From: Candidatus Thorarchaeota archaeon
GTDB lineage: Archaea; Asgardarchaeota; Thorarchaeia; Thorarchaeales; Thorarchaeaceae
Length of the DNA: 64,000 nucleotides
Assembly: GCA_963726195.1 (NCBI GenBank)
Contig: CAVSBO010000004.1
Coordinates: 192,001-256,000, forward strand
Reading direction: 5' to 3'
Below, in pieces: positions 1 to 64,000 of this stretch. Below the pieces are notes generated by a model that worked only from the letters and a program-made list of their open reading frames with translations, searched no databases and was not told where the DNA came from. The translations under genes and the position numbers were made by a program. Numbering within the stretch: position 1 is the first letter of the stretch; every line of letters begins with the position of its first letter.

Positions 1-2
1 AC

Positions 3-857
3 GGAATTCCTGAGTTCAGGCTGCCGAAGAAAATTGTCGAGGCTGAGGTCGAGTTCCTCAAGAAGATTGGAGTGGAAGTAAAGTTCGATTATGTCATTGG
101 CAAGATAAAGACGATTCGTGATTTCTTAGAGAAAGACGGTTACGATGCGGTGTTCATTGGAACGGGAGCAGGAGCCCCAGTGTTCATGAAGATACCCGGA
201 GAGAGTCTGATTACAGTCTTCTCCGCCAATGAGTTTCTGACCAGAGTCAACCTGATGAAGGCATACAAGTTTCCTGAATATGATACTCCTGTCCGCATTG
301 GCAAACGAGTTGCAGTGATAGGCGGCGGAAACGTGGCTATGGACGCGGCTCGAACATCACTTAGACTCGGAGCCAACGAGGTGCACATTGTCTACAGGAG
401 GTCTCGCGACGAGATGCCCGCAAGACACGAAGAAGCCGTTCATGCAGAAGAAGAAGGTGTTCAGTTCGATTTTCTTGTTAATCCGGTGGAGATTTTGGGC
501 GACGATAAGGGCAATGTTGTCGGAATGGCATGTGTGAAGATGGAACTGGGCGAGCCCGACGAGTCTGGGCGAAGAAGGCCCGTTGTGATTCCGAATTCGA
601 AGTACGTCATGGATGTGGATATGGTGATTGTCGCAATTGGGACAGCCTCTAACCCTATTGTGCCTACTTCAACGCCCGGTCTCGATTTGACCCAGTTTGG
701 CTACATCACAATAGATGAGAAGACGGGCATGACCTCGATCCCCGGTGTCTTCGCTGGCGGCGACATAGTCACGGGTTCTGCAACCGTCATCAGCGCAATG
801 GGTGCCGGGAAGCGGGCAGCCAGGGGTATCCACGAGTATCTCACTAACAAGTCATGA
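3..857 (+). CDS. GltD/SudA/NfnB-family FAD/NAD(P)H oxidoreductase (glutamate synthase beta-like), 5'-truncated by window edge
   Basis: Frame is open from base 3 (GIPEFRLPKKIVE). Motifs: YDAVFIGTGAG, VAVIGGGNVAMDAAR, VYRRS, GVFAGGDIVTG. Confidence 0.9.
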   Translation, partial: GIPEFRLPKKIVEAEVEFLKKIGVEVKFDYVIGKIKTIRDFLEKDGYDAVFIGTGAGAPVFMKIPGESLITVFSANEFLTRVNLMKAYKFPEYDTPVRIGKRVAVIGGGNVAMDAARTSLRLGANEVHIVYRRSRDEMPARHEEAVHAEEEGVQFDFLVNPVEILGDDKGNVVGMACVKMELGEPDESGRRRPVVIPNSKYVMDVDMVIVAIGTASNPIVPTSTPGLDLTQFGYITIDEKTGMTSIPGVFAGGDIVTGSATVISAMGAGKRAARGIHEYLTNKS

Positions 858-1040
858 CAGTTCTCGATGACATAGAGCGTTCCTTGGAGATGCAATGAAG
901 CATTCTAGTACGACGCACCCATGTCGCCCGGCGGTCGGCTGCTCGGCGTTGGCTTTCGACACGCTTACCCGAGACCCTAAACCCAAAGAATTCATTACCA
1001 AGTCCTGAAACCTACGTCTAGGCCGAGCTGGTGTTACCGA

Positions 1041-2564
1041 ATGCAGCAGGAATCAATCAGCACAAATGACATGCGCATTCTTGAGCTCAATGCCGAGTAT
1101 CTTGGCATCACACTGGGAATGCTGATGGAGAACGCAGGCCGCGAAGTGGTCCGGCTTGTGGAGTCTATTGAGCCGCTTGAGGGCAAGAGGGTTGCAGTGC
1201 TGTGCGGTGTTGGTGGCAACGGAGGTGACGGGATGGTCGCTGCAAGATATCTGTATGCCGCCGGCGCAAGTGTCGATGTTCTCTTGGTTGGGGACGAGGA
1301 AAGCATCTCGAATCCACATACGTCCGTTAACTGGAAGATTCTGAAAAACATCAGGGGAATCAACAAATCAATCCTGAAATCGGAGTCCGATGTGAAATCC
1401 TGCAAAGCGATTTCCCGGGCGGAGTTGCTTGTTGATGCCATGCTCGGCATTGGTCAGATGAACCCAGTTCGTGAACCCATGTTGACTGCAGTGAAGGCCT
1501 TCAACAGCTCGAAGGCAACGAAATTCTCGATAGACATTCCGACAGGAATGGACTCTGACACAGGTCAGATATATGGCGATGCAGTGAGGGCTGCTCACAC
1601 TATCACGCTGCATGCTCCCAAACCCGGGCTCTACAAGTCCTCGGAGTATGTGGGAAAGCTTCACGTCGTTGATATTGGCATTCCGAAGGATGCAGGATTG
1701 ACTTGTGGCAACGGCGACCTCTGGCTCTATACGCGACCTAGGAAGCCCACTGCACATAAGGGAGACTTTGGCAGAATCCTGGTGATTGGTGGCAGTGACG
1801 TTTTCTCGGGAGCTCCTGCCTTGACAGCAATGGCCGCACTGAGAACAGGGGCAGATTTCGTTTCTCTGCTTGTTCCTGACCCGGTTGTTGCACCCATCAG
1901 GAGTTACAGTCCCAATCTCATGGTTCATGGTCTGAACAGCAACATCCTAGTTCCTGAGTCGCTGGATTTTGTAAGAGAAGTTGCTCAGCACTGTGATGTA
2001 GTTGCAATAGGACCGGGGCTCGGCCAAGCCGTGCAGACCATGGAAGCATCGCGCTCGATTGTTGAAGCTCTCGCATCTGATGGCAAAATGCTGGTCATCG
2101 ACGCCGATGCTTTGAAGGCTCTTTCATCGTCAGGAATTACACTGAACCCAGACTCATCTATTTTGACACCCCATTGGGGAGAGCTCACGATACTTCTAGC
2201 CAAAGATCTTGGTGACCCAGATGTCCTGGAAAACAGAATCGACAAGGCAGTCGAGGCATCATCGATGTTCAACACAATAGTCCTTCTGAAGGGTCATGTT
2301 GACGTCGTAGCTCATCCTGATGGTCGATACAAGCTGAACTACACGGGAACGCCGGCAATGACTGTCGGAGGCACTGGTGACGTACTCACAGGAATATCCG
2401 CCACCATGCTGTCAAGGGGGTACGGAGCATTCAAAGCTGCATGTGCTGCGGCCTTCGTTTCAGGACTGACGGGAGAAAGGGCATTCCAAGAGCTGGGAGA
2501 TCACATCACGGCGACTGACTGCGTAGCCAAGATTGCTGAAGTGATGGGGCCCATTTCTAAGTGA
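1041..2564 (+). CDS. nnr: Bifunctional NAD(P)H-hydrate epimerase/dehydratase (YjeF/Nnr)
   Basis: N-domain LMENAG, GGNGGDG, DAMLGIG, IDIPTG. C-domain HKGDFGRILVIGGS, IGPGLG, DADAL, TPHWGE, GGTGDVLTG. Confidence 0.95.
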   Translation: MQQESISTNDMRILELNAEYLGITLGMLMENAGREVVRLVESIEPLEGKRVAVLCGVGGNGGDGMVAARYLYAAGASVDVLLVGDEESISNPHTSVNWKILKNIRGINKSILKSESDVKSCKAISRAELLVDAMLGIGQMNPVREPMLTAVKAFNSSKATKFSIDIPTGMDSDTGQIYGDAVRAAHTITLHAPKPGLYKSSEYVGKLHVVDIGIPKDAGLTCGNGDLWLYTRPRKPTAHKGDFGRILVIGGSDVFSGAPALTAMAALRTGADFVSLLVPDPVVAPIRSYSPNLMVHGLNSNILVPESLDFVREVAQHCDVVAIGPGLGQAVQTMEASRSIVEALASDGKMLVIDADALKALSSSGITLNPDSSILTPHWGELTILLAKDLGDPDVLENRIDKAVEASSMFNTIVLLKGHVDVVAHPDGRYKLNYTGTPAMTVGGTGDVLTGISATMLSRGYGAFKAACAAAFVSGLTGERAFQELGDHITATDCVAKIAEVMGPISK

Positions 2565-3558
2565 TGACGGGCATATCATCCATGTACGATTTGGCACGAG
2601 CCTTGTTGTCGTCATCAACCGGTGACCACACAATTCCCACGTCAGGTTGACCATAGAGCAGAACCGAGCCGATAGGTGCCAAGAGCATTGCCGGGAAACC
2701 CAAAAGATCCTCTTCGCCCTCCACCATTATCAGTGATTTCACGCTATCGTGAATAGCCGTGTCCATAACGGACCATGCCTCAGGGAATATCACCGCAGCA
2801 GGATTGTAGATCAAGTATTCCTTTTCGCCAGTAAATGAGCCTTCGAACTGGCCCCTCTTGGTTGTTCCGTCCACCACGCACACGTCTGGCGTGTAGTTCT
2901 GAGAAATGATGGATGCAGTTGTTACATCTCCCACCGAAATTACCTTGACAGGGTTTTCCTTTCTGATTCTCTGCACAATTTCCTTCTCAGGACAGACTTG
3001 ACTTGAGTCGTACACCTGCCCCTTGGGTATCTTCAGGCCGGGCCTAGTCGAAAACTCTAGACGCCTTGGGGCTTCTCTTGTGCCTTTGAGACGATGACCT
3101 TCCCTGTCGATTTCACCACGCCTTATTCTTGCAGAGGTTATCTTGCCTCCATCTTCAGCAAGAACTGGTTTGACATACTCCATTCTGTCTTTGAGCTCAA
3201 GCTGCTGCTTCCTCAGGCTCAAAGCCCTCGACTGGGTTTCTTGGCAGCATGGCCCTTCAAACATCATGAATACTGTGGAACCTTGTATTTTCAGCAGTTC
3301 TGCGTAGCTGCTGACGATATGTACTTGGATCGTGCGGCTCAGTTTCTTGTCCGCTAGGTACGCCACAAGCTTCTTCACTCTGGTCGTGACGGGCTGAATT
3401 ATAGACGCCAGCTCCAAGTCACCTGCTACCAGCTCTCCGTCAGTTACGGCTGCCACCGGCTTCGCCATTTGACGGAGCCCCTCAATCAGAGCCTCATGGC
3501 CCGAATGGAACCGGTCAAACAGATTCAGAGCCCATGTGCCAGCCATAGCAAAAACCAC
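2557..3558 (-). CDS. Fusion of archaeal phosphopantetheine adenylyltransferase and GTP-dependent dephospho-CoA kinase (DUF359)
   Basis: N-half FDRFHSGH (HxGH) and KITSARIRRGEIDREG. C-half VGDVTT, VDGTTKRG, VEGEEDLL, LYGQPDVGIV. Confidence 0.85.
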   Translation of the reverse strand: MVFAMAGTWALNLFDRFHSGHEALIEGLRQMAKPVAAVTDGELVAGDLELASIIQPVTTRVKKLVAYLADKKLSRTIQVHIVSSYAELLKIQGSTVFMMFEGPCCQETQSRALSLRKQQLELKDRMEYVKPVLAEDGGKITSARIRRGEIDREGHRLKGTREAPRRLEFSTRPGLKIPKGQVYDSSQVCPEKEIVQRIRKENPVKVISVGDVTTASIISQNYTPDVCVVDGTTKRGQFEGSFTGEKEYLIYNPAAVIFPEAWSVMDTAIHDSVKSLIMVEGEEDLLGFPAMLLAPIGSVLLYGQPDVGIVWSPVDDDNKARAKSYMDDMPVIT

Positions 3559-3649
3559 GCCGTAGGGTCAAGGCTTCTACACTCAGAAGACTCTTTAGAC
3601 TCTTTGCTCTATATATAGAGGCGTACCTGAATCGGGAAGTGACACGCCC

Positions 3650-4366
3650 ATGAGAGTGCTTGCGGTAGGCGACGTTCATAGTCCACGCTTCTTGGAGCCG
3701 TTCCTAGGGGGGCTAGACCACATAGCGCCTCCTGATCTCTTTCTCTTGGCCGGGGACATGATTAACAGGGGAAGGCCGTACGAGTTCCGGACTCTGCTCG
3801 ACGCCGTTCACGCAAGGCTGGGATGCGATTTCCCGGTCGTGGCCTGTTACGGTAATGAAGAATACACCGAAGTCAGAAAGGAGTTATCCTCTCTTGTCCA
3901 TGGTGAGGTCATTTTCCTGGACGAGGCATCTACCGAGGTTCAAGTTGGTGAACTGAAGGTAGGGATAGTCGGAACTCAAGGGTCGCTTGACAAGCCCACT
4001 AATTGGCAGAGAGAGCATTTGCCAAGCATAAAGGGGTCTTTTGAAAGGAGGGCCCGCCGGGCAAAGTCACTCCTGAAGAGAATGAGGCACAGGGTTGACA
4101 AGCGAGTGTTGCTTATGCACTATAGCCCCTGCCTAGAGACATGTGAGGGTGAAGACTCACGGTTGTTTGCTTGGATGGGTAGCAAGAAGTTCTACAATCT
4201 CATTCTCTCAGAACAACCTGATCTTGTCATACATGGTCATGTGCACAATGCGACCATGCACCAAGCTCGTATAGGTGACACAGTTGTCATGAATGTCGCT
4301 CTGCCTGCGGTGGGCAAAGTGACTGAACTGAATCTTTGGAGGCCCAATCTCAACTACCTGTACTAG
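3650..4366 (+). CDS. Calcineurin-like metallophosphoesterase
   Basis: GDVH, LAGD, GNEE, MHY and HGHVH metal-ligand motifs. Confidence 0.9.
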   Translation: MRVLAVGDVHSPRFLEPFLGGLDHIAPPDLFLLAGDMINRGRPYEFRTLLDAVHARLGCDFPVVACYGNEEYTEVRKELSSLVHGEVIFLDEASTEVQVGELKVGIVGTQGSLDKPTNWQREHLPSIKGSFERRARRAKSLLKRMRHRVDKRVLLMHYSPCLETCEGEDSRLFAWMGSKKFYNLILSEQPDLVIHGHVHNATMHQARIGDTVVMNVALPAVGKVTELNLWRPNLNYLY

Positions 4367-4423
4367 TCTTGTTGCATTCTTCGGCGTTTGCGGGCGGTGC
4401 AACTCTGAGAGGGCTTGAGATTC

Positions 4424-4853
4424 TTACCTGTCAGGGTGTCCTGTAACCTTCATCGTAGGTTCGAACTTGAATCCGTATAGAATCAATCCTGCGTGACCGA
4501 ACTCAGTAATCTTTCTGAAGCAAGACTCTGACTCTCATATCTATGTACACATCTTCAATATTGCAGTTGACAATTTGAGTCGTGAGCTTGGGGCCTTCGT
4601 CAAGCTGGACTTGAGCGACAATGTAAGGCGCTTGCGTCTTGAAGTCATCAGGCGCTTGCCGGACTATTGCGAAGGTGTGAACTATGCCAAGTCCTTTGAA
4701 TTTGTGGTCCTCTAGGTGTCCCTTCCTCCTGCACTTAGGACAGACCGGGCGAGGAGGGAAGTAGTAGGAATCACATGTTGTGCAGTGGTTTCCGATTATG
4801 TTATACATAGCCGGGATTTTCCGCCAGATTTGGGCTACGCCATGCTCGGCCAT
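4424..4853 (-). CDS. DUF35 Zn-ribbon/OB-fold protein (thiolase/HMGCS scaffold); one frameshift near 4529
   Basis: CxxC...PPRPVCPKC. Removing one base near 4529 restores MRVESCFRKITEFGHAGLILYGFKFEP...* ending at 4424. Confidence 0.88.
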
Positions 4854-4859
4854 CTCGCA

Positions 4860-6032
4860 TCACCTTCCAAGAATATGTACTATCGAAGTTGCGCCAGTCC
4901 CTCCGATATTCACAGCCATTGCTTTCTCTGCACCACTCACTTGGCGCTTTTCGGCGTCTCCCCTGAGTTGGAACACGAGCTCGACAATCTGAGCAACCCC
5001 AGTTGCTCCGATAGGGTGTCCCCTGGCCTTGAGACCACCGGACGGATTAACAGGATACTTCGCGCCAATCTCTGTCAAACCTTCATCCAGCAGCTTGCCA
5101 CCCTTTCCCTTCTCGGTGATTCCGACGTCTTCGGTCAGCATTATCTCTCCTATGGTGAAAGAATCGTGCAGCTCAAACACATCAATGTCATTGATAGTCA
5201 ATCCCGCCTTCTTCAGAGCTTCCCTACTTGACGAGACTGCAGCGTCCATGGTGCATATGTCTCGTCTGTCGTGCAAAGCCAGGGTATCGCTTGATTGAGT
5301 TGAAGCCTCAATGTAGATGGGCGTGTCTGTATAACGCTTGGCCATCTCTTCGCTGCACATGATGAGACCTGCTGCACCATCACTGATCGGAGAAGAGTGA
5401 AGGACTCTGATAGGGTCCGCGATTAATCCTGATTTCATGACGACATCGAGAGGCACAGCCTTCTGGAACTGAGCCGAAGGATTGTGTTCGGCGTTCTTGT
5501 GATTCTTGACAGCAACTTGTGCGAGATGTGTCTCTGTTGTTCCATATTCATGCATATGTCGTCGTGCCATGAATGCATAGAGCGCCGGGAATGTAGCCCC
5601 GAAAATGCCTTCCCATTCCCAATCGGCAGCCACACCCATGGTTCTCATCGCTTCGGACTGGTTTACGTCACTCATCTTTTCGCAGCCGAGGACTAGCATG
5701 AGATCATGCTCCCCGGATCTTATTGCCATGTACGCTTGGCGGACTGCGGCTCCACCGCTGGCGCATGCTGCTTCCACACTGTAGGCTGGGATGTGACCCA
5801 AGCCGCCCATGTCTGCAGCCAGAGCGCCCAAGTGTTCTTGGCCTGTGAAACGGCCGGCGCTCATGTTGCCAATGCAGATGGCTTCGATATCTTTTCCTGC
5901 CACCTGAGAATCAAATATCGCATACATACCAGCTTCGAGTGTGATGTCTCTGAGACTCTTATCCCACAGTTCGCCGAACTTGCTAATCCCAACGCCAACA
6001 ATAGCGACTCTCTTCTTCACAGCCATTTGCAT
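4860..6032 (-). CDS. Acetyl-CoA acetyltransferase (archaeal thiolase)
   Basis: EAACASGG, ELHDSFT, GHPIGATG; lies between HMGCS and DUF35. Confidence 0.95.
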   Translation of the reverse strand: MQMAVKKRVAIVGVGISKFGELWDKSLRDITLEAGMYAIFDSQVAGKDIEAICIGNMSAGRFTGQEHLGALAADMGGLGHIPAYSVEAACASGGAAVRQAYMAIRSGEHDLMLVLGCEKMSDVNQSEAMRTMGVAADWEWEGIFGATFPALYAFMARRHMHEYGTTETHLAQVAVKNHKNAEHNPSAQFQKAVPLDVVMKSGLIADPIRVLHSSPISDGAAGLIMCSEEMAKRYTDTPIYIEASTQSSDTLALHDRRDICTMDAAVSSSREALKKAGLTINDIDVFELHDSFTIGEIMLTEDVGITEKGKGGKLLDEGLTEIGAKYPVNPSGGLKARGHPIGATGVAQIVELVFQLRGDAEKRQVSGAEKAMAVNIGGTGATSIVHILGR

Positions 6033-6037
6033 CCAAC

Positions 6038-7087
6038 CTACATGTTTATGGTGTGTTTGTACTTGGCATAGGTAGCATAGCTTACGTACACCTTTCTCTG
6101 AATGTAATCATCAACAGTTGGGACTTCTCCGCGATGCCCTAGGATTTCATCTTCCACACGGATAGTGAAACCGTCGCTACCTGCTCCGGATCCATATGAT
6201 ATGACAAATATCCTGTCCCCGGGTTTTGAAATATCCAGCACTCTGGCAAGACCAATCATAGCTGACCCGGAGTATGTGTTCCCAATTTGGCGAACCACCA
6301 AGCTATCTTCCAGCTTCTCCGATGGAACACCAAGCTGTTTTCCCACCGCCACTGGGAACTTGCCATTGGGCATGTGAAACACGAAGTAATCAAAGTCGTC
6401 CACCGAGGTCCCTGTTGTCCGAAATAGCAGTTTTGCACACTCTTCGACATGTCGGAAGTAAGCGGGCTCACCAGTAAACCGAGCTCCATGACTGGGGAAG
6501 TCTTCGCCCTCGCGGCGCCAGAAGTCCGGGGTATCGGATGTGACCGAGACAGTCTTCTCAATCGTTGCCACAGGATTATCCTCGCCAATCAGGTATGCCG
6601 CTCCACCGGCCGCTGCTGAGTACTCCAGTGCATCGCCTGGTCTTCCCTGCGCTGTATCAGCTCCGATAGCGAGCCCTATCTTGACCATTTTGGATTGAAC
6701 TAGACCCATGGAAGTCTGTATTCCGGCTGTTCCAGCTTTGCATGCAAACTCGAAGTCAGCGCATGTGATTTCGCTCGAACACCCTATCGCCGCTGCAACA
6801 ATCGTCCCTGTGGGCTTCACAGCATAGGGGTGGCTTTCCGATCCGACGTACACAGCTCCTATGTCCTTGGCGTCAATCTTGCCGTACTTGATGGCATTCC
6901 TCGCCGCCTCCGTTGCGATGGTTGCTACATCCTCGTCCGGACCGGGCAGAGACTTCTCGATAACTCCGAGACCCTGTGCCATTGCTTCCCCGTCTTCGCC
7001 CCAGACCTCGGCAATGTCTAATGTCCGGATGCGATATCTCGGTATGTAGATGCCGTAGCCGACTATGCCAACCATATAATTGGTCAC
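6038..7087 (-). CDS. hmgS: Hydroxymethylglutaryl-CoA synthase (archaeal type)
   Basis: [18 protein letters not shown] (catalytic Cys), [25 protein letters not shown]. Confidence 0.95.
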
Positions 7088-7395
7088 TCCTTTCAGAGTT
7101 TGAAGAACGTCGAATTTTCCTTCGTCATCTTTCTCAATTAGCCACGGGGCGGCGCGAGAGTCCTTTAAGAAGATTGTTGTAGCCCTTCCCGTGAATGAAC
7201 GGCTTTCGCCGAACGCGTACTGTCACGAATGCACTATGACGACGCACGAATGGGACGGCTCGGCTATTTATGACTAACGACGGGAGCCAAGGCCAAGATT
7301 CCGGCTGCACGCCGCTCCCCTTTCGTCCGTTCGTTTGAGTGGGCGCGTGATTGATTGGACCGTGGGCCTCGAATTAAGCATATAAGCTGTTAGAA

Positions 7396-7614
7396 GTGTC
7401 TCTGTACAGGGTGTCATATTTGGCCACAGTTCTAAGAACAGTTCGGCTGACGAGAGTCGAGGTCACTGAAACTAAGACGGTGGCCCAGCTGTTGCATGAC
7501 CTCAATCTTTCTCCTGATCACATCGTGTTAGTCGACGGACATAGGATGACATCTGGCTCCATCATACACGAACACGACAATGTCATTGTGCTTCCCCTTA
7601 TTGCGGGTGGCTAG
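7396..7614 (+). CDS. MoaD/ThiS/SAMP-family ubiquitin-like protein
   Basis: TVAQLL..L, IVLVDG, D.VIVLPLIAGG* with free C-terminal GG; start codon uncertain. Confidence 0.85.
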   Translation: MSLYRVSYLATVLRTVRLTRVEVTETKTVAQLLHDLNLSPDHIVLVDGHRMTSGSIIHEHDNVIVLPLIAGG

Positions 7615-9112
7615 TCGTTCGGATTCTTTGTGCGAACTTATGAGCTGCTTCCAAGTCTATTCTTAGCTCAGCAATGGGCTCACTGCGAATCGGGAATCCG
7701 ACCTCCATCGCAATTCTGTCTAGAACGATTTTTGTAAGTTGACTCTTGTCTTTGTTCTCAAGCTGTGGCGGGCACTCAGTTTTTTCAGATATAGCTCTTG
7801 AGAGCGCCTTCTGAGACCCCGAGCTATACTGCGTTGCCTTCTTTGGGCTGAAAGCAATGATTTCAGGCAGCCCCATGTTGACGGCAAGTTGCCTGAAGAT
7901 AGCTTTCCGTTCTGGCGGGTTGTCTGAAGAGATCTTCCATCGAGAAGGCACTGCAAGGGCTTCGAGAATGAACCGACTATTCAGATATGGGAAGAACGCG
8001 CTTAGGCCATTGTAGCCTACCGCTCTCTCGTCGCGCGCGATGTTTGTCTTGTGTGTTTGCTGAACCTCGGAGCGCAGTTCTTCATCGAGTGCATCTTCTC
8101 CATTCTCTGCAAATAGCTTGGCATGTTTTGAATATCCGCCGAACAACTCATCCGGACCTTGACCCGAAATCAGTATGGTCTCTCCTGAACTTCTTGCTGC
8201 GCGAGCCGCGATGAAGAACGGAAGAGCAATCTCGATATCTATTTGCCGAGTTGTTTCAATGGCGTAGATTATCTCAGGCAGATTCTCCCAAACGGTGTCT
8301 GGGTCGAATGGGGCAATTTCCAGTTCTAGGCCTAATCCCCGAGCGGCGGTGGATGCAGACTCCTCGTCGTGCGACCCTTCGGCGCATGCGGTAAACAGGG
8401 TTACTTCCCTGCAAACCGTCTTGGCAAGCAAAGCTGCAAGTGAGTTATCAACCCCACCTGAGAACAGAACTCCAACGCGCTCAGCGGCACGCAGAGAACC
8501 AAAGCAATTCTCCAGGCTTTTTTGAAGAGACGTAAGAAAGTCCTCACGCGATCGGCTTTTGTCCGTACGTGGATATGATTTCTCCAGTGCTGAGACTACT
8601 GACTGGGGATGACGCAAATCCACTCGAAGCGTTTGATTGGGTTCGAGTTCTATGCTATTGTACAAGCCAATGCTCCAGAGGGCCTTTCTTTCGGTAGAGA
8701 ATGCAAGATTCCCTTCTGACCACTGGAAGTACATTGGGTTTGTGGAATGTCCATATCTTGAGACGATGAGATCCGACTGACTAGCTCCCATGATTAGAGC
8801 ATCGGCCAGTTCTGGATGCTCGATGTCGATATCGCTCTTTAGATCAGCGACTCCGGATTTCAAGAGCTGTTCGACTGTCTCTTGGCAATCATTCCACGAA
8901 CACACGACAAGCGTCTGTTTGTTCGCACGAAGTGCGAAATGATCTTGAATCAGAGGCGACCGGACTGCGAAGCCGAATTGCGCAGAAAGACCATGATCCG
9001 AGACAACAAGCCTCTCTTGTCCTCTGTGCTCCATGGCGTCGGACATACGCCGGAGCACCCTAGATGGACTAGCGGCGTTGTGGGTGCTGTAGAAGCCTAC
9101 GATACCTACCAT
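7598..9112 (-). CDS. Asparagine synthetase-like ATP pyrophosphatase (AsnB family) with degenerate glutaminase domain
   Basis: LFSGGVDN, SGQGPDELFGGY, FPYLN, PKKATQYSSG. N-terminus is MVGIVG instead of MCGI. Confidence 0.8.
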   Translation of the reverse strand: MVGIVGFYSTHNAASPSRVLRRMSDAMEHRGQERLVVSDHGLSAQFGFAVRSPLIQDHFALRANKQTLVVCSWNDCQETVEQLLKSGVADLKSDIDIEHPELADALIMGASQSDLIVSRYGHSTNPMYFQWSEGNLAFSTERKALWSIGLYNSIELEPNQTLRVDLRHPQSVVSALEKSYPRTDKSRSREDFLTSLQKSLENCFGSLRAAERVGVLFSGGVDNSLAALLAKTVCREVTLFTACAEGSHDEESASTAARGLGLELEIAPFDPDTVWENLPEIIYAIETTRQIDIEIALPFFIAARAARSSGETILISGQGPDELFGGYSKHAKLFAENGEDALDEELRSEVQQTHKTNIARDERAVGYNGLSAFFPYLNSRFILEALAVPSRWKISSDNPPERKAIFRQLAVNMGLPEIIAFSPKKATQYSSGSQKALSRAISEKTECPPQLENKDKSQLTKIVLDRIAMEVGFPIRSEPIAELRIDLEAAHKFAQRIRTTSHPQ

Positions 9113-9215
9113 TGCAATCAGCAGAGCTTATTCTTGGCGTAATCTTGGAACGGAAAGGAGCTTCCTCTCTTGCTCGCTAGGCCAGCTATCTGGGGACTGT
9201 TGGCTCGACATGGAC

Positions 9216-9635
9216 TCACTTGGATACTGGCACATCATGCAGTATAACGTTCTGTACCCCAGATATCGCCTTGAGCGAGCGTTCGAGGTTGGCGACAGGC
9301 ATCTTGAGCTGACCCGGTGTGAAATAACACTCATAGTAGCATTGGTTCGCAGCTTGACAGATTCCGCTAGTGAAGAGAATGTCTTGGAGCCCGGCCTTAT
9401 CAAAGATAGTTGTGAGTTCTTCCAGAAAGCTCTTGCTCAATTTCTGAATGTCCAGCTTGAGGTAAGTCACCTTGTCGCTGCCAACTGGATACAACTTGAC
9501 ATTCTTGTCCTTCATGACAAGTATCGCAAGCCCGTAGGGCTGCCCAATACCGTCCACGAAGTCCGCTGGCAATGTAATCGCATTGCCTTTCACTATCTTC
9601 ATCACTCTTGCTTGAGTCATGTCCGTCTTGCTCAA
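9216..9635 (-). CDS. Hypothetical protein, probable AbrB-like N-domain plus ACT-like C-domain
   Basis: KIVKGNAITLPADFV resembles the AbrB swapped hairpin. C-half has an ACT-like pattern ending LKAISGVQNV. Confidence 0.55.
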   Translation of the reverse strand: MSKTDMTQARVMKIVKGNAITLPADFVDGIGQPYGLAILVMKDKNVKLYPVGSDKVTYLKLDIQKLSKSFLEELTTIFDKAGLQDILFTSGICQAANQCYYECYFTPGQLKMPVANLERSLKAISGVQNVILHDVPVSK

Positions 9636-9833
9636 TGATTGTGCCTCCGAACTAAGCCAAGGAGGAAATCACTTGATGCAATTATATCTCTTGTGGGAAT
9701 TGCCATCTAAGCGGCAGCTGGGTGTCTACGAAGCATTCGCTATGGCATAAGCCTGTCAATTGGCCAGCAGACTGGTCTGTGTCGAGTCATAGATAAAAGC
9801 TGACACGATTGCTTGAACCTGCTGCACTGCAGA

Positions 9834-11036
9834 CTAGTCAACTCTCAAGGCTACGCATGCGACGATGGCAGCCGCCACGACTATTCCTAGTATGAGCATT
9901 GCTCTCCAATCGAGCAACGGAGGTACAACGTGGTTCGGGTCCTCTTGGTCAAGAAGAGATGTGTAGCCAAGAATTCCGAGGGCTTGAACTGCTAGTCCTG
10001 CATTAGGAAGTGTGCCCACAGCAAGCCCCGGCACATTTCCCCAGCTGCCATCAGCAGCTTGGCATTGTGCTATGAACTGTGCCGCAGATTGCTCGTCGGC
10101 CTGAGCCAAGGCATTCAGAGCTTGCAGGCCCTCAATGGCATAGAATGTGCTTGCAAGGTTGGTGTCGTTTGTGCCTGGGCCTTCTTCAAAACCGCTTATT
10201 GTAATGCCTTGAACAGAGCCGCTGATTTGGCGGCTCAGTATCCAGTGCGCAATGTCGCCGCTTCCTGCTAGTGACGGCAACTGGTTGAGAGCGTCCAATG
10301 CGAGAATTGCTGCGACGGTCGGAGTGACACCCGTAATGGATGAGTTTGGACTGAGTTTGAAGCTGTTGCCGACGCGACAGCTAAGGATCCAATCCAGGGT
10401 CTTGGTTTCGTTGCGCAACCACCTGCTACGGTTCTCATCTGGTTTCAGTTGCAGAAGTGTGTTTAGAGACTGCAAAGCGAAGTATGTTGAGACAATATCT
10501 GGCGCACTACCAGAAGCGGTGCCAAACCCACCAGAGCTTGTCTGCGTCTTGTTGACATAGATTAGGGCTGCGGTCACGTTGAATTTGATAGTGTCCAGGT
10601 TTGGGATGTCGGTGATTTTGCTGAGAAGACTCCAGAGCTCCAACGCTGTCCAGGTGCTCTGTATGGTCACTGGGCCGGCGATGTACGTGCTAAACCCACC
10701 ATAACGGTTGTAGCTGTCTCCGCCAGATTTCCATTGAATCTTCTGGGTGAAATTCTTCATCTTGACGAGGTCTATCATAGGTGGTCTCGAAGAAAGGTAT
10801 CCAAGGCTGTTGAGTATCAGAGCCGCCGCTCCGGTCGCCTCTATCCGTGATGTGTTCTCTTTGGTGATGGAATATCCTCCTTGAACTGCGTCATATCGTC
10901 CTGCAACAAACGAAATCAGTGATTCCTTTCTAGTTGCAGGATTGGCCGAGGCGGGCTGGACCAGAAATGGCAGGATGATAAGGGCGAATGCAACAACCAA
11001 GCCAACAGTTCTGACCTTGCTCATGTCAAGACGCAC
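9834..11036 (-). CDS. Exported, C-terminally membrane-anchored prenyltransferase/squalene-oxidase-repeat protein
   Basis: Signal peptide; repeats QTSSGGFG..PDIVSTYFALQSL, RQ...GFEEG..NLASTFYAI, CQAADGSWG; C-terminal TM helix. Confidence 0.8.
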   Translation of the reverse strand: MRLDMSKVRTVGLVVAFALIILPFLVQPASANPATRKESLISFVAGRYDAVQGGYSITKENTSRIEATGAAALILNSLGYLSSRPPMIDLVKMKNFTQKIQWKSGGDSYNRYGGFSTYIAGPVTIQSTWTALELWSLLSKITDIPNLDTIKFNVTAALIYVNKTQTSSGGFGTASGSAPDIVSTYFALQSLNTLLQLKPDENRSRWLRNETKTLDWILSCRVGNSFKLSPNSSITGVTPTVAAILALDALNQLPSLAGSGDIAHWILSRQISGSVQGITISGFEEGPGTNDTNLASTFYAIEGLQALNALAQADEQSAAQFIAQCQAADGSWGNVPGLAVGTLPNAGLAVQALGILGYTSLLDQEDPNHVVPPLLDWRAMLILGIVVAAAIVACVALRVD

Positions 11037-11155
11037 CAGCGCTCAACGCGCTGAGGGCCGAATCGGGGTCCCGTTATTAATGTTACCGTCGTACAGGAAA
11101 TGCACGTGAGTGACTGCTGCGAATAGCAGCCTACATCCCAGCGGATAGTTGACTG

Positions 11156-12100
11156 TCACACTGGGCCGAGCTTCTTAGAGCGAACGTATCTGTAGGCCGC
11201 GTCTGCGGCGATTGCACCCTGACCGACAGCAACTGCAATCTGCTTCATTGAAGCCACAACGTCTCCGGCAGCGAATACTCCCCGAACGCTGGTCATCTGA
11301 TCTTTGTCGGTGATTATCTCTCCGCGCCTGTTGGTGGCCACGCCAATAGCTTTGGTAATCGTGCTCTCGGCATCCGACCCCAACGCTACGAATACACCGT
11401 CAACCACTAGCGACTTTGTTTCACCTGTTTGTACATTCTCGAGGAGCACTTCTTGGATCTGCTGGTCTCCTCTGAACTCTTTCACAGTGGTATTCCAAAT
11501 CAGCTCTATGTCCGTTTTGAACAGCTGGTCTTGCATTGCGTTTACGGCCCTGAGGGCATCTCGCCTATGAATTAAGTAGACCTTTCCCGCGACCTCGTGC
11601 AAATACAATGCTTCCGTGACAGCAGTATCCCCTCCCCCGATTACAGCAACTGTCTTTCCTCTGAAGAGAGGGCCATCGCATGTAGCGCAAAAGGAGACCC
11701 CTCTGCCCGTTAGTTCGTCTTCGCCCGGAACGTTGAGCTTCTTGTAGCCGCCACCGGTTGCAACAATCACAGCACGGGCATTGTAGTTGCCACGTCGCGT
11801 CTCCAAAATGAAATCGCCGCTCTTCTCAGGTCCCCGTATGCTTTTGACTTCCGTAATCTCCTTGATCTGCGCACCGCTCTTCTTGACCTGCTCTTTCATC
11901 CGTGTTGCTAGGTCGATTCCAACTACGAAAGTGAAGCCCGGGTAGTTCTCAATTCCGGGGCTTGTCGCCTGTGCTCCTCCAAGGACTTTAGACTCCAGCA
12001 AGAGCGTCTTGAGTCCATAACGGGCCGCGTAAATAGCGGCGGTCATACCCGCTGGTCCCCCACCTACGATGGCAAGTTCCCAACTAAGGTCCTCGGTCAT
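11156..12100 (-). CDS. trxB: Thioredoxin-disulfide reductase
   Basis: GGGPAG, GRGVSFCATCDG, VIGGGDTA, IHRRD, GVFAAGD. Confidence 0.95.
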   Translation of the reverse strand: MTEDLSWELAIVGGGPAGMTAAIYAARYGLKTLLLESKVLGGAQATSPGIENYPGFTFVVGIDLATRMKEQVKKSGAQIKEITEVKSIRGPEKSGDFILETRRGNYNARAVIVATGGGYKKLNVPGEDELTGRGVSFCATCDGPLFRGKTVAVIGGGDTAVTEALYLHEVAGKVYLIHRRDALRAVNAMQDQLFKTDIELIWNTTVKEFRGDQQIQEVLLENVQTGETKSLVVDGVFVALGSDAESTITKAIGVATNRRGEIITDKDQMTSVRGVFAAGDVVASMKQIAVAVGQGAIAADAAYRYVRSKKLGPV

Positions 12101-12173
12101 CAGGGTTCCACCATTGTAGGAAGCGCAATGAGCTGTATCATCGGTCGGAAGTCATCCTTAATCTCTCTTCTGG

Positions 12174-13021
12174 TCAGAACACACCTAGGTCTCTAGTAGC
12201 TTCGTCTGTCAGACCTTCCCCCGGCAACAGGGTGACTTTCTTGAGGGGTCTTAGCATGTCAGTGATTCGAGAGAGCGTCACTTCCCTAATTGGAGCGCTG
12301 TCATGTTTGGCAAGAGACACTGCAAGTCTGAACTTCTCCGGTTCGTAACTGAAGACATGGCCCGGACCGACAGCCAGCACGGTGTCTACTTTGTTAAGCC
12401 CTTCCCATGGCCATGCAGAATCATTGAACGCTTCAATCACAACGAAGTCGGATGTCTTCTCTAGTTCCTCGAACGACTCGCTCACAAACTCCTCAAAGCA
12501 ATCATTCTCAGTACTCTGAACTTCCTCAAGATGCTTGATTGGCCGCAGAGTCATGCCTGCCGACAGGCTGTCAGCTTGTTCAGGCGTGAGCAGGAGCTGC
12601 CCCTTCTGAATGAGGTCGTTGGCAATCATCATGGTTGATTGGATCCCGCTGCCCACAGGATGGCTCATTCTTTCCATCGCCAAGACCGAATCCCATCCAG
12701 CAAGACCGAGTGTACTGATGGGTCCCTTTCCCGGCCTCTGTAGATGCGCAGGCACATAGAGAGCGTGAACAGGGTTGACCACAAAATCATGGACTCTCGA
12801 GTGATAGACCTGCCTCACACGAGTTGCATCGTATGATACCACTTCTTGTTCTCCAGACAGTACTGGGTGTGCTCGTGCCTGTACCAATAGTTGTGTCCAC
12901 TAATGGGTTTGAAGAATTCGACCGCGTGCGTGTCCTTCATTCTCTGAATGAGCTGAATTGAGACTCCCGTTTTTCCAGAGTCAAAAGGATTCAGTCCAAC
13001 AACTAAGACACGATTAGCCAT
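12174..13021 (-). CDS. Predicted archaeal P-loop NTPase (COG4028-like); one frameshift near 12840
   Basis: ATG at 13021: RVLVVGLNPFDSGKT, FKPISGHNYWY. Continues in the second frame VSYDA...VVNPVH...VVIEAFND. Confidence 0.75.
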
Positions 13022-13050
13022 TGGACCCTCTCCAAGCAAAAGAAGAACTG

Positions 13051-13094
13051 AAAGACAAAAGAAGAAACGAGAGGGAGCCATGAGGCTCCGTCTC
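13051..13094 (-). terminator. Hairpin plus U-rich tract after thermosome gene
   Basis: Minus strand GAGACGGAGCC-TCAT-GGCTCCCTCTC followed by GTTTCTTCTTTTGTCTTT. Confidence 0.6.
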
Positions 13095-13104
13095 TTCTCG
13101 TGTT

Positions 13105-14769
13105 CTAATACATTCCTTCCATTCCGCCCATGCCGCCAGGACCACCTGGACCACCAGGGCCACCGGGGCCGCCTGCCGGAGGTCCACTAGACTTCGCGGC
13201 AATCACATCGTCGATTCTGAGGAGCATCTGTGCTGCTTCAGAAGCAGAACGGATCGCCTGTCTCTTGACACGGGTGGGCTCAATTACTCCCATCTTCATC
13301 ATATCAGCGGCGTGGCCGACAAACACATCTACACCAGACCAGATACCAGTTGGCTTTGTATGCTCCTTGTTCAGCTCAGCCATGATATCGATTGGGTCAT
13401 GCCCACCGTTCTCTGCCAGAGTCTTGGGTATAATCCTGAGAGCATCTGCAAAAGCCTCAATGGCGAGCTGCTCACGACCCTTGATTTCGGCTGCGTATGT
13501 TACAAGGCGCTTGGCAATCTCGGTCTCAATCGAACCACCGCCTGCGACGTAGGTACCGTCCTCGACCACGTTTCTGACGACTGAAAGAGCATCATGCATT
13601 GCTCTCTCTGCCTCATCGACAACGTGCTCAGTGCCGCCTCTGAGGACTATTGAAACGGCCTTCGGATTGTTGCAGTCTCTGACGTAGACGAGCTTGTCAT
13701 CACCAATCCTAACTTCCTCTACAAGACCTGCGGACCCGAGGTAGCTGGAATCGAGTTCCCCAAGGCTACTAGCAACTTTGGCGCCTGTTGCCTTCGCGAG
13801 CTTCTCGAGTGTGCTCTTCTTTGCCCTACGGATCGCCATGATGCCAGCCTTTGCCAGGAAGTGCTGCGCTACATCGTCAATTCCTTTCTGACAAACGAGG
13901 ACATTCACTCCGCTTGCGATGACTTTATCGACCATGTCCTTAATCATGTGCTCTTCTTCATCAAGGAAGGCCTTGATTTGGTCGGGCTTCTCGATTTTGA
14001 TTTCAGCATCGAACTCGGTCTTCTCGACCTCTATCGCAGCATCGACCAGCGCAATCTTCGCGCTCGTAACCTTTCTCGGCATGGCACTATGGACTACTTC
14101 CTTGTCAATGACTATACCCTTGACCAGTTCGGTCTCGGTGAGGCTCTTGCCCTGCTTCTTTGTGACCTCAATCATGTCGATGTCTGCCTTGTTCTTGCCA
14201 TCGACCTTCTCGACTATCTGCAGAATCGCATCGACTGCAATAGCAGAGAAGTGGTCTCTTGCACCGACAATGGACTTGCTGTTCATCGAAGTGTTCGCAA
14301 TCCCTATGAGAACTTTCTTGTCGAGACCATTCATCGTTACTGAGATTTGGTCGAGTATCTTGTTCGCTTCATCGGAAGCTTTCTGATATCCACCGACGAT
14401 AACGGTCGGGTGTATCTTCTTGTCAAGGAGCTCTTGAGCCCTCTTCAGGAGTTCGCCTGCGATAATCACAGAACTTGTAGTCCCGTCCCCCGTTTCTTGG
14501 TCTTGGCTCTTCGCGACCTCGACAAGCATCTTTGCAGCAGGATGCTGTACGTCAATCTCCTTCAGGATTGAAGCACCGTCGTTTGTAATCGTTACGTCAC
14601 CCAGCGAATCAACCAACATCTTGTCCATGCCGCGTGGACCAAGTGTGGACTTGATGGCATCGGATATCACAATGCCTGCCATGATGTTGTTTTGCTGGGC
14701 ATTCTTTCCCCGCGTTCGCTGAGTACCTTCTTTAAGAATCAGCACGGGGGTGCCGCTCAATTGTGCCAT
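13105..14769 (-). CDS. ths: Thermosome subunit (group II chaperonin)
   Basis: [35 protein letters not shown]; C-terminal GGP/GGM repeats. Confidence 0.97.
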
Positions 14770-14868
14770 ATGACATTCACCTTATCATGTTCTATTGTAC
14801 TGATAGCGTTCTCATCTCAGCCTAGGCTGACGCCACCAGTCAAAACTGTACATGGACTTCGTGCTTAG

Positions 14869-14888
14869 CATTTAAAGATTACTTTCGA
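14869..14888 (-). promoter_or_regulatory. Candidate BRE/TATA promoter of thermosome gene
   Basis: Minus strand CGAAAGTAATCTTTAAAT: BRE-like CGAAA followed by TTTAAA, about 100 nt before the ATG. Confidence 0.55.
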
Positions 14889-15076
14889 ACCTCGCTCCAT
14901 CAGAGCCTCATAGTTCCCGTGTCTGTTCACGAATCATCGCGCTAAGTAGTGAGATATCCGTAACGATATGGTAGGGTGACATCGCGTTCCTTTTTCAGAG
15001 TCCTGCAGGCGATGCCCTTAATACAGACCCCCGCCTGGACCATTGGCGGTGCAAGGAGCATGGGAGTGAAGAGCCG

Positions 15077-15607
15077 TTGAGATGGTTCAGTGACCTCACA
15101 TTTCGCCAGATTGTGATATTGATGGTTATGGTGACGTTATTCGCACCTATTGCAGTGGGTAGCTTAATCGGTGCGTTGGCTGTGCCGGGGGGCAGTCAAG
15201 TTGAGTCTGTGGATTATGTCATCGTTGCACTGGTATGGTCATTCGGTTCCGGAAACACCTACTACAACTCAGGATTGTTCGTGTTTGAGCCGCTTCATAT
15301 TCTTGGCTATCTTTCCTTGACCTTCTTTCAGATTGTCTTTGGTGTGCTGGTTGTCCGTTACTGTCAAGACAAGTGCTCAAGAGGATGGGTAAATCTTGCG
15401 GCCATTGCGAGCATTGCGTTCCCGGTCCTTGTTTTGGCCTTGAAGATCCCGACCTACATTGCTTTACACGTACTGGCGTATGACGGGCCTGTACCTATTC
15501 AGCTAATCATCGGACTTCTATTGGTCAAATCACACAAGGTTCCGGGCAGCGATTCGCCTTGGTACAATGGAGAACAACAAACCGCTCGGGCCGCATCGGA
15601 ACATTAG
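15077..15607 (+). CDS. Hypothetical multi-pass membrane protein
   Basis: 4-5 hydrophobic segments; TTTAATA TATA-like element upstream near 15017. Confidence 0.7.
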   Translation: MRWFSDLTFRQIVILMVMVTLFAPIAVGSLIGALAVPGGSQVESVDYVIVALVWSFGSGNTYYNSGLFVFEPLHILGYLSLTFFQIVFGVLVVRYCQDKCSRGWVNLAAIASIAFPVLVLALKIPTYIALHVLAYDGPVPIQLIIGLLLVKSHKVPGSDSPWYNGEQQTARAASEH

Positions 15608-15794
15608 GAGTAGTCAAGGTGGGAGCAAGGAGGTTCCGGGACATGCAGTCGTGCTTAGCATTCAAAGACTACCTTCGAACCTAGTTGGAATTCTGAAGGT
15701 CCGGTATGTTCATTGGACGATCAGTGTCTCAGGTCGGTCAGGAAGAAACATAATCCACTACTGCTTCCGATGTACAGCAGGAGAACGGGCACGC

Positions 15795-16613
15795 ATGAAG
15801 GAAACGGACAAGTTCTTTGAGGCCAATCAGAAGCTCTGGGATGAGTTCTCCAAACTACATGTTGATTCCAAGACCTACAAGAAAAAGGAGTTCCTTGAAG
15901 GGGCAACAACGCTACACGCTTTGGAGCTCGAAGAACTGGGCAGTGTCAAGGGAAAGACACTCCTGCATTTACAGTGTCAGTTCGGACTAGATACACTTTC
16001 TTGGGCACGAGAGGGAGCCAGCGTGACTGGCGTTGATTTTTCGGGAGAATCTATTCGGCTGGCAAAAATGCTATCTGACCAAGCTGGACTCAAGGCCACA
16101 TTCATTCAGTCTAACATCTACGATTTGCCCAAAGTACTCGACAGGAAGTTCGACATCGTGTTTACCTCATACGGTGTTCTCTGCTGGCTGCCTGACTTGC
16201 GACAGTGGGCACAGATTGTAGCCCATTTCCTAAAGAGTGGAGGTGTCTTCTATATCGCTGAGTTCCATCCCATGATGTGGGTTTTCGATTGGGATACCCC
16301 TGACGGGTTCAGAATCGCACGCACTTACTTCCACAATCCCGTTCCAATTGAATCTCAAGCTGAGGCATCCTACGCGGAACCAAACAAGAGAATTGGGCCG
16401 TTCGTTGAATACGAATGGGCTCATGGACTAGGTGACGTGGTCACTGCCATAGCAGACGCCGGTCTGCGCATACGGTTTCTCCATGAATTTCCGCGCTCGC
16501 CATTCCAACAGATTCCCCGCTTGAAAGAGGCCGCGGACGGGTCATGGCACTTCGATGACCCAGAGATTCAGCTCCCCTTGACATATTCACTGTTGGCTAC
16601 AAAGGGACGCTAG
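15795..16613 (+). CDS. Class I SAM-dependent methyltransferase
   Basis: Likely start ATG 15795 (MKETDKFFEANQKLWDE); LLHLQCQFG, GVDFS, FDIVFTSYG, LKSGG.FY. Confidence 0.9.
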   Translation: MKETDKFFEANQKLWDEFSKLHVDSKTYKKKEFLEGATTLHALELEELGSVKGKTLLHLQCQFGLDTLSWAREGASVTGVDFSGESIRLAKMLSDQAGLKATFIQSNIYDLPKVLDRKFDIVFTSYGVLCWLPDLRQWAQIVAHFLKSGGVFYIAEFHPMMWVFDWDTPDGFRIARTYFHNPVPIESQAEASYAEPNKRIGPFVEYEWAHGLGDVVTAIADAGLRIRFLHEFPRSPFQQIPRLKEAADGSWHFDDPEIQLPLTYSLLATKGR

Positions 16614-16867
16614 AGACGAGCTTGTACAAGTGAAGTATCTTGCGCCACATGATGGCATGCTGGAAACCGACGCATGTATTTCGCCTCGGGAAAAGCTCTC
16701 ACCTCATCATGTTCTGCAGGACTTATGGCATTCCCGATTGCTGAGCGCAGAACTCCTCGGCTTCCTCTCTGCTGACGCCATTGCGCATGCCAAGGGGGTT
16801 GCTTCACTGAAGTCGAAAAGCATATTACCATGAATCGTTTCTTTGCGAAGCAAGGAGGATTTTCGTT

Positions 16868-19800
16868 TTGGGATCGTGCAAGAGAACACTCCTGTTGACA
16901 GTAGTGACAATCAGTTTTCTAATGCTTCAGAACGCAGCTTTGGTCAGCGCTGCAGCGCCTGGCTATACGAACTATACCGTATTTGGGTACGTCAAGGATA
17001 CTGCAGGCAACGCTATCAGCGGTGCAGCTGTAAACATCTACGACACACTTGACAAAGAGGTCTATTTCGGGTCAACGTCGACCGACGGCAATGGGTACTT
17101 CACCAAGACCATCAGCCTCAGATATGCTCCGGACGGCTTCTATTGTGTGGTTACCAAGTCTGGGTACCAAGATAATGCAGCGTACGGTACCCGCTCGGGA
17201 ACATCCATCAATATGGGTACAATACCTATGAACCCCTTGCCACCGCCTGCTCCTGATATCAATAGCTATGTGGTGACCGTTGGTGGTCTGAGGCAACTCA
17301 CTGTCAGTTGGATTGTTCTTTGGGGCGCTCGCTCCACTAGTTGTACCTGCAAATGCTATTGGAGTTATGACCCAAGCTTTGACGAAACTGAGGTAATATA
17401 CACTTACGCCTCCTCGAGTCTGCAGAAGTCGCACTCTGTGTCTGTTCCTCAGAACACACTCAGCATTTGTGCTCACACCTACTCGTACAGGATTTTGGCA
17501 CAGAGCAAGAATGGTGGCGGTGATTCACCATCGACTACGGTGGAAAAAACCTTCACTCTAACGGCCTGGAGAATCGCTCCCATGGGTGATGCTTGGACGT
17601 ATGCGAGTGACCCGAACTCGAACTTCAATGGTAACACCATTCGAGTCGTTGCGGGCTACCCAGCACTGCCTGGCTACGGGTGGTTGAAGTTCAATGTGCC
17701 GTACCCGGAACTCGTCAAATCTGCCACCCTCTATGCCTACGTCAATTCGCTGGAATCGAACGGCCACGGATCTATTAAGGCATATGAGAGCGGCACCAAT
17801 TGGAATGAAAACACAATAACCTATGCAAACTCATGGAATACCGTCAGTATAGGACAGATGATGGCAGTCGATTCAGAGGGCTCTGCTGGAGCTTGGGATT
17901 CATGGAACGTACTGCCCGCCGCCACCAAGAATCAGTTCATCTCCTTTCGGCTTACGGCTGTCCCACCAGTGGGAGGCTACTGGTACGGAGCTACGTACTA
18001 CTCAAAGGAATGGTCGGTCTTGGGCTCTAGACCCTACCTTGAGGTGGAATACTGGGGCGTTGCAGAAGAGGCCTGGCAACCAAGCGGCTTCATGAGCGAT
18101 ACCTTCGATGCCCCCACCCTGAGTCCAGTATGGAGCGTGCAGAGTGACCCTGGCAATCCTTGGTCATACAGACTCGGTGATTGGGGCGATTGTGGACAAA
18201 GGGCTCTGATTGTGTCAGGAACAGGTGCGATTACCCAGCAGTTGGGATACTGCTTCAGTCAGAACAACCTCCAAGTGACCGGGCCTTTCTTCTTTGAAAC
18301 GTGGGTAGAGATTCTCGCCGTAGAGGGTAGGATAGGAATCTCGCTGTACTCGGGTGGAACACCATACGCTGAGGTGTACTTCAGGTGGGGTTGGGGTGAG
18401 GGCTTCATCTCGGGCTCCAGCATACGAGGAAATCAGCCAGTCGAGACTGCGACCTACGACTATCAGGGGGATGGTTATCAACACTTGTACATAATGCGAG
18501 ACTGCAAAGGATTGGTATCCGCAGGTATTCTCAAAGACCCCTATACCAATCCCGATAATCTACCCACTGACATTACTATTGCTACCAATCGCAGGGAATT
18601 GCGATCATACGCGACTCCAAGCACAGAGACCCCATCCACCATCACTTCTGTCAAAATTCAAATGGTCGCCAAGCAGTATTTCGGAACAGGGAGTTTGGCT
18701 TGCCTTGAGATTAGATCCGACTCGTGGCTGGGCTTGGAGAACCCGAGACGATACTCCGACCCTATTCAAGGAGGACCCACCTACGCATGCTTCGAGTCTC
18801 CTCTACAGTGTTCTGATTTCCAATCCAGCAACGTCACCACGTACTGGAAAGACATACAAGGCCAGACACCCGTAGGGACCTTGTACAACTGGGGACCGCC
18901 TTTTGCGTGCTCCTGGCATGCGTCTAGTACGGGCTCGAGAGAGTACACGTTAATGCAGCAGCTTGTGAATGACAGGATTAGCATGACTCTTGATGCCATA
19001 CGAGGTAGGATAGTGAGCTTCAAGTTCTCGGCGCGCTACGACGCTGGTCCTGGGGCGGTCAGAGCAGTGATGAGGTACCACGTCGTAGGGCAAGCTGATC
19101 CAGTTGCCATTGCAGGGCCTTGGGTGCAGCTCGTGCAGGATGAATGGGTCGATGCGTCAGTAGATACGAGTCGCCCTCTTCCGCCTACAATTGACTGGCT
19201 ACAAGTCATCATGCAAGGAACAGCCGTCGGGACATCCCAGACTTTCAGCGGGTACTTTGACAATACAGGGTTCGGAATCAAGGAAGACAACTCTCTGTCT
19301 CTGGCCGCTACCGGTGGCAGTCTTGTGTCGTGCGGCTTGGCCGTCGTGCATGCCGCCTATGTCCCCTCGTTATATGAGGCCCGTCTGGTGACTGTTCTCA
19401 TCATTGAAGCAGGGAGCGGAACAACGCTAGACAGACTCTGGCTGGACGTGAAAGTAAGCGATGGTAAAGGCAGCATACATTGCACGGCCTTCGACGGTTC
19501 CAATCAGCCCAACGGGGTCTATCTAGAAGGCAACAATCAGCTGGTACAGCCATATGATCCGGCACCCATTGTAAACGCCTTGACAACTGCCGCTCTGGGG
19601 GCAAAGTGGTTCACGAGATTAATCCTCTTCTGTACTCCCGACGTGCCTTCCCCAGTCGGTTGGATCATTTCGGATGCCGTAGGATTGGGCTTTGATGGAC
19701 TAATATCGATGGAGAAGCAACAGGCTCCCAATCCCGACGGAGCCCCGAACAATCCAGCGCAGGCGCACTTCATTTATCAACCCAACACCCAGTATGCGAT

Positions 19801-19963
19801 GATCATTTTTGGACTTGATTGGACTCAGCTGCTGGTTCCAGCTGGAGCCAGTGACCCGATGATGCAAATAGACTTCACTGTCCAATTGTGTTCAGCAACA
19901 CATGTTGGGGGTTGGTGGAGGAATAGCGTCACGATGTTCTTGACAATGAATACACCTGTATAG
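16868..19963 (+). CDS. Large secreted multidomain protein (carboxypeptidase-regulatory-like, FN3-like, DNRLRE/CBM-like beta domains)
   Basis: AGGAGG RBS at 16853; signal peptide; GYVKDTAGNAISGAAV..TDGNGYF; GDAWTYASDPNSNF..LKFNV..SATLYAY..WNENTITY..SKE..RPYLEVEY. Confidence 0.75.
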   Translation: MGSCKRTLLLTVVTISFLMLQNAALVSAAAPGYTNYTVFGYVKDTAGNAISGAAVNIYDTLDKEVYFGSTSTDGNGYFTKTISLRYAPDGFYCVVTKSGYQDNAAYGTRSGTSINMGTIPMNPLPPPAPDINSYVVTVGGLRQLTVSWIVLWGARSTSCTCKCYWSYDPSFDETEVIYTYASSSLQKSHSVSVPQNTLSICAHTYSYRILAQSKNGGGDSPSTTVEKTFTLTAWRIAPMGDAWTYASDPNSNFNGNTIRVVAGYPALPGYGWLKFNVPYPELVKSATLYAYVNSLESNGHGSIKAYESGTNWNENTITYANSWNTVSIGQMMAVDSEGSAGAWDSWNVLPAATKNQFISFRLTAVPPVGGYWYGATYYSKEWSVLGSRPYLEVEYWGVAEEAWQPSGFMSDTFDAPTLSPVWSVQSDPGNPWSYRLGDWGDCGQRALIVSGTGAITQQLGYCFSQNNLQVTGPFFFETWVEILAVEGRIGISLYSGGTPYAEVYFRWGWGEGFISGSSIRGNQPVETATYDYQGDGYQHLYIMRDCKGLVSAGILKDPYTNPDNLPTDITIATNRRELRSYATPSTETPSTITSVKIQMVAKQYFGTGSLACLEIRSDSWLGLENPRRYSDPIQGGPTYACFESPLQCSDFQSSNVTTYWKDIQGQTPVGTLYNWGPPFACSWHASSTGSREYTLMQQLVNDRISMTLDAIRGRIVSFKFSARYDAGPGAVRAVMRYHVVGQADPVAIAGPWVQLVQDEWVDASVDTSRPLPPTIDWLQVIMQGTAVGTSQTFSGYFDNTGFGIKEDNSLSLAATGGSLVSCGLAVVHAAYVPSLYEARLVTVLIIEAGSGTTLDRLWLDVKVSDGKGSIHCTAFDGSNQPNGVYLEGNNQLVQPYDPAPIVNALTTAALGAKWFTRLILFCTPDVPSPVGWIISDAVGLGFDGLISMEKQQAPNPDGAPNNPAQAHFIYQPNTQYAMIIFGLDWTQLLVPAGASDPMMQIDFTVQLCSATHVGGWWRNSVTMFLTMNTPV

Positions 19964-19972
19964 AGGTGCAAC

Positions 19973-20019
19973 GGTGGGATTCTAGGCTCTGACCTTGATA
20001 CCCACCTTCCTTTTTATTT
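19973..20019 (+). terminator. Stem-loop plus T tract after the 1031-aa gene
   Basis: GGTGGG (19973) pairs with CCCACC (20001), followed by TTCCTTTTTATTT. Confidence 0.55.
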
Positions 20020-20727
20020 CCTGAAATCTCATAGCGCCTGACTGCTCGTATCACAACAACGGCGGCGGTCTAGGCAAAACCGAGAATCGGATCTAGTCCC
20101 GGCCATGCGGTTTGTATGCATAAAGAAGACTATCTAGGGGGCAGCCAAGGCTAGTCGAATTGCTTTGGCAAAGCCAAGGCCGTTCATCATGACGCAAGTC
20201 ATACCCTGACCTGAAGTGTCTATTGCCCATTTCGGAAGAGATTCTTGATTGGTGTAGTGCTGTCGATTCTATCTTTGGTTGGGGTCTTGGGTGTGGTTTG
20301 TCACCCTCGATGACTTCCGCCTAGGTACCCTGTGTTTCTCGCATCATCAACGGACCTGAGGATTGAGAAACTTCGATGTGTTCTTTCAGATTTGGTATGC
20401 TCAACGCGTTCGACAGTATGTCAATGAGTCGCGACGTGCTCCTTTGTCTGTTCGTGCAGATCCTTCCCGTTTTTGCCTGGCGCGATTTTCGCCCAAGCAT
20501 CATGCTCCGCAGGAAGCGTGATTGTCATAACGCTCTTGCCCTCTGGAAAGCACAACAGGTCGATGCTGCTGCAGAATCTTATGATCTCTAAGGGAAGTGA
20601 TTGCATGTCTGGATGTTGACGCCTCTATTGATGTATTTGGGCATGGACACGTTCTGGAACCAAATCCAGAGTTCATGTTCCTTTTCATCTGCTTCGGATT
20701 GCTCTCGTTGAGTCTGGGAGATCTTTC

Positions 20728-22332
20728 TTAGGCTTCGTTCAAATAATGCTTGTAGACTTTGTACACAGCCCCTCTCTGAATCGTATTCAAATGCACGTAG
20801 GGTCTTGCATCGTAGACGGTTGAATAGGCTTCGTCAATACTCATTCCTTTCGAAATGAGATAGCCAATCACGAGCATCGGGCTTCGTCCTCGTCCCAGCC
20901 TGCAATGCACATACACTCTGCCCTCCTTCGCAAATTCGCTGGTTTTCGTAACCAGCGAAATCAGCGCTTCGGTGTCCGGCGCAGAGTCATCTTTGATAGG
21001 GCAGTACAGGAACTTCATCGAGTTATTGGCGGTATTGTTTTTGGGCGGCAGTTCCTCTGCCAGATTGATAACTGACTTGATTCCGTACTCGGCAAGTGTA
21101 TTGTAGTCTATGGCAGGTCCGAGAAATATGTTACCAATCCTTGAGACCCTGTTCTTGCTGCGACGAGCCGCAGCGTAATGCATCAGTCCCTCTAACAAAG
21201 GCCTTGGGTCTCGCTTCAGAAGCTCCTCGATGAATGGAACCCCTCCTCCGATGACCCCTCGGAACAAGCCCGGCGGAATCAAGGGACCCTTCGCGTCGTT
21301 CATTGAGTTCAACATTCTCATGGCTATACCACGCACACTGACAAACATCCTCTTTCTAGTGACTGTCTGAGGTTTGACATCCTCTGATTTGTAGTTCTCC
21401 ACAAGTAGTCTTGGAAAGTCCACACCGGACGCGATTGCTAGCGGCAGAGTGCCCCAGAACCTGGGGTTAACTTTCATGAAGTACACTTTCCCATCGCTGC
21501 TCATCTTGTACTCGGTCATGGCAACCCCTTTCCATTTCAACGCCTTCAGCAGTCTGTAGCCCTGTCTCGCAGCTTCGGGGTTGAGGTAAGTCTCGGCGAT
21601 CGCGCTTGGACCACCCTCTGAAAACACCTCCAAGATTCTCTTGTGACCAAACACGGCTATTGGCTTGTGATTCTCCGAAAAGATGAAAGAAGCTCCCACC
21701 CCCACACCTTCCACATACTGTTGTAGAATGACCGGACTAGCGAGCCGCAGAAGCTTATTGAACTTCTGCGAGAAGTCCTCCTCCGATTCTTCCCTGATGA
21801 TATAGTGGCGCTCACTCGGAGGGATATTCATCTCCGTTGACACTTTTATTATCAAGGGAAGTCCGACTTCGTGTATTGCGTCTTTGAGCCGGGGTACCTG
21901 TGAAAGCAGTTCCGTTTTCGGAACGGTGACCCGATTCTCTTGAGCAATCTCCAGAATCTTGTCTTTGTCTACAGCTTTGCTCAAGGTGTCATAATCGGGT
22001 ATTGGTACAGTTGCGCCTGCGTCTTCAAGGTCTCCTTTGATCATCGACGTGGCTAACTGAGTCTTCTCCATCGTTGGTATTATGAAATCAAACCCGGAGG
22101 CGAATTTCCGCAGATAACGATGAAAGTCCTCCATTGCGTACGAGGGATCAGGATAGAAGCAGAATCCTTTGCAGTACTTGGAGGATGCATCGAAGGTGTG
22201 TGAGCCGTAAGGAAAACCAAGGATGACTTGGTGCCCGGCTGATCCCAAGGACCTCGCCGCGACCAATGGGTACGGAGGTTCTCCAGCATCTAATATGAGA
22301 ACTCTCTTGCCATTAGCGCGTGAATTGCCCAC
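20728..22332 (-). CDS. ATP-grasp domain fused to C-terminal dual-specificity (Cys-based) phosphatase
   Basis: ARSLG, DKDK, GLPLIIK, LQQYVEG, AMTEYK, VNPRFWG. C-terminal PIKDD and VYVHCRLGRGRS (CX5R). Confidence 0.85.
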   Translation of the reverse strand: MGNSRANGKRVLILDAGEPPYPLVAARSLGSAGHQVILGFPYGSHTFDASSKYCKGFCFYPDPSYAMEDFHRYLRKFASGFDFIIPTMEKTQLATSMIKGDLEDAGATVPIPDYDTLSKAVDKDKILEIAQENRVTVPKTELLSQVPRLKDAIHEVGLPLIIKVSTEMNIPPSERHYIIREESEEDFSQKFNKLLRLASPVILQQYVEGVGVGASFIFSENHKPIAVFGHKRILEVFSEGGPSAIAETYLNPEAARQGYRLLKALKWKGVAMTEYKMSSDGKVYFMKVNPRFWGTLPLAIASGVDFPRLLVENYKSEDVKPQTVTRKRMFVSVRGIAMRMLNSMNDAKGPLIPPGLFRGVIGGGVPFIEELLKRDPRPLLEGLMHYAAARRSKNRVSRIGNIFLGPAIDYNTLAEYGIKSVINLAEELPPKNNTANNSMKFLYCPIKDDSAPDTEALISLVTKTSEFAKEGRVYVHCRLGRGRSPMLVIGYLISKGMSIDEAYSTVYDARPYVHLNTIQRGAVYKVYKHYLNEA

Positions 22333-22614
22333 TTGTCACCCAACCTTGTGAACTGCAGTCGAATCCATGTTCGGTCTTGAAGCACATGAAATGGTTCCGT
22401 GATTTGTCACTTGGCCGCATGCCGACCGCATGAACTGAGGTTCGTCTTCTGGCCAATGCCCTATTGAAGCTTTAGGAGCAATTGAGACAATTGTGCTCGT
22501 GGCATGTGTTCTCCGAGATGGGCCTCGCTAGTGAAGCAACGCATTCGCCGAATCCTTGTCTATTATTGCGCTTGCATCCATACAGTCAAAGGGGAGTTTG
22601 AGGAGTACCGATGA

Positions 22615-23683
22615 TCAGGTTGCTGTCGAGAGAGTTTGTCGCTCCTGCGTCTCTGAGTAGATGATGCGGAAATCACAGTTCATGTTGGTCAGCCTCTTAC
22701 TCGCGACTTCTATGGCTGCCTCCGATGAATCGCAGATTGTCCACCTGCGGCCTGCCTTCTCTGCTGCCGCAGCTGTGGTTCCGGTCCCCGCGAAGAAGTC
22801 TCCAACAAGATCGCCGCTATCTGTAGCACACTCGATTATCCTTCGTAACAGTGATTCTGGTTTCTGAGTGAGGAAACCCGTATACTCTGCCGAGCTGACC
22901 TTGAATGGGCGGAATGTCGAGCCAGAGATTTGAGACCAAGACTCCCGGCACATCGTCGAGGTACTGCTTCTTGGAGTAGCGTCCGTTCTTGCTTCTATAT
23001 ATGAGGTCTCGACTCCACCACTCATCCAGTGTTTCTCTCTTGTACAGGTATGGTGCGGTGCGTCCTCTCCACTCAAACTGCTTCCTGTCTTCCGACCTCT
23101 GGATACCCTGCGCTTCTATCTCAATCAGCCTGAACCTTCCTTTCTCATCCTTGTACCTGTACGGCGTGACGGATTTTGAATCATGCTCTCGATAGACGGG
23201 CCGAGCCCGGAACAGCGAAGAATCCTTAGCATACACCAAGATTATGTCATGTTGGCTCCCGAAGCCCTTACTCTGTGCCTTGGGGCTGTTCGTGCGCCGC
23301 CATACTATTTCATTGACGAAGTTGTCGTACCCGAAGAGTTCGTCCATGAGGACTTTCGCGTAGTGCGAAACATGCCAGTCTAGGTGCAACCAGATGCTGC
23401 CGTCATCACTAACCAAGCATTTCATTGCGGCAAGACGCTCTTCCAAGAAGGCTAGGTATTGCTTGAGCCCTCCTTCCCACTTATCGGTGTAGGTGCTCCT
23501 TTCAGAAAGTAGAGGCGCCCTGTTCTCAGAATTGCTCGTCTTAAGTTTGATACTGTAGTTTGTGTCCGTGAAGAAGGGGGGATTCAGGTAGACCAGCTTG
23601 AATTCCCCAGCGTGTTCCTTGGCAAATCCCTTGACTACTTGCAGGCAGTCCCCGACGAAAATGGCGTTGCGCCACGGCTCCAT
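22615..23683 (-). CDS. Site-specific DNA methyltransferase (N6A/N4C, beta class, Mod-like); one frameshift near 22895
   Basis: GDCL, LVYLNPPFF, DGSIWLHLDWH, NFVNEIVW, HDIILVYAK, then TQKPESLLRRII, DFFAGTGTT. Confidence 0.88.
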
Positions 23684-23728
23684 GACTCCCGTGATAGGAC
23701 AGACCGCCCTTAAGAACTGTCCCAGAGC

Positions 23729-26533
23729 GTGCGCTGCCAAAGCCTTGAATCCGGCATTGATATTAGAGGGTCTGCTTTTTGCCCAACGGTACTGAGGAGG
23801 TCTCATCGCCAGTTGTCACGATTCGGGTTTCCTTTGACACTCATGTTCGTGCCTCTTCTCCTGTTCCCGTGTGCAATGTGCGGATTGGTTATTGCTGGAC
23901 CTGTGTTTCAGCCGCAGGCCGGGCCCTCTGCGAATGTTGCTTTGGTTGGCGGAGGCAACATGCCCTCAGTCGTAACATCATTGCGAATCGATTCGCAGTC
24001 CATTCACCTGACCCAGTTCGCCTCAATTGCAGCGGCATTGACCGACCCGAATACCAATGCGCTAATCATTGCCGATGTTCCTATGGGCCCGTCTGATATG
24101 GGGTTGCTCACTACCTTCCTTACGAGCGGTGGCGGCATCCTGGTTCTTGTTGGCCCATCGATGACAGCCAACGGGACTGGTTTCCAAGAACTCAACATCA
24201 CGATAAACAACAATCTTGTTGCGAGCAGAGATCAAGCTGGGGTGATTACCCGAATGATGAACAGCACCCACCCCATAATGAGCTTTGACTGGGCCTCTGC
24301 TCCACCAACCGAAAAGATGACAATTCTTCCAGTTCTCAGTCCTTCGAGTAAAACACTTCTCGCGAATGATACCGGTCGCGGGACGGGCGGTGCTCCGTTG
24401 CTTGTATACAGGTCCGTGGGCTCAGGCAATATACTGGTCTTTACACCTTGGCTCACGGTCAATAGCACCGCGGAGGAGCCCCAAGTAAACTACGAGACCA
24501 TCCTTTGGCCCTACTTCAACTACTTCATGTATTCTGCCAGCATGTACCTCGGGGGTCAGAGCGCCCTCACATTTCCAGAGTGGCCGTACTCTCCTGTGCC
24601 GCATTTTGAACAGCAGCTGATTATCGGGGTAATTGTGGCTGTAGTCGGTGTTACGACGGTGTCGTCCTATCGCAGGATGAAACACAAGTCTGTCATGCAT
24701 CCCGAGGTTCTCTCTGAAATGGAACGGGCTGAGCTGCTCGTGAAGACGGGCGAGATAACTGAGTGGGAAGAGATAGGGATGCACCGACAAATCGGTGGAT
24801 TTCTCATACAGTTGTTCATCACGCTCATTCTCGTTATCCCACGTACCATCCTCACTGTCATGATCTATCCGCGGTACATTATGCCTTTCCCGCAAGCAGC
24901 CGGATGGTTCTCCTTCAGTGTTAATCTCTTTCTAGGATTATGGACAGTGTTTGACCTTGGTACGGCTGTAGCATTGGCGAAGTATTTCGCCGAGTACCGC
25001 GTATCTCAGCCTGAAGAAGCTGTGAAGTACGCACAGATCTTCGTTTGGTGGCAGTGTCTAAGTGGTGTCGTACAAATCACGTTTATCGCGTTCGTCGGTT
25101 CAATCATATTTCCGCACACTTACTTGGCCCACCTTACCTACGTGTTCATCGCACACTCTCTGTTCCAGTTCCCAGGTTTCACATTGTTGTTCCTGTACGC
25201 TTTCCAAGGAATGAACCGAATCGACTACTTCCAGATTTCGACCATCCTGAAGTACGCTGTTTTCGATATCTTGGGCCCGTATACTGTCATCCTCGCGTTC
25301 CGATGGTGGGGAGCTCAGAATCCGATATTCGGCGAGGGACTCGCAGGCGCAATCGGGCAGGCAATCGGGTCATACGTTTCGGAATACCTCACGTTTGCTG
25401 CATCCATGTACATGTTCAAGAAGATGGGGTTCAAGGCCAGCACGCTGTTCCGGGTGGACTTCAAAAGGGAGCAGATAAAGCGAGCCCTGAAGTTTGGCGG
25501 CAAGTGGACCGTTGGCGCATCGATGGTCCCGATTGTCTGGTTCTACCAGATGCTTCTAGTCAGCACAAATGTGTTGAACTGGGCCGCACTCCAAGGCCAA
25601 TACGAACTGGCATGGAACCTGGCGATAATGGTCAGCATCGTGGGGCTCTTCATGGAAGGAATGCTCGGAGGAATCTCGGAGTCATACTCTCATGGCAAGA
25701 AGAAGCTGACCGAGTACTACACTGCCCAAGCTCTCAAGTACGGTGCCTTCTTCGTGTTTTGGCTGATTTCATCCTTGGCTGCTGTTGGTGCCAGAGCTAT
25801 CTTGGGAGCGGCGGGAGCTGAGTGGGCGTATGCGGCCGTGTTGCTCCAGTTCTTCTTGATATTCCAGATCCTAGGCTTCTGGTCTTGGCTGGGTGATTGG
25901 GTATATGCAGCTGCGGAGAGGACCGGACTCGCTGCCGCTGTCTGGGTTCTTGAGCAATCAATCAGAGCAGTGGCAATGACGTGGTTTGTAATCAATCAGC
26001 CGACCCTTGTCATTACGTGGCCAATACACTACTCAGTGTATCTTGGTGGAATGCCAGGCATAATAGTCGGGTATTGTATTGGCCTTGTGTGCAAGGACTT
26101 CGCCGCGTGGGTCGTAATCCGCAGGAAGATAACCAAACCAAAGCTCTACGTCTGGCAGAGCTACGTTGGTCCTGCTCTAGCTGCAATCGTGAACTACATC
26201 GTGCTTGAGGAAATTGCTGAGTACATGTGGAACGGAGACTTGATTACCTCAGCTCTGTTATTCTTCGTAGGAACAATACCGTCGCTCTATCTATTCGGCT
26301 TTGTCAGTGGTATCACTGGAGTCTGGGACAAGAACACCCTTGTTGAGTTTAAGAGGGCGGCCGGGATGGTTCATATTCGTGGACTCGGTTGGATGGCCAG
26401 AAGGTTCTATGGTTCCGTCGCTCTGGGCGCCCGGATAACTCCGCTTCACAACAGATTCCCAATTGATGTGTACGATGCTGCAATGATCGAGGCTGAGGAG
26501 CTGACAAGGGAGAAGAAGAAGCTCGTGATTTAG
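23729..26533 (+). CDS. Polytopic MOP-superfamily (Wzx/MurJ/MATE-like) flippase with N-terminal extracellular domain; true start probably downstream of 23729
   Basis: Signal-like hydrophobic N-terminus; ~250-aa ectodomain with several N-x-S/T sequons; then 12-14 TM helices with DLGTAVALAKYFAEY and GGISESYSHGKK. Confidence 0.7.
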   Translation: MRCQSLESGIDIRGSAFCPTVLRRSHRQLSRFGFPLTLMFVPLLLFPCAMCGLVIAGPVFQPQAGPSANVALVGGGNMPSVVTSLRIDSQSIHLTQFASIAAALTDPNTNALIIADVPMGPSDMGLLTTFLTSGGGILVLVGPSMTANGTGFQELNITINNNLVASRDQAGVITRMMNSTHPIMSFDWASAPPTEKMTILPVLSPSSKTLLANDTGRGTGGAPLLVYRSVGSGNILVFTPWLTVNSTAEEPQVNYETILWPYFNYFMYSASMYLGGQSALTFPEWPYSPVPHFEQQLIIGVIVAVVGVTTVSSYRRMKHKSVMHPEVLSEMERAELLVKTGEITEWEEIGMHRQIGGFLIQLFITLILVIPRTILTVMIYPRYIMPFPQAAGWFSFSVNLFLGLWTVFDLGTAVALAKYFAEYRVSQPEEAVKYAQIFVWWQCLSGVVQITFIAFVGSIIFPHTYLAHLTYVFIAHSLFQFPGFTLLFLYAFQGMNRIDYFQISTILKYAVFDILGPYTVILAFRWWGAQNPIFGEGLAGAIGQAIGSYVSEYLTFAASMYMFKKMGFKASTLFRVDFKREQIKRALKFGGKWTVGASMVPIVWFYQMLLVSTNVLNWAALQGQYELAWNLAIMVSIVGLFMEGMLGGISESYSHGKKKLTEYYTAQALKYGAFFVFWLISSLAAVGARAILGAAGAEWAYAAVLLQFFLIFQILGFWSWLGDWVYAAAERTGLAAAVWVLEQSIRAVAMTWFVINQPTLVITWPIHYSVYLGGMPGIIVGYCIGLVCKDFAAWVVIRRKITKPKLYVWQSYVGPALAAIVNYIVLEEIAEYMWNGDLITSALLFFVGTIPSLYLFGFVSGITGVWDKNTLVEFKRAAGMVHIRGLGWMARRFYGSVALGARITPLHNRFPIDVYDAAMIEAEELTREKKKLVI

Positions 26534-26716
26534 GCTCCAGCAAAGAGAAGATGTCTCTGCTTGCCTGAGGCCTCGGCTGTCGGCGATGACCGAGTCGCTG
26601 GGAGAGTAGATGTCCTTAGATGTGGCGTGCGAAAGAGAGATAGGCGTGTAAGCTCTGATTTGGCACACCTCATCACGTGAGGTAGAGTTGGAAGGGGTCT
26701 GACAACAGACTTTGAG

Positions 26717-26974
26717 GTGACGGAGATGTCAACAGAGAGGCAAAGGGGTCTCCAAATCCAGATAGTTCTTTTTTGGTCAGCCGCAATAGTCGTGGGCGCG
26801 ATTGGATTCATGGTATACCTCAGACTGATGCCCGCGTTCGATCTGAGCATGGACATGCAGGAATACATGAATGCTATGATGTATGCCACAAGCGTTTCGG
26901 TGGTTTTCTCTGCGATCTCAGGAATCCTCGCAATCATTGGCATAGTCAAGTTGGTGCAGTACTTCAAGACCTAG
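26717..26974 (+). CDS. Small two-TM hypothetical protein
   Basis: Two hydrophobic helices; GAGGTGA RBS-like motif before ATG 26726. Confidence 0.6.
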   Translation: MTEMSTERQRGLQIQIVLFWSAAIVVGAIGFMVYLRLMPAFDLSMDMQEYMNAMMYATSVSVVFSAISGILAIIGIVKLVQYFKT

Positions 26975-27023
26975 AACACACTGAACCAGCTATCATTCCG
27001 TGCACCACAGATTCCGGGTGCAT

Positions 27024-27269
27024 TCACATGTCCATGTCGACTGGTTCTTCTGGCGCTGTTGCGGCGATCTTCTCGCGAGTAGCCTTAGTCCTGACGAGCC
27101 TGACCATGTACCCCGCTACTCTGTTTCTGACCTTCTTTGACGTCTTCCCCTCGATTCTCTGCTCGACGAGTCTCTTGTTTGTTTCAAAATCATTAGTGAA
27201 CTCGTCAGGGAAGTTCTGAAAGAGGGTTCTGGCCGCAATCTTGATGTAACCTGGTCGTATGCTACCCAA
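27024..27269 (-). CDS. rps17e: 30S ribosomal protein S17e
   Basis: MGSIRPGYIKIAAR, FTNDFETNK, SKKVRNRVAGY. Confidence 0.95.
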   Translation of the reverse strand: MGSIRPGYIKIAARTLFQNFPDEFTNDFETNKRLVEQRIEGKTSKKVRNRVAGYMVRLVRTKATREKIAATAPEEPVDMDM

Positions 27270-27370
27270 TCTTTACTCACCGTATTCAGTGTGTCAAGTC
27301 CGGCTCTGGCTCGACCTGTCTTTATAAACTCATGCATCTTTCACAAGCGGCGCGGAGAGGTATTCGAATC

Positions 27371-29123
27371 ATGGAGTACAAACGTCTCGCAGAAGCCTAT
27401 ACTCAGATTGAGTCTACGTCTGGTCTTCTGGAGAAGACTGAGATTCTGTCCTCACTCCTGAAGGATACACCGCCCAAGGAGGTCAGTCGGGTTGTCGCAC
27501 TGACCTTGGGCAAACTGCATCCCGACTGGACGGGAAGTCCAGAAATCGGCATTGCCGAGAAGACTGCCATTCAGGTCGTTGCAGCCGCTGCATCGGTCTC
27601 AGAAACAAGGGTCAAAGCGGAGGTTAGGAAGACTGGAGATATCGGTGCTGCTGCAGAAGTGCTGTTGGCAAGTAGCGCTCAGGGCGCACTCATAGATGAA
27701 GAGTCAACTGCTGCGTTTGTTTACGAGACATTGGATGCGACTGCGAAGACCTCAGGACAGGGGAGTAGCCGCGAAAAGACGGCCAAGCTTAACGGGGCTC
27801 CTGAGCAGCCTGAGCCCTCTTGAAGCAAAGTACGTCCTTAGAACTGTGCTCGGGGATTTGAGGCTAGGCCTCGGAGACATGATCATGATTGATGCGCTTG
27901 CAATAGCGTTTGCCGGTGACAAAGCCGCGAGTGACGAAATTGAGCATGCCTTCAATGTGTGTAGTGATTTGACCCATGTTGCGGAGATTCTGGCAATTCG
28001 GGGTATCGAAGCGGTCCGTTCTATCAAGGCAGAAGTTGGTACTCCAATTCGGATGATGGCCGCCAAGAAGCTCGCCACCACCGCGGAAATCATGGCGAAG
28101 GTTGGCAACAGGGCTCTCGCTGAGTACAAGTATGACGGCGAAAGAATCCAAGTCCACAAGAATGGCGAGACAATAGTACTGTTCTCTCGTCGTCAGGAGC
28201 GTATAACCGACCAGTACCCTGACGTGGTGGAATATGTTCGTGAGAATGTTGTCGCCAAGAAGTGTATCATAGAAGGGGAATGCGTTGCGGTGGACGCCTC
28301 GACTGGAAGGATGCGCCCATTTCAGGAACTGATGCAGCGCCGCAGAAAGACAGACATCGACAAGATGAGGAAGCAGGTACCCACAGGCATTTTCTTCTTC
28401 GACATCCTGTATCTCGAGGACAGAGACGTGACAGCGCTGCCAATGCTTGAACGCAGGTCCCTCCTTGAGAAAGCACTGAGGAAAAGCGACAGGGTGAATC
28501 TAACAACAGGACAAGTCATTTCAGATCCCGAGAAGCTTGGTGAGTTCTTCAAGCAAGCAGTTGAGGGTGGTGCAGAAGGCATCATAGCAAAAGCTGTCCA
28601 CAAGGACTCAAGCTATCAAGCCGGGTCAAGAAGCTGGTTATGGATTAAGCTAAAGGCATCTTACCAAGAAGGGTTGTCAGATACTGTGGACCTAGTCATT
28701 GTCGGGGCAATCTACGGCCGGGGCAAACGAACTGGAGTTTACGGCGCCATCTTAGCATCCGTGTATGACCCTGACTCCGACACATATCCAACGGTGTGCA
28801 AGATTGGAACCGGATTCACGGACGAAATACTAATGGAACTGAAACAGAGATTGGACAAGTACAAGCTGGAAAAAAGAAACCCCAAGGTGATCTCGGACAT
28901 GGAAGCGGACGTTTGGTTTGACCCTCAGGTCGTCATAGAGGTCATTGGGGATCAGATTACTCACAGCCCCGTCCACACTGCTGGTCAAGGCAGAGTGGCC
29001 GGCGGCGGTCTCGCAGTAAGATTCCCACGGTTCACTGGTAGATGGCGAGAAGACAAAGGCCCTACACAAGCAACAACGGTTGATGACATTGTAGACATGT
29101 TCGAGGCTCAACGGAAGCATTGA
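27371..29123 (+). CDS. lig: ATP-dependent DNA ligase; one frameshift near 27790
   Basis: EYKYDGERIQVHK (motif I), EGECV, FDILY, EGIIAK, WIKLK, DLVIVGA, RFPRF. Removing one A at AAGCTTAACG joins the N-terminal DNA-binding domain. Confidence 0.95.
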
Positions 29124-29232
29124 ACAGCGCGATGTCCTCCCACTTGTCACATGAATCTGAACTGCTTAGGCGTCATTCCGGCAGTTTTAGAAGTCTACGG
29201 GCTTCTACGCGGGACAACCCCGAGGCATCATA

Positions 29233-29685
29233 ATGCACGGCATACGCATCACTGACGGGAAGATGAGCTTCAGTGCAGCCCATTTTGTGGTGCGTGGTGG
29301 AGCATGCGAGCGGCTGCACGGTCACAACTATCAAGTTGAGGTATCCATTCAAGGTCCCCTAGATAATCATGGAATGGTGCTAGACTTCAGAGATGTCAAA
29401 GACCGAGTCACGGGAATTTGTGAGGCCTTAGACCACAGGGTGCTTCTTCCCGGGCGCTCACAGGAAATCAAGGTTCGAGAAGCCGCGGGCACAATGGAAG
29501 TGGTTGTGACGGGCAGGCGATATGCGTTCCCAAAGGATGATTGCATTGTGCTGCCAATCGCAGCCACGACGGCAGAGCTGCTTGCTGAGTACATAGCCAC
29601 GAAGCTCGAGCTCTCTGGAACCTACGATTATCAAGTGTGTGTCAGCGAGAAGGCTGGGAGTGATGGCTGCTACAGCAGTAAATGA
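29233..29685 (+). CDS. queD: 6-carboxy-5,6,7,8-tetrahydropterin synthase / PTPS family
   Basis: FSAAH, CERLHGHNY, MVLDF, LDHR, TAELLA. Confidence 0.88.
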   Translation: MHGIRITDGKMSFSAAHFVVRGGACERLHGHNYQVEVSIQGPLDNHGMVLDFRDVKDRVTGICEALDHRVLLPGRSQEIKVREAAGTMEVVVTGRRYAFPKDDCIVLPIAATTAELLAEYIATKLELSGTYDYQVCVSEKAGSDGCYSSK

Positions 29686-29705
29686 ACATGTTAGGCTCAC
29701 GGTGA

Positions 29706-30524
29706 ATGGCATTGGTATTTGAAACGCAAAACGAACAGCCCCTTCACAGGATACAACTCAGCAGGGTTGGACTTAGGAATCTAAAGACATTCGTCATCAC
29801 CGAACGCGGTGGTCTTAGGTATCATCTGATTCCCACAGTGGAGATTACAATCGACCTGCCCGCTGAGCTGAAGGGTATCCACATGTCTCGGCTGGTCGAG
29901 TCCATGACCGAGGCGGTCACCGATCAGTTCAGAGTGCACAGTTCTGTAGAGGAGATTCAGATAGACATTCTTGATTCTCTTCAACGCAAGCATGCTTTCA
30001 CACACGGTGAAGTCAAGTTTGAGTTCGAGTTTGGCTATGAGAGCAAGACGCCGGTCTCAAAGAAGAGGACTTGGGAAGTATGCGACGTCACAGCTATCAC
30101 GATTAAGGAAGAAGACAAGCCACCCGTTCATAGTGTCGAGTTGCGGGTGATTGGGAACACTGTGTGTCCGCATTGTATGGCGAACAACAATGGCATGACC
30201 CACATGCAGAGGGCAGTCGGAGTGCTACGGGTGGTCGGAGGGATTTCTGACATACCGAAGTATGGAGACATGATCGATGTCATCGAGAGGTCTTTTTCAA
30301 GCAAAACGTATTCACTGCTCAAGCTTGAGGATGAGATCCAAGTGACCAGACAGATGTACGAGAATCCCCTGTTCGTCGAAGATGTGTGTAGGAACATATT
30401 GCAGAACGCAAAGGAAGCCTTCGGTGACAGGAATCTCGAAGTCTATGCTGAGGCAACGTCGCTTGAGAGTATTCACAAACACGATGTGATTGCCCAGGGC
30501 CGACTGCTTACGAATGGTCAATAA
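29706..30524 (+). CDS. folE2: GTP cyclohydrolase FolE2/MptA family
   Basis: KGIHMSRL, TVCPHC, THMQR, ENPLFVEDVCR, ESIHKHD. Confidence 0.88.
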   Translation: MALVFETQNEQPLHRIQLSRVGLRNLKTFVITERGGLRYHLIPTVEITIDLPAELKGIHMSRLVESMTEAVTDQFRVHSSVEEIQIDILDSLQRKHAFTHGEVKFEFEFGYESKTPVSKKRTWEVCDVTAITIKEEDKPPVHSVELRVIGNTVCPHCMANNNGMTHMQRAVGVLRVVGGISDIPKYGDMIDVIERSFSSKTYSLLKLEDEIQVTRQMYENPLFVEDVCRNILQNAKEAFGDRNLEVYAEATSLESIHKHDVIAQGRLLTNGQ

Positions 30525-30759
30525 AGCAGTTCGTCAATTGCCAGGGCTTCTTCGTGAATCAGGTGCATTTTGGCTGGGCTGCCTGGGTGACCACATTTGC
30601 ATGATTCATGGTATTTCTCCTGTTTCTTTGTACAAAGAAGGCTTTTTTGACTAATTGCGTTAATCAAAACGCGCGCATGCTTGGTTCCTCCTGAGTCCAG
30701 AACGCCATCGTTCCCGCAGTGTCGAAATGCCGCATATGATGTCGTCGAGGTAGACAGAA

Positions 30760-33700
30760 ATGTCGCGAGTGGCTTTGGCCGTGATGGTATTTGCCGTGCT
30801 GTTTGTTGGCCAGTTGGCGGGATTGCAGTCGATTGGCTGGGATTCCAGTGGAGGAGAACTCGTCGGGAGGACAGGGGTCCCGTGCGAGTCAGGGCCTGCA
30901 GACGCCTAACACGGGTCCGACTGATGTTAACACAGGCACTGGACCACATGGAACACTCACGGGAACTCAATTCACTCAGGCTGACGAGGACCTTGCTGGC
31001 GTGCTTCAGCCTGTGGCCGTCGAAGAAAGAGGCTATGTCTCTTCGGGGAATCTGAGTGCTCGCACTGACACACACGAGGCAACAAGCAAGAATCTGTCAA
31101 TCGATGCCAGCCACGGATGGAAAGCGGATCTGCGCTCGTGAACGTGTCATCCCTCCAGAGGCTCTATGTCACCAACGGTTCGTTCAACACTGGCACGCCT
31201 GGTATAAACGTGGATCCAAATGGCAACGTTACTCATCACCCTCTTGGTTGGGACGCATATAGCCACACAGGCGCAGGCGGGATGGATACTCAACTGGCTG
31301 GTTACGATTCCAGCGGCACCGGTTCGTTTCGGTTGAGAATCAAGGTGTTCTTGTGGCTGGCGGTCTTTACAGGCATTACGCGGGGTCCAATATCTCTTGG
31401 GTTCAGCGTGTGATTAACAAACCCAAGTCAACTCAGTTTACTATCACGTTTGACTATCTCTATCTAAGAGGTCCCCTTGGTGCAGGAGTTCCCGGCGGCT
31501 GCTCCATGGTCGTTTACATGAATTCCACAAAGGTTTGGAGCATGAGCGTTCCCACCATCAGTCAAAGAGGTGTTTGGTACAACACTGGCCCGATAACTAT
31601 CACCAACGCGGGATCTGGCAATAGGTTCGACTTCAAGATTGGACTAGTTGTCGACAGCCGCATGAACCTCGATCCCTTTGCCAGCTATTCTCAGCCCGAA
31701 GGAATTGACAATGCTGCGTACGTGACACTCGACATTGACAATGTCTTGTTCAATGCTGCTAGCCCGCCAAGCTTTGGCGCGGTCTCTTTGCAGTTCAAGG
31801 CGGGCAGTACAACCGTTTCCGTCTCGGGTAGCTCAGGACATGGCTCGGCCAACGTCAGCAATCCTAGCTTCTGGACCTCCAGCTTCCTGACCGTCGGTCT
31901 GCAATCAAACACTAGTGTATCCTTCTACTATGTGACTCTTCTCCTATGTCACCATTTTGGCAATTCTAGTTGGACTACCGAGATGACCAAGATAGGGGTC
32001 TCATACAATGCTTACCTTTGGTCAAGCTCTCACATGGCCCTCTACACGTACTTGGGGTCGGTCGGCAGCTATCAGCAGTTCACCCTCCTCGTCATGATTC
32101 CTAAGGATTGGGGAAACGCGACAGTCTATGATCCGTTCTTTGCAGATGTGACTGCGCAGTGCTTGATACAGACCGGGAGAATCACGATTCCTCAGAGTGT
32201 TCTGAACCGACTCGGGTGGTGGCAAATCGCCCTACAAGCACCGAACTACGCGAGTTCTCTGGTCATCCAGAAGTACGACTTTGCTACCTACGAATGGCTC
32301 AATAGCACAAGCTTCAGGGTCGGCAATACCACAAGAGCGTCAATATCGATTGAGCGGGGCTCCTCTTTCCCGGCTGTTGTCAACTACGTGAATGCCACAT
32401 GGGCTCTGCCAAATGGGACTCCTTGGTCTTTGGAGAAGCTGGGCCCCAGCACCAATGGAACGGTTCGTACTAGTTCACACGTGATAGACGCCTCCGCCTC
32501 TGGCAACTGGGAATTGACGGTCGCTTGGACCAATGGCACAGAGGTTGCCTACGCAGATTCCCATTTTGTTGTCTACCATCGTGCAACTATTGCACCGATT
32601 TACCCCCTAATTGAGACTGAGGACGGTCAGGTCGTTGCAGAGGTATTGAGATACGCAGACGCTGAGACCGGCGAATACTTGACTGACGACTCTGCCACCG
32701 TTGCCGCCAACTGGTCTGTCGCCAAAGTGACGTTTGTCCCCAATCTCGCAAAGAAATGGTGGGAGGCGGACTTGAATACGTCCCTGATTGCGCCCGGCGC
32801 TCATATCGTGAGGGTCAACGCTTCGATGGCATATTTCGACAATTCTTGGTGTGCTTTCGTCGTCAGGTCGTACATCAGGACGCGACTGACTTCTCCGAAT
32901 GTCCCTTGGACCAATTCTGGATGGAACCAGACGTCAGCATTGACCTTCTTGTTTGAAGCTTACAATCATGCGAGCGGACTCTGGATTCCTGTCACGAACA
33001 CTAGCGGTGACATTCTATTATATACGAACTGGAGCCTAGGTGCGTGGAGAGCCGAAGAGAGCAGCACTTCGGGAGTCTACGCAGTCTTCATAGACACTGG
33101 AGCACTGCCTGCGGGCAATTGGGTGCTCAACATCACTATTGCCAAATCAAACTACCAGACTGGCCATGCATTGCTTACGTTGATTGTGTCACGCCCCTTG
33201 ATCAAGGCAGCGGTCGATGGAACTGGTCCTCATAGTGTATTGCGCGTAGGCAAGGCCACATCGTTCACCCTTCGTTACCACGTACTGAACGGAACTACTG
33301 GCATTTCGGGTGCGACCGTTCTAACTTCAGGTGAACCTTCGGCTTGGTTCTCATTCAGTGACTTGGGCGACGGAGTCTACAACGTGACGCTTACACCAAA
33401 CGGGATCGGCGACTATGCGGCCGTTCTCACATTCGACCGGCCTGGGTTTGAGGAAGAGCGATTCCCGGTGTCGTTCAGCGTGACCGAAATACCGATGAGC
33501 GTTCAACTCCTGTCCGAATCGTTTGCCACTGAGGGGATACCTTTCGACGTTATCGTTCGTGTATACGAGGTGGGAAGTGGTGCTCCTGTTTCAGGAGCAG
33601 AAGTCACGTTCAGGATTTCCTCAATGGGTGCAGGGGAGTTCCATTTGATGGAGGAGACATCTCAGGCTGGCACGTATCGCTCTGCATACACGATACCTAT

Positions 33701-34720
33701 TTGGCAAGATTACACCAACTACTCTCTTGAGGTCAAGGTGAGCAAGGACAACTACTCGCTCGTCGGTGGGTTCTCAGTCCCGTTCCACAAGACGACCGAT
33801 CTTGTCATGAGGATGGAACCTCTAATAGCCGGCTCTGGCTCTGCAGTTCTTCTGCTCTTGGGGGCAATTGCCCGTCATGAGAGTGTCCACAAGACGAAAG
33901 CGGGAACACAACCTTCAGGCCCTCTCTGTCAAGGAACGATTCGATGATGTTTCAAACGTGCTCAGCGTCATGGTCCTGCAGAAGAAGAGCGGCATACTGC
34001 TGTACTCGAAGACTCTGAAAGGGGGATTCGAAGAGAGCATGGTGTCCGCATTCATTTCCGCTGTCACTAATTTCCGAACAGAGTTCGGGATTGACCAGGA
34101 TCGTATGGACTTCCAGGTTATTCCCATCTCGGACATTATCAGTGCAGTTCCCACAATGAACCTCATTTGTGCCTTTGTCACAGTGTTGATGCCATCTCTC
34201 GGTCAGGAAACAAGAATGGAGAGTTATGCGCGGGCAGCAGGAGCGATATTCGATGACCTTTTTGCGAATCCTCAAAACGAAGTGCTGGACCCGGAAACAC
34301 TACGCAAGTTCGACTCATTATTCAACGACTTGATGGATGGGTCCCTTCTGCAAACCTACAGAACCAGAGCACAAGCATCAGTTCCTCGACAGATGAAGTG
34401 TTCCAAGGCCACGCTTCTCGCATAGAGAACGGTGAAGGATTCAAACTCAACGAGCTTGCAAAGGGCACGGCATCATGGGATTGAGGAAGCCGCGGGACAG
34501 GATCATTGTAGACGCTATTCAGAAGGACGTTCTCGTGAATGCTGATGTAAGCAGAAAGAGCCGAGTGCGCCTCGGTGAATCCCATGCAATGCGGTGCCCG
34601 TACCCCTTCAAGATAGAATCACAAAGATGTCATATTCATGTGGGCGAGAGCTTCTGTGGGCACAAATGGCAGTCAACCCTCTCCCCTTGTCTTCGGATGG
34701 AGCGGCGTCCTGGGCTTTGA
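30760..34720 (+). CDS. Very large single-pass surface protein with Ig-like ectodomain and cytoplasmic longin/roadblock-like domain; split by several frameshifts, ends approximate
   Basis: Signal peptide from ATG 30760 (MSRVALAVMVFAVLFVG). ORFs 30791, 31117, 31353, 33868 and 34475 read as one N-x-S/T-rich beta protein. TM at ~33820-33880, then LSVMVLQKKSGILLYSK..FEESMVSAFISAVTNF. Confidence 0.7.
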
Positions 34721-34895
34721 TAGGAGCCATCTGATGCCATCGGGCTGTTGTACCGAGGCGTATTCAGAGGTCTCCTCTGGGTAATACTAGCATATCATCT
34801 CAGTATCTTCTATATAGTATCAAGCCTTATTAAGCAATCCAGCGGAAGGAGAGGTAAGTTGTATCTCAAAAAGAGTACAACCGGAGACGCGAACC

Positions 34896-35042
34896 ATGGC
34901 CCAGATTATCCGGAAGAAGAACCCGTCGACTTTGCAGAGAAATGCGCAAGTTCTGCATGTGCTGTACGGGCTTCTCGACAGCGACAAGGAGCCAACCGAC
35001 GCTGATGCCGAGAAGCTCCGGTATCTCTATGCGAGTTCCTAG
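34896..35042 (+). CDS. Small 48-aa hypothetical protein (below the ORF-track cutoff)
   Basis: MAQIIRKKNPSTLQRNAQVLHVLYGLLDSDKEPTDADAEKLRYLYASS*; GGAGA at 34883; AT-rich TATA-like elements at 34810-34832; sits alone in an intergenic gap. Confidence 0.55.
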   Translation: MAQIIRKKNPSTLQRNAQVLHVLYGLLDSDKEPTDADAEKLRYLYASS

Positions 35043-35113
35043 TTGCACTCACGCTCCTCAAACAATCTGAGGTCTTTTGCTGTCTCACTGCTTGCACCTC
35101 CCGGCAAGCAGAC

Positions 35114-35149
35114 AAAAAAAGGAGGGCAGGTCCCTCGGGATCTGCTCTC
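35114..35149. terminator. GC-rich hairpin flanked by A7 between convergent genes
   Basis: GAGGGCAGGTCCC-TC-GGGATCTGCTCTC (G-U pairs on plus strand) preceded by AAAAAAA (U7 on minus strand). Confidence 0.6.
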
Positions 35150-35263
35150 ACACTATTCTAATTCTTGACTCGTCGCATTCCTCAATGGAAAGCGATTACT
35201 CAGTTGTTCGAGATAGTTGCTATCCAAGTAGGCAGTTCATTGCGTGACGCCTTGTCAGATTCC

Positions 35264-35878
35264 CTAATGGTGAAGCAATGCCAGAATCACGCTTCCAAAC
35301 ATTAGTAACAAGACAAGCAGGATCACGAGAGCGCAGCAGCAACAAATCAGTATCCCGCCGCCGCCCTTGCCCTTGAAGAAGACTGAATCGATGACCGTAG
35401 CTGATGCTACGGCGTGTGTCCAGTCCATGGAGTTTCCGACAGAAATCCTATACGAATCTCTGACGTGTAACACCTTCTTGTCGAACCTAAAAGCGAACTC
35501 GCCCTTTTCGTTTCTCGCTTCGAAGCCCCAAGCTAGGTATCCGCCATGAGCCTTGAGCACATGGTCTTGGTAGTAAATCTGGAAGCTCTTGCGCAGGGCA
35601 AATAGGGGTCGCGTCAGCTTTGCTATCTTCGTGCCGTCTTCTCCAATGAGCCAAAAGGTTCTGCTGAGGAATCCGCCCTTGGCGGTGAGAATCTTCTCAC
35701 CACGTTCATTCTCGAAAACAAGAGTTGCTCGGAAGATGCTCAACCAGGTCTGTCGTCCGACTGCTACCTTCTCTCCTGTCTGTTCATCGTAAATCTCAAA
35801 GACAGGTCTTGCTGCGACGAGTTTCTGAACAACCTTGAGGTTGCGAGCGTCTGCAGGTATAGTGGATTCCTGTTTCAA
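35264..35878 (-). CDS. LURP-one/Tubby-C/scramblase-like protein with C-terminal Cys cluster and TM anchor
   Basis: VVQKL...FEIYDE, KKVLHVRDSYRISV, central-helix-like AVASATVIDSVFF, then GGGGILICCCCALVILLVLLLMF. Confidence 0.75.
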   Translation of the reverse strand: MKQESTIPADARNLKVVQKLVAARPVFEIYDEQTGEKVAVGRQTWLSIFRATLVFENERGEKILTAKGGFLSRTFWLIGEDGTKIAKLTRPLFALRKSFQIYYQDHVLKAHGGYLAWGFEARNEKGEFAFRFDKKVLHVRDSYRISVGNSMDWTHAVASATVIDSVFFKGKGGGGILICCCCALVILLVLLLMFGSVILALLHH

Positions 35879-36110
35879 AATAGTACCTCATCAATTCCAG
35901 CGTTAACCAATCTAATAAGCTAATGTCGGTTCTATGACAAGAAAGCGTGGGCTCTTTAGCTAGAAACTGAATGGGCCGTACTTTCTTGGGCAATGTCATT
36001 CTGAATCTCAGCTCTGCCTAGCCGCTTAGGAATGCTATCGTGGCGCGCTTATGGTAATGCTAAAGTGAGCTAGTCACTCACGGGTGCCATAGTGAACAGG
36101 TGATATTGGC

Positions 36111-37427
36111 ATGTTGGAGAAGTACAGAAGGACCACTCCCGGCTCGAGGCAGTTATTTGACCGCGCACAGCACTTGTTTGCAGGCGGCGTCAATCATAAC
36201 CTTCGGACATTTGGTTTGGTCCATTCTGGAGCGTACCCTCCGTTCATGAGGAAGGCCAATGGCAGTCACATCTGGGACGTTGATGGCAATGAGTACATTG
36301 ATTGGTGGATGGTTCACTACTCAGCGATTTTGGGTCACAATCATCCGAAGGTAATCAAAGCTATACGGACACAGTTGGAAAACGGCTGCCACTTCGGCAC
36401 CTTGAACGAACCTCAAATCCAGTTTGCTGAGAGACTTCAGAAAGCTGTGCCGGGTCTTGCCAAGATGAGGTTCTGTTCAACTGGCAGCGAATCGACTATG
36501 TATGCGGTCCGGCTTGCTCGTCTCTACGCCCAGAGACCTCTTGTGGCCAAGGCTCTGGGCGGATGGCACGGCGGCAACGACGCGCTGGCTTACCACCTCA
36601 AGTATCCTTTCGATGACGCGCCCTTCTTCAATGGCGTGTCCTTCGATTTTAATGACCGCGATAGTGTCGACATGATGATGAGGAAATGTGGGAAGGACCT
36701 CGCAGCCGTGATAGTGGAACCTGTGCTGGGAGCCGGCGGGGGTCTGCCGCCTGAGCAAGACTTTCTGCGATACTTGCGAGAAGAGACTCAGAAGCGCGGC
36801 ATTCTACTCATCTTCGACGAGATTGTCACGGGCTTCAGGCTTCGGTATGGATCTGCTGGAAAGAGCATCTTTGGTGCGGAACCGGACCTGATGACTTTAG
36901 GCAAGATTGTTGCGGGAGGTATGCCTCTTGGAGTGTACGGTGGCCGCGAAGACATCATGTCGCTGGCCGCGCCCGGGGCGGCTGGAGGGCGCTGGGTTGG
37001 CGGTGGCACGTTTTCTGACCATCCGCTATCCATGGCGGCTGGCATTGCCACGTTGGATGTGCTATTGTCAATCAAAGACAAGTATGCCACCCTGAACAAC
37101 ACGGGCGACAAGTTTCGCGCGCGTGTCAACGAAATCTTCGAGCAGGAGAAGGTGAATGCGTTGGCGACCGGCTACGGTTCAATAGCATTCATTCATTGGC
37201 TCAAACATGAGGCGCCCAGTCCTCCTCTGACAGGAAGAAAGATTGGAGAGGCAATAGACAACGATGGTCTGGAGATGTTCCAGGCTCTGCTTCTCGAAAA
37301 AGGAGTACTAGGCTACCACGGTCTCGGAGCGTTGTCATTTGTTCACTCAGACAAGGACCTAGATGACACTCTCAATGCGATCTCGGCTGTAGCTAAGGAG
37401 ATGAAGAATCCAAGGGTCGTCCACTGA
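36111..37427 (+). CDS. Class III PLP aminotransferase, glutamate-1-semialdehyde aminomutase-like
   Basis: GGVNHNLR, DVDGNEYID, LGHNHP, STGSES, VIVEPV, FDEIVTGFR, GKIVAGGMP, GGTFS. Confidence 0.9.
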   Translation: MLEKYRRTTPGSRQLFDRAQHLFAGGVNHNLRTFGLVHSGAYPPFMRKANGSHIWDVDGNEYIDWWMVHYSAILGHNHPKVIKAIRTQLENGCHFGTLNEPQIQFAERLQKAVPGLAKMRFCSTGSESTMYAVRLARLYAQRPLVAKALGGWHGGNDALAYHLKYPFDDAPFFNGVSFDFNDRDSVDMMMRKCGKDLAAVIVEPVLGAGGGLPPEQDFLRYLREETQKRGILLIFDEIVTGFRLRYGSAGKSIFGAEPDLMTLGKIVAGGMPLGVYGGREDIMSLAAPGAAGGRWVGGGTFSDHPLSMAAGIATLDVLLSIKDKYATLNNTGDKFRARVNEIFEQEKVNALATGYGSIAFIHWLKHEAPSPPLTGRKIGEAIDNDGLEMFQALLLEKGVLGYHGLGALSFVHSDKDLDDTLNAISAVAKEMKNPRVVH

Positions 37428-37433
37428 GGCGAC

Positions 37434-38406
37434 CTATTCCCACAGGTCTGTGCTCAGGTACTTGAGACCGCTGTCGCAGAGCAAGACGACGATTGTCTTT
37501 CCCCTGAGGTTTCCGTTCAACAGCTTCAGAGCCGCTGCTACGTTAGCTCCAGAGGAGAAGCCCGCGAAGAGCCCTTCCTCTGCAGCCAGTCGTCTTGTGG
37601 TGCGAATCGCTTCTTCATTCGATACTTGCAGGTACCCATCGGGTTTGATATCTTTCAGGAACTCCAGTTCAGTCATTGAGTAGCCACCGCCCTGTATCTT
37701 GTGGTCAGGGTTTGTGACCCTCTTGCCTGCCAAAACTGCGGCGCTCTCGGGCTCGACGACGTAGCATTTCGTCTTGGGGTTTCGTTCACGAAGGGCCTTG
37801 GAAACGCCAGCGAAGCTTCCTCCTGAACCAACAAAATCGCAGAAGGCGTCGAACTTGCCACCGGTCTGTTCGATGATTTCTTTCCCAGTGTGGAGGTAAT
37901 GAGCCCTCCAGTTGCCTCCAAGATGAAACTGGTCCGCGCGAAAAGCCGAGCTCCTTTGTTAGCCGCTCGGTCTCTTTCCCGACAAGTGCGAGCGACTCTC
38001 CCGACACCTGTCCCGGTCGTGAACCTGGGGCTTGATCCACAAGCACCACATGAGCCCCGAGAGCCTTCATCATGCGTGCTCTTTCAGGGGAATTGCCTTT
38101 GCTCATCACTACGTAGAGCGGGTATCCCTTTGCTGCACACACAATCGCTAATCCAGTCCCTGTATTGCCGCTCGTTAGTTCAATGACAGTTTGACCGGGT
38201 TTCAGAATCCCGGAGGACTCAGCCTCTTCAATCATCTGAAGGGCGATTCGGTCTTTCTTCGAGTATCCCGGATTCAAGAACTCGACTTTGGCTAGAATCC
38301 TACCTTGCACTCCCTTTGTGTTCTGCACAAGTCTGTGCAAGTCGACAATCGGGGTGTTGCCAATCGTGCTCAGTACGGAACTGCAGATGCTCTCATTTCT
38401 ATTCAT
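37434..38406 (-). CDS. Cysteine synthase / cystathionine beta-synthase family PLP enzyme; one frameshift near 37945
   Basis: IGNTPIV, KVEFLNPGYSKKDRIA, TSGNTG. Shifted frame gives ADQF..HYLHTGKEI..VGSGGSFAG..HKIQGGG..GFSSGAN..DSGLKYLST. Confidence 0.9.
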
Positions 38407-38645
38407 GTGTACCGACCAAGCTATCAACGTGATAAGGATGCGGCGTGATGAATAGAAGCGCCTCAAATGAATTCTCCTTTGTAGTGCGACAGGGACAATG
38501 ACTGTCAGGACCTAAGGTCGGAAAGCTCTTAACTTCAGACAATCTCAACCTGAAGTTGTCATGCGTTATTCGCGTCAGTCGTGCATGGCTACCAAAAAGA
38601 CCGTATGGGGTGATATGTGTGGGATCTGCTTCGAGCTCAAGTGAT

Positions 38646-39083
38646 ATGGTGAGGACGATTTCAGCCGTCCAGATTATCCTGACCTTGGTAGGTTTGTTGC
38701 TGCTATTCACGACCCCGTTTGCAACCTACGATGCTTACCACGGGTCTTGGTACAACTATGGCATCTGGTATAGCGACAGCCTAGTTACTTGGTCGCTGAC
38801 CGGCATATCTGTGGTTCTCCTTCTTCTCATTGCCTATAGTGGTTTCAAGAGGGGTTGGAGCCCTTCGGCCGGAGTCCGAGCTAGGTATGCCAAGTTGACA
38901 ATTACATTGGGTTTGGTCCTCATAGTGTTCTCCATAGTCGTGGCTGGTGTGAGCTACGTGTTGGCTCTCGCGGACAGTGCTGGGGCATATTACTTTGGCA
39001 CGGTGCCAATAGCTTTCCTGATTGGTGGCGTTCTTTTCATGCTGATTGGTTTCGTTCGACCCGCAACGATGGCACCCAGTTAG
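38646..39083 (+). CDS. Hypothetical four-TM membrane protein
   Basis: Four hydrophobic helices from ATG 38646; GGTGA-type motif upstream. Confidence 0.65.
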   Translation: MVRTISAVQIILTLVGLLLLFTTPFATYDAYHGSWYNYGIWYSDSLVTWSLTGISVVLLLLIAYSGFKRGWSPSAGVRARYAKLTITLGLVLIVFSIVVAGVSYVLALADSAGAYYFGTVPIAFLIGGVLFMLIGFVRPATMAPS

Positions 39084-39160
39084 AGGCTAGGATGTCACAG
39101 AGTAATCCATGACTCACAGGTCAAAACGGAGCAACTCTGACACCCGAGAGAGTGCGAAGA

Positions 39161-40297
39161 ATGAATCGTGGGCACTTTCAGCACGGAGTCTTCGTACTCT
39201 CAGTCTTTCTGTTCGTCGGAGGAGTGCTGCTGTTTGCCTATCACCTTTTGCATACCCCCTCTCAACCGTCAATGCAGAAGCAACCAGAACCGTTAATCTG
39301 AGTTTTCTGCTTTCTTTGGATAGTCCTTCACACAACATGAGTCCTCGAGAGCACGACAATAGAGGTGGAGATTGTCAGACTGCAGTCGAATGATACCCCA
39401 ATCCGCATAGTTGCATATGGCATCACGGGTGTCTTTCAGGAGTTGAGCAACGTAACGACTCATCCGGAACCTAGTGCTAGATTTCTATCACGACAGCCCC
39501 CTAGACATCGGTTTCATTCGAGAAACCGGGGATGCGAATGTAACCGCTGCTTGCTCGACTTCATGATACGGTTCCAAATCCGGCAATCATCATCGGGCCG
39601 CAGGACGATTATCTTTGGATCAGGCGCATCAATCACAGGGGTTTGAGCGCTTTGGTTTCTGTACCTAGAGCTGTACAGACGCGAAGACCAGCACACGGGC
39701 GGGAATAGCCCTAGTCGGGGTCGGTTGGCTCTCATTGTTGTCCTGATGCTTCTGTCGTCCTTATGCCTCACTCCTATCACCGTTCTGTACGGCATCTAAG
39801 CGGGGCTGTTCCCGCGGCACGCGGATTCGTAGGCTATTTCGACTCGAGCGGATTACCGACCTGAATTCTTCTCATCCTCAGGATCGAGGTAGACGTCTCC
39901 CCTTTCCAGGGATGGCCGGTCCATGTCACTGATCTATAATCTCGAAGGGCCACTCCGTTCTGCGTGGAATCCTCGAACGATTCTGTGATCGACAACTGAA
40001 GAGTTTGTTTCGCATCACATGTGGGTGGGCTTTTCCGAAATCGAACTCCAGAATGATACGGTCCTTGCGCTTACGAGGCTTAATGCTAACGTCAATCCAA
40101 ATCTGCTCTGGATATCAGGATACATGGATTACGGACATCGTGGTCCAAACTGGTCTCTCCTGCTCTCACCATTTGTAGTTGTGCCTGTCTTTGCAGGATT
40201 CCTTGGGGCGGTGTTTGTTCATACGACTGAGAAAGCCAAGAGAATAGATTCCATGAAAAGAGGGGAACAAGCAAGCGCAACGGAACCCGATTCTTGA
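39161..40297 (+). pseudogene. Fragmented coding region, probably two small membrane-anchored proteins broken by many indels
   Basis: TM-like MNRGHFQHGVFVLSVFLFVGGVLLFAY at 39161; beta-strand fragments in alternating frames; final TM fragment 40019-40297. Confidence 0.4.
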
Positions 40298-40300
40298 TAC

Positions 40301-40609
40301 CTAATACCAGTCGACTTCTATGTCGTGTTCGATGCAGCCGTGACCTTTGATGTACAGCCCACCATCAATCAATCTCATGTTGAATGGAAACAGACCCACT
40401 CGATCTTCGTCTTTCATCATGACAGAGAGCTTCGCAAGATTGCCATTTACGAAACAGTCGCCTAAGTCCCTTGTCTTTATGCCTAGCCTGTTGACAAGAC
40501 CTTCGAATGTTTCGCTTGGCACGAACTCACACTTCAGCACAGTGTCCTCGTCTGCGTGACTTCCCGGAACGAGCTCTCTGAAGCGGCCGTAGAGGTGGAC
40601 TTCTATCAT
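40301..40609 (-). CDS. MoaD/ThiS-like beta-grasp protein with internal GG and 18-aa C-terminal extension
   Basis: MIEVHLYGRFRELV, ETFEGLVNRLGI, CFVNG, DEDRVGLFP, IDGG followed by LYIKGHGCIEHDIEVDWY*. Confidence 0.75.
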   Translation of the reverse strand: MIEVHLYGRFRELVPGSHADEDTVLKCEFVPSETFEGLVNRLGIKTRDLGDCFVNGNLAKLSVMMKDEDRVGLFPFNMRLIDGGLYIKGHGCIEHDIEVDWY

Positions 40610-40909
40610 CGGATGGTTGTCGAAGCAGTCCAAAGATAAGCAATCGGATATGACTCCGTTGAGGCGACCAATTGCGTCAAGAGCCGCACAATGCAACGTT
40701 AGAGTTATATCTCAGACCAGCCGATGCTGCTTCTACAACTCCAAGGCGGGATTAGAAGCTCACAGATACGAATCTTGGAACACGTGTTCCAATGAGCGCC
40801 GTTGAGAGACCATCTCTCGGGCGTTTCTCACTCCTTGTCTATGCATCACTGGGCTGCAGTGATGATTAGGCACAATCCCCCTGAAGCAACAAAGGAGCGT
40901 GACAGAAGA

Positions 40910-42943
40910 ATGAGGAAGTATCCCTGCAAAGAACCTGTCCTTGTTACATGCGGACTGCCATACGCCAGTGGCCCATTGCATCTAGGGCACCTCAGGACCT
41001 ACGTGCCTGCAGATGTCTTCGTTAGATTTCTGAGAAAGCTGGGCGTGAATACGACTTTCATTTGTGGTTCGGATACGCATGGGACTCCCATCATGGCTGC
41101 CGCCGAGAAGGCAGGTGTCACCCCTAAGGAGTTGTTCACGAAGTACCACCAGCTGTACCAGACCATCTTTCCGAGGCTCGGCATTTACTTCGACAACTAT
41201 GGTAGCACAGATGATCCAGAGAATCACAGTAGGACAACGCAGATTGTGACCGCTCTTCAAAAGGGCGGCTACATCTACGCCAAGGATCTCCAGACACCAT
41301 ACTGTGACAATGAGAAGAGATCCTTGCCTGACCGGTATGTCAGGGGCGAGTGTCCATATTGCCACAAGGATGCGAGAGGTGACGAATGTGACCAGGGGTG
41401 TGGCAGATACTTGGAGCCTGGAGAGATATTGAACCCCCGTTGCGCAATATGCGGCTCACCCACGCACCCAATAACTCGAAAGCACTACTACTTCCGGCTC
41501 ACGAGCTTCGCCGACTTCCTGCAGAAGTACCTTGAGGGACTAGACGGTACGAAGAACGCGAGGAACTACGCTCTCGGATGGCTTCACGAGGGGCTCAAAG
41601 ACTGGTGCATAACGCGTGATATTGATTGGGGCGTGAGATACCCAGGAGACGAGAAACTGGTTCTGTATGTCTGGGTTGATGCTCCTATTGGCTACATATC
41701 CAGCACTGAAGAGTGGGCCAAGAAGATTGGGAAACCGAATGCTTGGGAGCGCTTCTGGAAGCCGGGCGATGGGCGCATAGTCCATTACATAGGGCAAGAC
41801 ATTACTTACCATCACTGTATCTTCTGGCCTGCGATGCTGAAGGGAAGCGGCTACAATCTGCCGGATGCAGTAGTTGCATCAGGCATGGTGACCGTAGGAG
41901 GTAACAAGCTCAGCAAGAGCAGAGGATACGTCATCTGGATTGGAGAGGATTACTTGGACAACAACCTTGATCCTGACTATATGCGATACTACATGGTTTC
42001 GTACTCCAGCCAGACTAAGGACCTTGACTTCACGTGGGAGTCATTCAATGAGAAGGTCAACAGCGAGCTCGTGAATACACTTGGCAACTTCCTATACAGA
42101 GCATTGTACTTCGCCAAACAGAACTTCAATGGCGTCCCTCAGGGAAAACCAGCAGAAGCAATTCAGCAGAGAATCCAGAAGACAGTCGAGGCTGTCATTG
42201 ACGGCATCAACGAGTATGAGCTGAAAAAAGTGGCTGACGAGGTCATGGCTCTGGCCGCCTATGGCAACGAATACTTCCAGAGCAACAGACCGTGGGAGTT
42301 AGTCAAGAAGGACAAGGTGAAATGCCAAGAAGTGGTTTACAACTCGCTGAACTTGGCCAAAGCCATAGCAGTCCTCATTGAGCCAATCATGCCGTCTGTG
42401 GCAGAGAAGGTCTGGTGTCAGTTCGCGTTGAGTTCCGACGTGCATAAGGTCGGGCTCGACGAGACATCAAAGCCCTTGAAAGAAGGGTCGAAGCTTGGTG
42501 ATGTCAGCCCTGTAATAGTCAAAATCGATGAAGAACTCCTCTCAAGGTTGTCCGATGTGACATCCAAACGTATACAAGCGGCGCTAGCTGCGGACCATGC
42601 GGAGCCTGAAGTCAAGATGATATCTTTCGAGGAATTCAAGAAGATGGACCTGCGTGCAGGGAAAATCATCGAGTGTACTCGTGTTCCGAGAACAGACAAG
42701 CTTCTGAAGCTGCAGGTAGACATCGGCACCGAAGTTAGGACAATAGTCACTGGTCTGGGTCACCTCTATCCGCCTGAGAAGCTGAAAGGCCTTACTGCAT
42801 TGTTCATTGTCAATCTGGAATCGAAGAAGATTGGCGGAATCGAGAGCAAGGGCATGATTATCGCGATTGAGAAGGCCGATGAGCCTGACCACTGGGTCCC
42901 TGTAACAGTCGAAGGAGTACCGCCGGGAAGCAAGGCCGCTTGA
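40910..42943 (+). CDS. metG: Methionyl-tRNA synthetase
   Basis: LPYASGPLHLGH, GSDTHG, Zn knuckles, YVWVDAPIGY, KLSKS; C-terminal tRNA-binding domain (ISFEEFKKMDLRAG). Confidence 0.97.
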   Translation: MRKYPCKEPVLVTCGLPYASGPLHLGHLRTYVPADVFVRFLRKLGVNTTFICGSDTHGTPIMAAAEKAGVTPKELFTKYHQLYQTIFPRLGIYFDNYGSTDDPENHSRTTQIVTALQKGGYIYAKDLQTPYCDNEKRSLPDRYVRGECPYCHKDARGDECDQGCGRYLEPGEILNPRCAICGSPTHPITRKHYYFRLTSFADFLQKYLEGLDGTKNARNYALGWLHEGLKDWCITRDIDWGVRYPGDEKLVLYVWVDAPIGYISSTEEWAKKIGKPNAWERFWKPGDGRIVHYIGQDITYHHCIFWPAMLKGSGYNLPDAVVASGMVTVGGNKLSKSRGYVIWIGEDYLDNNLDPDYMRYYMVSYSSQTKDLDFTWESFNEKVNSELVNTLGNFLYRALYFAKQNFNGVPQGKPAEAIQQRIQKTVEAVIDGINEYELKKVADEVMALAAYGNEYFQSNRPWELVKKDKVKCQEVVYNSLNLAKAIAVLIEPIMPSVAEKVWCQFALSSDVHKVGLDETSKPLKEGSKLGDVSPVIVKIDEELLSRLSDVTSKRIQAALAADHAEPEVKMISFEEFKKMDLRAGKIIECTRVPRTDKLLKLQVDIGTEVRTIVTGLGHLYPPEKLKGLTALFIVNLESKKIGGIESKGMIIAIEKADEPDHWVPVTVEGVPPGSKAA

Positions 42944-42972
42944 GCCAATACTGCATAGCGCTTGGCACTACC

Positions 42973-43587
42973 TCATCGAGAGCCCTCTGACAGGACTGGT
43001 TCGACGAAGTTCTTCAGATCGTCAATGCCAGCATAGACGTGAGCGTCTATTCCTAGGCTCGCTGCTGCGGCAATGTTGCTCTCTTTGTCATCAAAGAACA
43101 GGCACTCCTGAGGACGGACTCCCACCACCTTGAGCATCTCCAGAAATGACTGTGCATCAGGCTTTGTGTATCCAACATCGCTGGATGCAACTACATGAGT
43201 GAACGGGCTATCCTTCCCGAAGTCCCTGAGAATCTTCTTCTTTGATTCGGTGTCAGAATTGCTGAATATGGAAACGGGAATCGTCTTGGAGACTGTCTTG
43301 AGGTACGCCAACAAGTCCGTGTCGATTGACGAAGTGTTATCGTAAACCGACTGCATGACACGCTTGTGTGACACGCGTTTCAATCGAGGCTCTTTCGCTT
43401 GGACCTTCTTCCACCATTCGTTTCGGGTCGTCTTTCCCCTGAGAAGTGCCCTGCCAAACTCATCGTGCCAAAGCGTGTCGTTGAAATCATCTAACTCGAA
43501 GCCCATATTCCTACAGGCCTCTTGGGCTGCCCGTTTGTCAAGCAACCTCAATACTCCATCAAGATCGACAACTAGTGCTCGAATCAT
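42973..43587 (-). CDS. HAD-superfamily phosphatase
   Basis: MIRALVVDLDGVL, FSN, KPD, FFDDKESN. Confidence 0.9.
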   Translation of the reverse strand: MIRALVVDLDGVLRLLDKRAAQEACRNMGFELDDFNDTLWHDEFGRALLRGKTTRNEWWKKVQAKEPRLKRVSHKRVMQSVYDNTSSIDTDLLAYLKTVSKTIPVSIFSNSDTESKKKILRDFGKDSPFTHVVASSDVGYTKPDAQSFLEMLKVVGVRPQECLFFDDKESNIAAAASLGIDAHVYAGIDDLKNFVEPVLSEGSR

Positions 43588-43785
43588 TGTCTTTGCCAAT
43601 CGTCTTCTGCAGATGGCTTTTGCGGAGATTCGAGTGCAGACAGGGGTCCATATCCAAGGTGCCATCGAGCCGAATACTCGATTGTGCACAAGATAGGAAG
43701 TGTTGAGACTATCACACCGACGCTTGCAGAGAGGCATCCGCATCGTTCATCTAGCTGTCGAGCTCAGGATGGGGTCAGTGATTGA

Positions 43786-46700
43786 GTGAACTTAAGAATC
43801 CGCGGCGCTCGCGAACACAACCTCAAGGGCGTAGACGTCGACATTGGTGACGGTCTCACAGTTGTTACGGGCGTCTCCGGCTCTGGCAAGACATCCTTGG
43901 TGTTCGATACACTATATCATGAATCGCGCCGGCGGTTCCTCGATGTGTTCTCAACGCGTGCTCAGTTGATTCGTCTTGCTCCCGCGAATGTTGAGTCACT
44001 GACCGGCGTGGGCCCCGCGGTTGCCGTCGGTCAGAATCTTCTGAACCGCAATCCTCTTTCTACGGTCGCAACCGCGTGTGGGCTTCACCCGTTCCTCCGC
44101 CTTCTTTATGCAAGGTTTGGTGTCAGGTACTGCTCTCAGTGCGGAGAAGGCCTGTCCATTCTTTCAGAGGATGAAATACTGGAGAGAATCCTTGCTATCT
44201 CGAGGCAGGATAAGGTCACGCTCTATGCCCCGATTGTGCGCGACGCAAGAGGAAGCCATCGCACTTTGCTGGAAATTCTTTCAACGGAGTTCGGCAAGGA
44301 GTCTCTAGTTGTGGACGGAAGATCTTTGTCCGACAAGCGCCTGCGACCTATTGACGAGCATACGATTGAGGTGAGGCTTGCTAGTCTCTCACCCGGCTCT
44401 CCTCTGGCGGCCGTTCGTTCCGCCATCGAGAGGTCTGCCGCACTGGGTGCCAGCGCGATTGTTGCGGACACTGATGGCTCAAGACTGGCTCTATCAAGGG
44501 CCCCGATTTGTCCCACTTGTGGAACTCATTTTGACGAGATCCAGCCTGTTCATTTTCACACTGCATGCCCGTACTGTGAAGGCAAAGGGTGTCAGGAGTG
44601 TAGCATGTCCGGACTCCTCCCGCAGGCTGCGGCGGTCCGATGGGAGAATCTCAGAATCGATGAACTGCTTGCTCTCACCGTAGACGAGGCACAGGCTCTC
44701 TTCACGAAGACCAATATGCCTTCGACTGGTAATCGTTTGAAATCAGAGATTGCGAAGAGGCTTGATGCACTTCAAACAGTGGGCCTTGGATACATTCAGC
44801 TATGCAGGTCGTCGCCGACGCTTTCGCGAGGAGAATCGCAGCGCGTTCGCTTGGCGGTCTGTTTGTCAAGTCGACTGGAAGATGTGTTGCACGTGTTGGA
44901 TGAGCCTACAATAGGCCAACATCCTGCTGATGTTGCGAGGATTCTGCCAGCCTTCCGGAATCTTGCAGGACCCGTGGTTTATGTTGAGCATGACAGAGCC
45001 GCAGCCGCTTATGCTGACCGGGCGATAGACCTCGGGCCCGGCGCGGGCGATGAAGGAGGAAAAATGGTATTCGCGGGTGCACCTGCAGACTTGTGGCAAT
45101 CGGAAACAATCACGGGACGCTACTTCAGCCTGCGTGAAAGGGTGGTCGCTGCCGCGCCGCGATCAAAGTCCAAACAATTCCTAGAGATTCTCGGAGCCAA
45201 TGTTCATAATCTTCAGGCCATAGACATCTCGATTCCGGTAGGCAGGTTCGTAGTGATAACAGGAGTATCGGGCTCGGGTAAGAGCACGCTTGTCGAGGAT
45301 GTTCTGGTCCCATCACTTGCTAAGGGAAAGCCTGTGAACTGCAGAGCGGTGATTGGACCCAAGCTTAAGCCTGTGGTCGTAGATCAGAGTCCGATTGGTC
45401 GCAATCCCAGATCAAACCCCGCCACTTACACAAAGCTCTCCGACATTGTTCGGGACTTGTATGCGAAGCAGACCGGATTGTCGCCGTCGCACTATTCGTT
45501 TAACAGGCCTGAGGGTGCCTGTCCCACCTGTGCTGGCATCGGAGCCGTTGAAGTGAAGATGCGGTATCTGCCTTCAACTTGGATTCCATGCTCAGACTGT
45601 GATTCTCAACGGTTCTCAGATGAAGTACTTTCGAGAAAGGTCGAACTCGGTGGGCAGAGACTGTCGATTGCGGATTTCTACAGGCTATCTATCTTTCAGG
45701 TCCGTGCTCTCTTGGCAGAGGATAGTCGGCTTTCTGCAGCAAACCGAGCTTCTGTCAGAAGCATGCTGGATGCGTTGGTAACAATCGGACTTGGCTACGT
45801 CCCCATGGGCCAACCATCACCCAGCCTTTCAGGCGGTGAATCGCAGAGAGTGAAGCTTGCCAAGTTTCTGGGTAGAAAGAAGCTCGCCGACCGTCTGATA
45901 ATCCTAGATGAACCGACTACCGGATTACACCCACGAGATCTCAGAGGCTTGCTAGAGGTTCTCAACACGCTAGTCGAAGCCGGAGCCAGCGTGGTTGTTG
46001 TCGAGCATAATCTGGACATCATTCGAGCGGCGGATTGGGTGGTTGATCTTGGTCCTGGAGCAGGACCCATGGGAGGTCAGGTTGTCTACGAGGGCCCACC
46101 CAGCGAACTGATGACCACGAGAGCCTCTGTAACTGGGAAGGCATTAAGGGAAGAAGAATCAATCCATCCTCAGGCGGGAGCTGGGAAGGTTGGTGGACAA
46201 TCAGACTGCATCTCGATTAGGAATGCTCGCGCGAATAACCTCAAGGGTGTTGACATAGACATTCCCAAGGGGCTGTTCACGGTCGTCACCGGAGTGTCTG
46301 GTTCTGGCAAGTCCAGCCTTGTTCATGATGTGCTTGAGGCTGAAGCCAAGAGGAGATTCTTGGAGAGTCTCTCATTATATGAAAGACAAGGAATCCAAGA
46401 AGGTCCGGAAGCTCCTGTTGGATCAGTCAGTGGGCTCGGCGTTTCAGTGTCTATCACTCCGGGTGAAAGGCTTTACAGTAGACGTTCTACGGTCGGGACT
46501 GTCACTGAGATTTCACATCATCTTGCAGTCCTGCTTGCTACGCTTGGCGAACGCACGTGTCTCAAATGCGGAGCGAAGATGGAGAGAGGCGTGGAATGGA
46601 CATGCGCGACATGCGAGGAGACCGCTCCTGTTCTTGAGGCAAGGCACTTCTCATCGTCCACATACTACTCGGCTTGTCCAATGTGCAACGGGATCGGCAC

Positions 46701-48647
46701 TCTTCAGGTGCCCGATTCTAGTAAGCTAATCATCAATCCTGACCGGGCAATATGCGGCGGAGCAATGTACTCCCCCGGTTTCTTCCCTAAAGGTTACCTG
46801 TGCAAACCGTACAACCATGGTTACTATTTCGTGCGGGCTTTGGGCCATCGATATGGTTTCGACCCGGAAATCACACCGTGGAATGAAATGAATCCTGAAG
46901 CGCAGAATGCTTTCTTGTTTGGCGACTCGGAGCCACTCAGTGTAACGGTCGAGAGTCGGACCAGACCTCCCACAATCAGGAATCTCCCATATCGCGGATT
47001 CTACGGTCTCATAGGAGACTGGGACGTTGGCGGAACCTACACGAGCACCAAGATTTGCACACAGTGCAATGGCACTGGGTTTCGTCCTGAGGTCTTGGCG
47101 GTTAGACTCGCTGGATACGATGTTCATGCACTTGGTGAGATGCCACTTACCAGACTGTTCTCAAGTCCTCGGTACTCTGGAGACCGTGGTTCCAAAATCA
47201 ACTCAGTCCAAAGCCAACTTGAAAACAATCCTAGAACGCCTGAAGTTCCTAGTCAGTGTCGGGGTCGGATATCTGCATTTGAACAGAGTCTCAGCCACCC
47301 TCTCTGCTGGCGAGGCTCAAAGAGTTCGCATTGCAGGGATTCTCGGAAGTGGTCTCACGTCACTGACGGTCTTGCTTGATGAGCCGTCCAGAGGAATGCA
47401 TCCGTCAGAAGTGGATGCACTCGCCAATGTCCTGAAAGAGCTGCGACACGAAGGCAACACCGTTGTCGTGGTGGAGCACGACCCGGCCCTAATCAAAGCC
47501 GCAGACCACATCGTGGAGATGGGCCCCGGTCCTGGAGACGATGGCGGGAACGTAATTGCAGAAGGCAATATCGATGATGTTGGGAGGACCGACACTCCGA
47601 CTGGTAGGTGGTTGCGAGGCGAGTTCAGGATAGAAATCCCGAAGGAGAGAAGAGAACCAAAGGATTGGCTCGTTGTAAAGGGCGCACGAGAAAACAACCT
47701 TCGCGAAGCGGATGTCAGAGTGCCTCTCGGCCTGCTAGTAGGCGTGTGTGGTGTCTCGGGCTCGGGAAAGAGCACTCTCATAGTGGACACGATAGGCCGT
47801 GCCCTTGCGCCAAGACAGATAACGACGAGTGTTGCGCAGGAACCGATGCAACCTGGCGCCCATGACTCGATCGAAGGCGCACCAAGAAGAACAATCGTTC
47901 TTGATCAGACCCGCGAACACATAATCAATCCCGGTCAATTTCTCGATGTCTTTGGACCACTGACATCCCTGTATGCTGAGAGCAATGATGCCAAGGCCCT
48001 TGGGCTTTCTGAGGACGATTTGACCAGACCATGTTCCACATGCGATGGTCGGGGGATGATCCGAACCGACATGGGTTTTCTCCCGGATGCGATTACACCT
48101 TGCGAGACATGTCAGGGGACCGGGAGGTCAAAGGAGTCTTGGGACGTACGTGTGAGCGGCGTTGCGTATCCAGAGCTTGCCCGGTTGACCATTGACCGGG
48201 CTTGGGCGTTGTTCGGTGAAATCGGAGCCATTGGAAGGAGGCTGCAGGCTGCAAGGGATGTCGGCCTAGGCTATCTTGTCCTACACCAACCGGGCCAGAC
48301 ACTATCAGGCGGGGAGTGTCAGCGTTCTCAAGATTGCAAAGGAGCTTTCACGGGATGTCCCATCACCGACGATGTATATTCTGGATGAACCTACAGTGGG
48401 CCTGCACGTTCAAGACGTGGACAGACTGATTCGAGTATTGCGTACGATAGTGGATGGCGGAGATTCTGTTGTTGTGATTGAGCATCACCCTCATTTTCTT
48501 TCAGCATGTGACTGGCTTATTGAACTAGGTCCAGGGGCAGGACCGGACGGAGGCCGGGTTATTGCTTCAGGTACGCCTGAGCGCATAGCACACTCTGATA
48601 CACCAACTGCTCCATATCTAAGAGACGTTCTGGAGGCCGAAAGATGA
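43786..48647 (+). CDS. uvrA: Tandem-duplicated UvrA-like ABC ATPase with four nucleotide-binding domains; frameshifts near 47158 and 48325
   Basis: Four GVSGSGK(T/S) Walker A motifs, four LS(R/G/A)GE.QR signatures, four LDEP Walker B motifs, GARxxNL motifs and multiple CxxC Zn sites. Confidence 0.88.
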
Positions 48648-49681
48648 CTTGGGCCGCCCTTCTCTTGGCAGATCCTTCTCCCTGTTCTCAGGCTGCTCGT
48701 TCTTCGGGAACTCCTGCATCGTCCTGAGGGAGACCCCGAACTCAGCGAGCTAACCAGCTCAAGGATGAAGATCCCGTCTCTAGGATGCTTCTTCGCTTGC
48801 AGCTTGATGATGGTTCGTGGAAAGACACATCGGCTTCCGGAAGTGCTCGAAGAGAGCGTCACATTGCGACGTCACATGCATTAGCAACCTTGGGTTTTCT
48901 TGGATATAATGCAGAGCACCCGGCTGTCAAGCGCGGCACAGAGTATCTCTTCTCAAAGCAGAAGCATGACGGGTCGTGGCCACTTCCCGGCAATTGGGAA
49001 CGCGAGGAACCGACGGCAAAGGGCTACACAATGATTCCTCTGCAGACGGCAGTTCCTCTTCGTGGCATTGCAGCATGCGGTCTTGGAACGGACCCGCGAG
49101 CTGAACAGGCGTATGAGTGGCTGCTGTCCCAGACCCTAGAGGATGGGTCTTGGCCAACGGGGAAGGCTGGCGAGGTCTACGGACGTGTTGCAGGTTATCG
49201 GCGTTTGCCACACTCACGCTGGGGCTGCCGGTCGAACACAACAGCATCACTGATTTGCTTGGCCCTGCACGCGGCAAGGAGGACAAGCACTGCGGCCAAG
49301 CGGGCACTTGACGTACTTCTTGCGCGAGAAACACGTGAACGGCTCGATTTGGGCTTTGAGGTTGCGAGGACCATCGGGGTCGAGAAGTCAAGCGGCTTCC
49401 TTACGTATCACGCCAAGTTCGATATGGCGCTCCTTCTCGGTCTATGTTGGAGAATAGGCGCGGACAAGAGCGATGAACGCATTTCCGAACTGACTAACTA
49501 CATCATAAAACAACAAGGCATGTACGGCCTTTGGGAATACCTGCCTCACCCAGAGGCATCGAGGTGGGTGACCTTCGATATTCTTAGGTCACTGGAGCAA
49601 CTGGACAAGTCGACGGATTGGCTGACGATGGAGCCCCGTACCGCCTTCAGTGCCTATCCGAAGAGAACAAAACGATATTGA
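48644..49681 (+). CDS. Cytoplasmic QW/prenyltransferase-repeat alpha/alpha-barrel protein; N-terminus disrupted by two frameshifts
   Basis: ATG 48644 overlaps the UvrA stop (ATGA). MTWAALLLADPSPC-LRLLVLRELL; QLDDGSW, QKHDGSW, QTLEDGSW, QGMYGLW. Confidence 0.75.
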
Positions 49682-49711
49682 GGGCTGGACTTCGTCCTAC
49701 CGAGTTGGGTT

Positions 49712-50074
49712 CTAGGACTGAGTCTCAACCTTGTCCATCTTCAGATTTGGGAGCTTTATTGCGAGAACTCTCACATCTTGGCCTTCGGCGGTTTCGAACC
49801 AGTGAGCTTCTCCCGGCTCGACGACAATCACGTCTCCTTCACTCACTTCCAGTAGTTGATTGCCGACTCCCATCTTTGTTGAATCAACAAAGAAGAACGC
49901 TTCTTCAAGTTCCCTGTGTAGATGGGGATCGGTTTTCATACCGCCGGGAATCTTAACCCAAATGAATCCCGCTGTGTCGAGCCTTTTCTTGAACTTCAAA
50001 TCTGCCACATACTTCCGGCCATAGCCCCCCATGCCCACTAGCTCTGAGTCAGAGGAGCGATATACCTTTACCAT
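49712..50074 (-). CDS. Cupin-domain protein
   Basis: PHLHRELEEAFF and GDVIVVEPGEAHWF metal-binding motifs. Confidence 0.85.
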   Translation of the reverse strand: MVKVYRSSDSELVGMGGYGRKYVADLKFKKRLDTAGFIWVKIPGGMKTDPHLHRELEEAFFFVDSTKMGVGNQLLEVSEGDVIVVEPGEAHWFETAEGQDVRVLAIKLPNLKMDKVETQS

Positions 50075-50243
50075 TGCTATCACTGCCCTGTATTGGGAGT
50101 CCACGCCGTGATTAGTCTTACTGAGCAGCGTAGCCCCAATCTATCCCAGTCGTCCTGGGCAAGTCATGAGCGCGGTTTATCGTTGACGAAGATTGGAGTT
50201 GCATATTGCACTAGGTTCCGCCGACAGTTGGGGAAAGTAAGTC

Positions 50244-50630
50244 TCATTCTGCCAAGATGAGAATGCGTTTCGTCTTAACGCCCGTGCTGGTGTTTATGAG
50301 TTCTAGGAGTTTCGTGACTAGGCGTGTAATGTCTGGGTTCTCGATGTCGAGTATCACACCGCTCGAGTCGACGAAGTTCACATGTGGCTCAGGGTTGAGC
50401 TCGTAGCGCGTTTCACCATTGTATGAGAACCTTTGGATGAGGCCGATGTCCACCATTACTGTCAGGTTATTGAGTATGGTAGACTCGCTCACGTTTGCGT
50501 ACTTCTTCTTGACATTTTCACAAACCTCAGAGAATGACGGATGGTGGCGTCCCATCTTCTCAAGAACCTTGAGGAGTTCGACCCGTTGCGGCGTGAGCCG
50601 CAGTCCGTGCTCCTTTAGACTCTCGTTCAC
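50244..50630 (-). CDS. Fur/PerR-family transcriptional regulator
   Basis: LKEHGLRLTPQR, HHPS, VSESTILNNL, RYELNPEPHVNF; divergent from DpsL. Confidence 0.88.
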   Translation of the reverse strand: MNESLKEHGLRLTPQRVELLKVLEKMGRHHPSFSEVCENVKKKYANVSESTILNNLTVMVDIGLIQRFSYNGETRYELNPEPHVNFVDSSGVILDIENPDITRLVTKLLELINTSTGVKTKRILILAE

Positions 50631-50667
50631 AAGATTGAGGACGTAAGTGTGAGTTATAAACGTATCC

Positions 50668-50708
50668 GAAGTAAGATTTATATAGAAGTTACTACGACTT
50701 AGAAGTAA
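50668..50708. promoter_or_regulatory. Candidate operator overlapping dpsL TATA box
   Basis: GAAGT(A/T)A at 50668, 50685 and 50702 (17-bp period) around TTTATATA (50677-50684). Confidence 0.5.
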
Positions 50709-50719
50709 GGTGACATAAT

Positions 50720-51271
50720 ATGGCGCGTGTCGCTAGAGAAATGGTTGAAAAAGCAGGAATCGACGTCGACAAGCTGCTGACCCTCTTGGTAAAGAATGCG
50801 GCGGCCGAGTTGACTACGTTCTACTACTACACAATCCTCCGAGTCAATTTGATTGGACTAGAGGGTGAAGGGATAAAGGAAATTGCAGAAACAGCACGGA
50901 TCGAGGACAGGAATCACTTCGAGGCATTGGTTCCCCGTATCTACGAACTTGGTGGCGAGTTGCCAGCAAGCATGGTTGATTTTCACAACCTAACAGCTTG
51001 CCCACCTGCGAAACTGCCCAAGGATCCCAAGGACATCAAGGCGATGCTGACAGTGCTCGTTGAGGCAGAGCGATGTGCAGTCAGGGGATACACCCAGATC
51101 TGCAACCTGACAGCTAGCAAGGACCACAGAACCTACGATCTTGCCTTGGCCATTCTGAATGAGGAAATCGAACATGAGTCTTGGTTTTCAGAGTTCCTAG
51201 GCGAAGGCCCATCTGGTCACTTTCTCCGTCGTGGCGAAACATCGCCCTTCGTGGGGAAGTTCATGCGCTAG
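50720..51271 (+). CDS. dps: DPS-like (DpsL) archaeal ferritin-superfamily protein
   Basis: AAELTTFYYYTILR, ARIEDRNHFE, ACPPA, AERCAV, DHRTYDL, EEIEHESWF. Confidence 0.93.
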   Translation: MARVAREMVEKAGIDVDKLLTLLVKNAAAELTTFYYYTILRVNLIGLEGEGIKEIAETARIEDRNHFEALVPRIYELGGELPASMVDFHNLTACPPAKLPKDPKDIKAMLTVLVEAERCAVRGYTQICNLTASKDHRTYDLALAILNEEIEHESWFSEFLGEGPSGHFLRRGETSPFVGKFMR

Positions 51272-51646
51272 AGTGCAGCATGTCTTTCGTTCTCTGATGT
51301 ACTGTTCTTGCCCACAATTCTGCTTCGGCATCCCAGACTGAAGGGAGGTTGGGCGAGAATAAGCCTCGTGGCCCTTGGACGGGCTATTTCATGCTCGTCC
51401 TTGCGGCCTAGTTTTCCCAAAATGGAGTATGCCAGTCAGCTCACTTCTCGATAGTTTGCAGAGGTATTGATTATAAGAGCCCCAGTAGCTCTTGCGGAAG
51501 ACTCCAACCGGCGTAATGCCTGAAGCTATCCCCAAGGAAAACAAAGCTAGAGGCAAAGAATGTATGTTTTGTCAATGTTGTCCGAGACGCAAATCGACTG
51601 AAAGGAAGTGGGGTGTTCGGAAATGTCCGGTTCGCCGCCAGACACA

Positions 51647-52882
51647 ATGAAGTCACGCACCCGACTGAGGAATAGTCAGTTTCTCAAATTCTTTGGCCCG
51701 GCACTTGTAGTCAGTGTTGCATATGTTGATCCTGGCAATTTCGGGACGGCCATAGCAGCGGGAGCAGGTTATGAGTATGACCTTCTTTGGGTGGTCTGGC
51801 TTGCCAGTATCATGGCCATGCTGTTGCAGTATCTCTCGGGGAAAATCGGAATAGCTACTGGTCGCAGTATGCCCGAGTTGGTGCGAGAGAAGCTGAAGTC
51901 GAGACGAAAGATCCTGACTTACTGGCTCTCATGCGAGGCATTCGCTGTGGCCACAGACTTGGCCGAATTCCTCGGCGTTGCGCTGGCACTTAACCTTCTG
52001 TTCGGAATACCCCTATTGTGGGCTGCTGCCATTGCATCCTTTGACGTTGTGTTTATCTTCCTACTTGCTGGGAGTAAGTTCAGGCGTATAGAGGCACTAG
52101 TCGGCGTCCTCGTATCAATCATAGGGTTCGGATATGTCTATGAGATTTTCATCACGCGACCTGACCTCATGTCTGTAGTATTCCACAGTGTTACTCCCAC
52201 ACTGACCCCAGCGACCGGTCCTCTTGTGATAGGAATGATAGGCGCAACTGTAATGCCGCACGCCTTGGCCGTCCATTCATGGTTAACCAAGAACAAGCTG
52301 ACTGTCGGCGATGAGGAGGAAAAGCGTCGACTTCTGAAATATCACCTCGCTGATAACGTGATTAACCTCTCTATTGCGGGCCTAGTGAACGCCGCAATCC
52401 TGATTATGGCCGCTGCGGCCTTCAGCGCAACTGGGAGCCCTGTCACAACGGTGGAACAGGCATATCGTACCCTGACTCCCCTCTTCGGGGTCTTGGCGAG
52501 TTCAGTTTTCGGTATCACACTGCTCGCATCAGGCCTGTCATCTTCAACAACTGGTGTGCTCGCTGGACAGGCTTTGATGGAAGGACTCTTGGGCAGGACT
52601 ATCCACCCGTGGTTAAGAAGGATAGTGGTGCGGGTAATCAATGTCGTTCCTACATTCGTGGCCATATACCTGGGGTTCAATGCACTTGAACTACTGGTTT
52701 ACAGCCAAGTCATTCTGAGTCTATTGATACCACTCCCACTGATACCTATCATCTACTTGACAAGCAAGAAGGCCATAATGGGACAATTCGTGAACCGCAG
52801 AGTGACAACCATTGTAGCCTTAGCCTTCGCATCATTAATACTAGCATTCAACGCGTATTTCTTGCTACAAGTCTTCCTGTAA
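51647..52882 (+). CDS. mntH: Nramp-family Mn2+/Fe2+ transporter
   Basis: AYVDPGN, TDLAEFLG, GATVMPH, GQALMEG; about 11 TM helices. Confidence 0.93.
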   Translation: MKSRTRLRNSQFLKFFGPALVVSVAYVDPGNFGTAIAAGAGYEYDLLWVVWLASIMAMLLQYLSGKIGIATGRSMPELVREKLKSRRKILTYWLSCEAFAVATDLAEFLGVALALNLLFGIPLLWAAAIASFDVVFIFLLAGSKFRRIEALVGVLVSIIGFGYVYEIFITRPDLMSVVFHSVTPTLTPATGPLVIGMIGATVMPHALAVHSWLTKNKLTVGDEEEKRRLLKYHLADNVINLSIAGLVNAAILIMAAAAFSATGSPVTTVEQAYRTLTPLFGVLASSVFGITLLASGLSSSTTGVLAGQALMEGLLGRTIHPWLRRIVVRVINVVPTFVAIYLGFNALELLVYSQVILSLLIPLPLIPIIYLTSKKAIMGQFVNRRVTTIVALAFASLILAFNAYFLLQVFL

Positions 52883-53015
52883 ACCTAACATGGGAAGGGC
52901 AACTCAGTCATGATGCCGATGTCAATGCTGCACGGATTATGATGCACAATCAAGGTCTCATTACCGTTACTTAGAAGGCAAGGAACACATCTCCGACTTT
53001 GTCCAGTCTATGTGA

Positions 53016-53714
53016 ATGGCACAACATCTAAGACCGGAAGAAGAGTATGGGACGCTGGTGATTAGAGTGCTGCCCAGTTATCGAGATAGACGACAAGCCG
53101 GACAGGTCTTAGCAGATAAGCTCCTAGCCCTTCGCCTTGCCACTCCTATACTGGTATTGGCAATCCCCAATGGGGGTCTGGCGGTAGCGGCGCCAGTTGC
53201 TGTAGCGTTGCACGCTCAGCTTGACGCCATCATTGTGAGGAAACTTCAGATTCCCTATAGTACAGAAGCGGGCTTTGGCGCGCTCACTTCCTTTGGCAAG
53301 ATGATACTCAATGAACCTCTCGTAAAGCAACTAGGTCTCAGCAAACAAGACATTGAGACGGTCAGAGCGAAGACAGAGAAGCAAATTGCTGACAGGAAGA
53401 AGGCGTATTCAGGTTTCATTGGGTACTCCAAGCCGGAGGGGAACCACATTATTCTAGTCGATGATGGGCTGGCTTCAGGATACACGATGCTAGCGGCCGT
53501 TGAGTCACTCAGAGACCTTAATCCTTTGAGCATCACCGTGGCTGTCCCGACATCGTCAGGAGATGCTGCTGATAGGATCGGCGCGGTTGTCGACAGATTT
53601 GTCTGCCCAAGAATCGAGAGGGCTGCAATGTTTGCAGTCGCCGATGCTTACGAGAATTGGTATGACGTGCCAGACTCAGAGGTGGTATCAACTCTGAGAC
53701 ACTTCGTGCGATAA
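53016..53714 (+). CDS. Phosphoribosyltransferase-family protein
   Basis: DRRQAG, LAIPNGG, VRKL, ILVDDGLASG (PRPP site), VAVP. Confidence 0.88.
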   Translation: MAQHLRPEEEYGTLVIRVLPSYRDRRQAGQVLADKLLALRLATPILVLAIPNGGLAVAAPVAVALHAQLDAIIVRKLQIPYSTEAGFGALTSFGKMILNEPLVKQLGLSKQDIETVRAKTEKQIADRKKAYSGFIGYSKPEGNHIILVDDGLASGYTMLAAVESLRDLNPLSITVAVPTSSGDAADRIGAVVDRFVCPRIERAAMFAVADAYENWYDVPDSEVVSTLRHFVR

Positions 53715-53804
53715 ATGATTGCAGTCTCTCTTTTTTTCGGAGCGGCATTGGGTGTTTTACACATCCACTAAAGTCAAATAGCACAGACCCAGCGCGAACT
53801 CAAC

Positions 53805-55045
53805 ATGGCCGTCAATGTAATCCCCTTCTTCTCTCCTATCTCGTCAAGTCAGTTGAAAACAGAGATTGAAGGAAGCCTACGAGAGGTTGGTTCTCGAGTT
53901 TTGTCTCCTCAGGAGTTCCTTTCAGTGAAGAATGATCAGGCAGGTGTCATTCAGCATCAGCACAATTCAATACTCGTTGGCACAGGTGGAACTGAGAACA
54001 TGATTACAGAGTTTCTAGGGAAGAGCGGCCTTAGCCCACCTATTGTTCTTCTGTCGCACACTCAATCCAACTCGTTGCCTGCCCGCAATGGAAGTGCGCA
54101 CGTACTTACAGAAGCGCGGAATCCCTTCGCGTATCGTTCATGCACAGCTCCCCGAGCTGGCCAAGACAATACGAGAGTGGTGCCATTTCTCCGATGTTGA
54201 AGAGAGGATTCGCAACTCCCGCTTGGCAGTGATTGGCAAGCCTTCACCTTGGCTCGTAGCATCCACAGTAAGCACATCTGCGGTTCGAAAGCGATGGGGA
54301 ACCTCTATCGTCGAAGTACCTCTCAATGAGCTGATTGGTCTGTTGGACACGCCTGCCTCGGATAAGACGCAATCTGCAGTCGAGGATTTCGTGCGAGGAG
54401 CAGTCTGTAGCGATGTGCCCATAGAGGATGTAGAAAAAGCTGGTCTGGTTTCGCAAGCAATGGAAACGCTCGCCCAAAAACACAACCTAGACGCGCTATC
54501 TGTTGAGTGTTTCACTTTAGAGCGCGAGGCTGGCATGACCGGTTGCTGTGCTCTGTCTTGGCTGAACAATCTGCAGGGAATGGTGGCCGGATGCGAGGGC
54601 GACGTGCCTGCGGCGTTCACAATGATGCTTGCGAAGTACCTCACAGGCCAGCCTGCTTTCTTGGCTAACATAGCTGACGTCGATGAGGCACAGAATTCCG
54701 TCGTTGCCGCCCATTGCACGATTCCAACATCGATTGTCAGTGCGTATGAAATCACCACGCATTTCGAGAACAGGTGCAGGCGTTGCAATAAGGGGAAAGT
54801 TCCCTCTGCAAGCCGTGACAATACTGAAGATGTTTGGCGAAGACCTTTCCCAGTACTGGGTCTCAAAGGCTGAAGTGGTGGAGAACTTGGAGAACGAGTT
54901 AGGCTGTCGAACGCAAGTCCGAGTCCACTTGGGAAAGCCAGTTCGACACCTCTTGGACGGCTCTCTAGCGAATCACCACGTGATAATACCAGGAGACTAT
55001 GCCGATTCAATCGAGAGATTCATCGCATTCAGCTTTCGGAAGTAG
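53805..55045 (+). CDS. L-fucose/L-arabinose isomerase-like protein; frameshifts near 54083 and 54769
   Basis: GTGGTE, NSLPAAMEV, GKPSPWLVAS, VECF, GCEGD, AHCTIP, THFETG.GVA, CRTQV, LANHHVI. Confidence 0.75.
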
Positions 55046-55132
55046 TCTATCACAGGGACAGAATCGCCCATCACGGCCGTCGAGGGACATGCAGATATCG
55101 TATTTAAACACGTGATACGAAGTCACTAGCTT

Positions 55133-55417
55133 GTGAAGAGCTACACGCGGCTGAATGTCGCAGAGAGGAACTATCTTACTGGTGTCATGAAGGCGTTCCT
55201 TGAGAGGAAGGCTAAGAGAACTAACCAGAACTACGTGATCGGATGCTTTCGCAACGTTCCTCTAGCGATATTTGACGACATAGCGAAGGAACTTGAGGGG
55301 GTGGGTGACAGCGAGCGTCGCGCGGAGCTGGTCACAATCAGGGAGAGACTCGCCGAATATCTGTCCACTCGTGTTGACAGGACACAGTGGAGCGCATGGG
55401 CGATTGGTCGTTCGTAG
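55133..55417 (+). CDS. Small helical hypothetical protein
   Basis: Clean 94-aa ORF about 25 nt after a TATTTAAA TATA-like element (55101). Confidence 0.6.
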   Translation: MKSYTRLNVAERNYLTGVMKAFLERKAKRTNQNYVIGCFRNVPLAIFDDIAKELEGVGDSERRAELVTIRERLAEYLSTRVDRTQWSAWAIGRS

Positions 55418-55682
55418 TCAGACGCTCCAATCAATCTCTCTCCACAAACGATTCTGAGTCTTCCTGCATCGTTTCCTTTTCACCTGCTAGCTGGGACAAT
55501 GATTTCCCTGCAGTCGCATAATCGCGTACTCTGTCAAGCACCTTCCTTTTGCTCCATGCCGAGTCGCACCAGGCAAAGTTCCGTGCATGGAAGTGTTCTC
55601 GGTATGACCCTAGAACTGTCGCTAGCTTTAAAAACGGCCTCTCTGCTGCTCGCTTAATCGCCCGACCAAAGGGGACTCGCAG

Positions 55683-57275
55683 ATGGAAGGCTCCGTTCTT
55701 AGAAGCAGTGCACTCATGTGCTTGGTAGTCATGACTGTGCTAGTCGCGGGTGCTGCTCAGATGCAGCCCATAGCTTCCGCACCCTCCACAGGACCTGTTT
55801 CTGGGGATCATGCTCAAGGACCTTCTGTCCCGAGTGGCTACGACTCGCCCAACATCACTATTGTCCTGATAACACCAGCAAACCAGAGCAGGGTCGTCGG
55901 AATCTTCAACATGACTCTGTCGATAACCTCGGTAAACGGGCCCCTGAATCTCACTCTCTTCGTGGATTCTAAGATATATCCGGCCTATAACCGGACTTTG
56001 ATTGCAACGGGATCTCAAAACGTCACTGTTGATAGCAGGACTCTCCGCGAAGGGAATCTGAACTTCACTCTATACTTCGAGACCGACGCTGTTCAGCCAA
56101 TAGAGCGGGAGACCTATCACTTAATCTTCCTTGTTGACAACCATGGTCCTCCGAGCATTGCTTTTGTCGCACCGGCAAACAATGGAACATTCACGGGCAT
56201 GGACCATCTGGTTCTGAATATCACGTCCGATTACACCCATGTGAATCTGACTGTCAAGATCGACGGTGTCATAACTAAGGAGTTCAACTCAACACCCGTT
56301 TCTGTTGGGATGGGCAACTACACGATTAACGGTACACGCTATGATAATGGTGTACATACGGTGAATGCGACCGTTGTCACCGAGGAAGGCCTGAAGGCAA
56401 GCGTGTCAAGATCCCTATACTTTCTTGACTATGTCAGGTTCGCGATTATCGATCTTACAGCCTACAGCACTGTAAAGGGTAATCAGTCCATAACTATCAA
56501 GGTGTTTACGCCATTCCACAATGTGACCTTCTCAGCCTACGTGGACAACGTGCTGGTTCCTAGTGTCGCGAATATCACGTTGCCCAGGGGCACATCAGTA
56601 TTCAAGATTAACACGACAGTGTACACCGAAGGCAATCACAATTTCACCTTCAAGGCGTTTGCAAACAACACCTACGTGTGGACTGACACCGTACTGCTTG
56701 ATGTTGACAACCACGGACCAGCCTCCGTGGTCTTCATCCCGGTGCATGCCGACGTGTTTGTAGGTCTGACAACTTTCACAGTGAACATAACGAGCGACTG
56801 GCATACCGTGAACGTGAGCGTGTTTGTCGACGATGTTGTCGTTCCCGGGCTGGCCAACGTGACGGTTCCGTCGGGTTCCTACAGCTTCCAGTTCGATGTG
56901 AGTTCTTACTCAAAATGGCAACACACAGTCAAGGTGGTTGTGATCACTCTGGAAGGACTGAAAGCGGAAGTCGAGAGAAAGTTCGGATTTGCGAGCGTGA
57001 GGCCAGAAGAAATCATTAGCCTCGTTGTGCTGCTTGGACTTGCGGCAGCCATACCCATCGTTCGACGGGGACAGGGAAAGCCTTCCAAGGATGTTCTCAT
57101 CGTTGATGCCGTCTTCGCGTTGGCGATTGTGCTCATCTTCGCTGCAGTTGGGGTTACCAGCTACGCACTCCTTGTTTGGCACATCAATATCGCTAGTATC
57201 TGGGCGATAGGGAGTGCCCTTGTTTTTGCAAACTGGGCAGTGCCGATTGTGACTCAAGAAACAAGCGAAGAGTAA
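55683..57275 (+). CDS. Surface glycoprotein with tandem Ig-like repeats and three C-terminal TM helices
   Basis: Signal peptide; about four ~95-aa beta repeats (VDNHGP twice; EGNLNFT, NGVHTV, EGNHNFT, WQHTV); many N-x-S/T sequons. Confidence 0.8.
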   Translation: MEGSVLRSSALMCLVVMTVLVAGAAQMQPIASAPSTGPVSGDHAQGPSVPSGYDSPNITIVLITPANQSRVVGIFNMTLSITSVNGPLNLTLFVDSKIYPAYNRTLIATGSQNVTVDSRTLREGNLNFTLYFETDAVQPIERETYHLIFLVDNHGPPSIAFVAPANNGTFTGMDHLVLNITSDYTHVNLTVKIDGVITKEFNSTPVSVGMGNYTINGTRYDNGVHTVNATVVTEEGLKASVSRSLYFLDYVRFAIIDLTAYSTVKGNQSITIKVFTPFHNVTFSAYVDNVLVPSVANITLPRGTSVFKINTTVYTEGNHNFTFKAFANNTYVWTDTVLLDVDNHGPASVVFIPVHADVFVGLTTFTVNITSDWHTVNVSVFVDDVVVPGLANVTVPSGSYSFQFDVSSYSKWQHTVKVVVITLEGLKAEVERKFGFASVRPEEIISLVVLLGLAAAIPIVRRGQGKPSKDVLIVDAVFALAIVLIFAAVGVTSYALLVWHINIASIWAIGSALVFANWAVPIVTQETSEE

Positions 57276-58160
57276 TCAGAGGAACCTATTGACAGGTATT
57301 TCCTGACAAGGCACGGTTGACCAGTTCGCAAAACCTTCGTATCTCTTTAGATAATCGCTCGTGACCCTTGTGTAGGCGGAAGTGGCCCTCAAAGAGGATG
57401 ACAACCTTGCAGTCTTGGATATGACCTCCTCCAGATGCTCAATTCCCTGAGGCATGGTATCCGCGACAAACCGGGCGCGTTTGCCTTCAGATCGTAAAAC
57501 TGCACCTACTCCCACCAGAATCTTCCCAGTATAGAACTCAAGAATTCTCCCATCTTCATTTCTGCCGGCAATCTCTCTAACAACGGATAGTAGCTCGCCT
57601 GGAGGAGCTACCAAGGAGAAAACCCAATTCTTGGGCAGGACAGAAGGATCGACGGTAGCGGCAGTCACTCTCGCATTATTTCTTGTCGGTATTTCCTTGA
57701 TGGGCGCTTCGATGTCGAACAGCGAGCCCCTAGCAAAATACTTGATTTTCATCCAGAAGTTGTATGCTTCGGGGGGCGAATCTGCTACGACTCTTCCGAT
57801 TCTCTTGGCCTTCAGCAGTTCTTCGGCTGCACGAACTAGTTGGGCGCCTATGTTTCTTTTCTGGTATCTGATGTCCACATCGACGCTTCCAATCAGGCCA
57901 ATCGGACCAGTAGTCGGATTCCTCTCTATTCCAAATACTATCTCCCCTACTACCTTCTCCTCATGCTCTGCTACGAGCCAGCCCCAACTGGCGAAGTCCA
58001 GTGCTCTATGCTCTGTCTTCACTTCTTCGACGGTACTGTACTTACGCCTAAGCCAACGGGTTGTCTGGTATATGGTTAGGATGTCCTTGCAGTCTCTCAT
58101 TCCTCCTCTCCGTATCGTCACGGGCAGGGTGTGAGGGCTGCTTTGGACGGCTGCGATCAT
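57276..58160 (-). CDS. GNAT-family N-acetyltransferase
   Basis: LVAEHEEKVVG, VDVDIRYQKRNIGAQLV, AYNFWMKIKY. Confidence 0.85.
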   Translation of the reverse strand: MIAAVQSSPHTLPVTIRRGGMRDCKDILTIYQTTRWLRRKYSTVEEVKTEHRALDFASWGWLVAEHEEKVVGEIVFGIERNPTTGPIGLIGSVDVDIRYQKRNIGAQLVRAAEELLKAKRIGRVVADSPPEAYNFWMKIKYFARGSLFDIEAPIKEIPTRNNARVTAATVDPSVLPKNWVFSLVAPPGELLSVVREIAGRNEDGRILEFYTGKILVGVGAVLRSEGKRARFVADTMPQGIEHLEEVISKTARLSSSLRATSAYTRVTSDYLKRYEGFANWSTVPCQEIPVNRFL

Positions 58161-58231
58161 GATTCACCACCTGAGAGCCTTGCGGTAAAGGGCGGCCAGC
58201 TCTAACATAAGGCTGTGTAACATTGTGCTTG

Positions 58232-59183
58232 TCAGATTGGGCGAGATGTCCGATAGATTTCCTCGCAGATCTTGATGCACCCTCTGCTGAGGTCCACGGC
58301 GCTTGGACCAAACAGGTAGAGAATCGGTTCAACTCCTACACCGCCTGGCACATGGATTGCGGTTAGCGAAGGTCTCTTTCTTTTCACCCTGTCGACGACC
58401 TGACTGGCAGATTCTGCAATTTCGTTGGCGTCACTTGTTGGCTTGTTCATTTTGTATACTACAAAACCTTGATTCGCAGCAGCTTGGACTATCTCGTCAC
58501 GCCCGCTTATGCACAGGCATGCCTTCGTCTCAGGCCATTCGTTCTTGGCCCAGAGCAGAAGCGCCGCAGTGTGCCGAGAGGCGCCGAACTGGGGGCCTTC
58601 GTGAGCTACAGCTCGACCGTTCACGAGGGTGATCCTCCCCGGGACACCAGCAACATCTGCGTCGGACGTGCCATCGGAGTCGCATGCAACAAGATTGGCC
58701 CTGACTTGTGGCATTACCAGTGAGAAGTTGTCGCATGCCTCGATATCTTTCAGCGCGAGTTCTAGATCCCTCAGAATCTTCGCCCGTCCCGAGAGACTTG
58801 CTTCGTGTCCAGAAAGCAATTCGGAACAGATTTGGCAGTCAGCTGAGCTTGAGTCTAGGCACTGCATCTCTGTGGCTCTTGCATATGCTCGAACCAAGCC
58901 TGAGGTACATGCATGAGGAACAAACGGCTTTGGTTGTCTTGTCGCTGCCACCGGATCCTGATATGATCAAATCTGTCAATGTCTTCACGAGGGTTGCCAC
59001 GGATTTGTGCTCTTGGCCTGTTGGTGAGGGTTGCGATAGGTACTTGCTGACGGCAGCTTGGGTTATGTCAAGTCCGTTCGCTATTTCGCTTTGCGAGAGT
59101 CCCCTTTCTCTAAGTGCCTTCGCAGTTCCAGCTCTGACTGCAGGAAGGAAGTCTCTGATTACGAGTTCGCAGGGTGGCCGCAT
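58232..59183 (-). CDS. thiR: ThiR-like regulator (HTH plus ThiN/thiamine-phosphate-synthase-like domain); one frameshift near 58850
   Basis: MRPPCE..LPAVRA, GLSQSEIA..LDITQAAVSKY, then PQVRANL, VAGVPGRI, FGASRHTA, GGVGVEP; divergent from a thiamine ABC operon. Confidence 0.85.
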
Positions 59184-59223
59184 AACAATCACTCCATGGG
59201 AAACTATATATCCGGAGGCTTTC

Positions 59224-59238
59224 TATAACCGAGTTGTA
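59224..59238. promoter_or_regulatory. Candidate ThiR operator palindrome
   Basis: TATAAC-CGA-GTTGTA (one mismatch from perfect) between the divergent TATA elements at 59205 and 59248. Confidence 0.55.
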
Positions 59239-59266
59239 CAACAGGCATATAAAAGTGAGCATCGAG

Positions 59267-60391
59267 ATGTCGGAGACGCACTACGCAGGAAGACGTGATC
59301 CTAGGAAAGTCCTCATTGCCGTGGCCCTAATCATGAGCGTGTCAGTGGCGGCCTACGCACTGTGGGTTTGGCCAACGCCCAAGCTGCTGGTCTATACATA
59401 TGACAGCTTCCTTAAGTCCGGTGACCTTCCCGACTCCATCGATGACGAAGTCTTTGGGCCATTCATGCGGCAGTATGGTGTGGACGTTCAGATAGTGCGT
59501 CTTCAGACAGACGCCAACGGGATTGTGTCAAGGCTTGTTGCAGAGTCTCAGAAGCCTGTTGCAGACGTGGTAATCGGGATTGACAACACACTGATTCTGC
59601 AGCCCCTTGCCCAAGAAGTCACCGAGCCCTACGTACCTTCCACTATCAATATGGTAAATGACTCTCTGATCAACGCCCTAGACCCGGAGCACCATGTCGT
59701 TCCGTTTGATTTTGGACTTGTGTCAATCATATACAGCCAGTCGAAGATCAATGAAACCGTCCACCCGGAACTTGCCAACCTTACATTTGCAGATCTCGCC
59801 AACCATCAATTGGCCTCTGCGCTCGTGACAGAAAACCCGCTTCTGAGCAGTCCCGGTCTCTCATTCTTGCTCACCCAGATTGCAGTGTATGAGAAGCTGC
59901 TCAATCAGGATTGGAAGACTTGGTGGACACAAGTTAAGGGATACATCGATGTACAACCCGGATGGACAGAGGCTTGGACAAAATGGTATTCCAACCCCGC
60001 GACACAGATGATGGCTAGCTATGGCACGGACCCCGCGTACTCTTACCACGCAACAAACTCGACTCCGGATACGAGATTAGCCCCGATATATCACAATGGC
60101 ACCCACTACGCATGGATGCAAGTCGAAGGAATCGGGCTAGTGAAGAATGGACCCAACCCGACACTGGCCCGCGCCTTCATCGACTACTGTCTGACGCCTT
60201 CAGTTCAGTCATATGTGGGATTGAATCAGTGGATGTTCCCAGCTGTCAATCACATCTCTCTTGACAAGGCGTTCGACTATGCGCTTCATCCCAACGACGT
60301 GGCAATCCTGAATGATCTCTTCACTAGAACCGAGATTGCTGCGAATCTGACCGATTGGCTGACCGCATGGGATACAATCATGAGCACTTAG
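59267..60391 (+). CDS. thiB: Thiamine ABC transporter substrate-binding protein
   Basis: LVYTYDSF, ADVVIGIDN, PFDFG, SSPGLSFL, GWTEAW, SYGTDPAY, QVEG, QWMFP. Confidence 0.9.
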   Translation: MSETHYAGRRDPRKVLIAVALIMSVSVAAYALWVWPTPKLLVYTYDSFLKSGDLPDSIDDEVFGPFMRQYGVDVQIVRLQTDANGIVSRLVAESQKPVADVVIGIDNTLILQPLAQEVTEPYVPSTINMVNDSLINALDPEHHVVPFDFGLVSIIYSQSKINETVHPELANLTFADLANHQLASALVTENPLLSSPGLSFLLTQIAVYEKLLNQDWKTWWTQVKGYIDVQPGWTEAWTKWYSNPATQMMASYGTDPAYSYHATNSTPDTRLAPIYHNGTHYAWMQVEGIGLVKNGPNPTLARAFIDYCLTPSVQSYVGLNQWMFPAVNHISLDKAFDYALHPNDVAILNDLFTRTEIAANLTDWLTAWDTIMST

Positions 60392-60404
60392 TCGGGGTAC
60401 TCGC

Positions 60405-62052
60405 ATGAAATCGCGGACACTACTGGGCCATCTGATACTCTACTTCCCCGTGGTCCTGCTGGCCGGCTTTCTCATCTACCCTGTCTCTGCCGTGATACTC
60501 GACGGCATTGGATCCGGACTTGGGACGCCCTTCATCAATGTGATGACCTCGCCTGTGACCCTCAACGCCTTGTCCTTTAGTGCCTATCAGGCGGCAATCA
60601 GTACTCTAGTCGCTGTCAGCTCTCGGACTCCCGGGCGCCTATATATTCACCCGTCTCAGGTTCAGGGGCAAGTCAGTAGTTCGCGCAGCCATGGTCATAC
60701 CTTTCGTACTACCGCCCATTGTTGTTGTCGTCGGCTTTCTCCAGATGTTCGGCGCTTACGGTTTCGTCGATTCCTTTGCAATGGCACTCACCGGATCGAG
60801 GACCTCGGTCCTGAACCTAGCAAGCGGGATTACCGGAATAGTCCTGGCTCATGCCTTCTACAACGTGCCACTAGTCATACTGATGGTCTCCGCATCATTG
60901 GAGCGGCTGAGCCCCGACATCGAAGAGAGTGCTGACATTCTCGGCGCCTCGTCTATGCAGAAGTTGCGAAGAATAGTACTCCCTCATATACTGCCTGCAC
61001 TTCTGGCATCTGCTATCCTTACTTTCCTGTTCTGCTTCACATCATTTCCTATTGTCCTATCACTCGGCGGTGGTTCCTACTCCACTCTCGAAGTTAGGAT
61101 ATGGTATGCGTTCAGAATCTATGACTATAGTGCGGCAAGTTCTCTGGCGCTTGTGCAGATCCTCATCACGGTAGCTCTCGCATTCTCGTACTTTCGTCTC
61201 GGGGGCTCCAGAGCTTACGTGGCAGCTCCCACATCCAGAATCAAGCAAGTCAGTCTTGATGAACTAGGCAGTCGCCAAGCTGTGCTCGCCCTCTTGTACG
61301 TCGTAATACTGTTGGTGCTGGTTGCTGGCCCTATCGTGGCCATAGTAAGAGCGTCTGTCTATGACCCTGTGGCTCAAGTCTACACGTGGGCGGGCTTTGG
61401 GAGTCTGCTCTCTGCGGGCTTAGGAGGGGGTCTTATTCCGCTCATCAACTCAGTCTTCTACGCAGGAACGGCAACTGTGCTTGCCGTTATCCTAGGCCTG
61501 CCTCTCGCGTACTTGCATCAGCGTCCGGGGCTCAGTGCCTCAACTGTTTCTTCGCTTACTACGTTTCTGCCGCTGGGCGTGTCTGCAATAACGATGGCTT
61601 ACGGACTGATGCTGTTCGTCGTGGTACCGCTTGGCCTGAGTGTCAACCCCTGGCCTGCAATAGTCCTTGCCCAGACGATGATTGGACTCCCGTTCAGTGC
61701 GCGTTCAATTGAGATTGCTCTTCGAAACATTGACCCTGCGCTGTTGGACCAAGCGGACCTCCTCGGAGCCTCGCGTCTGCAGAGGCTTTTCTTCGTTGAG
61801 CTTCCTCTGCTGGCACCGGGTATTCTTGTCGGAGCGGTCTTTGCATTCGCCATGGCAATCGGTGAGATGTCAGCAACCCTCTTCATTGCGTTGCCTCAGA
61901 ATGTGACACTCGCTGTGGCGATATATCAGGATCTGGGCGTTAGGAAGTTCGTTCAGGCAGGGGCTTCTGCCTTTGTGCTCGTCATTGTTTGTCTGATTGC
62001 CTTCCTTCTAATAGAGAGATTGACTGGCAAGCAGTCAGGTGGTGTACTATGA
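60405..62052 (+). CDS. thiP: Thiamine ABC transporter permease; one frameshift near 60618
   Basis: Duplicated permease with EAA loops (EESADILGAS, LDQADLLGAS); PFVLPPIV, LAHAFYN. Confidence 0.88.
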
Positions 62053-63110
62053 CAGTCAGGATTGAGCTTTGGGGTCTTCGAAAGGAGTTCAAAGATGGCA
62101 CACGTGTCGGTCCAATCGATCTGACTGTTGAGAAGGGCGAACTCCTGACTCTCCTCGGACCAAGTGGGTCGGGAAAAACCACCACCCTAAGGATGGTTGC
62201 AGGGTTCATACGCCCGCAGTCAGGCACCTTAACATTCAACGGACAAGATATGATTGACGTTCCGCCTCGGGAACGAGGAATCGGGATGGTCTTCCAGTCC
62301 ATAGCATTGTTTCCTCACATGGATGTCTTCCAAAACATTGCATTTGGTCTGGAAATGGAGCACTGGAATCGTTCCCAGGTTGTCGAACGGGTTGAGGAGT
62401 TGTCTAGGATGCTGGGTATTCACGGGCTTCTAGGTCGACCAATTAGTGAAGTAAGCGGGGGCGAGGCTCAACGCGTAGCACTTGCGAGAGCTCTGGCCAG
62501 AAAGCCTCAGGTGCTACTTCTCGATGAACCTCTTTCCTCACTGGATCCCCAGTTAAGAGATTACTTAGAGATGGAAATCCGAAGGGTGCAGAGAAGCCTA
62601 GGCATTACAGCTCTCTATGTCACACATAATCAGGCCGAAGCTTTTGCCATATCCGACAAAGTAGCTGTCATGAATGACGGGCTAGTAGTCCAAGCGGGGA
62701 CGCCTGAGGATCTGTATGAGAGTCCGAATAGCGAATTCGTTGCTAGATTCGTCGGAAGTGGCAACGTCTTTTCTGGAGTCGTGGAGGAGGCACGCAGTCA
62801 CTCAGTTCTGGTTCGGACCAACGACTATCTGTTCGAAGTGAACGGCCACAGAGAAAAGGGTTCTCGGATTTGTTTCTCAGTCAGACCTGAGGACATTACA
62901 ATAGAGCTTGCTGACTCTGACAGGGATGCCCCAGCGACATTGATGTCGATCACTCCCCAAGTGGGATCGAATAGGGTTGTTCTCGACTTCGAAGGGAATC
63001 AGGTCATTGGCATTCTAACCGACGGCGCAGTCGTGGCTCAGCTGCGGAGGAATCCTGCCTCAAGGGTCTGGTTCGGATTTCGTCCTGAATCTGCAGTGCT
63101 CATAGGATGA
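62049..63110 (+). CDS. thiQ: ABC transporter ATP-binding protein with C-terminal TOBE region
   Basis: GPSGSGKTT, VSGGEAQR, LLLDEP; ATGA overlap with the permease stop. Confidence 0.88.
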   Translation: MTVRIELWGLRKEFKDGTRVGPIDLTVEKGELLTLLGPSGSGKTTTLRMVAGFIRPQSGTLTFNGQDMIDVPPRERGIGMVFQSIALFPHMDVFQNIAFGLEMEHWNRSQVVERVEELSRMLGIHGLLGRPISEVSGGEAQRVALARALARKPQVLLLDEPLSSLDPQLRDYLEMEIRRVQRSLGITALYVTHNQAEAFAISDKVAVMNDGLVVQAGTPEDLYESPNSEFVARFVGSGNVFSGVVEEARSHSVLVRTNDYLFEVNGHREKGSRICFSVRPEDITIELADSDRDAPATLMSITPQVGSNRVVLDFEGNQVIGILTDGAVVAQLRRNPASRVWFGFRPESAVLIG

Positions 63111-63424
63111 GACCTCTTTATCCTTGCAGAATCAGGTAGCTCGGGCTTCTCACAGTCAATCTCGATTGCCACTTCAGTGTAGGGTCATTCTGGACGAGGG
63201 TCCAATGGCATAGCTTTTGGCACTCAATCTGGGTCCGAGTTGACGTGGAAGTCCGGGTATCTAACACAATAACAGTGATATAGCACCAAGCCACTTATCG
63301 ATGACATTGAGCAGGCTGAGGTACGCTTGGGTTGCTTGCCTGCCAAGCCATGAACCGCTAGGAAATGTGGACGATGGCACAGGAACCTAGAGCCAGTGTT
63401 ACAATGAATCCGTAGTGATTGGCA

Positions 63425-64000
63425 ATGGTAAAGGGGTACGAAGTTTCAGAGGATGGCACCCTTCGAGAAGTCGAACTCAGCAAGGCTGGACTTGATTCGG
63501 CCAAGGTAGTCTGCGTGGTCGACGACGAGACCAAGAGCATCTACCTTTGGAAAGGAAGCCGAGCTGATATCAGGCGTAAGTTTGTGGGGGCTAGGATAGC
63601 CACTAATCTTAGAACTGAGTACGGATTCAACTTCAAAGTCCGTCCTGTAGAGGAAGGTGAGGAGCCGCCGAGCTTCTTCACAGCACTCGATGGATCAACC
63701 ACGGCAGTACCTGTCATGAAACCTGGTGAAGCTGCACCTCCTCAGAAACCCCCGACTCCAAAGGCTAAGGCTGAAACACGCAAGGCTGAGCCAGAGCCTG
63801 CGAGAGCGCCTTCAGCACCTGCAGCGTCGCCTCCGAGACCGCCCGTGTCTGCAGGAACATCAAAGTCGAGCGCATCATCTGCGGCTGTGAGTGAAGACGA
63901 GATTCAAGGTATGCTTGAGGAGCTCGAAAAACAACCGCCACCTGAAGGATACAACAGAGAGCTCTTGATTGTCAATAACCAGCTCTACACCATTGCGCAG
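63425..64000 (+). CDS. Asgard gelsolin-domain protein (single gelsolin domain, Pro/Ala linker, second domain); 3'-truncated by window edge
   Basis: Open frame from ATG 63425 to the window end: LDSAKVVCVVDDETKSIYLWKGSRADIRRKFVGARIA...VRPVEEGEEPPSFF, a Pro-rich linker, then PPPEGYNRELLIVNNQLY. Confidence 0.85.
   Translation, partial: MVKGYEVSEDGTLREVELSKAGLDSAKVVCVVDDETKSIYLWKGSRADIRRKFVGARIATNLRTEYGFNFKVRPVEEGEEPPSFFTALDGSTTAVPVMKPGEAAPPQKPPTPKAKAETRKAEPEPARAPSAPAASPPRPPVSAGTSKSSASSAAVSEDEIQGMLEELEKQPPPEGYNRELLIVNNQLYTIAQ

Follow-up and report, generated by a model that had tools for sequence, protein, structure and literature searches.

UvrA is the textbook example of a symmetric damage sensor, and how its two protomers split the labor of lesion search and hand-over is debated. 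The window analyzed here, a 64,000-nucleotide stretch of Candidatus Thorarchaeota DNA, contains a gene that joins two UvrA-like halves in a single chain, each of which has lost an accessory domain that the other retains. The locus raises two questions. Is a gene that the assembly breaks twice intact in the organism? If so, would its product initiate nucleotide excision repair (NER) with UvrB and UvrC, or act independently of them?

Integrity of the double UvrA gene

Three overlapping plus-strand ORFs (43786–47379, 47027–48388, and 48276–48647) cross the gene as assembled. Read through, they join into a single UvrA-UvrA fusion of 1,619 codons (Table 1), and an intact orthologue (P0124; 1,619 amino acids) exists in G002, a genome of the same genus. 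Both observations bear out the proposal in the preliminary description that this is one gene with four ABC cassettes. That description also mentioned two frameshifts; as set out below, these appear to be artefacts.

Table 1 Positions of the double UvrA gene, its domains, and associated features in the window
Feature	Position	Strand	Basis or remark
Type A double UvrA gene	43786..48647	+	1,619 codons without two extra bases; three ORFs as assembled
Half 1, residues 1–806	43786..46203	+	Aligned to 2r6f, chain positions 304–417 skipped
Diverged, putative UvrB-binding-type (UvrA_inter) domain, residues ~120–241	44143..44508	+	PF17760 and 2r6f alignment
Collapsed Zn2 module CPYCEGKGCQEC	44566..44604	+	Insertion domain deleted; Cys pairs 5 residues apart
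Linker between halves, ~23 residues, poorly conserved	46138..46206	+	Family consensus mostly "x"
Half 2, residues ~808–1619	46207..48647	+	Aligned to 3pih, 130–250 skipped
Collapsed Zn1′ module, C925-x2-C928 ... C940-x2-C943	46558..46614	+	UvrB-binding domain deleted
Putative insertion (DNA-binding) domain, residues ~968–1090	46687..47055	+	PF17755, 20.9–23.9 bits; 3pih alignment
First frameshift, read as false: extra base at ~47158 inside the 9-mer GTTCTCAAG	47157..47165	+	G002 comparison; X3 contigs
Second frameshift, read as false: extra T at 48325 inside GTTCTCAAG	48324..48332	+	G002 comparison; X1 and X2 contigs
Squalene-cyclase-fold (QW-repeat α/α toroid) protein gene, ~345 amino acids	48644..49681	+	PF13243; fold model

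Each frameshift is a 1-nt insertion, both fall in copies of one 9-mer, and no other indel distinguishes the gene from the G002 orthologue. At the second site, an X1 short-read contig with 0 mismatches to the window lacks the T at 48325. An X2 contig continues as CTCAAGATTG after 48325, and an X2 contig lacks 48685, a second extra T downstream in the adjoining toroid gene. The first site has no 100%-identical contig among the short-read contigs compared, and none of the sequencing runs contained half or more of its sequence words; two contigs from run X3 differ at 6 and 10 positions (>90% alike), and both are missing a base at 47158/47159. Single-base indels relative to G002 number 7 in 7.8 kb, the rate for the assembly is about 1 per kb, and uvrB and uvrA′ are also broken in this assembly but intact in five relatives. 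Contradicted by short-read contigs, an intact relative, and the indel rate of the assembly, both frameshifts are best read as assembly errors rather than a feature of the gene, which is most likely intact in the organism.

A real pseudogene, inactivated in the organism by the two frameshifts, would agree with the deposited assembly, which has both, and with the lack of an identical contig at the first site. It is nevertheless highly improbable: window-identical contigs omit the extra T at both 48325 and 48685, the three insertions all occur in the context GTTCTCA, no damage besides the two shifts is seen over 4.86 kb aligned with the intact orthologue (82% identity), and similar single-base indels occur in neighboring genes and in uvrB and uvrA′, which are intact in relatives. 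The codon phase of the shared 9-mer differs between the two sites, which rules out programmed +1 ribosomal frameshifting and weighs further against a gene disrupted in the organism. The search of sequencing runs returned no RNA run with the stretch.

The 9-mer is not a special genomic motif, as its raw 3.5-fold excess vanishes under a Markov background. When the T is deleted at GTTCTCA or GTTCTCG, long ORFs are joined 2–3 times more often than at control motifs, and GTTCTCAAG did not rank first when k-mers in candidate frameshift overlaps were scanned without bias. It is one of several error contexts. Apparent pseudogenes in a metagenome-assembled genome (MAG) with this many single-base indels should not be trusted at face value.

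Complementary halves of one chain

Four Walker A motifs (GSGK at residues 32–35, 496–499, 839–842, and 1325–1328), four Walker B motifs (DEP), and four signature motifs are present in the double UvrA, together with six zinc modules. All four ABC modules are intact, and they are invariant throughout the family. Each half contains the core of Class I UvrA (TIGR00630/NF001503; PDB 2r6f, 3pih, 3zqj, and 9gxk), which comprises two ABC ATPase modules (Walker A, Walker B, signature, and H-loop) with signature domains and three zinc modules. Each half matches solved UvrAs with E-values of ~1e-150 to 1e-160.

Half 1 proceeds from ATP-binding I/signature I (LSRGE) through a UvrB-binding-type domain to ATP-binding II/signature II (LSGGE) and Zn3. 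Chain positions 25–303 and 418–953 of Geobacillus stearothermophilus UvrA (2r6f) align with this half, whereas the insertion domain is skipped; model positions 286–401 are likewise absent from half 1 in genome matches to TIGR00630. In the 2r6f alignment, C261-x2-C264 of Zn2 directly abuts C269-x2-C272. The docking domain sits between the Zn1 pairs C116/C119 and C242/C245 and matches PF17760 at residues 127–196 with 25.1 bits, only just above the cut-off.

Half 2 shows the reverse arrangement. ATP-binding I′/signature I′ (LSAGE) is followed by the insertion domain, ATP-binding II′/signature II′ (LSGGE), and Zn3′. Half 2 was aligned using the intact same-genus orthologue, in which residue numbering is identical. 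Positions 4–129 and 251–916 of Thermotoga maritima UvrA (3pih) align and the UvrB-binding domain is skipped, in line with the absence of TIGR00630 model positions 128–251. Only 12 residues separate C925/C928 from C940/C943, and the insertion domain spans ~124 residues. The preliminary description had assigned a UvrB-binding-like segment without an insertion domain to half 1 and the opposite to half 2, and both assignments withstand these alignments. Neither half aligns full-length to canonical UvrA; each has one accessory-domain gap.

The residues that probe DNA are also distributed unequally. According to published cryo-EM work, Y62, Q65, and F66 of ATP-binding domain I in Ct-UvrA insert into DNA (PMC12796330). 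Half 2 retains equivalents of the Y and Q (Y865 and Q868), both of which are invariant in the family. Half 1 has no residue of this triad; an R occupies the Y position and a 2-residue deletion falls at Q/F. This asymmetry points in the same direction as the complementary loss of accessory domains. The aromatic residue of the Zn3 hairpin is kept in the double UvrA.

The two halves of one chain would associate by their ATP-binding-I domains, much as the protomers of a UvrA dimer do. In a rival arrangement, the chain does not fold back and two chains pair half 1 to half 1 and half 2 to half 2, so that one dimer would carry two docking domains and the other two insertion domains. In favor of this rival, canonical UvrA dimerizes homotypically through ATP-binding domain I (PMC12796330), and the corresponding interface segments (RRRF, and G-x-G-P-A or G-L-G-V) are present in both halves. 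We regard such pairing as unlikely; the short, variable linker lends slight weight to a compact arrangement within one chain.

The protein differs from each of the UvrA classes compared. A Class I unit of ~940 amino acids contains both a UvrB-binding and an insertion domain, which neither half does, and its signature I reads LSGGE rather than LSRGE or LSAGE. Class I proteins also differ in consisting of a single, unfused copy with both accessory domains and in having the Y/Q/F triad that is gone from half 1. The first ORF scores 910.5 against TIGR00630 (cut-off 729.8), a value reached only by summing stretches of both halves, and 831.9 against NF001503, below the cut-off of 1,147. Class II UvrAs (Deinococcus radiodurans UvrA2, PDB 2vf7; DrrC; Ecm16, PDB 7sh1) resemble half 2 in the absence of a UvrB-binding domain. 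However, they are homodimers of ~750–850 amino acids with two insertion domains, no docking domain, and no Zn1, whereas the present chain has 1,619 amino acids, and its half 1 contributes Zn1 and a 123-residue docking domain. Half 2 taken alone is class-II-like, yet it contains a collapsed Zn1.

The preliminary description mentioned the duplicated UvrA of Chlamydiae (NF001885/PRK00635; ~1,780–1,810 amino acids). That protein, too, joins two UvrAs in a single chain and has no insertion domain in its first half, but a complete canonical UvrA makes up its second half, so that its architecture is not complementary, and no toroid partner accompanies it. In the window protein, half 2 lacks the UvrB-binding domain, and the score against NF001885 is 520 bits (cut-off 3,054). 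Two further groups of four-cassette, single-chain fusions (1,660–1,880 amino acids) are type B in Desulfobacteraceae, with a full half 1 and a half 2 lacking the insertion domain, and type C in Geothrix, Holophaga, and Myxococcales, with two class-II-like halves. Unlike the present protein, types B and C have non-complementary losses, lack a downstream toroid gene, and form separate clades. In all, three other double-UvrA architectures were found, the Chlamydial one among them, and none is complementary.

The type A family and its toroid partner

We designate as type A the architecture in which a docking-positive, insertion-negative half with an LSRGE signature precedes a docking-negative, insertion-positive half with an LSAGE signature; the window gene has this architecture. 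More than 100 intact relatives (1,611–1,679 amino acids; 59–86% identity) were found. The domain pattern is invariant in ~40 full-length relatives from two domains of life, spread over Asgard archaea, Bathyarchaeia, Chloroflexi, Acidobacteria, and Actinomycetota, with cultured Kribbella among them; the complementary loss is real. Conservation across the family extends to all 24 of the 24 zinc cysteines, the four GSGK motifs, the two signatures, and the domain gaps (123/5 in half 1 and 12/124 in half 2). Three genomes of the same family (97–98% complete) contain uvrA and uvrA′, and no type A gene was found in them, which argues for an accessory status.

Phylogenetic analysis did not return the two halves as sister copies. 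Each half forms one clade (support 100), and internal branching is congruent between the two clades, indicating co-evolution of the halves. This co-inheritance fits fold-back of one chain and pairing of two chains equally well and does not discriminate between them. In the same tree, half 2 is placed (support 99) with a class-II-like UvrA whose gene immediately precedes the module in Loki genomes.

A gene for a SQHop_cyclase-like toroid protein lies directly downstream of the double UvrA gene, and its ATG overlaps the UvrA stop (ATGA, 48644–48647). The same overlapping neighbor is found in 41 of 41 type A loci with enough sequence and in 0 of the type B, C, or D double-UvrA loci examined. In every relative examined, the toroid gene is translationally coupled to the type A gene. 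As assembled in the window, it has one T too many at 48684/5 (GTTCTCA) and is missing a base near 48755; the G002 orthologue matches PF13243 with 42.5 bits. A structural model (pLDDT 87.6) predicts an α/α toroid, for which Foldseek returned fold-level matches only (terpene cyclases and thioester domains; TM 0.3–0.5). The protein has no recognizable catalytic motif and matched no model in NCBIfam or PADLOC. Type A loci have no third conserved gene nearby. Other neighbors in the window are housekeeping genes encoding MetRS, a HAD hydrolase, and a ferritin-like protein. Among the papers covered by our literature search, none describes a UvrA-toroid pair or a double UvrA with complementary deletions.

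A candidate module for DNA surveillance or protection

Does the double UvrA serve UvrB? The preliminary description raised the matter of a separate uvrABC in this genome, and one is present: a uvrB-uvrA-uvrA′-uvrC cluster with its own two UvrAs lies ~105 kb from the double UvrA gene, which is unlinked to uvrB or uvrC. Two chromosome-level Bathyarchaeota MAGs are informative. G033 contains an intact 1,648-amino-acid type A gene and the toroid gene, and G036 has the toroid gene beside a 616-amino-acid UvrA piece only; no match to uvrB, uvrC, or canonical uvrA was found in either. The pair thus departs from Class I UvrA, which co-occurs with UvrB and UvrC, and its presence in these genomes argues for independence from UvrBC.

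The double UvrA could instead be a variant NER initiator, in which the retained domain serves the pseudo-dimer to load one UvrB and the toroid protein is an accessory factor. That domain aligns to the canonical UvrB-binding domain and, in the window copy, just exceeds the PF17760 cut-off. Most type A carriers have UvrB, and uvrB is present in this genome and in Kribbella, Chloroflexia, Loki, and Hermod carriers; in addition, the Chlamydial double UvrA is the sole UvrA of a genome in which it occurs beside uvrB. Even so, we consider this role unlikely. The retained docking domain scores 22–25 bits, whereas canonical UvrAs from the same genus reach 94–123 bits, the conserved neighbor is the toroid gene and never uvrB, the uvr cluster in this genome is distant and supplied with its own UvrAs, and the pair occurs in the two Bathyarchaeota genomes described above (in G036, with the 616-amino-acid piece). 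The weak PF17760 score and the genomes without detected uvrB or uvrC make it unlikely that the retained domain would be a docking face for UvrB alone. Carriers that have UvrB, including this genome, could still use the protein in NER.

Another scenario is an anti-phage or anti-plasmid defense pair built on a UvrA-like ATPase. The patchy distribution across domains of life, which suggests horizontal transfer, would suit this function, as would strong PADLOC matches to the MADS components mad3 and mad8. These matches cover generic UvrA ATPase modules, however, and may be common to other UvrAs. With no PADLOC match for the toroid protein, no nuclease or other effector conserved nearby, and housekeeping genes as neighbors here, a role in defense is very doubtful.

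We favor the view that the intact type A double UvrA and the toroid protein probably constitute an accessory, UvrBC-independent, two-protein module for DNA surveillance or protection. With half 1 packed against half 2, the protein would be a sensor of built-in asymmetry, approaching duplex DNA from one side to clamp and probe it. Its one docking domain may recruit the toroid protein instead of, or besides, UvrB, and the toroid protein would then be an effector or ligand-binding partner. Functionally, such a module would be closest to class II UvrAs such as DrrC and Ecm16. Ecm16 acts independently of UvrB/C (PMC9328131), and by analogy, UvrB/C-independent action of type A proteins is plausible. 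In this genome, the module would operate beside the ordinary uvrB-uvrA-uvrA′-uvrC repair cluster. Pfam scores of ~21–25 bits indicate that the docking and insertion domains have diverged too far for their activities to be assumed, and both assignments are putative.

It is tempting to speculate further, though only tentatively, that type A loci encode a self-contained pathway free of UvrB and UvrC. The fused UvrA might find distorted or ligand-bound DNA, and the toroid protein might dock on the UvrB-type domain and remove, sequester, or chemically process the lesion or compound. On this same tentative reading, the pathway would be common to Asgard archaea, Bathyarchaeia, and several bacterial phyla.

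Type A proteins are natural asymmetric single-chain UvrAs that would suit structural and single-molecule work. The cultured carriers Kribbella, Microlunatus, and Actinopolymorpha alba make the module testable. Its obligate toroid partner and its occurrence in genomes without detected UvrB or UvrC suggest a way of protecting or repairing DNA that has yet to be described.

Domain content of the double UvrA

Three overlapping open reading frames that match UvrA models make up the double UvrA in the window, and matches of TIGR00630 on the genome tile this stretch with two successive UvrA units. Model positions 286–401 are missing from unit 1 and positions 128–251 from unit 2. Half 1 (residues 1–806) aligns with chain positions 25–303 and 418–953 of G. 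stearothermophilus UvrA (2r6f), which indicates that the UvrB-binding (docking) domain is present and that the insertion domain is skipped. Half 2 aligns with positions 4–129 and 251–916 of T. maritima UvrA (3pih) and thus keeps the insertion domain while skipping the docking domain; this alignment was run on the intact same-genus orthologue, the residue numbering of which is identical to that of the window gene. Pfam places UvrA_inter at residues 127–196 and UvrA_DNA-bind at residues 981–1071. Comparison with solved domain boundaries, the TIGR00630 gaps, and the Pfam placement bear out the preliminary description, which held that the two halves carry complementary domain losses and correctly described the collapsed junction of half 1, CPYCEGKGCQEC (window ~44566–44604). 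Judged by profile scores, both retained domains are far from canonical: PF17760 (UvrA_inter) scores 22–25 bits in the double UvrA versus 94–123 bits in canonical Thor UvrAs, and PF17755 (UvrA_DNA-bind) scores 21–24 versus 84–100 bits.

Protein searching yielded over 100 relatives (1,611–1,679 amino acids; 59–86% identity) from Thorarchaeota, Bathyarchaeota, Anaerolineae/Chloroflexi, and Aminicenantes. With each species represented by a single genome, a scan yielded at least 582 loci with relatives; named sources include the archaeal Thor-, Hod-, Heimdall-, Hermod-, and Promethearchaeota and Bathyarchaeia as well as the bacterial Chloroflexota, Acidobacteria, Dormiibacterota, and Actinomycetota, with cultured Actinomycetota (Kribbella, Microlunatus, and Actinopolymorpha alba DSM 45243) among the carriers. 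All 24 zinc cysteines, four Walker A (GSGK) and four Walker B (DEP) motifs, and the uncommon signatures LSRGE (half 1) and LSAGE (half 2) are invariant in a 20-member alignment. Database records name the protein "excinuclease ABC subunit A" or "ATP-binding cassette domain-containing protein". The PADLOC models mad3 (400 bits) and mad8 (177 bits) of the MADS defence system match UvrA ATPase modules of the same-genus orthologue (P0124), and MADS seems, from these matches, to contain UvrA-like proteins.

Coordinates of the double UvrA, its neighbours, and related loci (window positions unless prefixed; G000:C4, this genome and contig; L0xx, loci fetched from relatives)
Feature	Position	Strand	Remark
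Methionyl-tRNA synthetase	40802–42943	+	neighbour of module
HAD-family hydrolase	42973–43743	-	neighbour of module
Double UvrA, ORF 1	43786–47379	+	
Double UvrA, ORF 2	47027–48388	+	overlaps ORF 1
Double UvrA, ORF 3	48276–48647	+	overlaps ORF 2
Toroid gene	48644–49681	+	ATG inside ATGA overlapping UvrA stop; product ~345 aa
Ferritin-like protein	50720–51271	+	neighbour of module
uvrB-uvrA-uvrA'-uvrC cluster	G000:C4:341915–351472	-	~105 kb downstream of double UvrA, outside window
BtrH_N/DUF4872 genes	L035:119–3165	+	
BtrH_N/DUF4872 genes	L025:2660–3877	+	
Class-II-like UvrA (Loki)	L037:3161–5677	+	

Frameshifts and assembly quality

The two +1 shifts in the double UvrA share the 9-mer GTTCTCAAG, at 47157–47165 and 48324–48332. 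A ribosomal mechanism at this motif was ruled out because the incoming reading frame relative to it differs between the two sites. The gene of the same-genus genome (G002) runs through 1,619 codons without interruption at 82% DNA identity to the window, and over 4,862 bases the two extra bases are the only indels. Public short-read contigs were compared with window 46900–48700. The T at 48325 is absent from one contig with 0 mismatches; a second identical contig reads CTCAAGATTG beyond 48325 and therefore lacks this T as well. Contigs of short-read run X3 (>90% alike to the window) are one base shorter at both 47158/47159 and 48325, and an identical contig lacks the T at 48685 (GTTCTCA context, inside the toroid gene). 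None of the 100%-identical contigs covers the first shift site (47158). The frameshifts, which the preliminary description proposed to repair, are assembly artefacts, as the intact G002 gene and the identical contigs without T at 48325 argue; that they mark a real pseudogene is extremely improbable.

The window differs from G002 by seven single-base indels in 7.8 kb. Single-base indels lie at 43634, 43653, 47158, 48325, 48685, ~48755, and 49690, about 1 per kb versus the same-genus genome, and an extra T in GTTCTCA accounts for three of the window's insertions. Elsewhere in this genome, uvrB and the second uvrA (uvrA') are frameshifted and uvrA contains an in-frame TGA; five related genomes carry intact copies of all three. 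Single-base errors of the assembly (19 contigs, longest 916 kb, 88.9% completeness) look like homopolymer-length errors and would fit a long-read assembly. Apparent pseudogenes of this MAG should be held suspect.

Types, partner gene, and ancestry

Residues between zinc Cys pairs were counted in 56 full-length double UvrAs, and their spacing separates four architectures. Type A, that of the window gene (~40 loci in Asgard, Bathyarchaeia, Chloroflexi, Acidobacteria, and Actinomycetota), has a docking domain of ~123 amino acids and an insertion of 0–5 in half 1, and 12–24 and 99–129, respectively, in half 2; it alone among the four shows complementary losses. Type B (Desulfobacteraceae and others) has a complete half 1 and a half 2 without insertion domain, and both halves of type C (Geothrix, Holophaga, Myxococcales) are class-II-like. 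In type D (Chlamydiota), half 1 lacks the insertion domain and half 2 is complete, whereas the second half of type A lacks the docking domain. Types B, C, and D were seen at L070–L101.

The toroid gene is an obligate partner of type A double UvrA. In a phmmer search of all ORFs of the fetched loci, it follows the UvrA gene immediately and in the same orientation at 41 of 41 type A loci extending far enough, its start mostly coinciding with the UvrA stop; no copy was found at loci of types B, C, or D. The G002 copy matches the squalene-hopene-cyclase C-terminal model PF13243 (42.5 bits). An AlphaFold model of the protein is an alpha/alpha toroid (pLDDT 87.6, pTM 0.89), the solved relatives of which are fold-level only (class II terpene cyclases and complement/macroglobulin thioester domains; TM 0.3–0.5). 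Literature searches, with two older UvrA-homologue classifications outside their coverage, found neither this UvrA architecture nor the UvrA-toroid gene pair described. No third conserved gene was found beside the pair at the type A loci examined. The neighbours in the window are ordinary genes with no mobile-element or defence context, neither PADLOC nor NCBIfam holds a model for the toroid partner, and a role of the module as a defence system is very unlikely. One or two BtrH_N/DUF4872 genes lie upstream at 6–8 Asgard loci, joined at the Loki loci by a class I methyltransferase; these lineage-limited neighbours hint at small-molecule chemistry.

A tree with the UvrA classes, as the preliminary description had proposed, was built from halves, canonical UvrAs, and class II UvrAs (705 columns, IQ-TREE quick). 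Half 1 and half 2 of type A each form one clade (support 100 each) with matching internal branching, which indicates one fusion event after which the halves were transmitted together. The two clades are not mutual sisters. A class-II-like UvrA from Loki genomes (839 amino acids) stands closest to half 2 in this tree, joining it with support 99. Such a Loki (Promethearchaeota) protein, 839–851 amino acids in length, is encoded directly upstream of the double UvrA at L037, with equivalents in L032, L034, L035, L044, and L047. Archaeal and bacterial type A members are interleaved, which implies transfer between domains.

Relation to UvrBC and proposed mechanism

A search for separate canonical uvrABC, also suggested earlier, found the uvrB-uvrA-uvrA'-uvrC cluster. 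Its tandem UvrAs, canonical and full-length, both contain UvrB-binding and insertion domains, are intact in five genomes of the Thorarchaeota family (cluster at L102–L111), and may form a UvrA heterodimer. The double UvrA is absent from three of the five family genomes (97–98% completeness) and is therefore an accessory gene. Of two chromosome-level Bathyarchaeota MAGs, CP070765.1 carries an intact double UvrA gene (1,648 aa) together with the toroid gene. CP070784.1 (bin16, L084) has only a 616-aa C-terminal UvrA piece followed by the toroid gene, with an N-terminal piece ~540 kb away; this copy is rearranged, split, or misassembled. Searches for uvrB, uvrC, and canonical uvrA found nothing in either MAG. 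The double UvrA with its toroid partner occurs without UvrBC, and a nucleotide excision repair (NER) variant that uses the one docking domain to load a single UvrB seems unlikely.

Cryo-EM places the UvrA dimer interface in ATP-binding domain I, with residue pairs including Y55-Y55, F66-F66, and G80/L81/P83 with L507/M508/V510; Y62, Q65, and F66 insert into the bent duplex (PMC12796330). Alignments show that both halves of the double UvrA keep RRRF (F in place of Y55) and the G-x-G loop. In half 2 the counterparts of Y62 and Q65 are preserved as the invariant residues Y865 and Q868. In half 1 an R replaces the Y, and two residues are deleted at Q/F. The Zn3 hairpin aromatic residue is kept in both (Y594, F1431). 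This pattern fits one docking half and one DNA-probing half and is silent on within-chain pairing; a dimer made of two chains, each retaining these interface motifs, is quite unlikely. We favor a model in which the two halves would form an intramolecular pseudo-dimer, the single insertion domain would clamp DNA that half 2 probes, and half 1 would use its docking domain to bring in the toroid protein. Distorted or ligand-bound DNA may thereby be protected or processed, as by class II UvrAs such as Ecm16, which works without other NER proteins (PMC9328131).

Follow-up and report, generated by a model that had tools for sequence, protein, structure and literature searches.

UvrA is among the best-studied DNA-damage sensors, and the second step of canonical repair is performed by UvrB. 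Enzymes of the squalene-hopene cyclase family carry a DxDD general acid and two barrels in about 630 aa, and to our knowledge the (alpha/alpha)6 terpene-cyclase fold has never been linked to DNA metabolism. Ecm16, a class IIa UvrA, provides drug resistance through its ATPase activity and needs no UvrA, UvrB, UvrC, or UvrD for this, and UvrA proteins of this class are single-length and lack the UvrB-binding domain and the first zinc finger (PMC9328131). Here, we describe a locus of a Thorarchaeota genome, within an analyzed stretch of 64,000 nucleotides (the window), in which a double-length UvrA is followed by a QW-repeat protein with a single (alpha/alpha)6 barrel, which we call the toroid. 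Given that the two overlapping genes recur in other genomes, some of which have neither UvrB nor UvrC, they seem to form a hitherto undescribed module for DNA surveillance. An earlier note on this DNA, made from the sequence alone, knew of no described system with this pairing, and we likewise found no description of it in the full-text literature or in PADLOC. We consider it an evenly balanced proposition that the pair is a self-contained, horizontally mobile two-protein DNA-surveillance operon that works without UvrB and UvrC.

The double UvrA occupies positions 43786..48647 of the forward strand and is a single chain with a real length of 1619 aa; in the window it is spread over three open reading frames (43786-47379, 47015-48388, and 48270-48647) by two 1-nt assembly insertions. 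The toroid gene (48644..49681, forward strand; real length 345 aa) begins with an ATG (48644) that overlaps the TGA of the last UvrA piece, such that the AAGATGA at 48641-48647, which the earlier note had pointed out, contains an ATGA stop/start overlap (48644..48647, forward strand). That note had given 48644-49681 as the gene and had missed the breaks of the deposited sequence: the toroid frame is interrupted by an in-frame TGA at 48725-48727 and UvrA lies in three frames. Compared to its 345-aa homologues, the window copy of the toroid gene carries a surplus T near 48685 and lacks one A after 48755, which places codons 15-37 out of frame, and the TGA is due to these two compensating 1-nt assembly errors.

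We checked the indels, all on the forward strand, against short-read contigs of near-identical strains from other sequencing runs (X1, X3, and X5), and all four single-base indels were absent from these independent contigs. The extra base at the first UvrA break (GT[T]CTCA, 47158..47159), a site bracketed by the overlap of two reading frames at 47015-47379, is absent in two contigs of run X5, and the one at the second UvrA break (GT[T]CTCA, 48325) is absent in contigs of runs X3 and X5. The extra T of the toroid gene (GT[T]CTCA, 48685) is absent in contigs of runs X1 (99+% alike) and X5, and the A missing from ACC-A[A]G-CTC (48755..48756) is present after 48755 in contigs of runs X1, X3, and X5. 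With the four indels corrected, UvrA is open over 1619 aa and is 84.6% identical to the Thorarchaeota OWC5 protein, and the toroid is open over 345 aa and is 89.6% identical to homologue P0001, both alignments being ungapped. The frame breaks of the pair are assembly errors and not signs of pseudogenes.

The in-frame TGA and the four frame breaks of the deposited sequence, together with a uvrB and a uvrA elsewhere in the same genome that are likewise broken, could be taken to mean that the window copy is a decaying pseudogene pair or that the finding is an artefact of poor assembly. We give this reading a negligible probability, given that independent short-read contigs of 99+% identity lack the four indels, that correction yields open genes with ungapped alignments to intact orthologues, and that three of the four errors have the context GT[T]CTCA in common, which points to a base-calling error of a systematic kind. 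Such single-base errors break many genes of the deposited genome, and its annotations should therefore not be read as pseudogenes. GTTCTC was over-represented (65 versus 44 +/- 7) and GTCTC under-represented (152 versus 185 +/- 13). These counts hint that the insertions may fall on a methylated GTCTC motif, but the picture is not clean, and intact GTCTCARG sites persist. The genes flanking the pair in the window are housekeeping genes and offer no functional hint; MetRS is 94% identical to, and syntenic with, that of Thorarchaeota OWC5, which bears out an Asgard origin of this DNA.

The evidence that the two genes belong together comes from a survey of 80 toroid-encoding loci in species-representative genomes. 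The double UvrA was found directly upstream on the same strand at 74 of these loci, which is 74 of the 75 with upstream DNA present; five of the six unpaired loci are contig ends, and the sixth genome holds both genes on separate contigs. The exact 4-nt NTGA overlap seen in the window recurs at 57 of the 74 paired loci. The pairwise distance matrices of UvrA and toroid correlated with r = 0.93, a value that 0 of 2,000 permutations reached, and the mean divergence of the two proteins was equal. No third conserved gene was detected within 10 kb on either side of the pair at the 80 loci. The dedicated two-gene module proposed from the window sequence is thus borne out by co-location and co-inheritance. 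Candidate natural UvrA-toroid fusions (P0271, P0272, and P0273, with their cluster mate P0275) were rejected as Rosetta-stone evidence because they are frameshift read-throughs. In P0271-P0273 the C-terminal tail of UvrA becomes garbled shortly ahead of the MTW with which the toroid starts, and P0275 runs out of frame into the next gene, with P0277 of the same cluster ending normally. A complex prediction with UvrA 88-365, UvrA 895-1195, and the toroid gave 0.72, 0.71, and 0.75, versus 0.41 and 0.00 for the partner-swap controls and 0.70 for a control with chain 2 replaced, and we read these values neither way. We infer that the two proteins may bind each other, and the docking site, the substrate, and any chemistry named below are likewise putative.

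The three UvrA pieces of the window match TIGR00630 with 910 bits (cut-off 730), 342 bits, and 109 bits, respectively, and an intact 1619-aa orthologue is present at another locus (L002). Among 34 orthologues, all four sets of Walker A, signature, Walker B, and H-loop motifs are invariant, as are the zinc Cys pairs. By its sequence, the 1619-aa protein is a covalent pseudo-dimer of UvrA with four ATPase sites whose motifs are intact. Half 1 contains a UvrB-binding-type domain (about aa 118-244; 44137..44517, forward strand), recognized by profile and AF2 model and flanked on both sides by Cys pairs belonging to the first zinc module (C116/C119/C242/C245), and it lacks the insertion domain, UvrA model positions 286-401 being missing. 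The profile of this region aligns with residues 127-289 of a solved UvrA (E 3.7e-23) and also with the isolated UvrA interaction domain 3fpn_A, and its AF2 model (pLDDT 91.6) superimposes on 3uwx_A with a TM of 0.76 and on 3fpn_A with a TM of 0.81 and an rmsd of 2.6. This domain is the least conserved part of the double UvrA. So weakly conserved a domain would be unexpected as the interface with a highly conserved partner. Half 2 has the reverse composition: it contains the insertion (DNA-binding) domain (about aa 968-1090; 46687..47055, forward strand), in which PF17755 UvrA_DNA-bind matches aa 977-1072, and it lacks the UvrB-binding domain, with UvrA model positions 128-251 missing. The half-2 insertion domain is unusually conserved, with a consensus dense in invariant residues, and this half retains the zinc-module cysteines C925/C928/C940/C943.

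The toroid belongs to a family of 1,785 homologues, most of them 345 aa long. Its AF2 model is a single (alpha/alpha)6 barrel (pTM 0.82) that matches squalene-hopene cyclase with a Z of 15.5 and MstE with a TM of 0.47. PF13243 (SQHop_cyclase) was detected at E 2.8e-10 (40.2 bits versus a cut-off of 26.1), and the toroid profile aligned with cyclase residues 494-592 at E 6e-27, homology being confined to toroid residues 47-181. Three of the four QxxxGxW motifs claimed earlier are exact (Q53, Q106, and Q291), and the fourth, QTLEDGSW (Q163), is one residue longer. The lack of DxDD noted earlier held for the corrected protein, and no D.DD was present in nine further family members. A signal peptide was judged absent on the basis of the N-terminus MTWAALLLADPSP. 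The patch that had been called conserved-looking, GRVAGYRRLPHSRWGCRSNT, is encoded at 49181..49240 of the forward strand and forms a loop into the seventh helix; in alignments A1, A2, and A4 it is the most conserved part of the toroid family. Even the most divergent members retain its residues Y185, R186, C195, R196, and T199 without change, and the AF2 model has low confidence at loop residues 174-193. PLQT, YR...GCRxxT, and FD are invariant motifs of loops that immediately precede predicted helices 5, 7, and 9, and the invariant residues include polar and aromatic ones. We found no recognized nuclease, glycosylase, or DNA-binding motif in the toroid, a protein atlas returned only the query protein's own family, and a PADLOC search gave 0 matches.

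Two chemistries were considered for this loop. Zinc-dependent toroids, such as the protein prenyltransferase beta subunit and LanC, hold Cys/His/Asp zinc ligands at the barrel mouth. The candidate zinc site H190-x4-C195-x9-C205-x3-H209 was rejected because H190 and C205 vary in divergent members, leaving C195 alone invariant; in fold, the toroid matched GGTase-III beta (Z 10.3) and MadC (Z 12.3) no better than it matched generic barrels. A complement/alpha-2-macroglobulin thioester domain was rejected on its motif, given that CGEQ is absent and the toroid has GCR(S/T)N(T)T instead, with no Gln; the two most divergent members have T in place of N198 of this motif, and the fold match to the thioester domain (Z 13-14) is no stronger than generic barrels give.

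We also considered that the toroid might be a conventional enzyme of lipid or secondary metabolism, acting on terpenoids or in prenyl transfer, that is co-transcribed with UvrA and does not act on DNA. The QW motifs, the Pfam SQHop_cyclase_C match above its cut-off, and the terpene cyclases at the top of the fold matches would agree with this, but the DxDD acid is absent and the protein is a single barrel of 345 aa rather than a two-barrel cyclase. Its scores are below the equivalog cut-offs (34 bits versus 431 for TIGR01507 and 42 versus about 322 for TIGR01787), and no isoprenoid genes recur near the pair. The strict overlap and co-evolution with UvrA in two domains of life would be hard to attribute to chance co-transcription, and we regard such an enzyme as very unlikely.

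The pair is carried by many sediment archaea and bacteria. Paired loci were found in Thor-, Heimdall-, Hod-, Hermod-, and Promethearchaeota and in Bathyarchaeia, and among bacteria in Anaerolineae and other Chloroflexota, KSB1, Aminicenantes, and Zixibacteria. Its presence is patchy and accessory: it was found in 69 of the phylum's 301 genomes and, within genera, in 8 of 25 genomes of g9 and 7 of 14 of g12. The pair crosses the boundary between archaea and bacteria at 50-65% identity. We propose that it is a horizontally mobile accessory operon that has spread through Asgard archaea, Bathyarchaeia, and Chloroflexota. At Loki/Hermod-type loci the operon also includes a PadR, a BtrH/DarH-like acyltransferase, a SAM methyltransferase, and a class II UvrA; at Loki-type loci, this separate class II UvrA (833 aa) lies just upstream.

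This distribution bears on the relationship to canonical nucleotide excision repair. The absence of uvrB and uvrC from the 64-kb window that the earlier note reported is correct, and a canonical uvrC-uvrA-uvrA-uvrB cluster lies on the same contig (C4:341915-351472), about 86 kb past the window end. We considered that the pair could be an accessory front end of this pathway, with the double UvrA recruiting UvrB and handing lesions to UvrB/UvrC and the toroid only tuning substrate range or stability. Half 1 does retain a UvrB-binding-type domain of canonical fold, and 42 of the 50 carrier genomes have uvrB, among them the Thorarchaeota source genome with its uvrC, two uvrA genes, and uvrB, which leaves room for a hand-over to canonical repair outside Bathyarchaeia. 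However, the pair adjoins uvrB or uvrC at 0 of 80 loci, only one docking domain is left per pseudo-dimer, and seven Bathyarchaeia carriers keep the pair and its docking domain with no uvrB, uvrC, or class I uvrA detected in one closed chromosome and six assemblies of unestablished completeness. In the closed chromosome, the double UvrA appears truncated. By co-occurrence the pair is independent of UvrBC, on the strength of these seven Bathyarchaeia genomes, and we therefore think a front-end role unlikely. The earlier suggestion that the toroid may replace UvrB fits the seven Bathyarchaeia genomes and fits less well the many carriers that also have uvrB. That the toroid might bind an intercalator or adduct, as that note also suggested, is a putative function.

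The same patchiness, even within genera, and the crossing between archaea and bacteria would suit a system of defense against phages or plasmids, with the UvrA-like ATPase detecting DNA that is foreign or modified and the toroid serving as a novel sensor or effector subunit. In PADLOC, the double UvrA strongly matches mad3 (E 4.8e-120) and mad8, two components of the MADS defense system, which indicates that UvrA-like ATPases are used in defense systems. These matches, however, span only the generic UvrA/ABC modules, the toroid matches no defense model, and a nuclease, toxin, or other effector domain is absent. When recurrent neighbor clusters were typed, no recurrent defense genes were found beside the pair, and the context in the window is housekeeping. 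We judge a defense role improbable.

Our preferred reading is that of DNA surveillance by the two proteins themselves. By analogy with UvrA, the double UvrA would use ATP to search the double helix for distortions, for example a bulky adduct or a bound intercalator. The ATGA overlap would lead to a 345-aa cytoplasmic toroid made in fixed proportion to UvrA, and the toroid could serve as its dedicated partner for the second step, the one that UvrB carries out in canonical repair and for which class II UvrA proteins such as Ecm16 and DrrC need no partner. The UvrB-binding-type domain of half 1, kept also in Bathyarchaeia without UvrB, may act as the docking domain. The PLQT, YR...GCRxxT, and FD motifs would line the predicted barrel mouth, which might accommodate, and possibly process, a bulky or hydrophobic moiety. 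It is conceivable, though on balance doubtful, that the toroid is an enzyme of a new kind that processes DNA lesions or DNA ligands via the invariant Cys195/Arg196 at the barrel mouth, and that with the single-chain UvrA it would make up a complete two-protein, UvrBC-independent pathway. If that were true, Bathyarchaeia would have this as their only UvrA-based system, and the terpene-cyclase fold would for the first time have a role in DNA repair. The asymmetric, covalent "dimer" of UvrA travels with a partner whose fold has no known link to DNA metabolism, and in the seven Bathyarchaeia genomes the pair is the only Uvr-type system detected. If the two proteins work together, they would represent a new branch of DNA surveillance, provide a natural single-chain UvrA for structural work, and add a new function to the (alpha/alpha)6 barrel.

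Collectively, the locus shares parts with several known systems and differs from each of them. A roughly double-length "excinuclease ABC subunit A" is already known as a model (NF001885, PRK00635; 1,809 positions), but the window UvrA scored only 520 bits versus a cut-off of 3054 and covered only positions 398-1066, which marks it as a different fusion. The toroid shares the (alpha/alpha)6 barrel and QW repeats of squalene-hopene cyclase and single-barrel type II terpene cyclases (1gsz; MstE, 6sbb); unlike squalene-hopene cyclase, it has one barrel and no DxDD general acid, its YR...GCRxxT loop and basic C-terminal tail have no counterpart there, and its genomic partner is a DNA-repair ATPase. 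The class IIa proteins Ecm16 and DrrC are likewise UvrA-family ATPases that act on DNA without UvrB, UvrC, and UvrD, and half 2 of the double UvrA resembles them in lacking the UvrB-binding domain. Those proteins, however, are of single length, work without a partner, and are encoded within clusters for antibiotic biosynthesis, whereas the window UvrA is double-length, has one UvrB-binding-type domain and a toroid partner, and keeps the first zinc-module cysteines in both halves. With class I UvrA (TIGR00630; 2r6f, 3uwx, 9gxk), the window protein has in common the ABC-ATPase modules with Walker A/B, signature, and H-loop, as well as recognizable zinc modules, a UvrB-binding-type domain, and an insertion domain. 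It differs in that two units are fused into a 1619-aa chain with four ATPase sites, each half being without one accessory domain (the insertion domain in half 1 and the UvrB-binding domain in half 2), and in that this double UvrA has a toroid gene as its constant neighbor and is also encoded by genomes in which UvrB and UvrC are missing.

The gene pair formed by the double UvrA and the downstream QW-repeat toroid is present in the window at the site proposed in an earlier note, and its start/stop overlap was correctly described (AAGATGA, 48641-48647). The toroid gene is not the open frame that the note had assumed, given that a TGA at 48725-48727 interrupts 48644-49681, and the double UvrA sequence is split over three frames (43786-47379, 47015-48388, and 48270-48647). 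We considered that the window pair could be a pseudogene or an artefact. Toroid homologues are nearly all 345 aa long, with the N terminus MTWAALLLADPSPCLR, and compared to them the window gene carries a surplus T near 48685 and is short of one A after 48755. Contigs from public short-read runs, including two with 99+% identity to the window, differed from it at four positions, with one base fewer at 48685, an added A after 48755, and one base fewer at both 48325 and 47158/9. After these four corrections, the double UvrA is an open frame of 1619 aa with 84.6% ungapped identity to a protein of Thorarchaeota OWC5, and the toroid is an open frame of 345 aa with 89.6% identity to its homologue P0001. 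Canonical uvrB and uvrA elsewhere in the 19-contig assembly are broken in like manner. Given the agreement of the short-read contigs, the open corrected frames, and the like breaks in canonical uvrB and uvrA, the frame breaks are assembly errors, and the organism itself has intact copies of both genes. The insertion errors at 47158, 48325, and 48685 share one context, GT[T]CTCA; the window contains more GTTCTC than expected (65 versus 44 +/- 7) and less GTCTC (152 versus 185 +/- 13). Long-read base calling may have erred systematically at these sites, perhaps where a motif is modified, and the GTCTC-context rule is not clean, given that intact GTCTCARG sites persist.

A scan with one genome per prokaryotic species yielded 219 toroid relatives, and the neighborhood survey suggested in the earlier note, run on the 80 loci retrieved, placed a double UvrA directly upstream on the same strand in 74, with an exact NTGA overlap in 57 of these. 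Five of the six exceptions end at a contig end; in the sixth (L058), the genome's double UvrA lies on a separate contig with no toroid adjoining it. All-against-all clustering of flanking ORFs found no third conserved gene. Apparent UvrA-toroid "fusion" proteins in public protein collections (P0271, P0272, P0273, and P0275; 741-2072 aa) were rejected, being read-throughs caused by frameshifts close to the stop/start overlap. Double UvrA and toroid have correlated matrices of pairwise distances (r = 0.93; 0 of 2000 permutations as high) and equal mean divergence, which shows at least joint inheritance and transfer of both genes as a unit. Carrier lineages include Thor-, Heimdall-, Hod-, Hermod-, and Promethearchaeota and Bathyarchaeia among the archaea, and Anaerolineae and other Chloroflexota, KSB1, Aminicenantes, and Zixibacteria among the bacteria, with identities of 50-65% between the domains of life. 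Within the window's phylum, the toroid gene occurs in 69 of 301 sampled genomes and is patchy even inside genera. The pair is an accessory, horizontally mobile module.

We also considered that this module could be a defense system. The toroid has no matching model in PADLOC, and the pair is flanked in the window by genes with housekeeping roles (MetRS, HAD hydrolase, cupin, Fur, ferritin, Nramp, and phosphoribosyltransferase). The source organism belongs to the Thorarchaeota: MetRS is 94% identical to that of the isolate OWC5, which shares the gene order MetRS, HAD hydrolase, double UvrA, toroid. A metal-homeostasis cluster follows just downstream, at 50244-52882, with a Fur-family regulator on the minus strand, a ferritin-like protein, and an Nramp transporter. 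Other lineages have other neighbors. In Loki/Hermod-type loci (L052:324-11035; also L053, L056, L060, L073, L081, and L036, and partly L016 and L049) and some Thorarchaeota loci, the pair ends a longer operon encoding a PadR regulator, a BtrH/DarH-like acyltransferase, a SAM methyltransferase, and an 833-aa class II UvrA without the UvrB-binding domain. Five Bathyarchaeia loci carry a gene for an S9 prolyl oligopeptidase with a beta-propeller 28-38 nt past the toroid on the same strand (L063:1756-3723; also L029, L043, L067, and L068), and multidrug-type ABC exporters lie near the pair in some Anaerolineae loci. These lineage-specific contexts lean towards xenobiotic or genotoxin handling.

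Across 34 intact double UvrA orthologues, no variation occurs in any of the four sets of Walker A, signature (LSxGExQR), Walker B (DEP), and H-loop motifs or in the zinc-module cysteine pairs. The N-terminal half (half 1) spans only positions 2-285 and 402-923 of the UvrA model and thus has no insertion domain; the C-terminal half (half 2) keeps the insertion domain and lacks the UvrB-binding domain (positions 128-251). Over its full length, a profile built from half-1 residues 100-262 aligned with the region of solved UvrA structures that binds UvrB (E 3.7e-23), and also with the isolated interaction domain 3fpn_A, and the AF2 model of this domain (pLDDT 91.6) matched 3uwx_A (TM 0.76) and 3fpn_A (TM 0.81, rmsd 2.6). 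Homology together with the modeled fold is taken as proof that half 1 holds a UvrB-docking-type domain, which is less conserved than any other part of the protein; the half-2 insertion domain is strikingly conserved. The double-length UvrA of model NF001885 was ruled out (520 bits versus a cut-off of 3054).

With such a domain, the pair could be the front end of canonical repair. A canonical uvrC, uvrA, uvrA, uvrB cluster lies on the same contig about 86 kb past the window end (contig positions 341915-351472), and uvrB is present in 42 of 50 carrier genomes. In this cluster uvrB is in two frames near 350372, an in-frame TGA interrupts one uvrA, and the C terminus of the other is shifted; like those in the window, these are single-base breaks. 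Of the eight carriers without uvrB, one is Thorarchaeota OWC3, in which uvrC and two uvrA genes sit where a contig begins; its uvrB was therefore probably left unassembled. The other seven are Bathyarchaeia (one closed chromosome and six possibly incomplete assemblies), from which uvrC and class I uvrA are also absent and in which the double UvrA, its docking-type domain kept, is the main UvrA-type gene. Retention of this domain where uvrB and uvrC are absent argues that the module does not depend on either protein, that is, for INDEPENDENCE of the module from UvrB and UvrC, at least in that lineage. On the closed chromosome (G026), the double UvrA beside the toroid is only a 616-aa frame that looks truncated (L041), with an N-terminal UvrA fragment located separately at a distance of about 540 kb; the pair may be decaying or rearranged there.

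We further considered that the toroid could be an unrelated terpenoid enzyme. Its match to Pfam SQHop_cyclase_C exceeds the cut-off, and its AF2 model, a single (alpha/alpha)6 barrel (pLDDT 78.5, pTM 0.82), has its top fold matches among terpene cyclases, including squalene-hopene cyclase (Z 15.5), followed at the generic-barrel level (Z 12-14) by thioester domains, sugar epimerases, and GH76. The family profile matches squalene-hopene cyclase residues 494-592 (E 6e-27) only via toroid residues 47-181, and the sequence contains no DxDD motif, as had been claimed. The toroids form a tight family: about 15 full-length representatives (50% clustering) score well, followed at about 90 bits by generic QW proteins, and a protein atlas search returned its own unnamed family alone. 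Residues invariant across the most divergent toroids, including T135, P138, Y185, R186, C195, R196, T199, D260, and R279, sit in long loops ahead of predicted helices, and it is in these loops, chiefly 174-193, that model confidence is low. From this conservation we infer that the mouth of the barrel has a putative binding or active site, which may be ordered only with a partner or ligand. A zinc site in the toroid was rejected.

Collectively, the best-supported reading is that the two proteins form a DNA-surveillance module not reliant on UvrB or UvrC, in which the toroid would be dedicated to partnering a single-chain UvrA; we infer the binding of the double UvrA to the toroid, the docking site, the substrate, and the chemistry. 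Full-text literature searches found no description of this pairing, in line with the earlier claim. The closest precedent in function is the class IIa UvrA Ecm16, which protects against echinomycin in a manner that needs its ATPase activity and does not need UvrA, UvrB, UvrC, or UvrD (PMC9328131).
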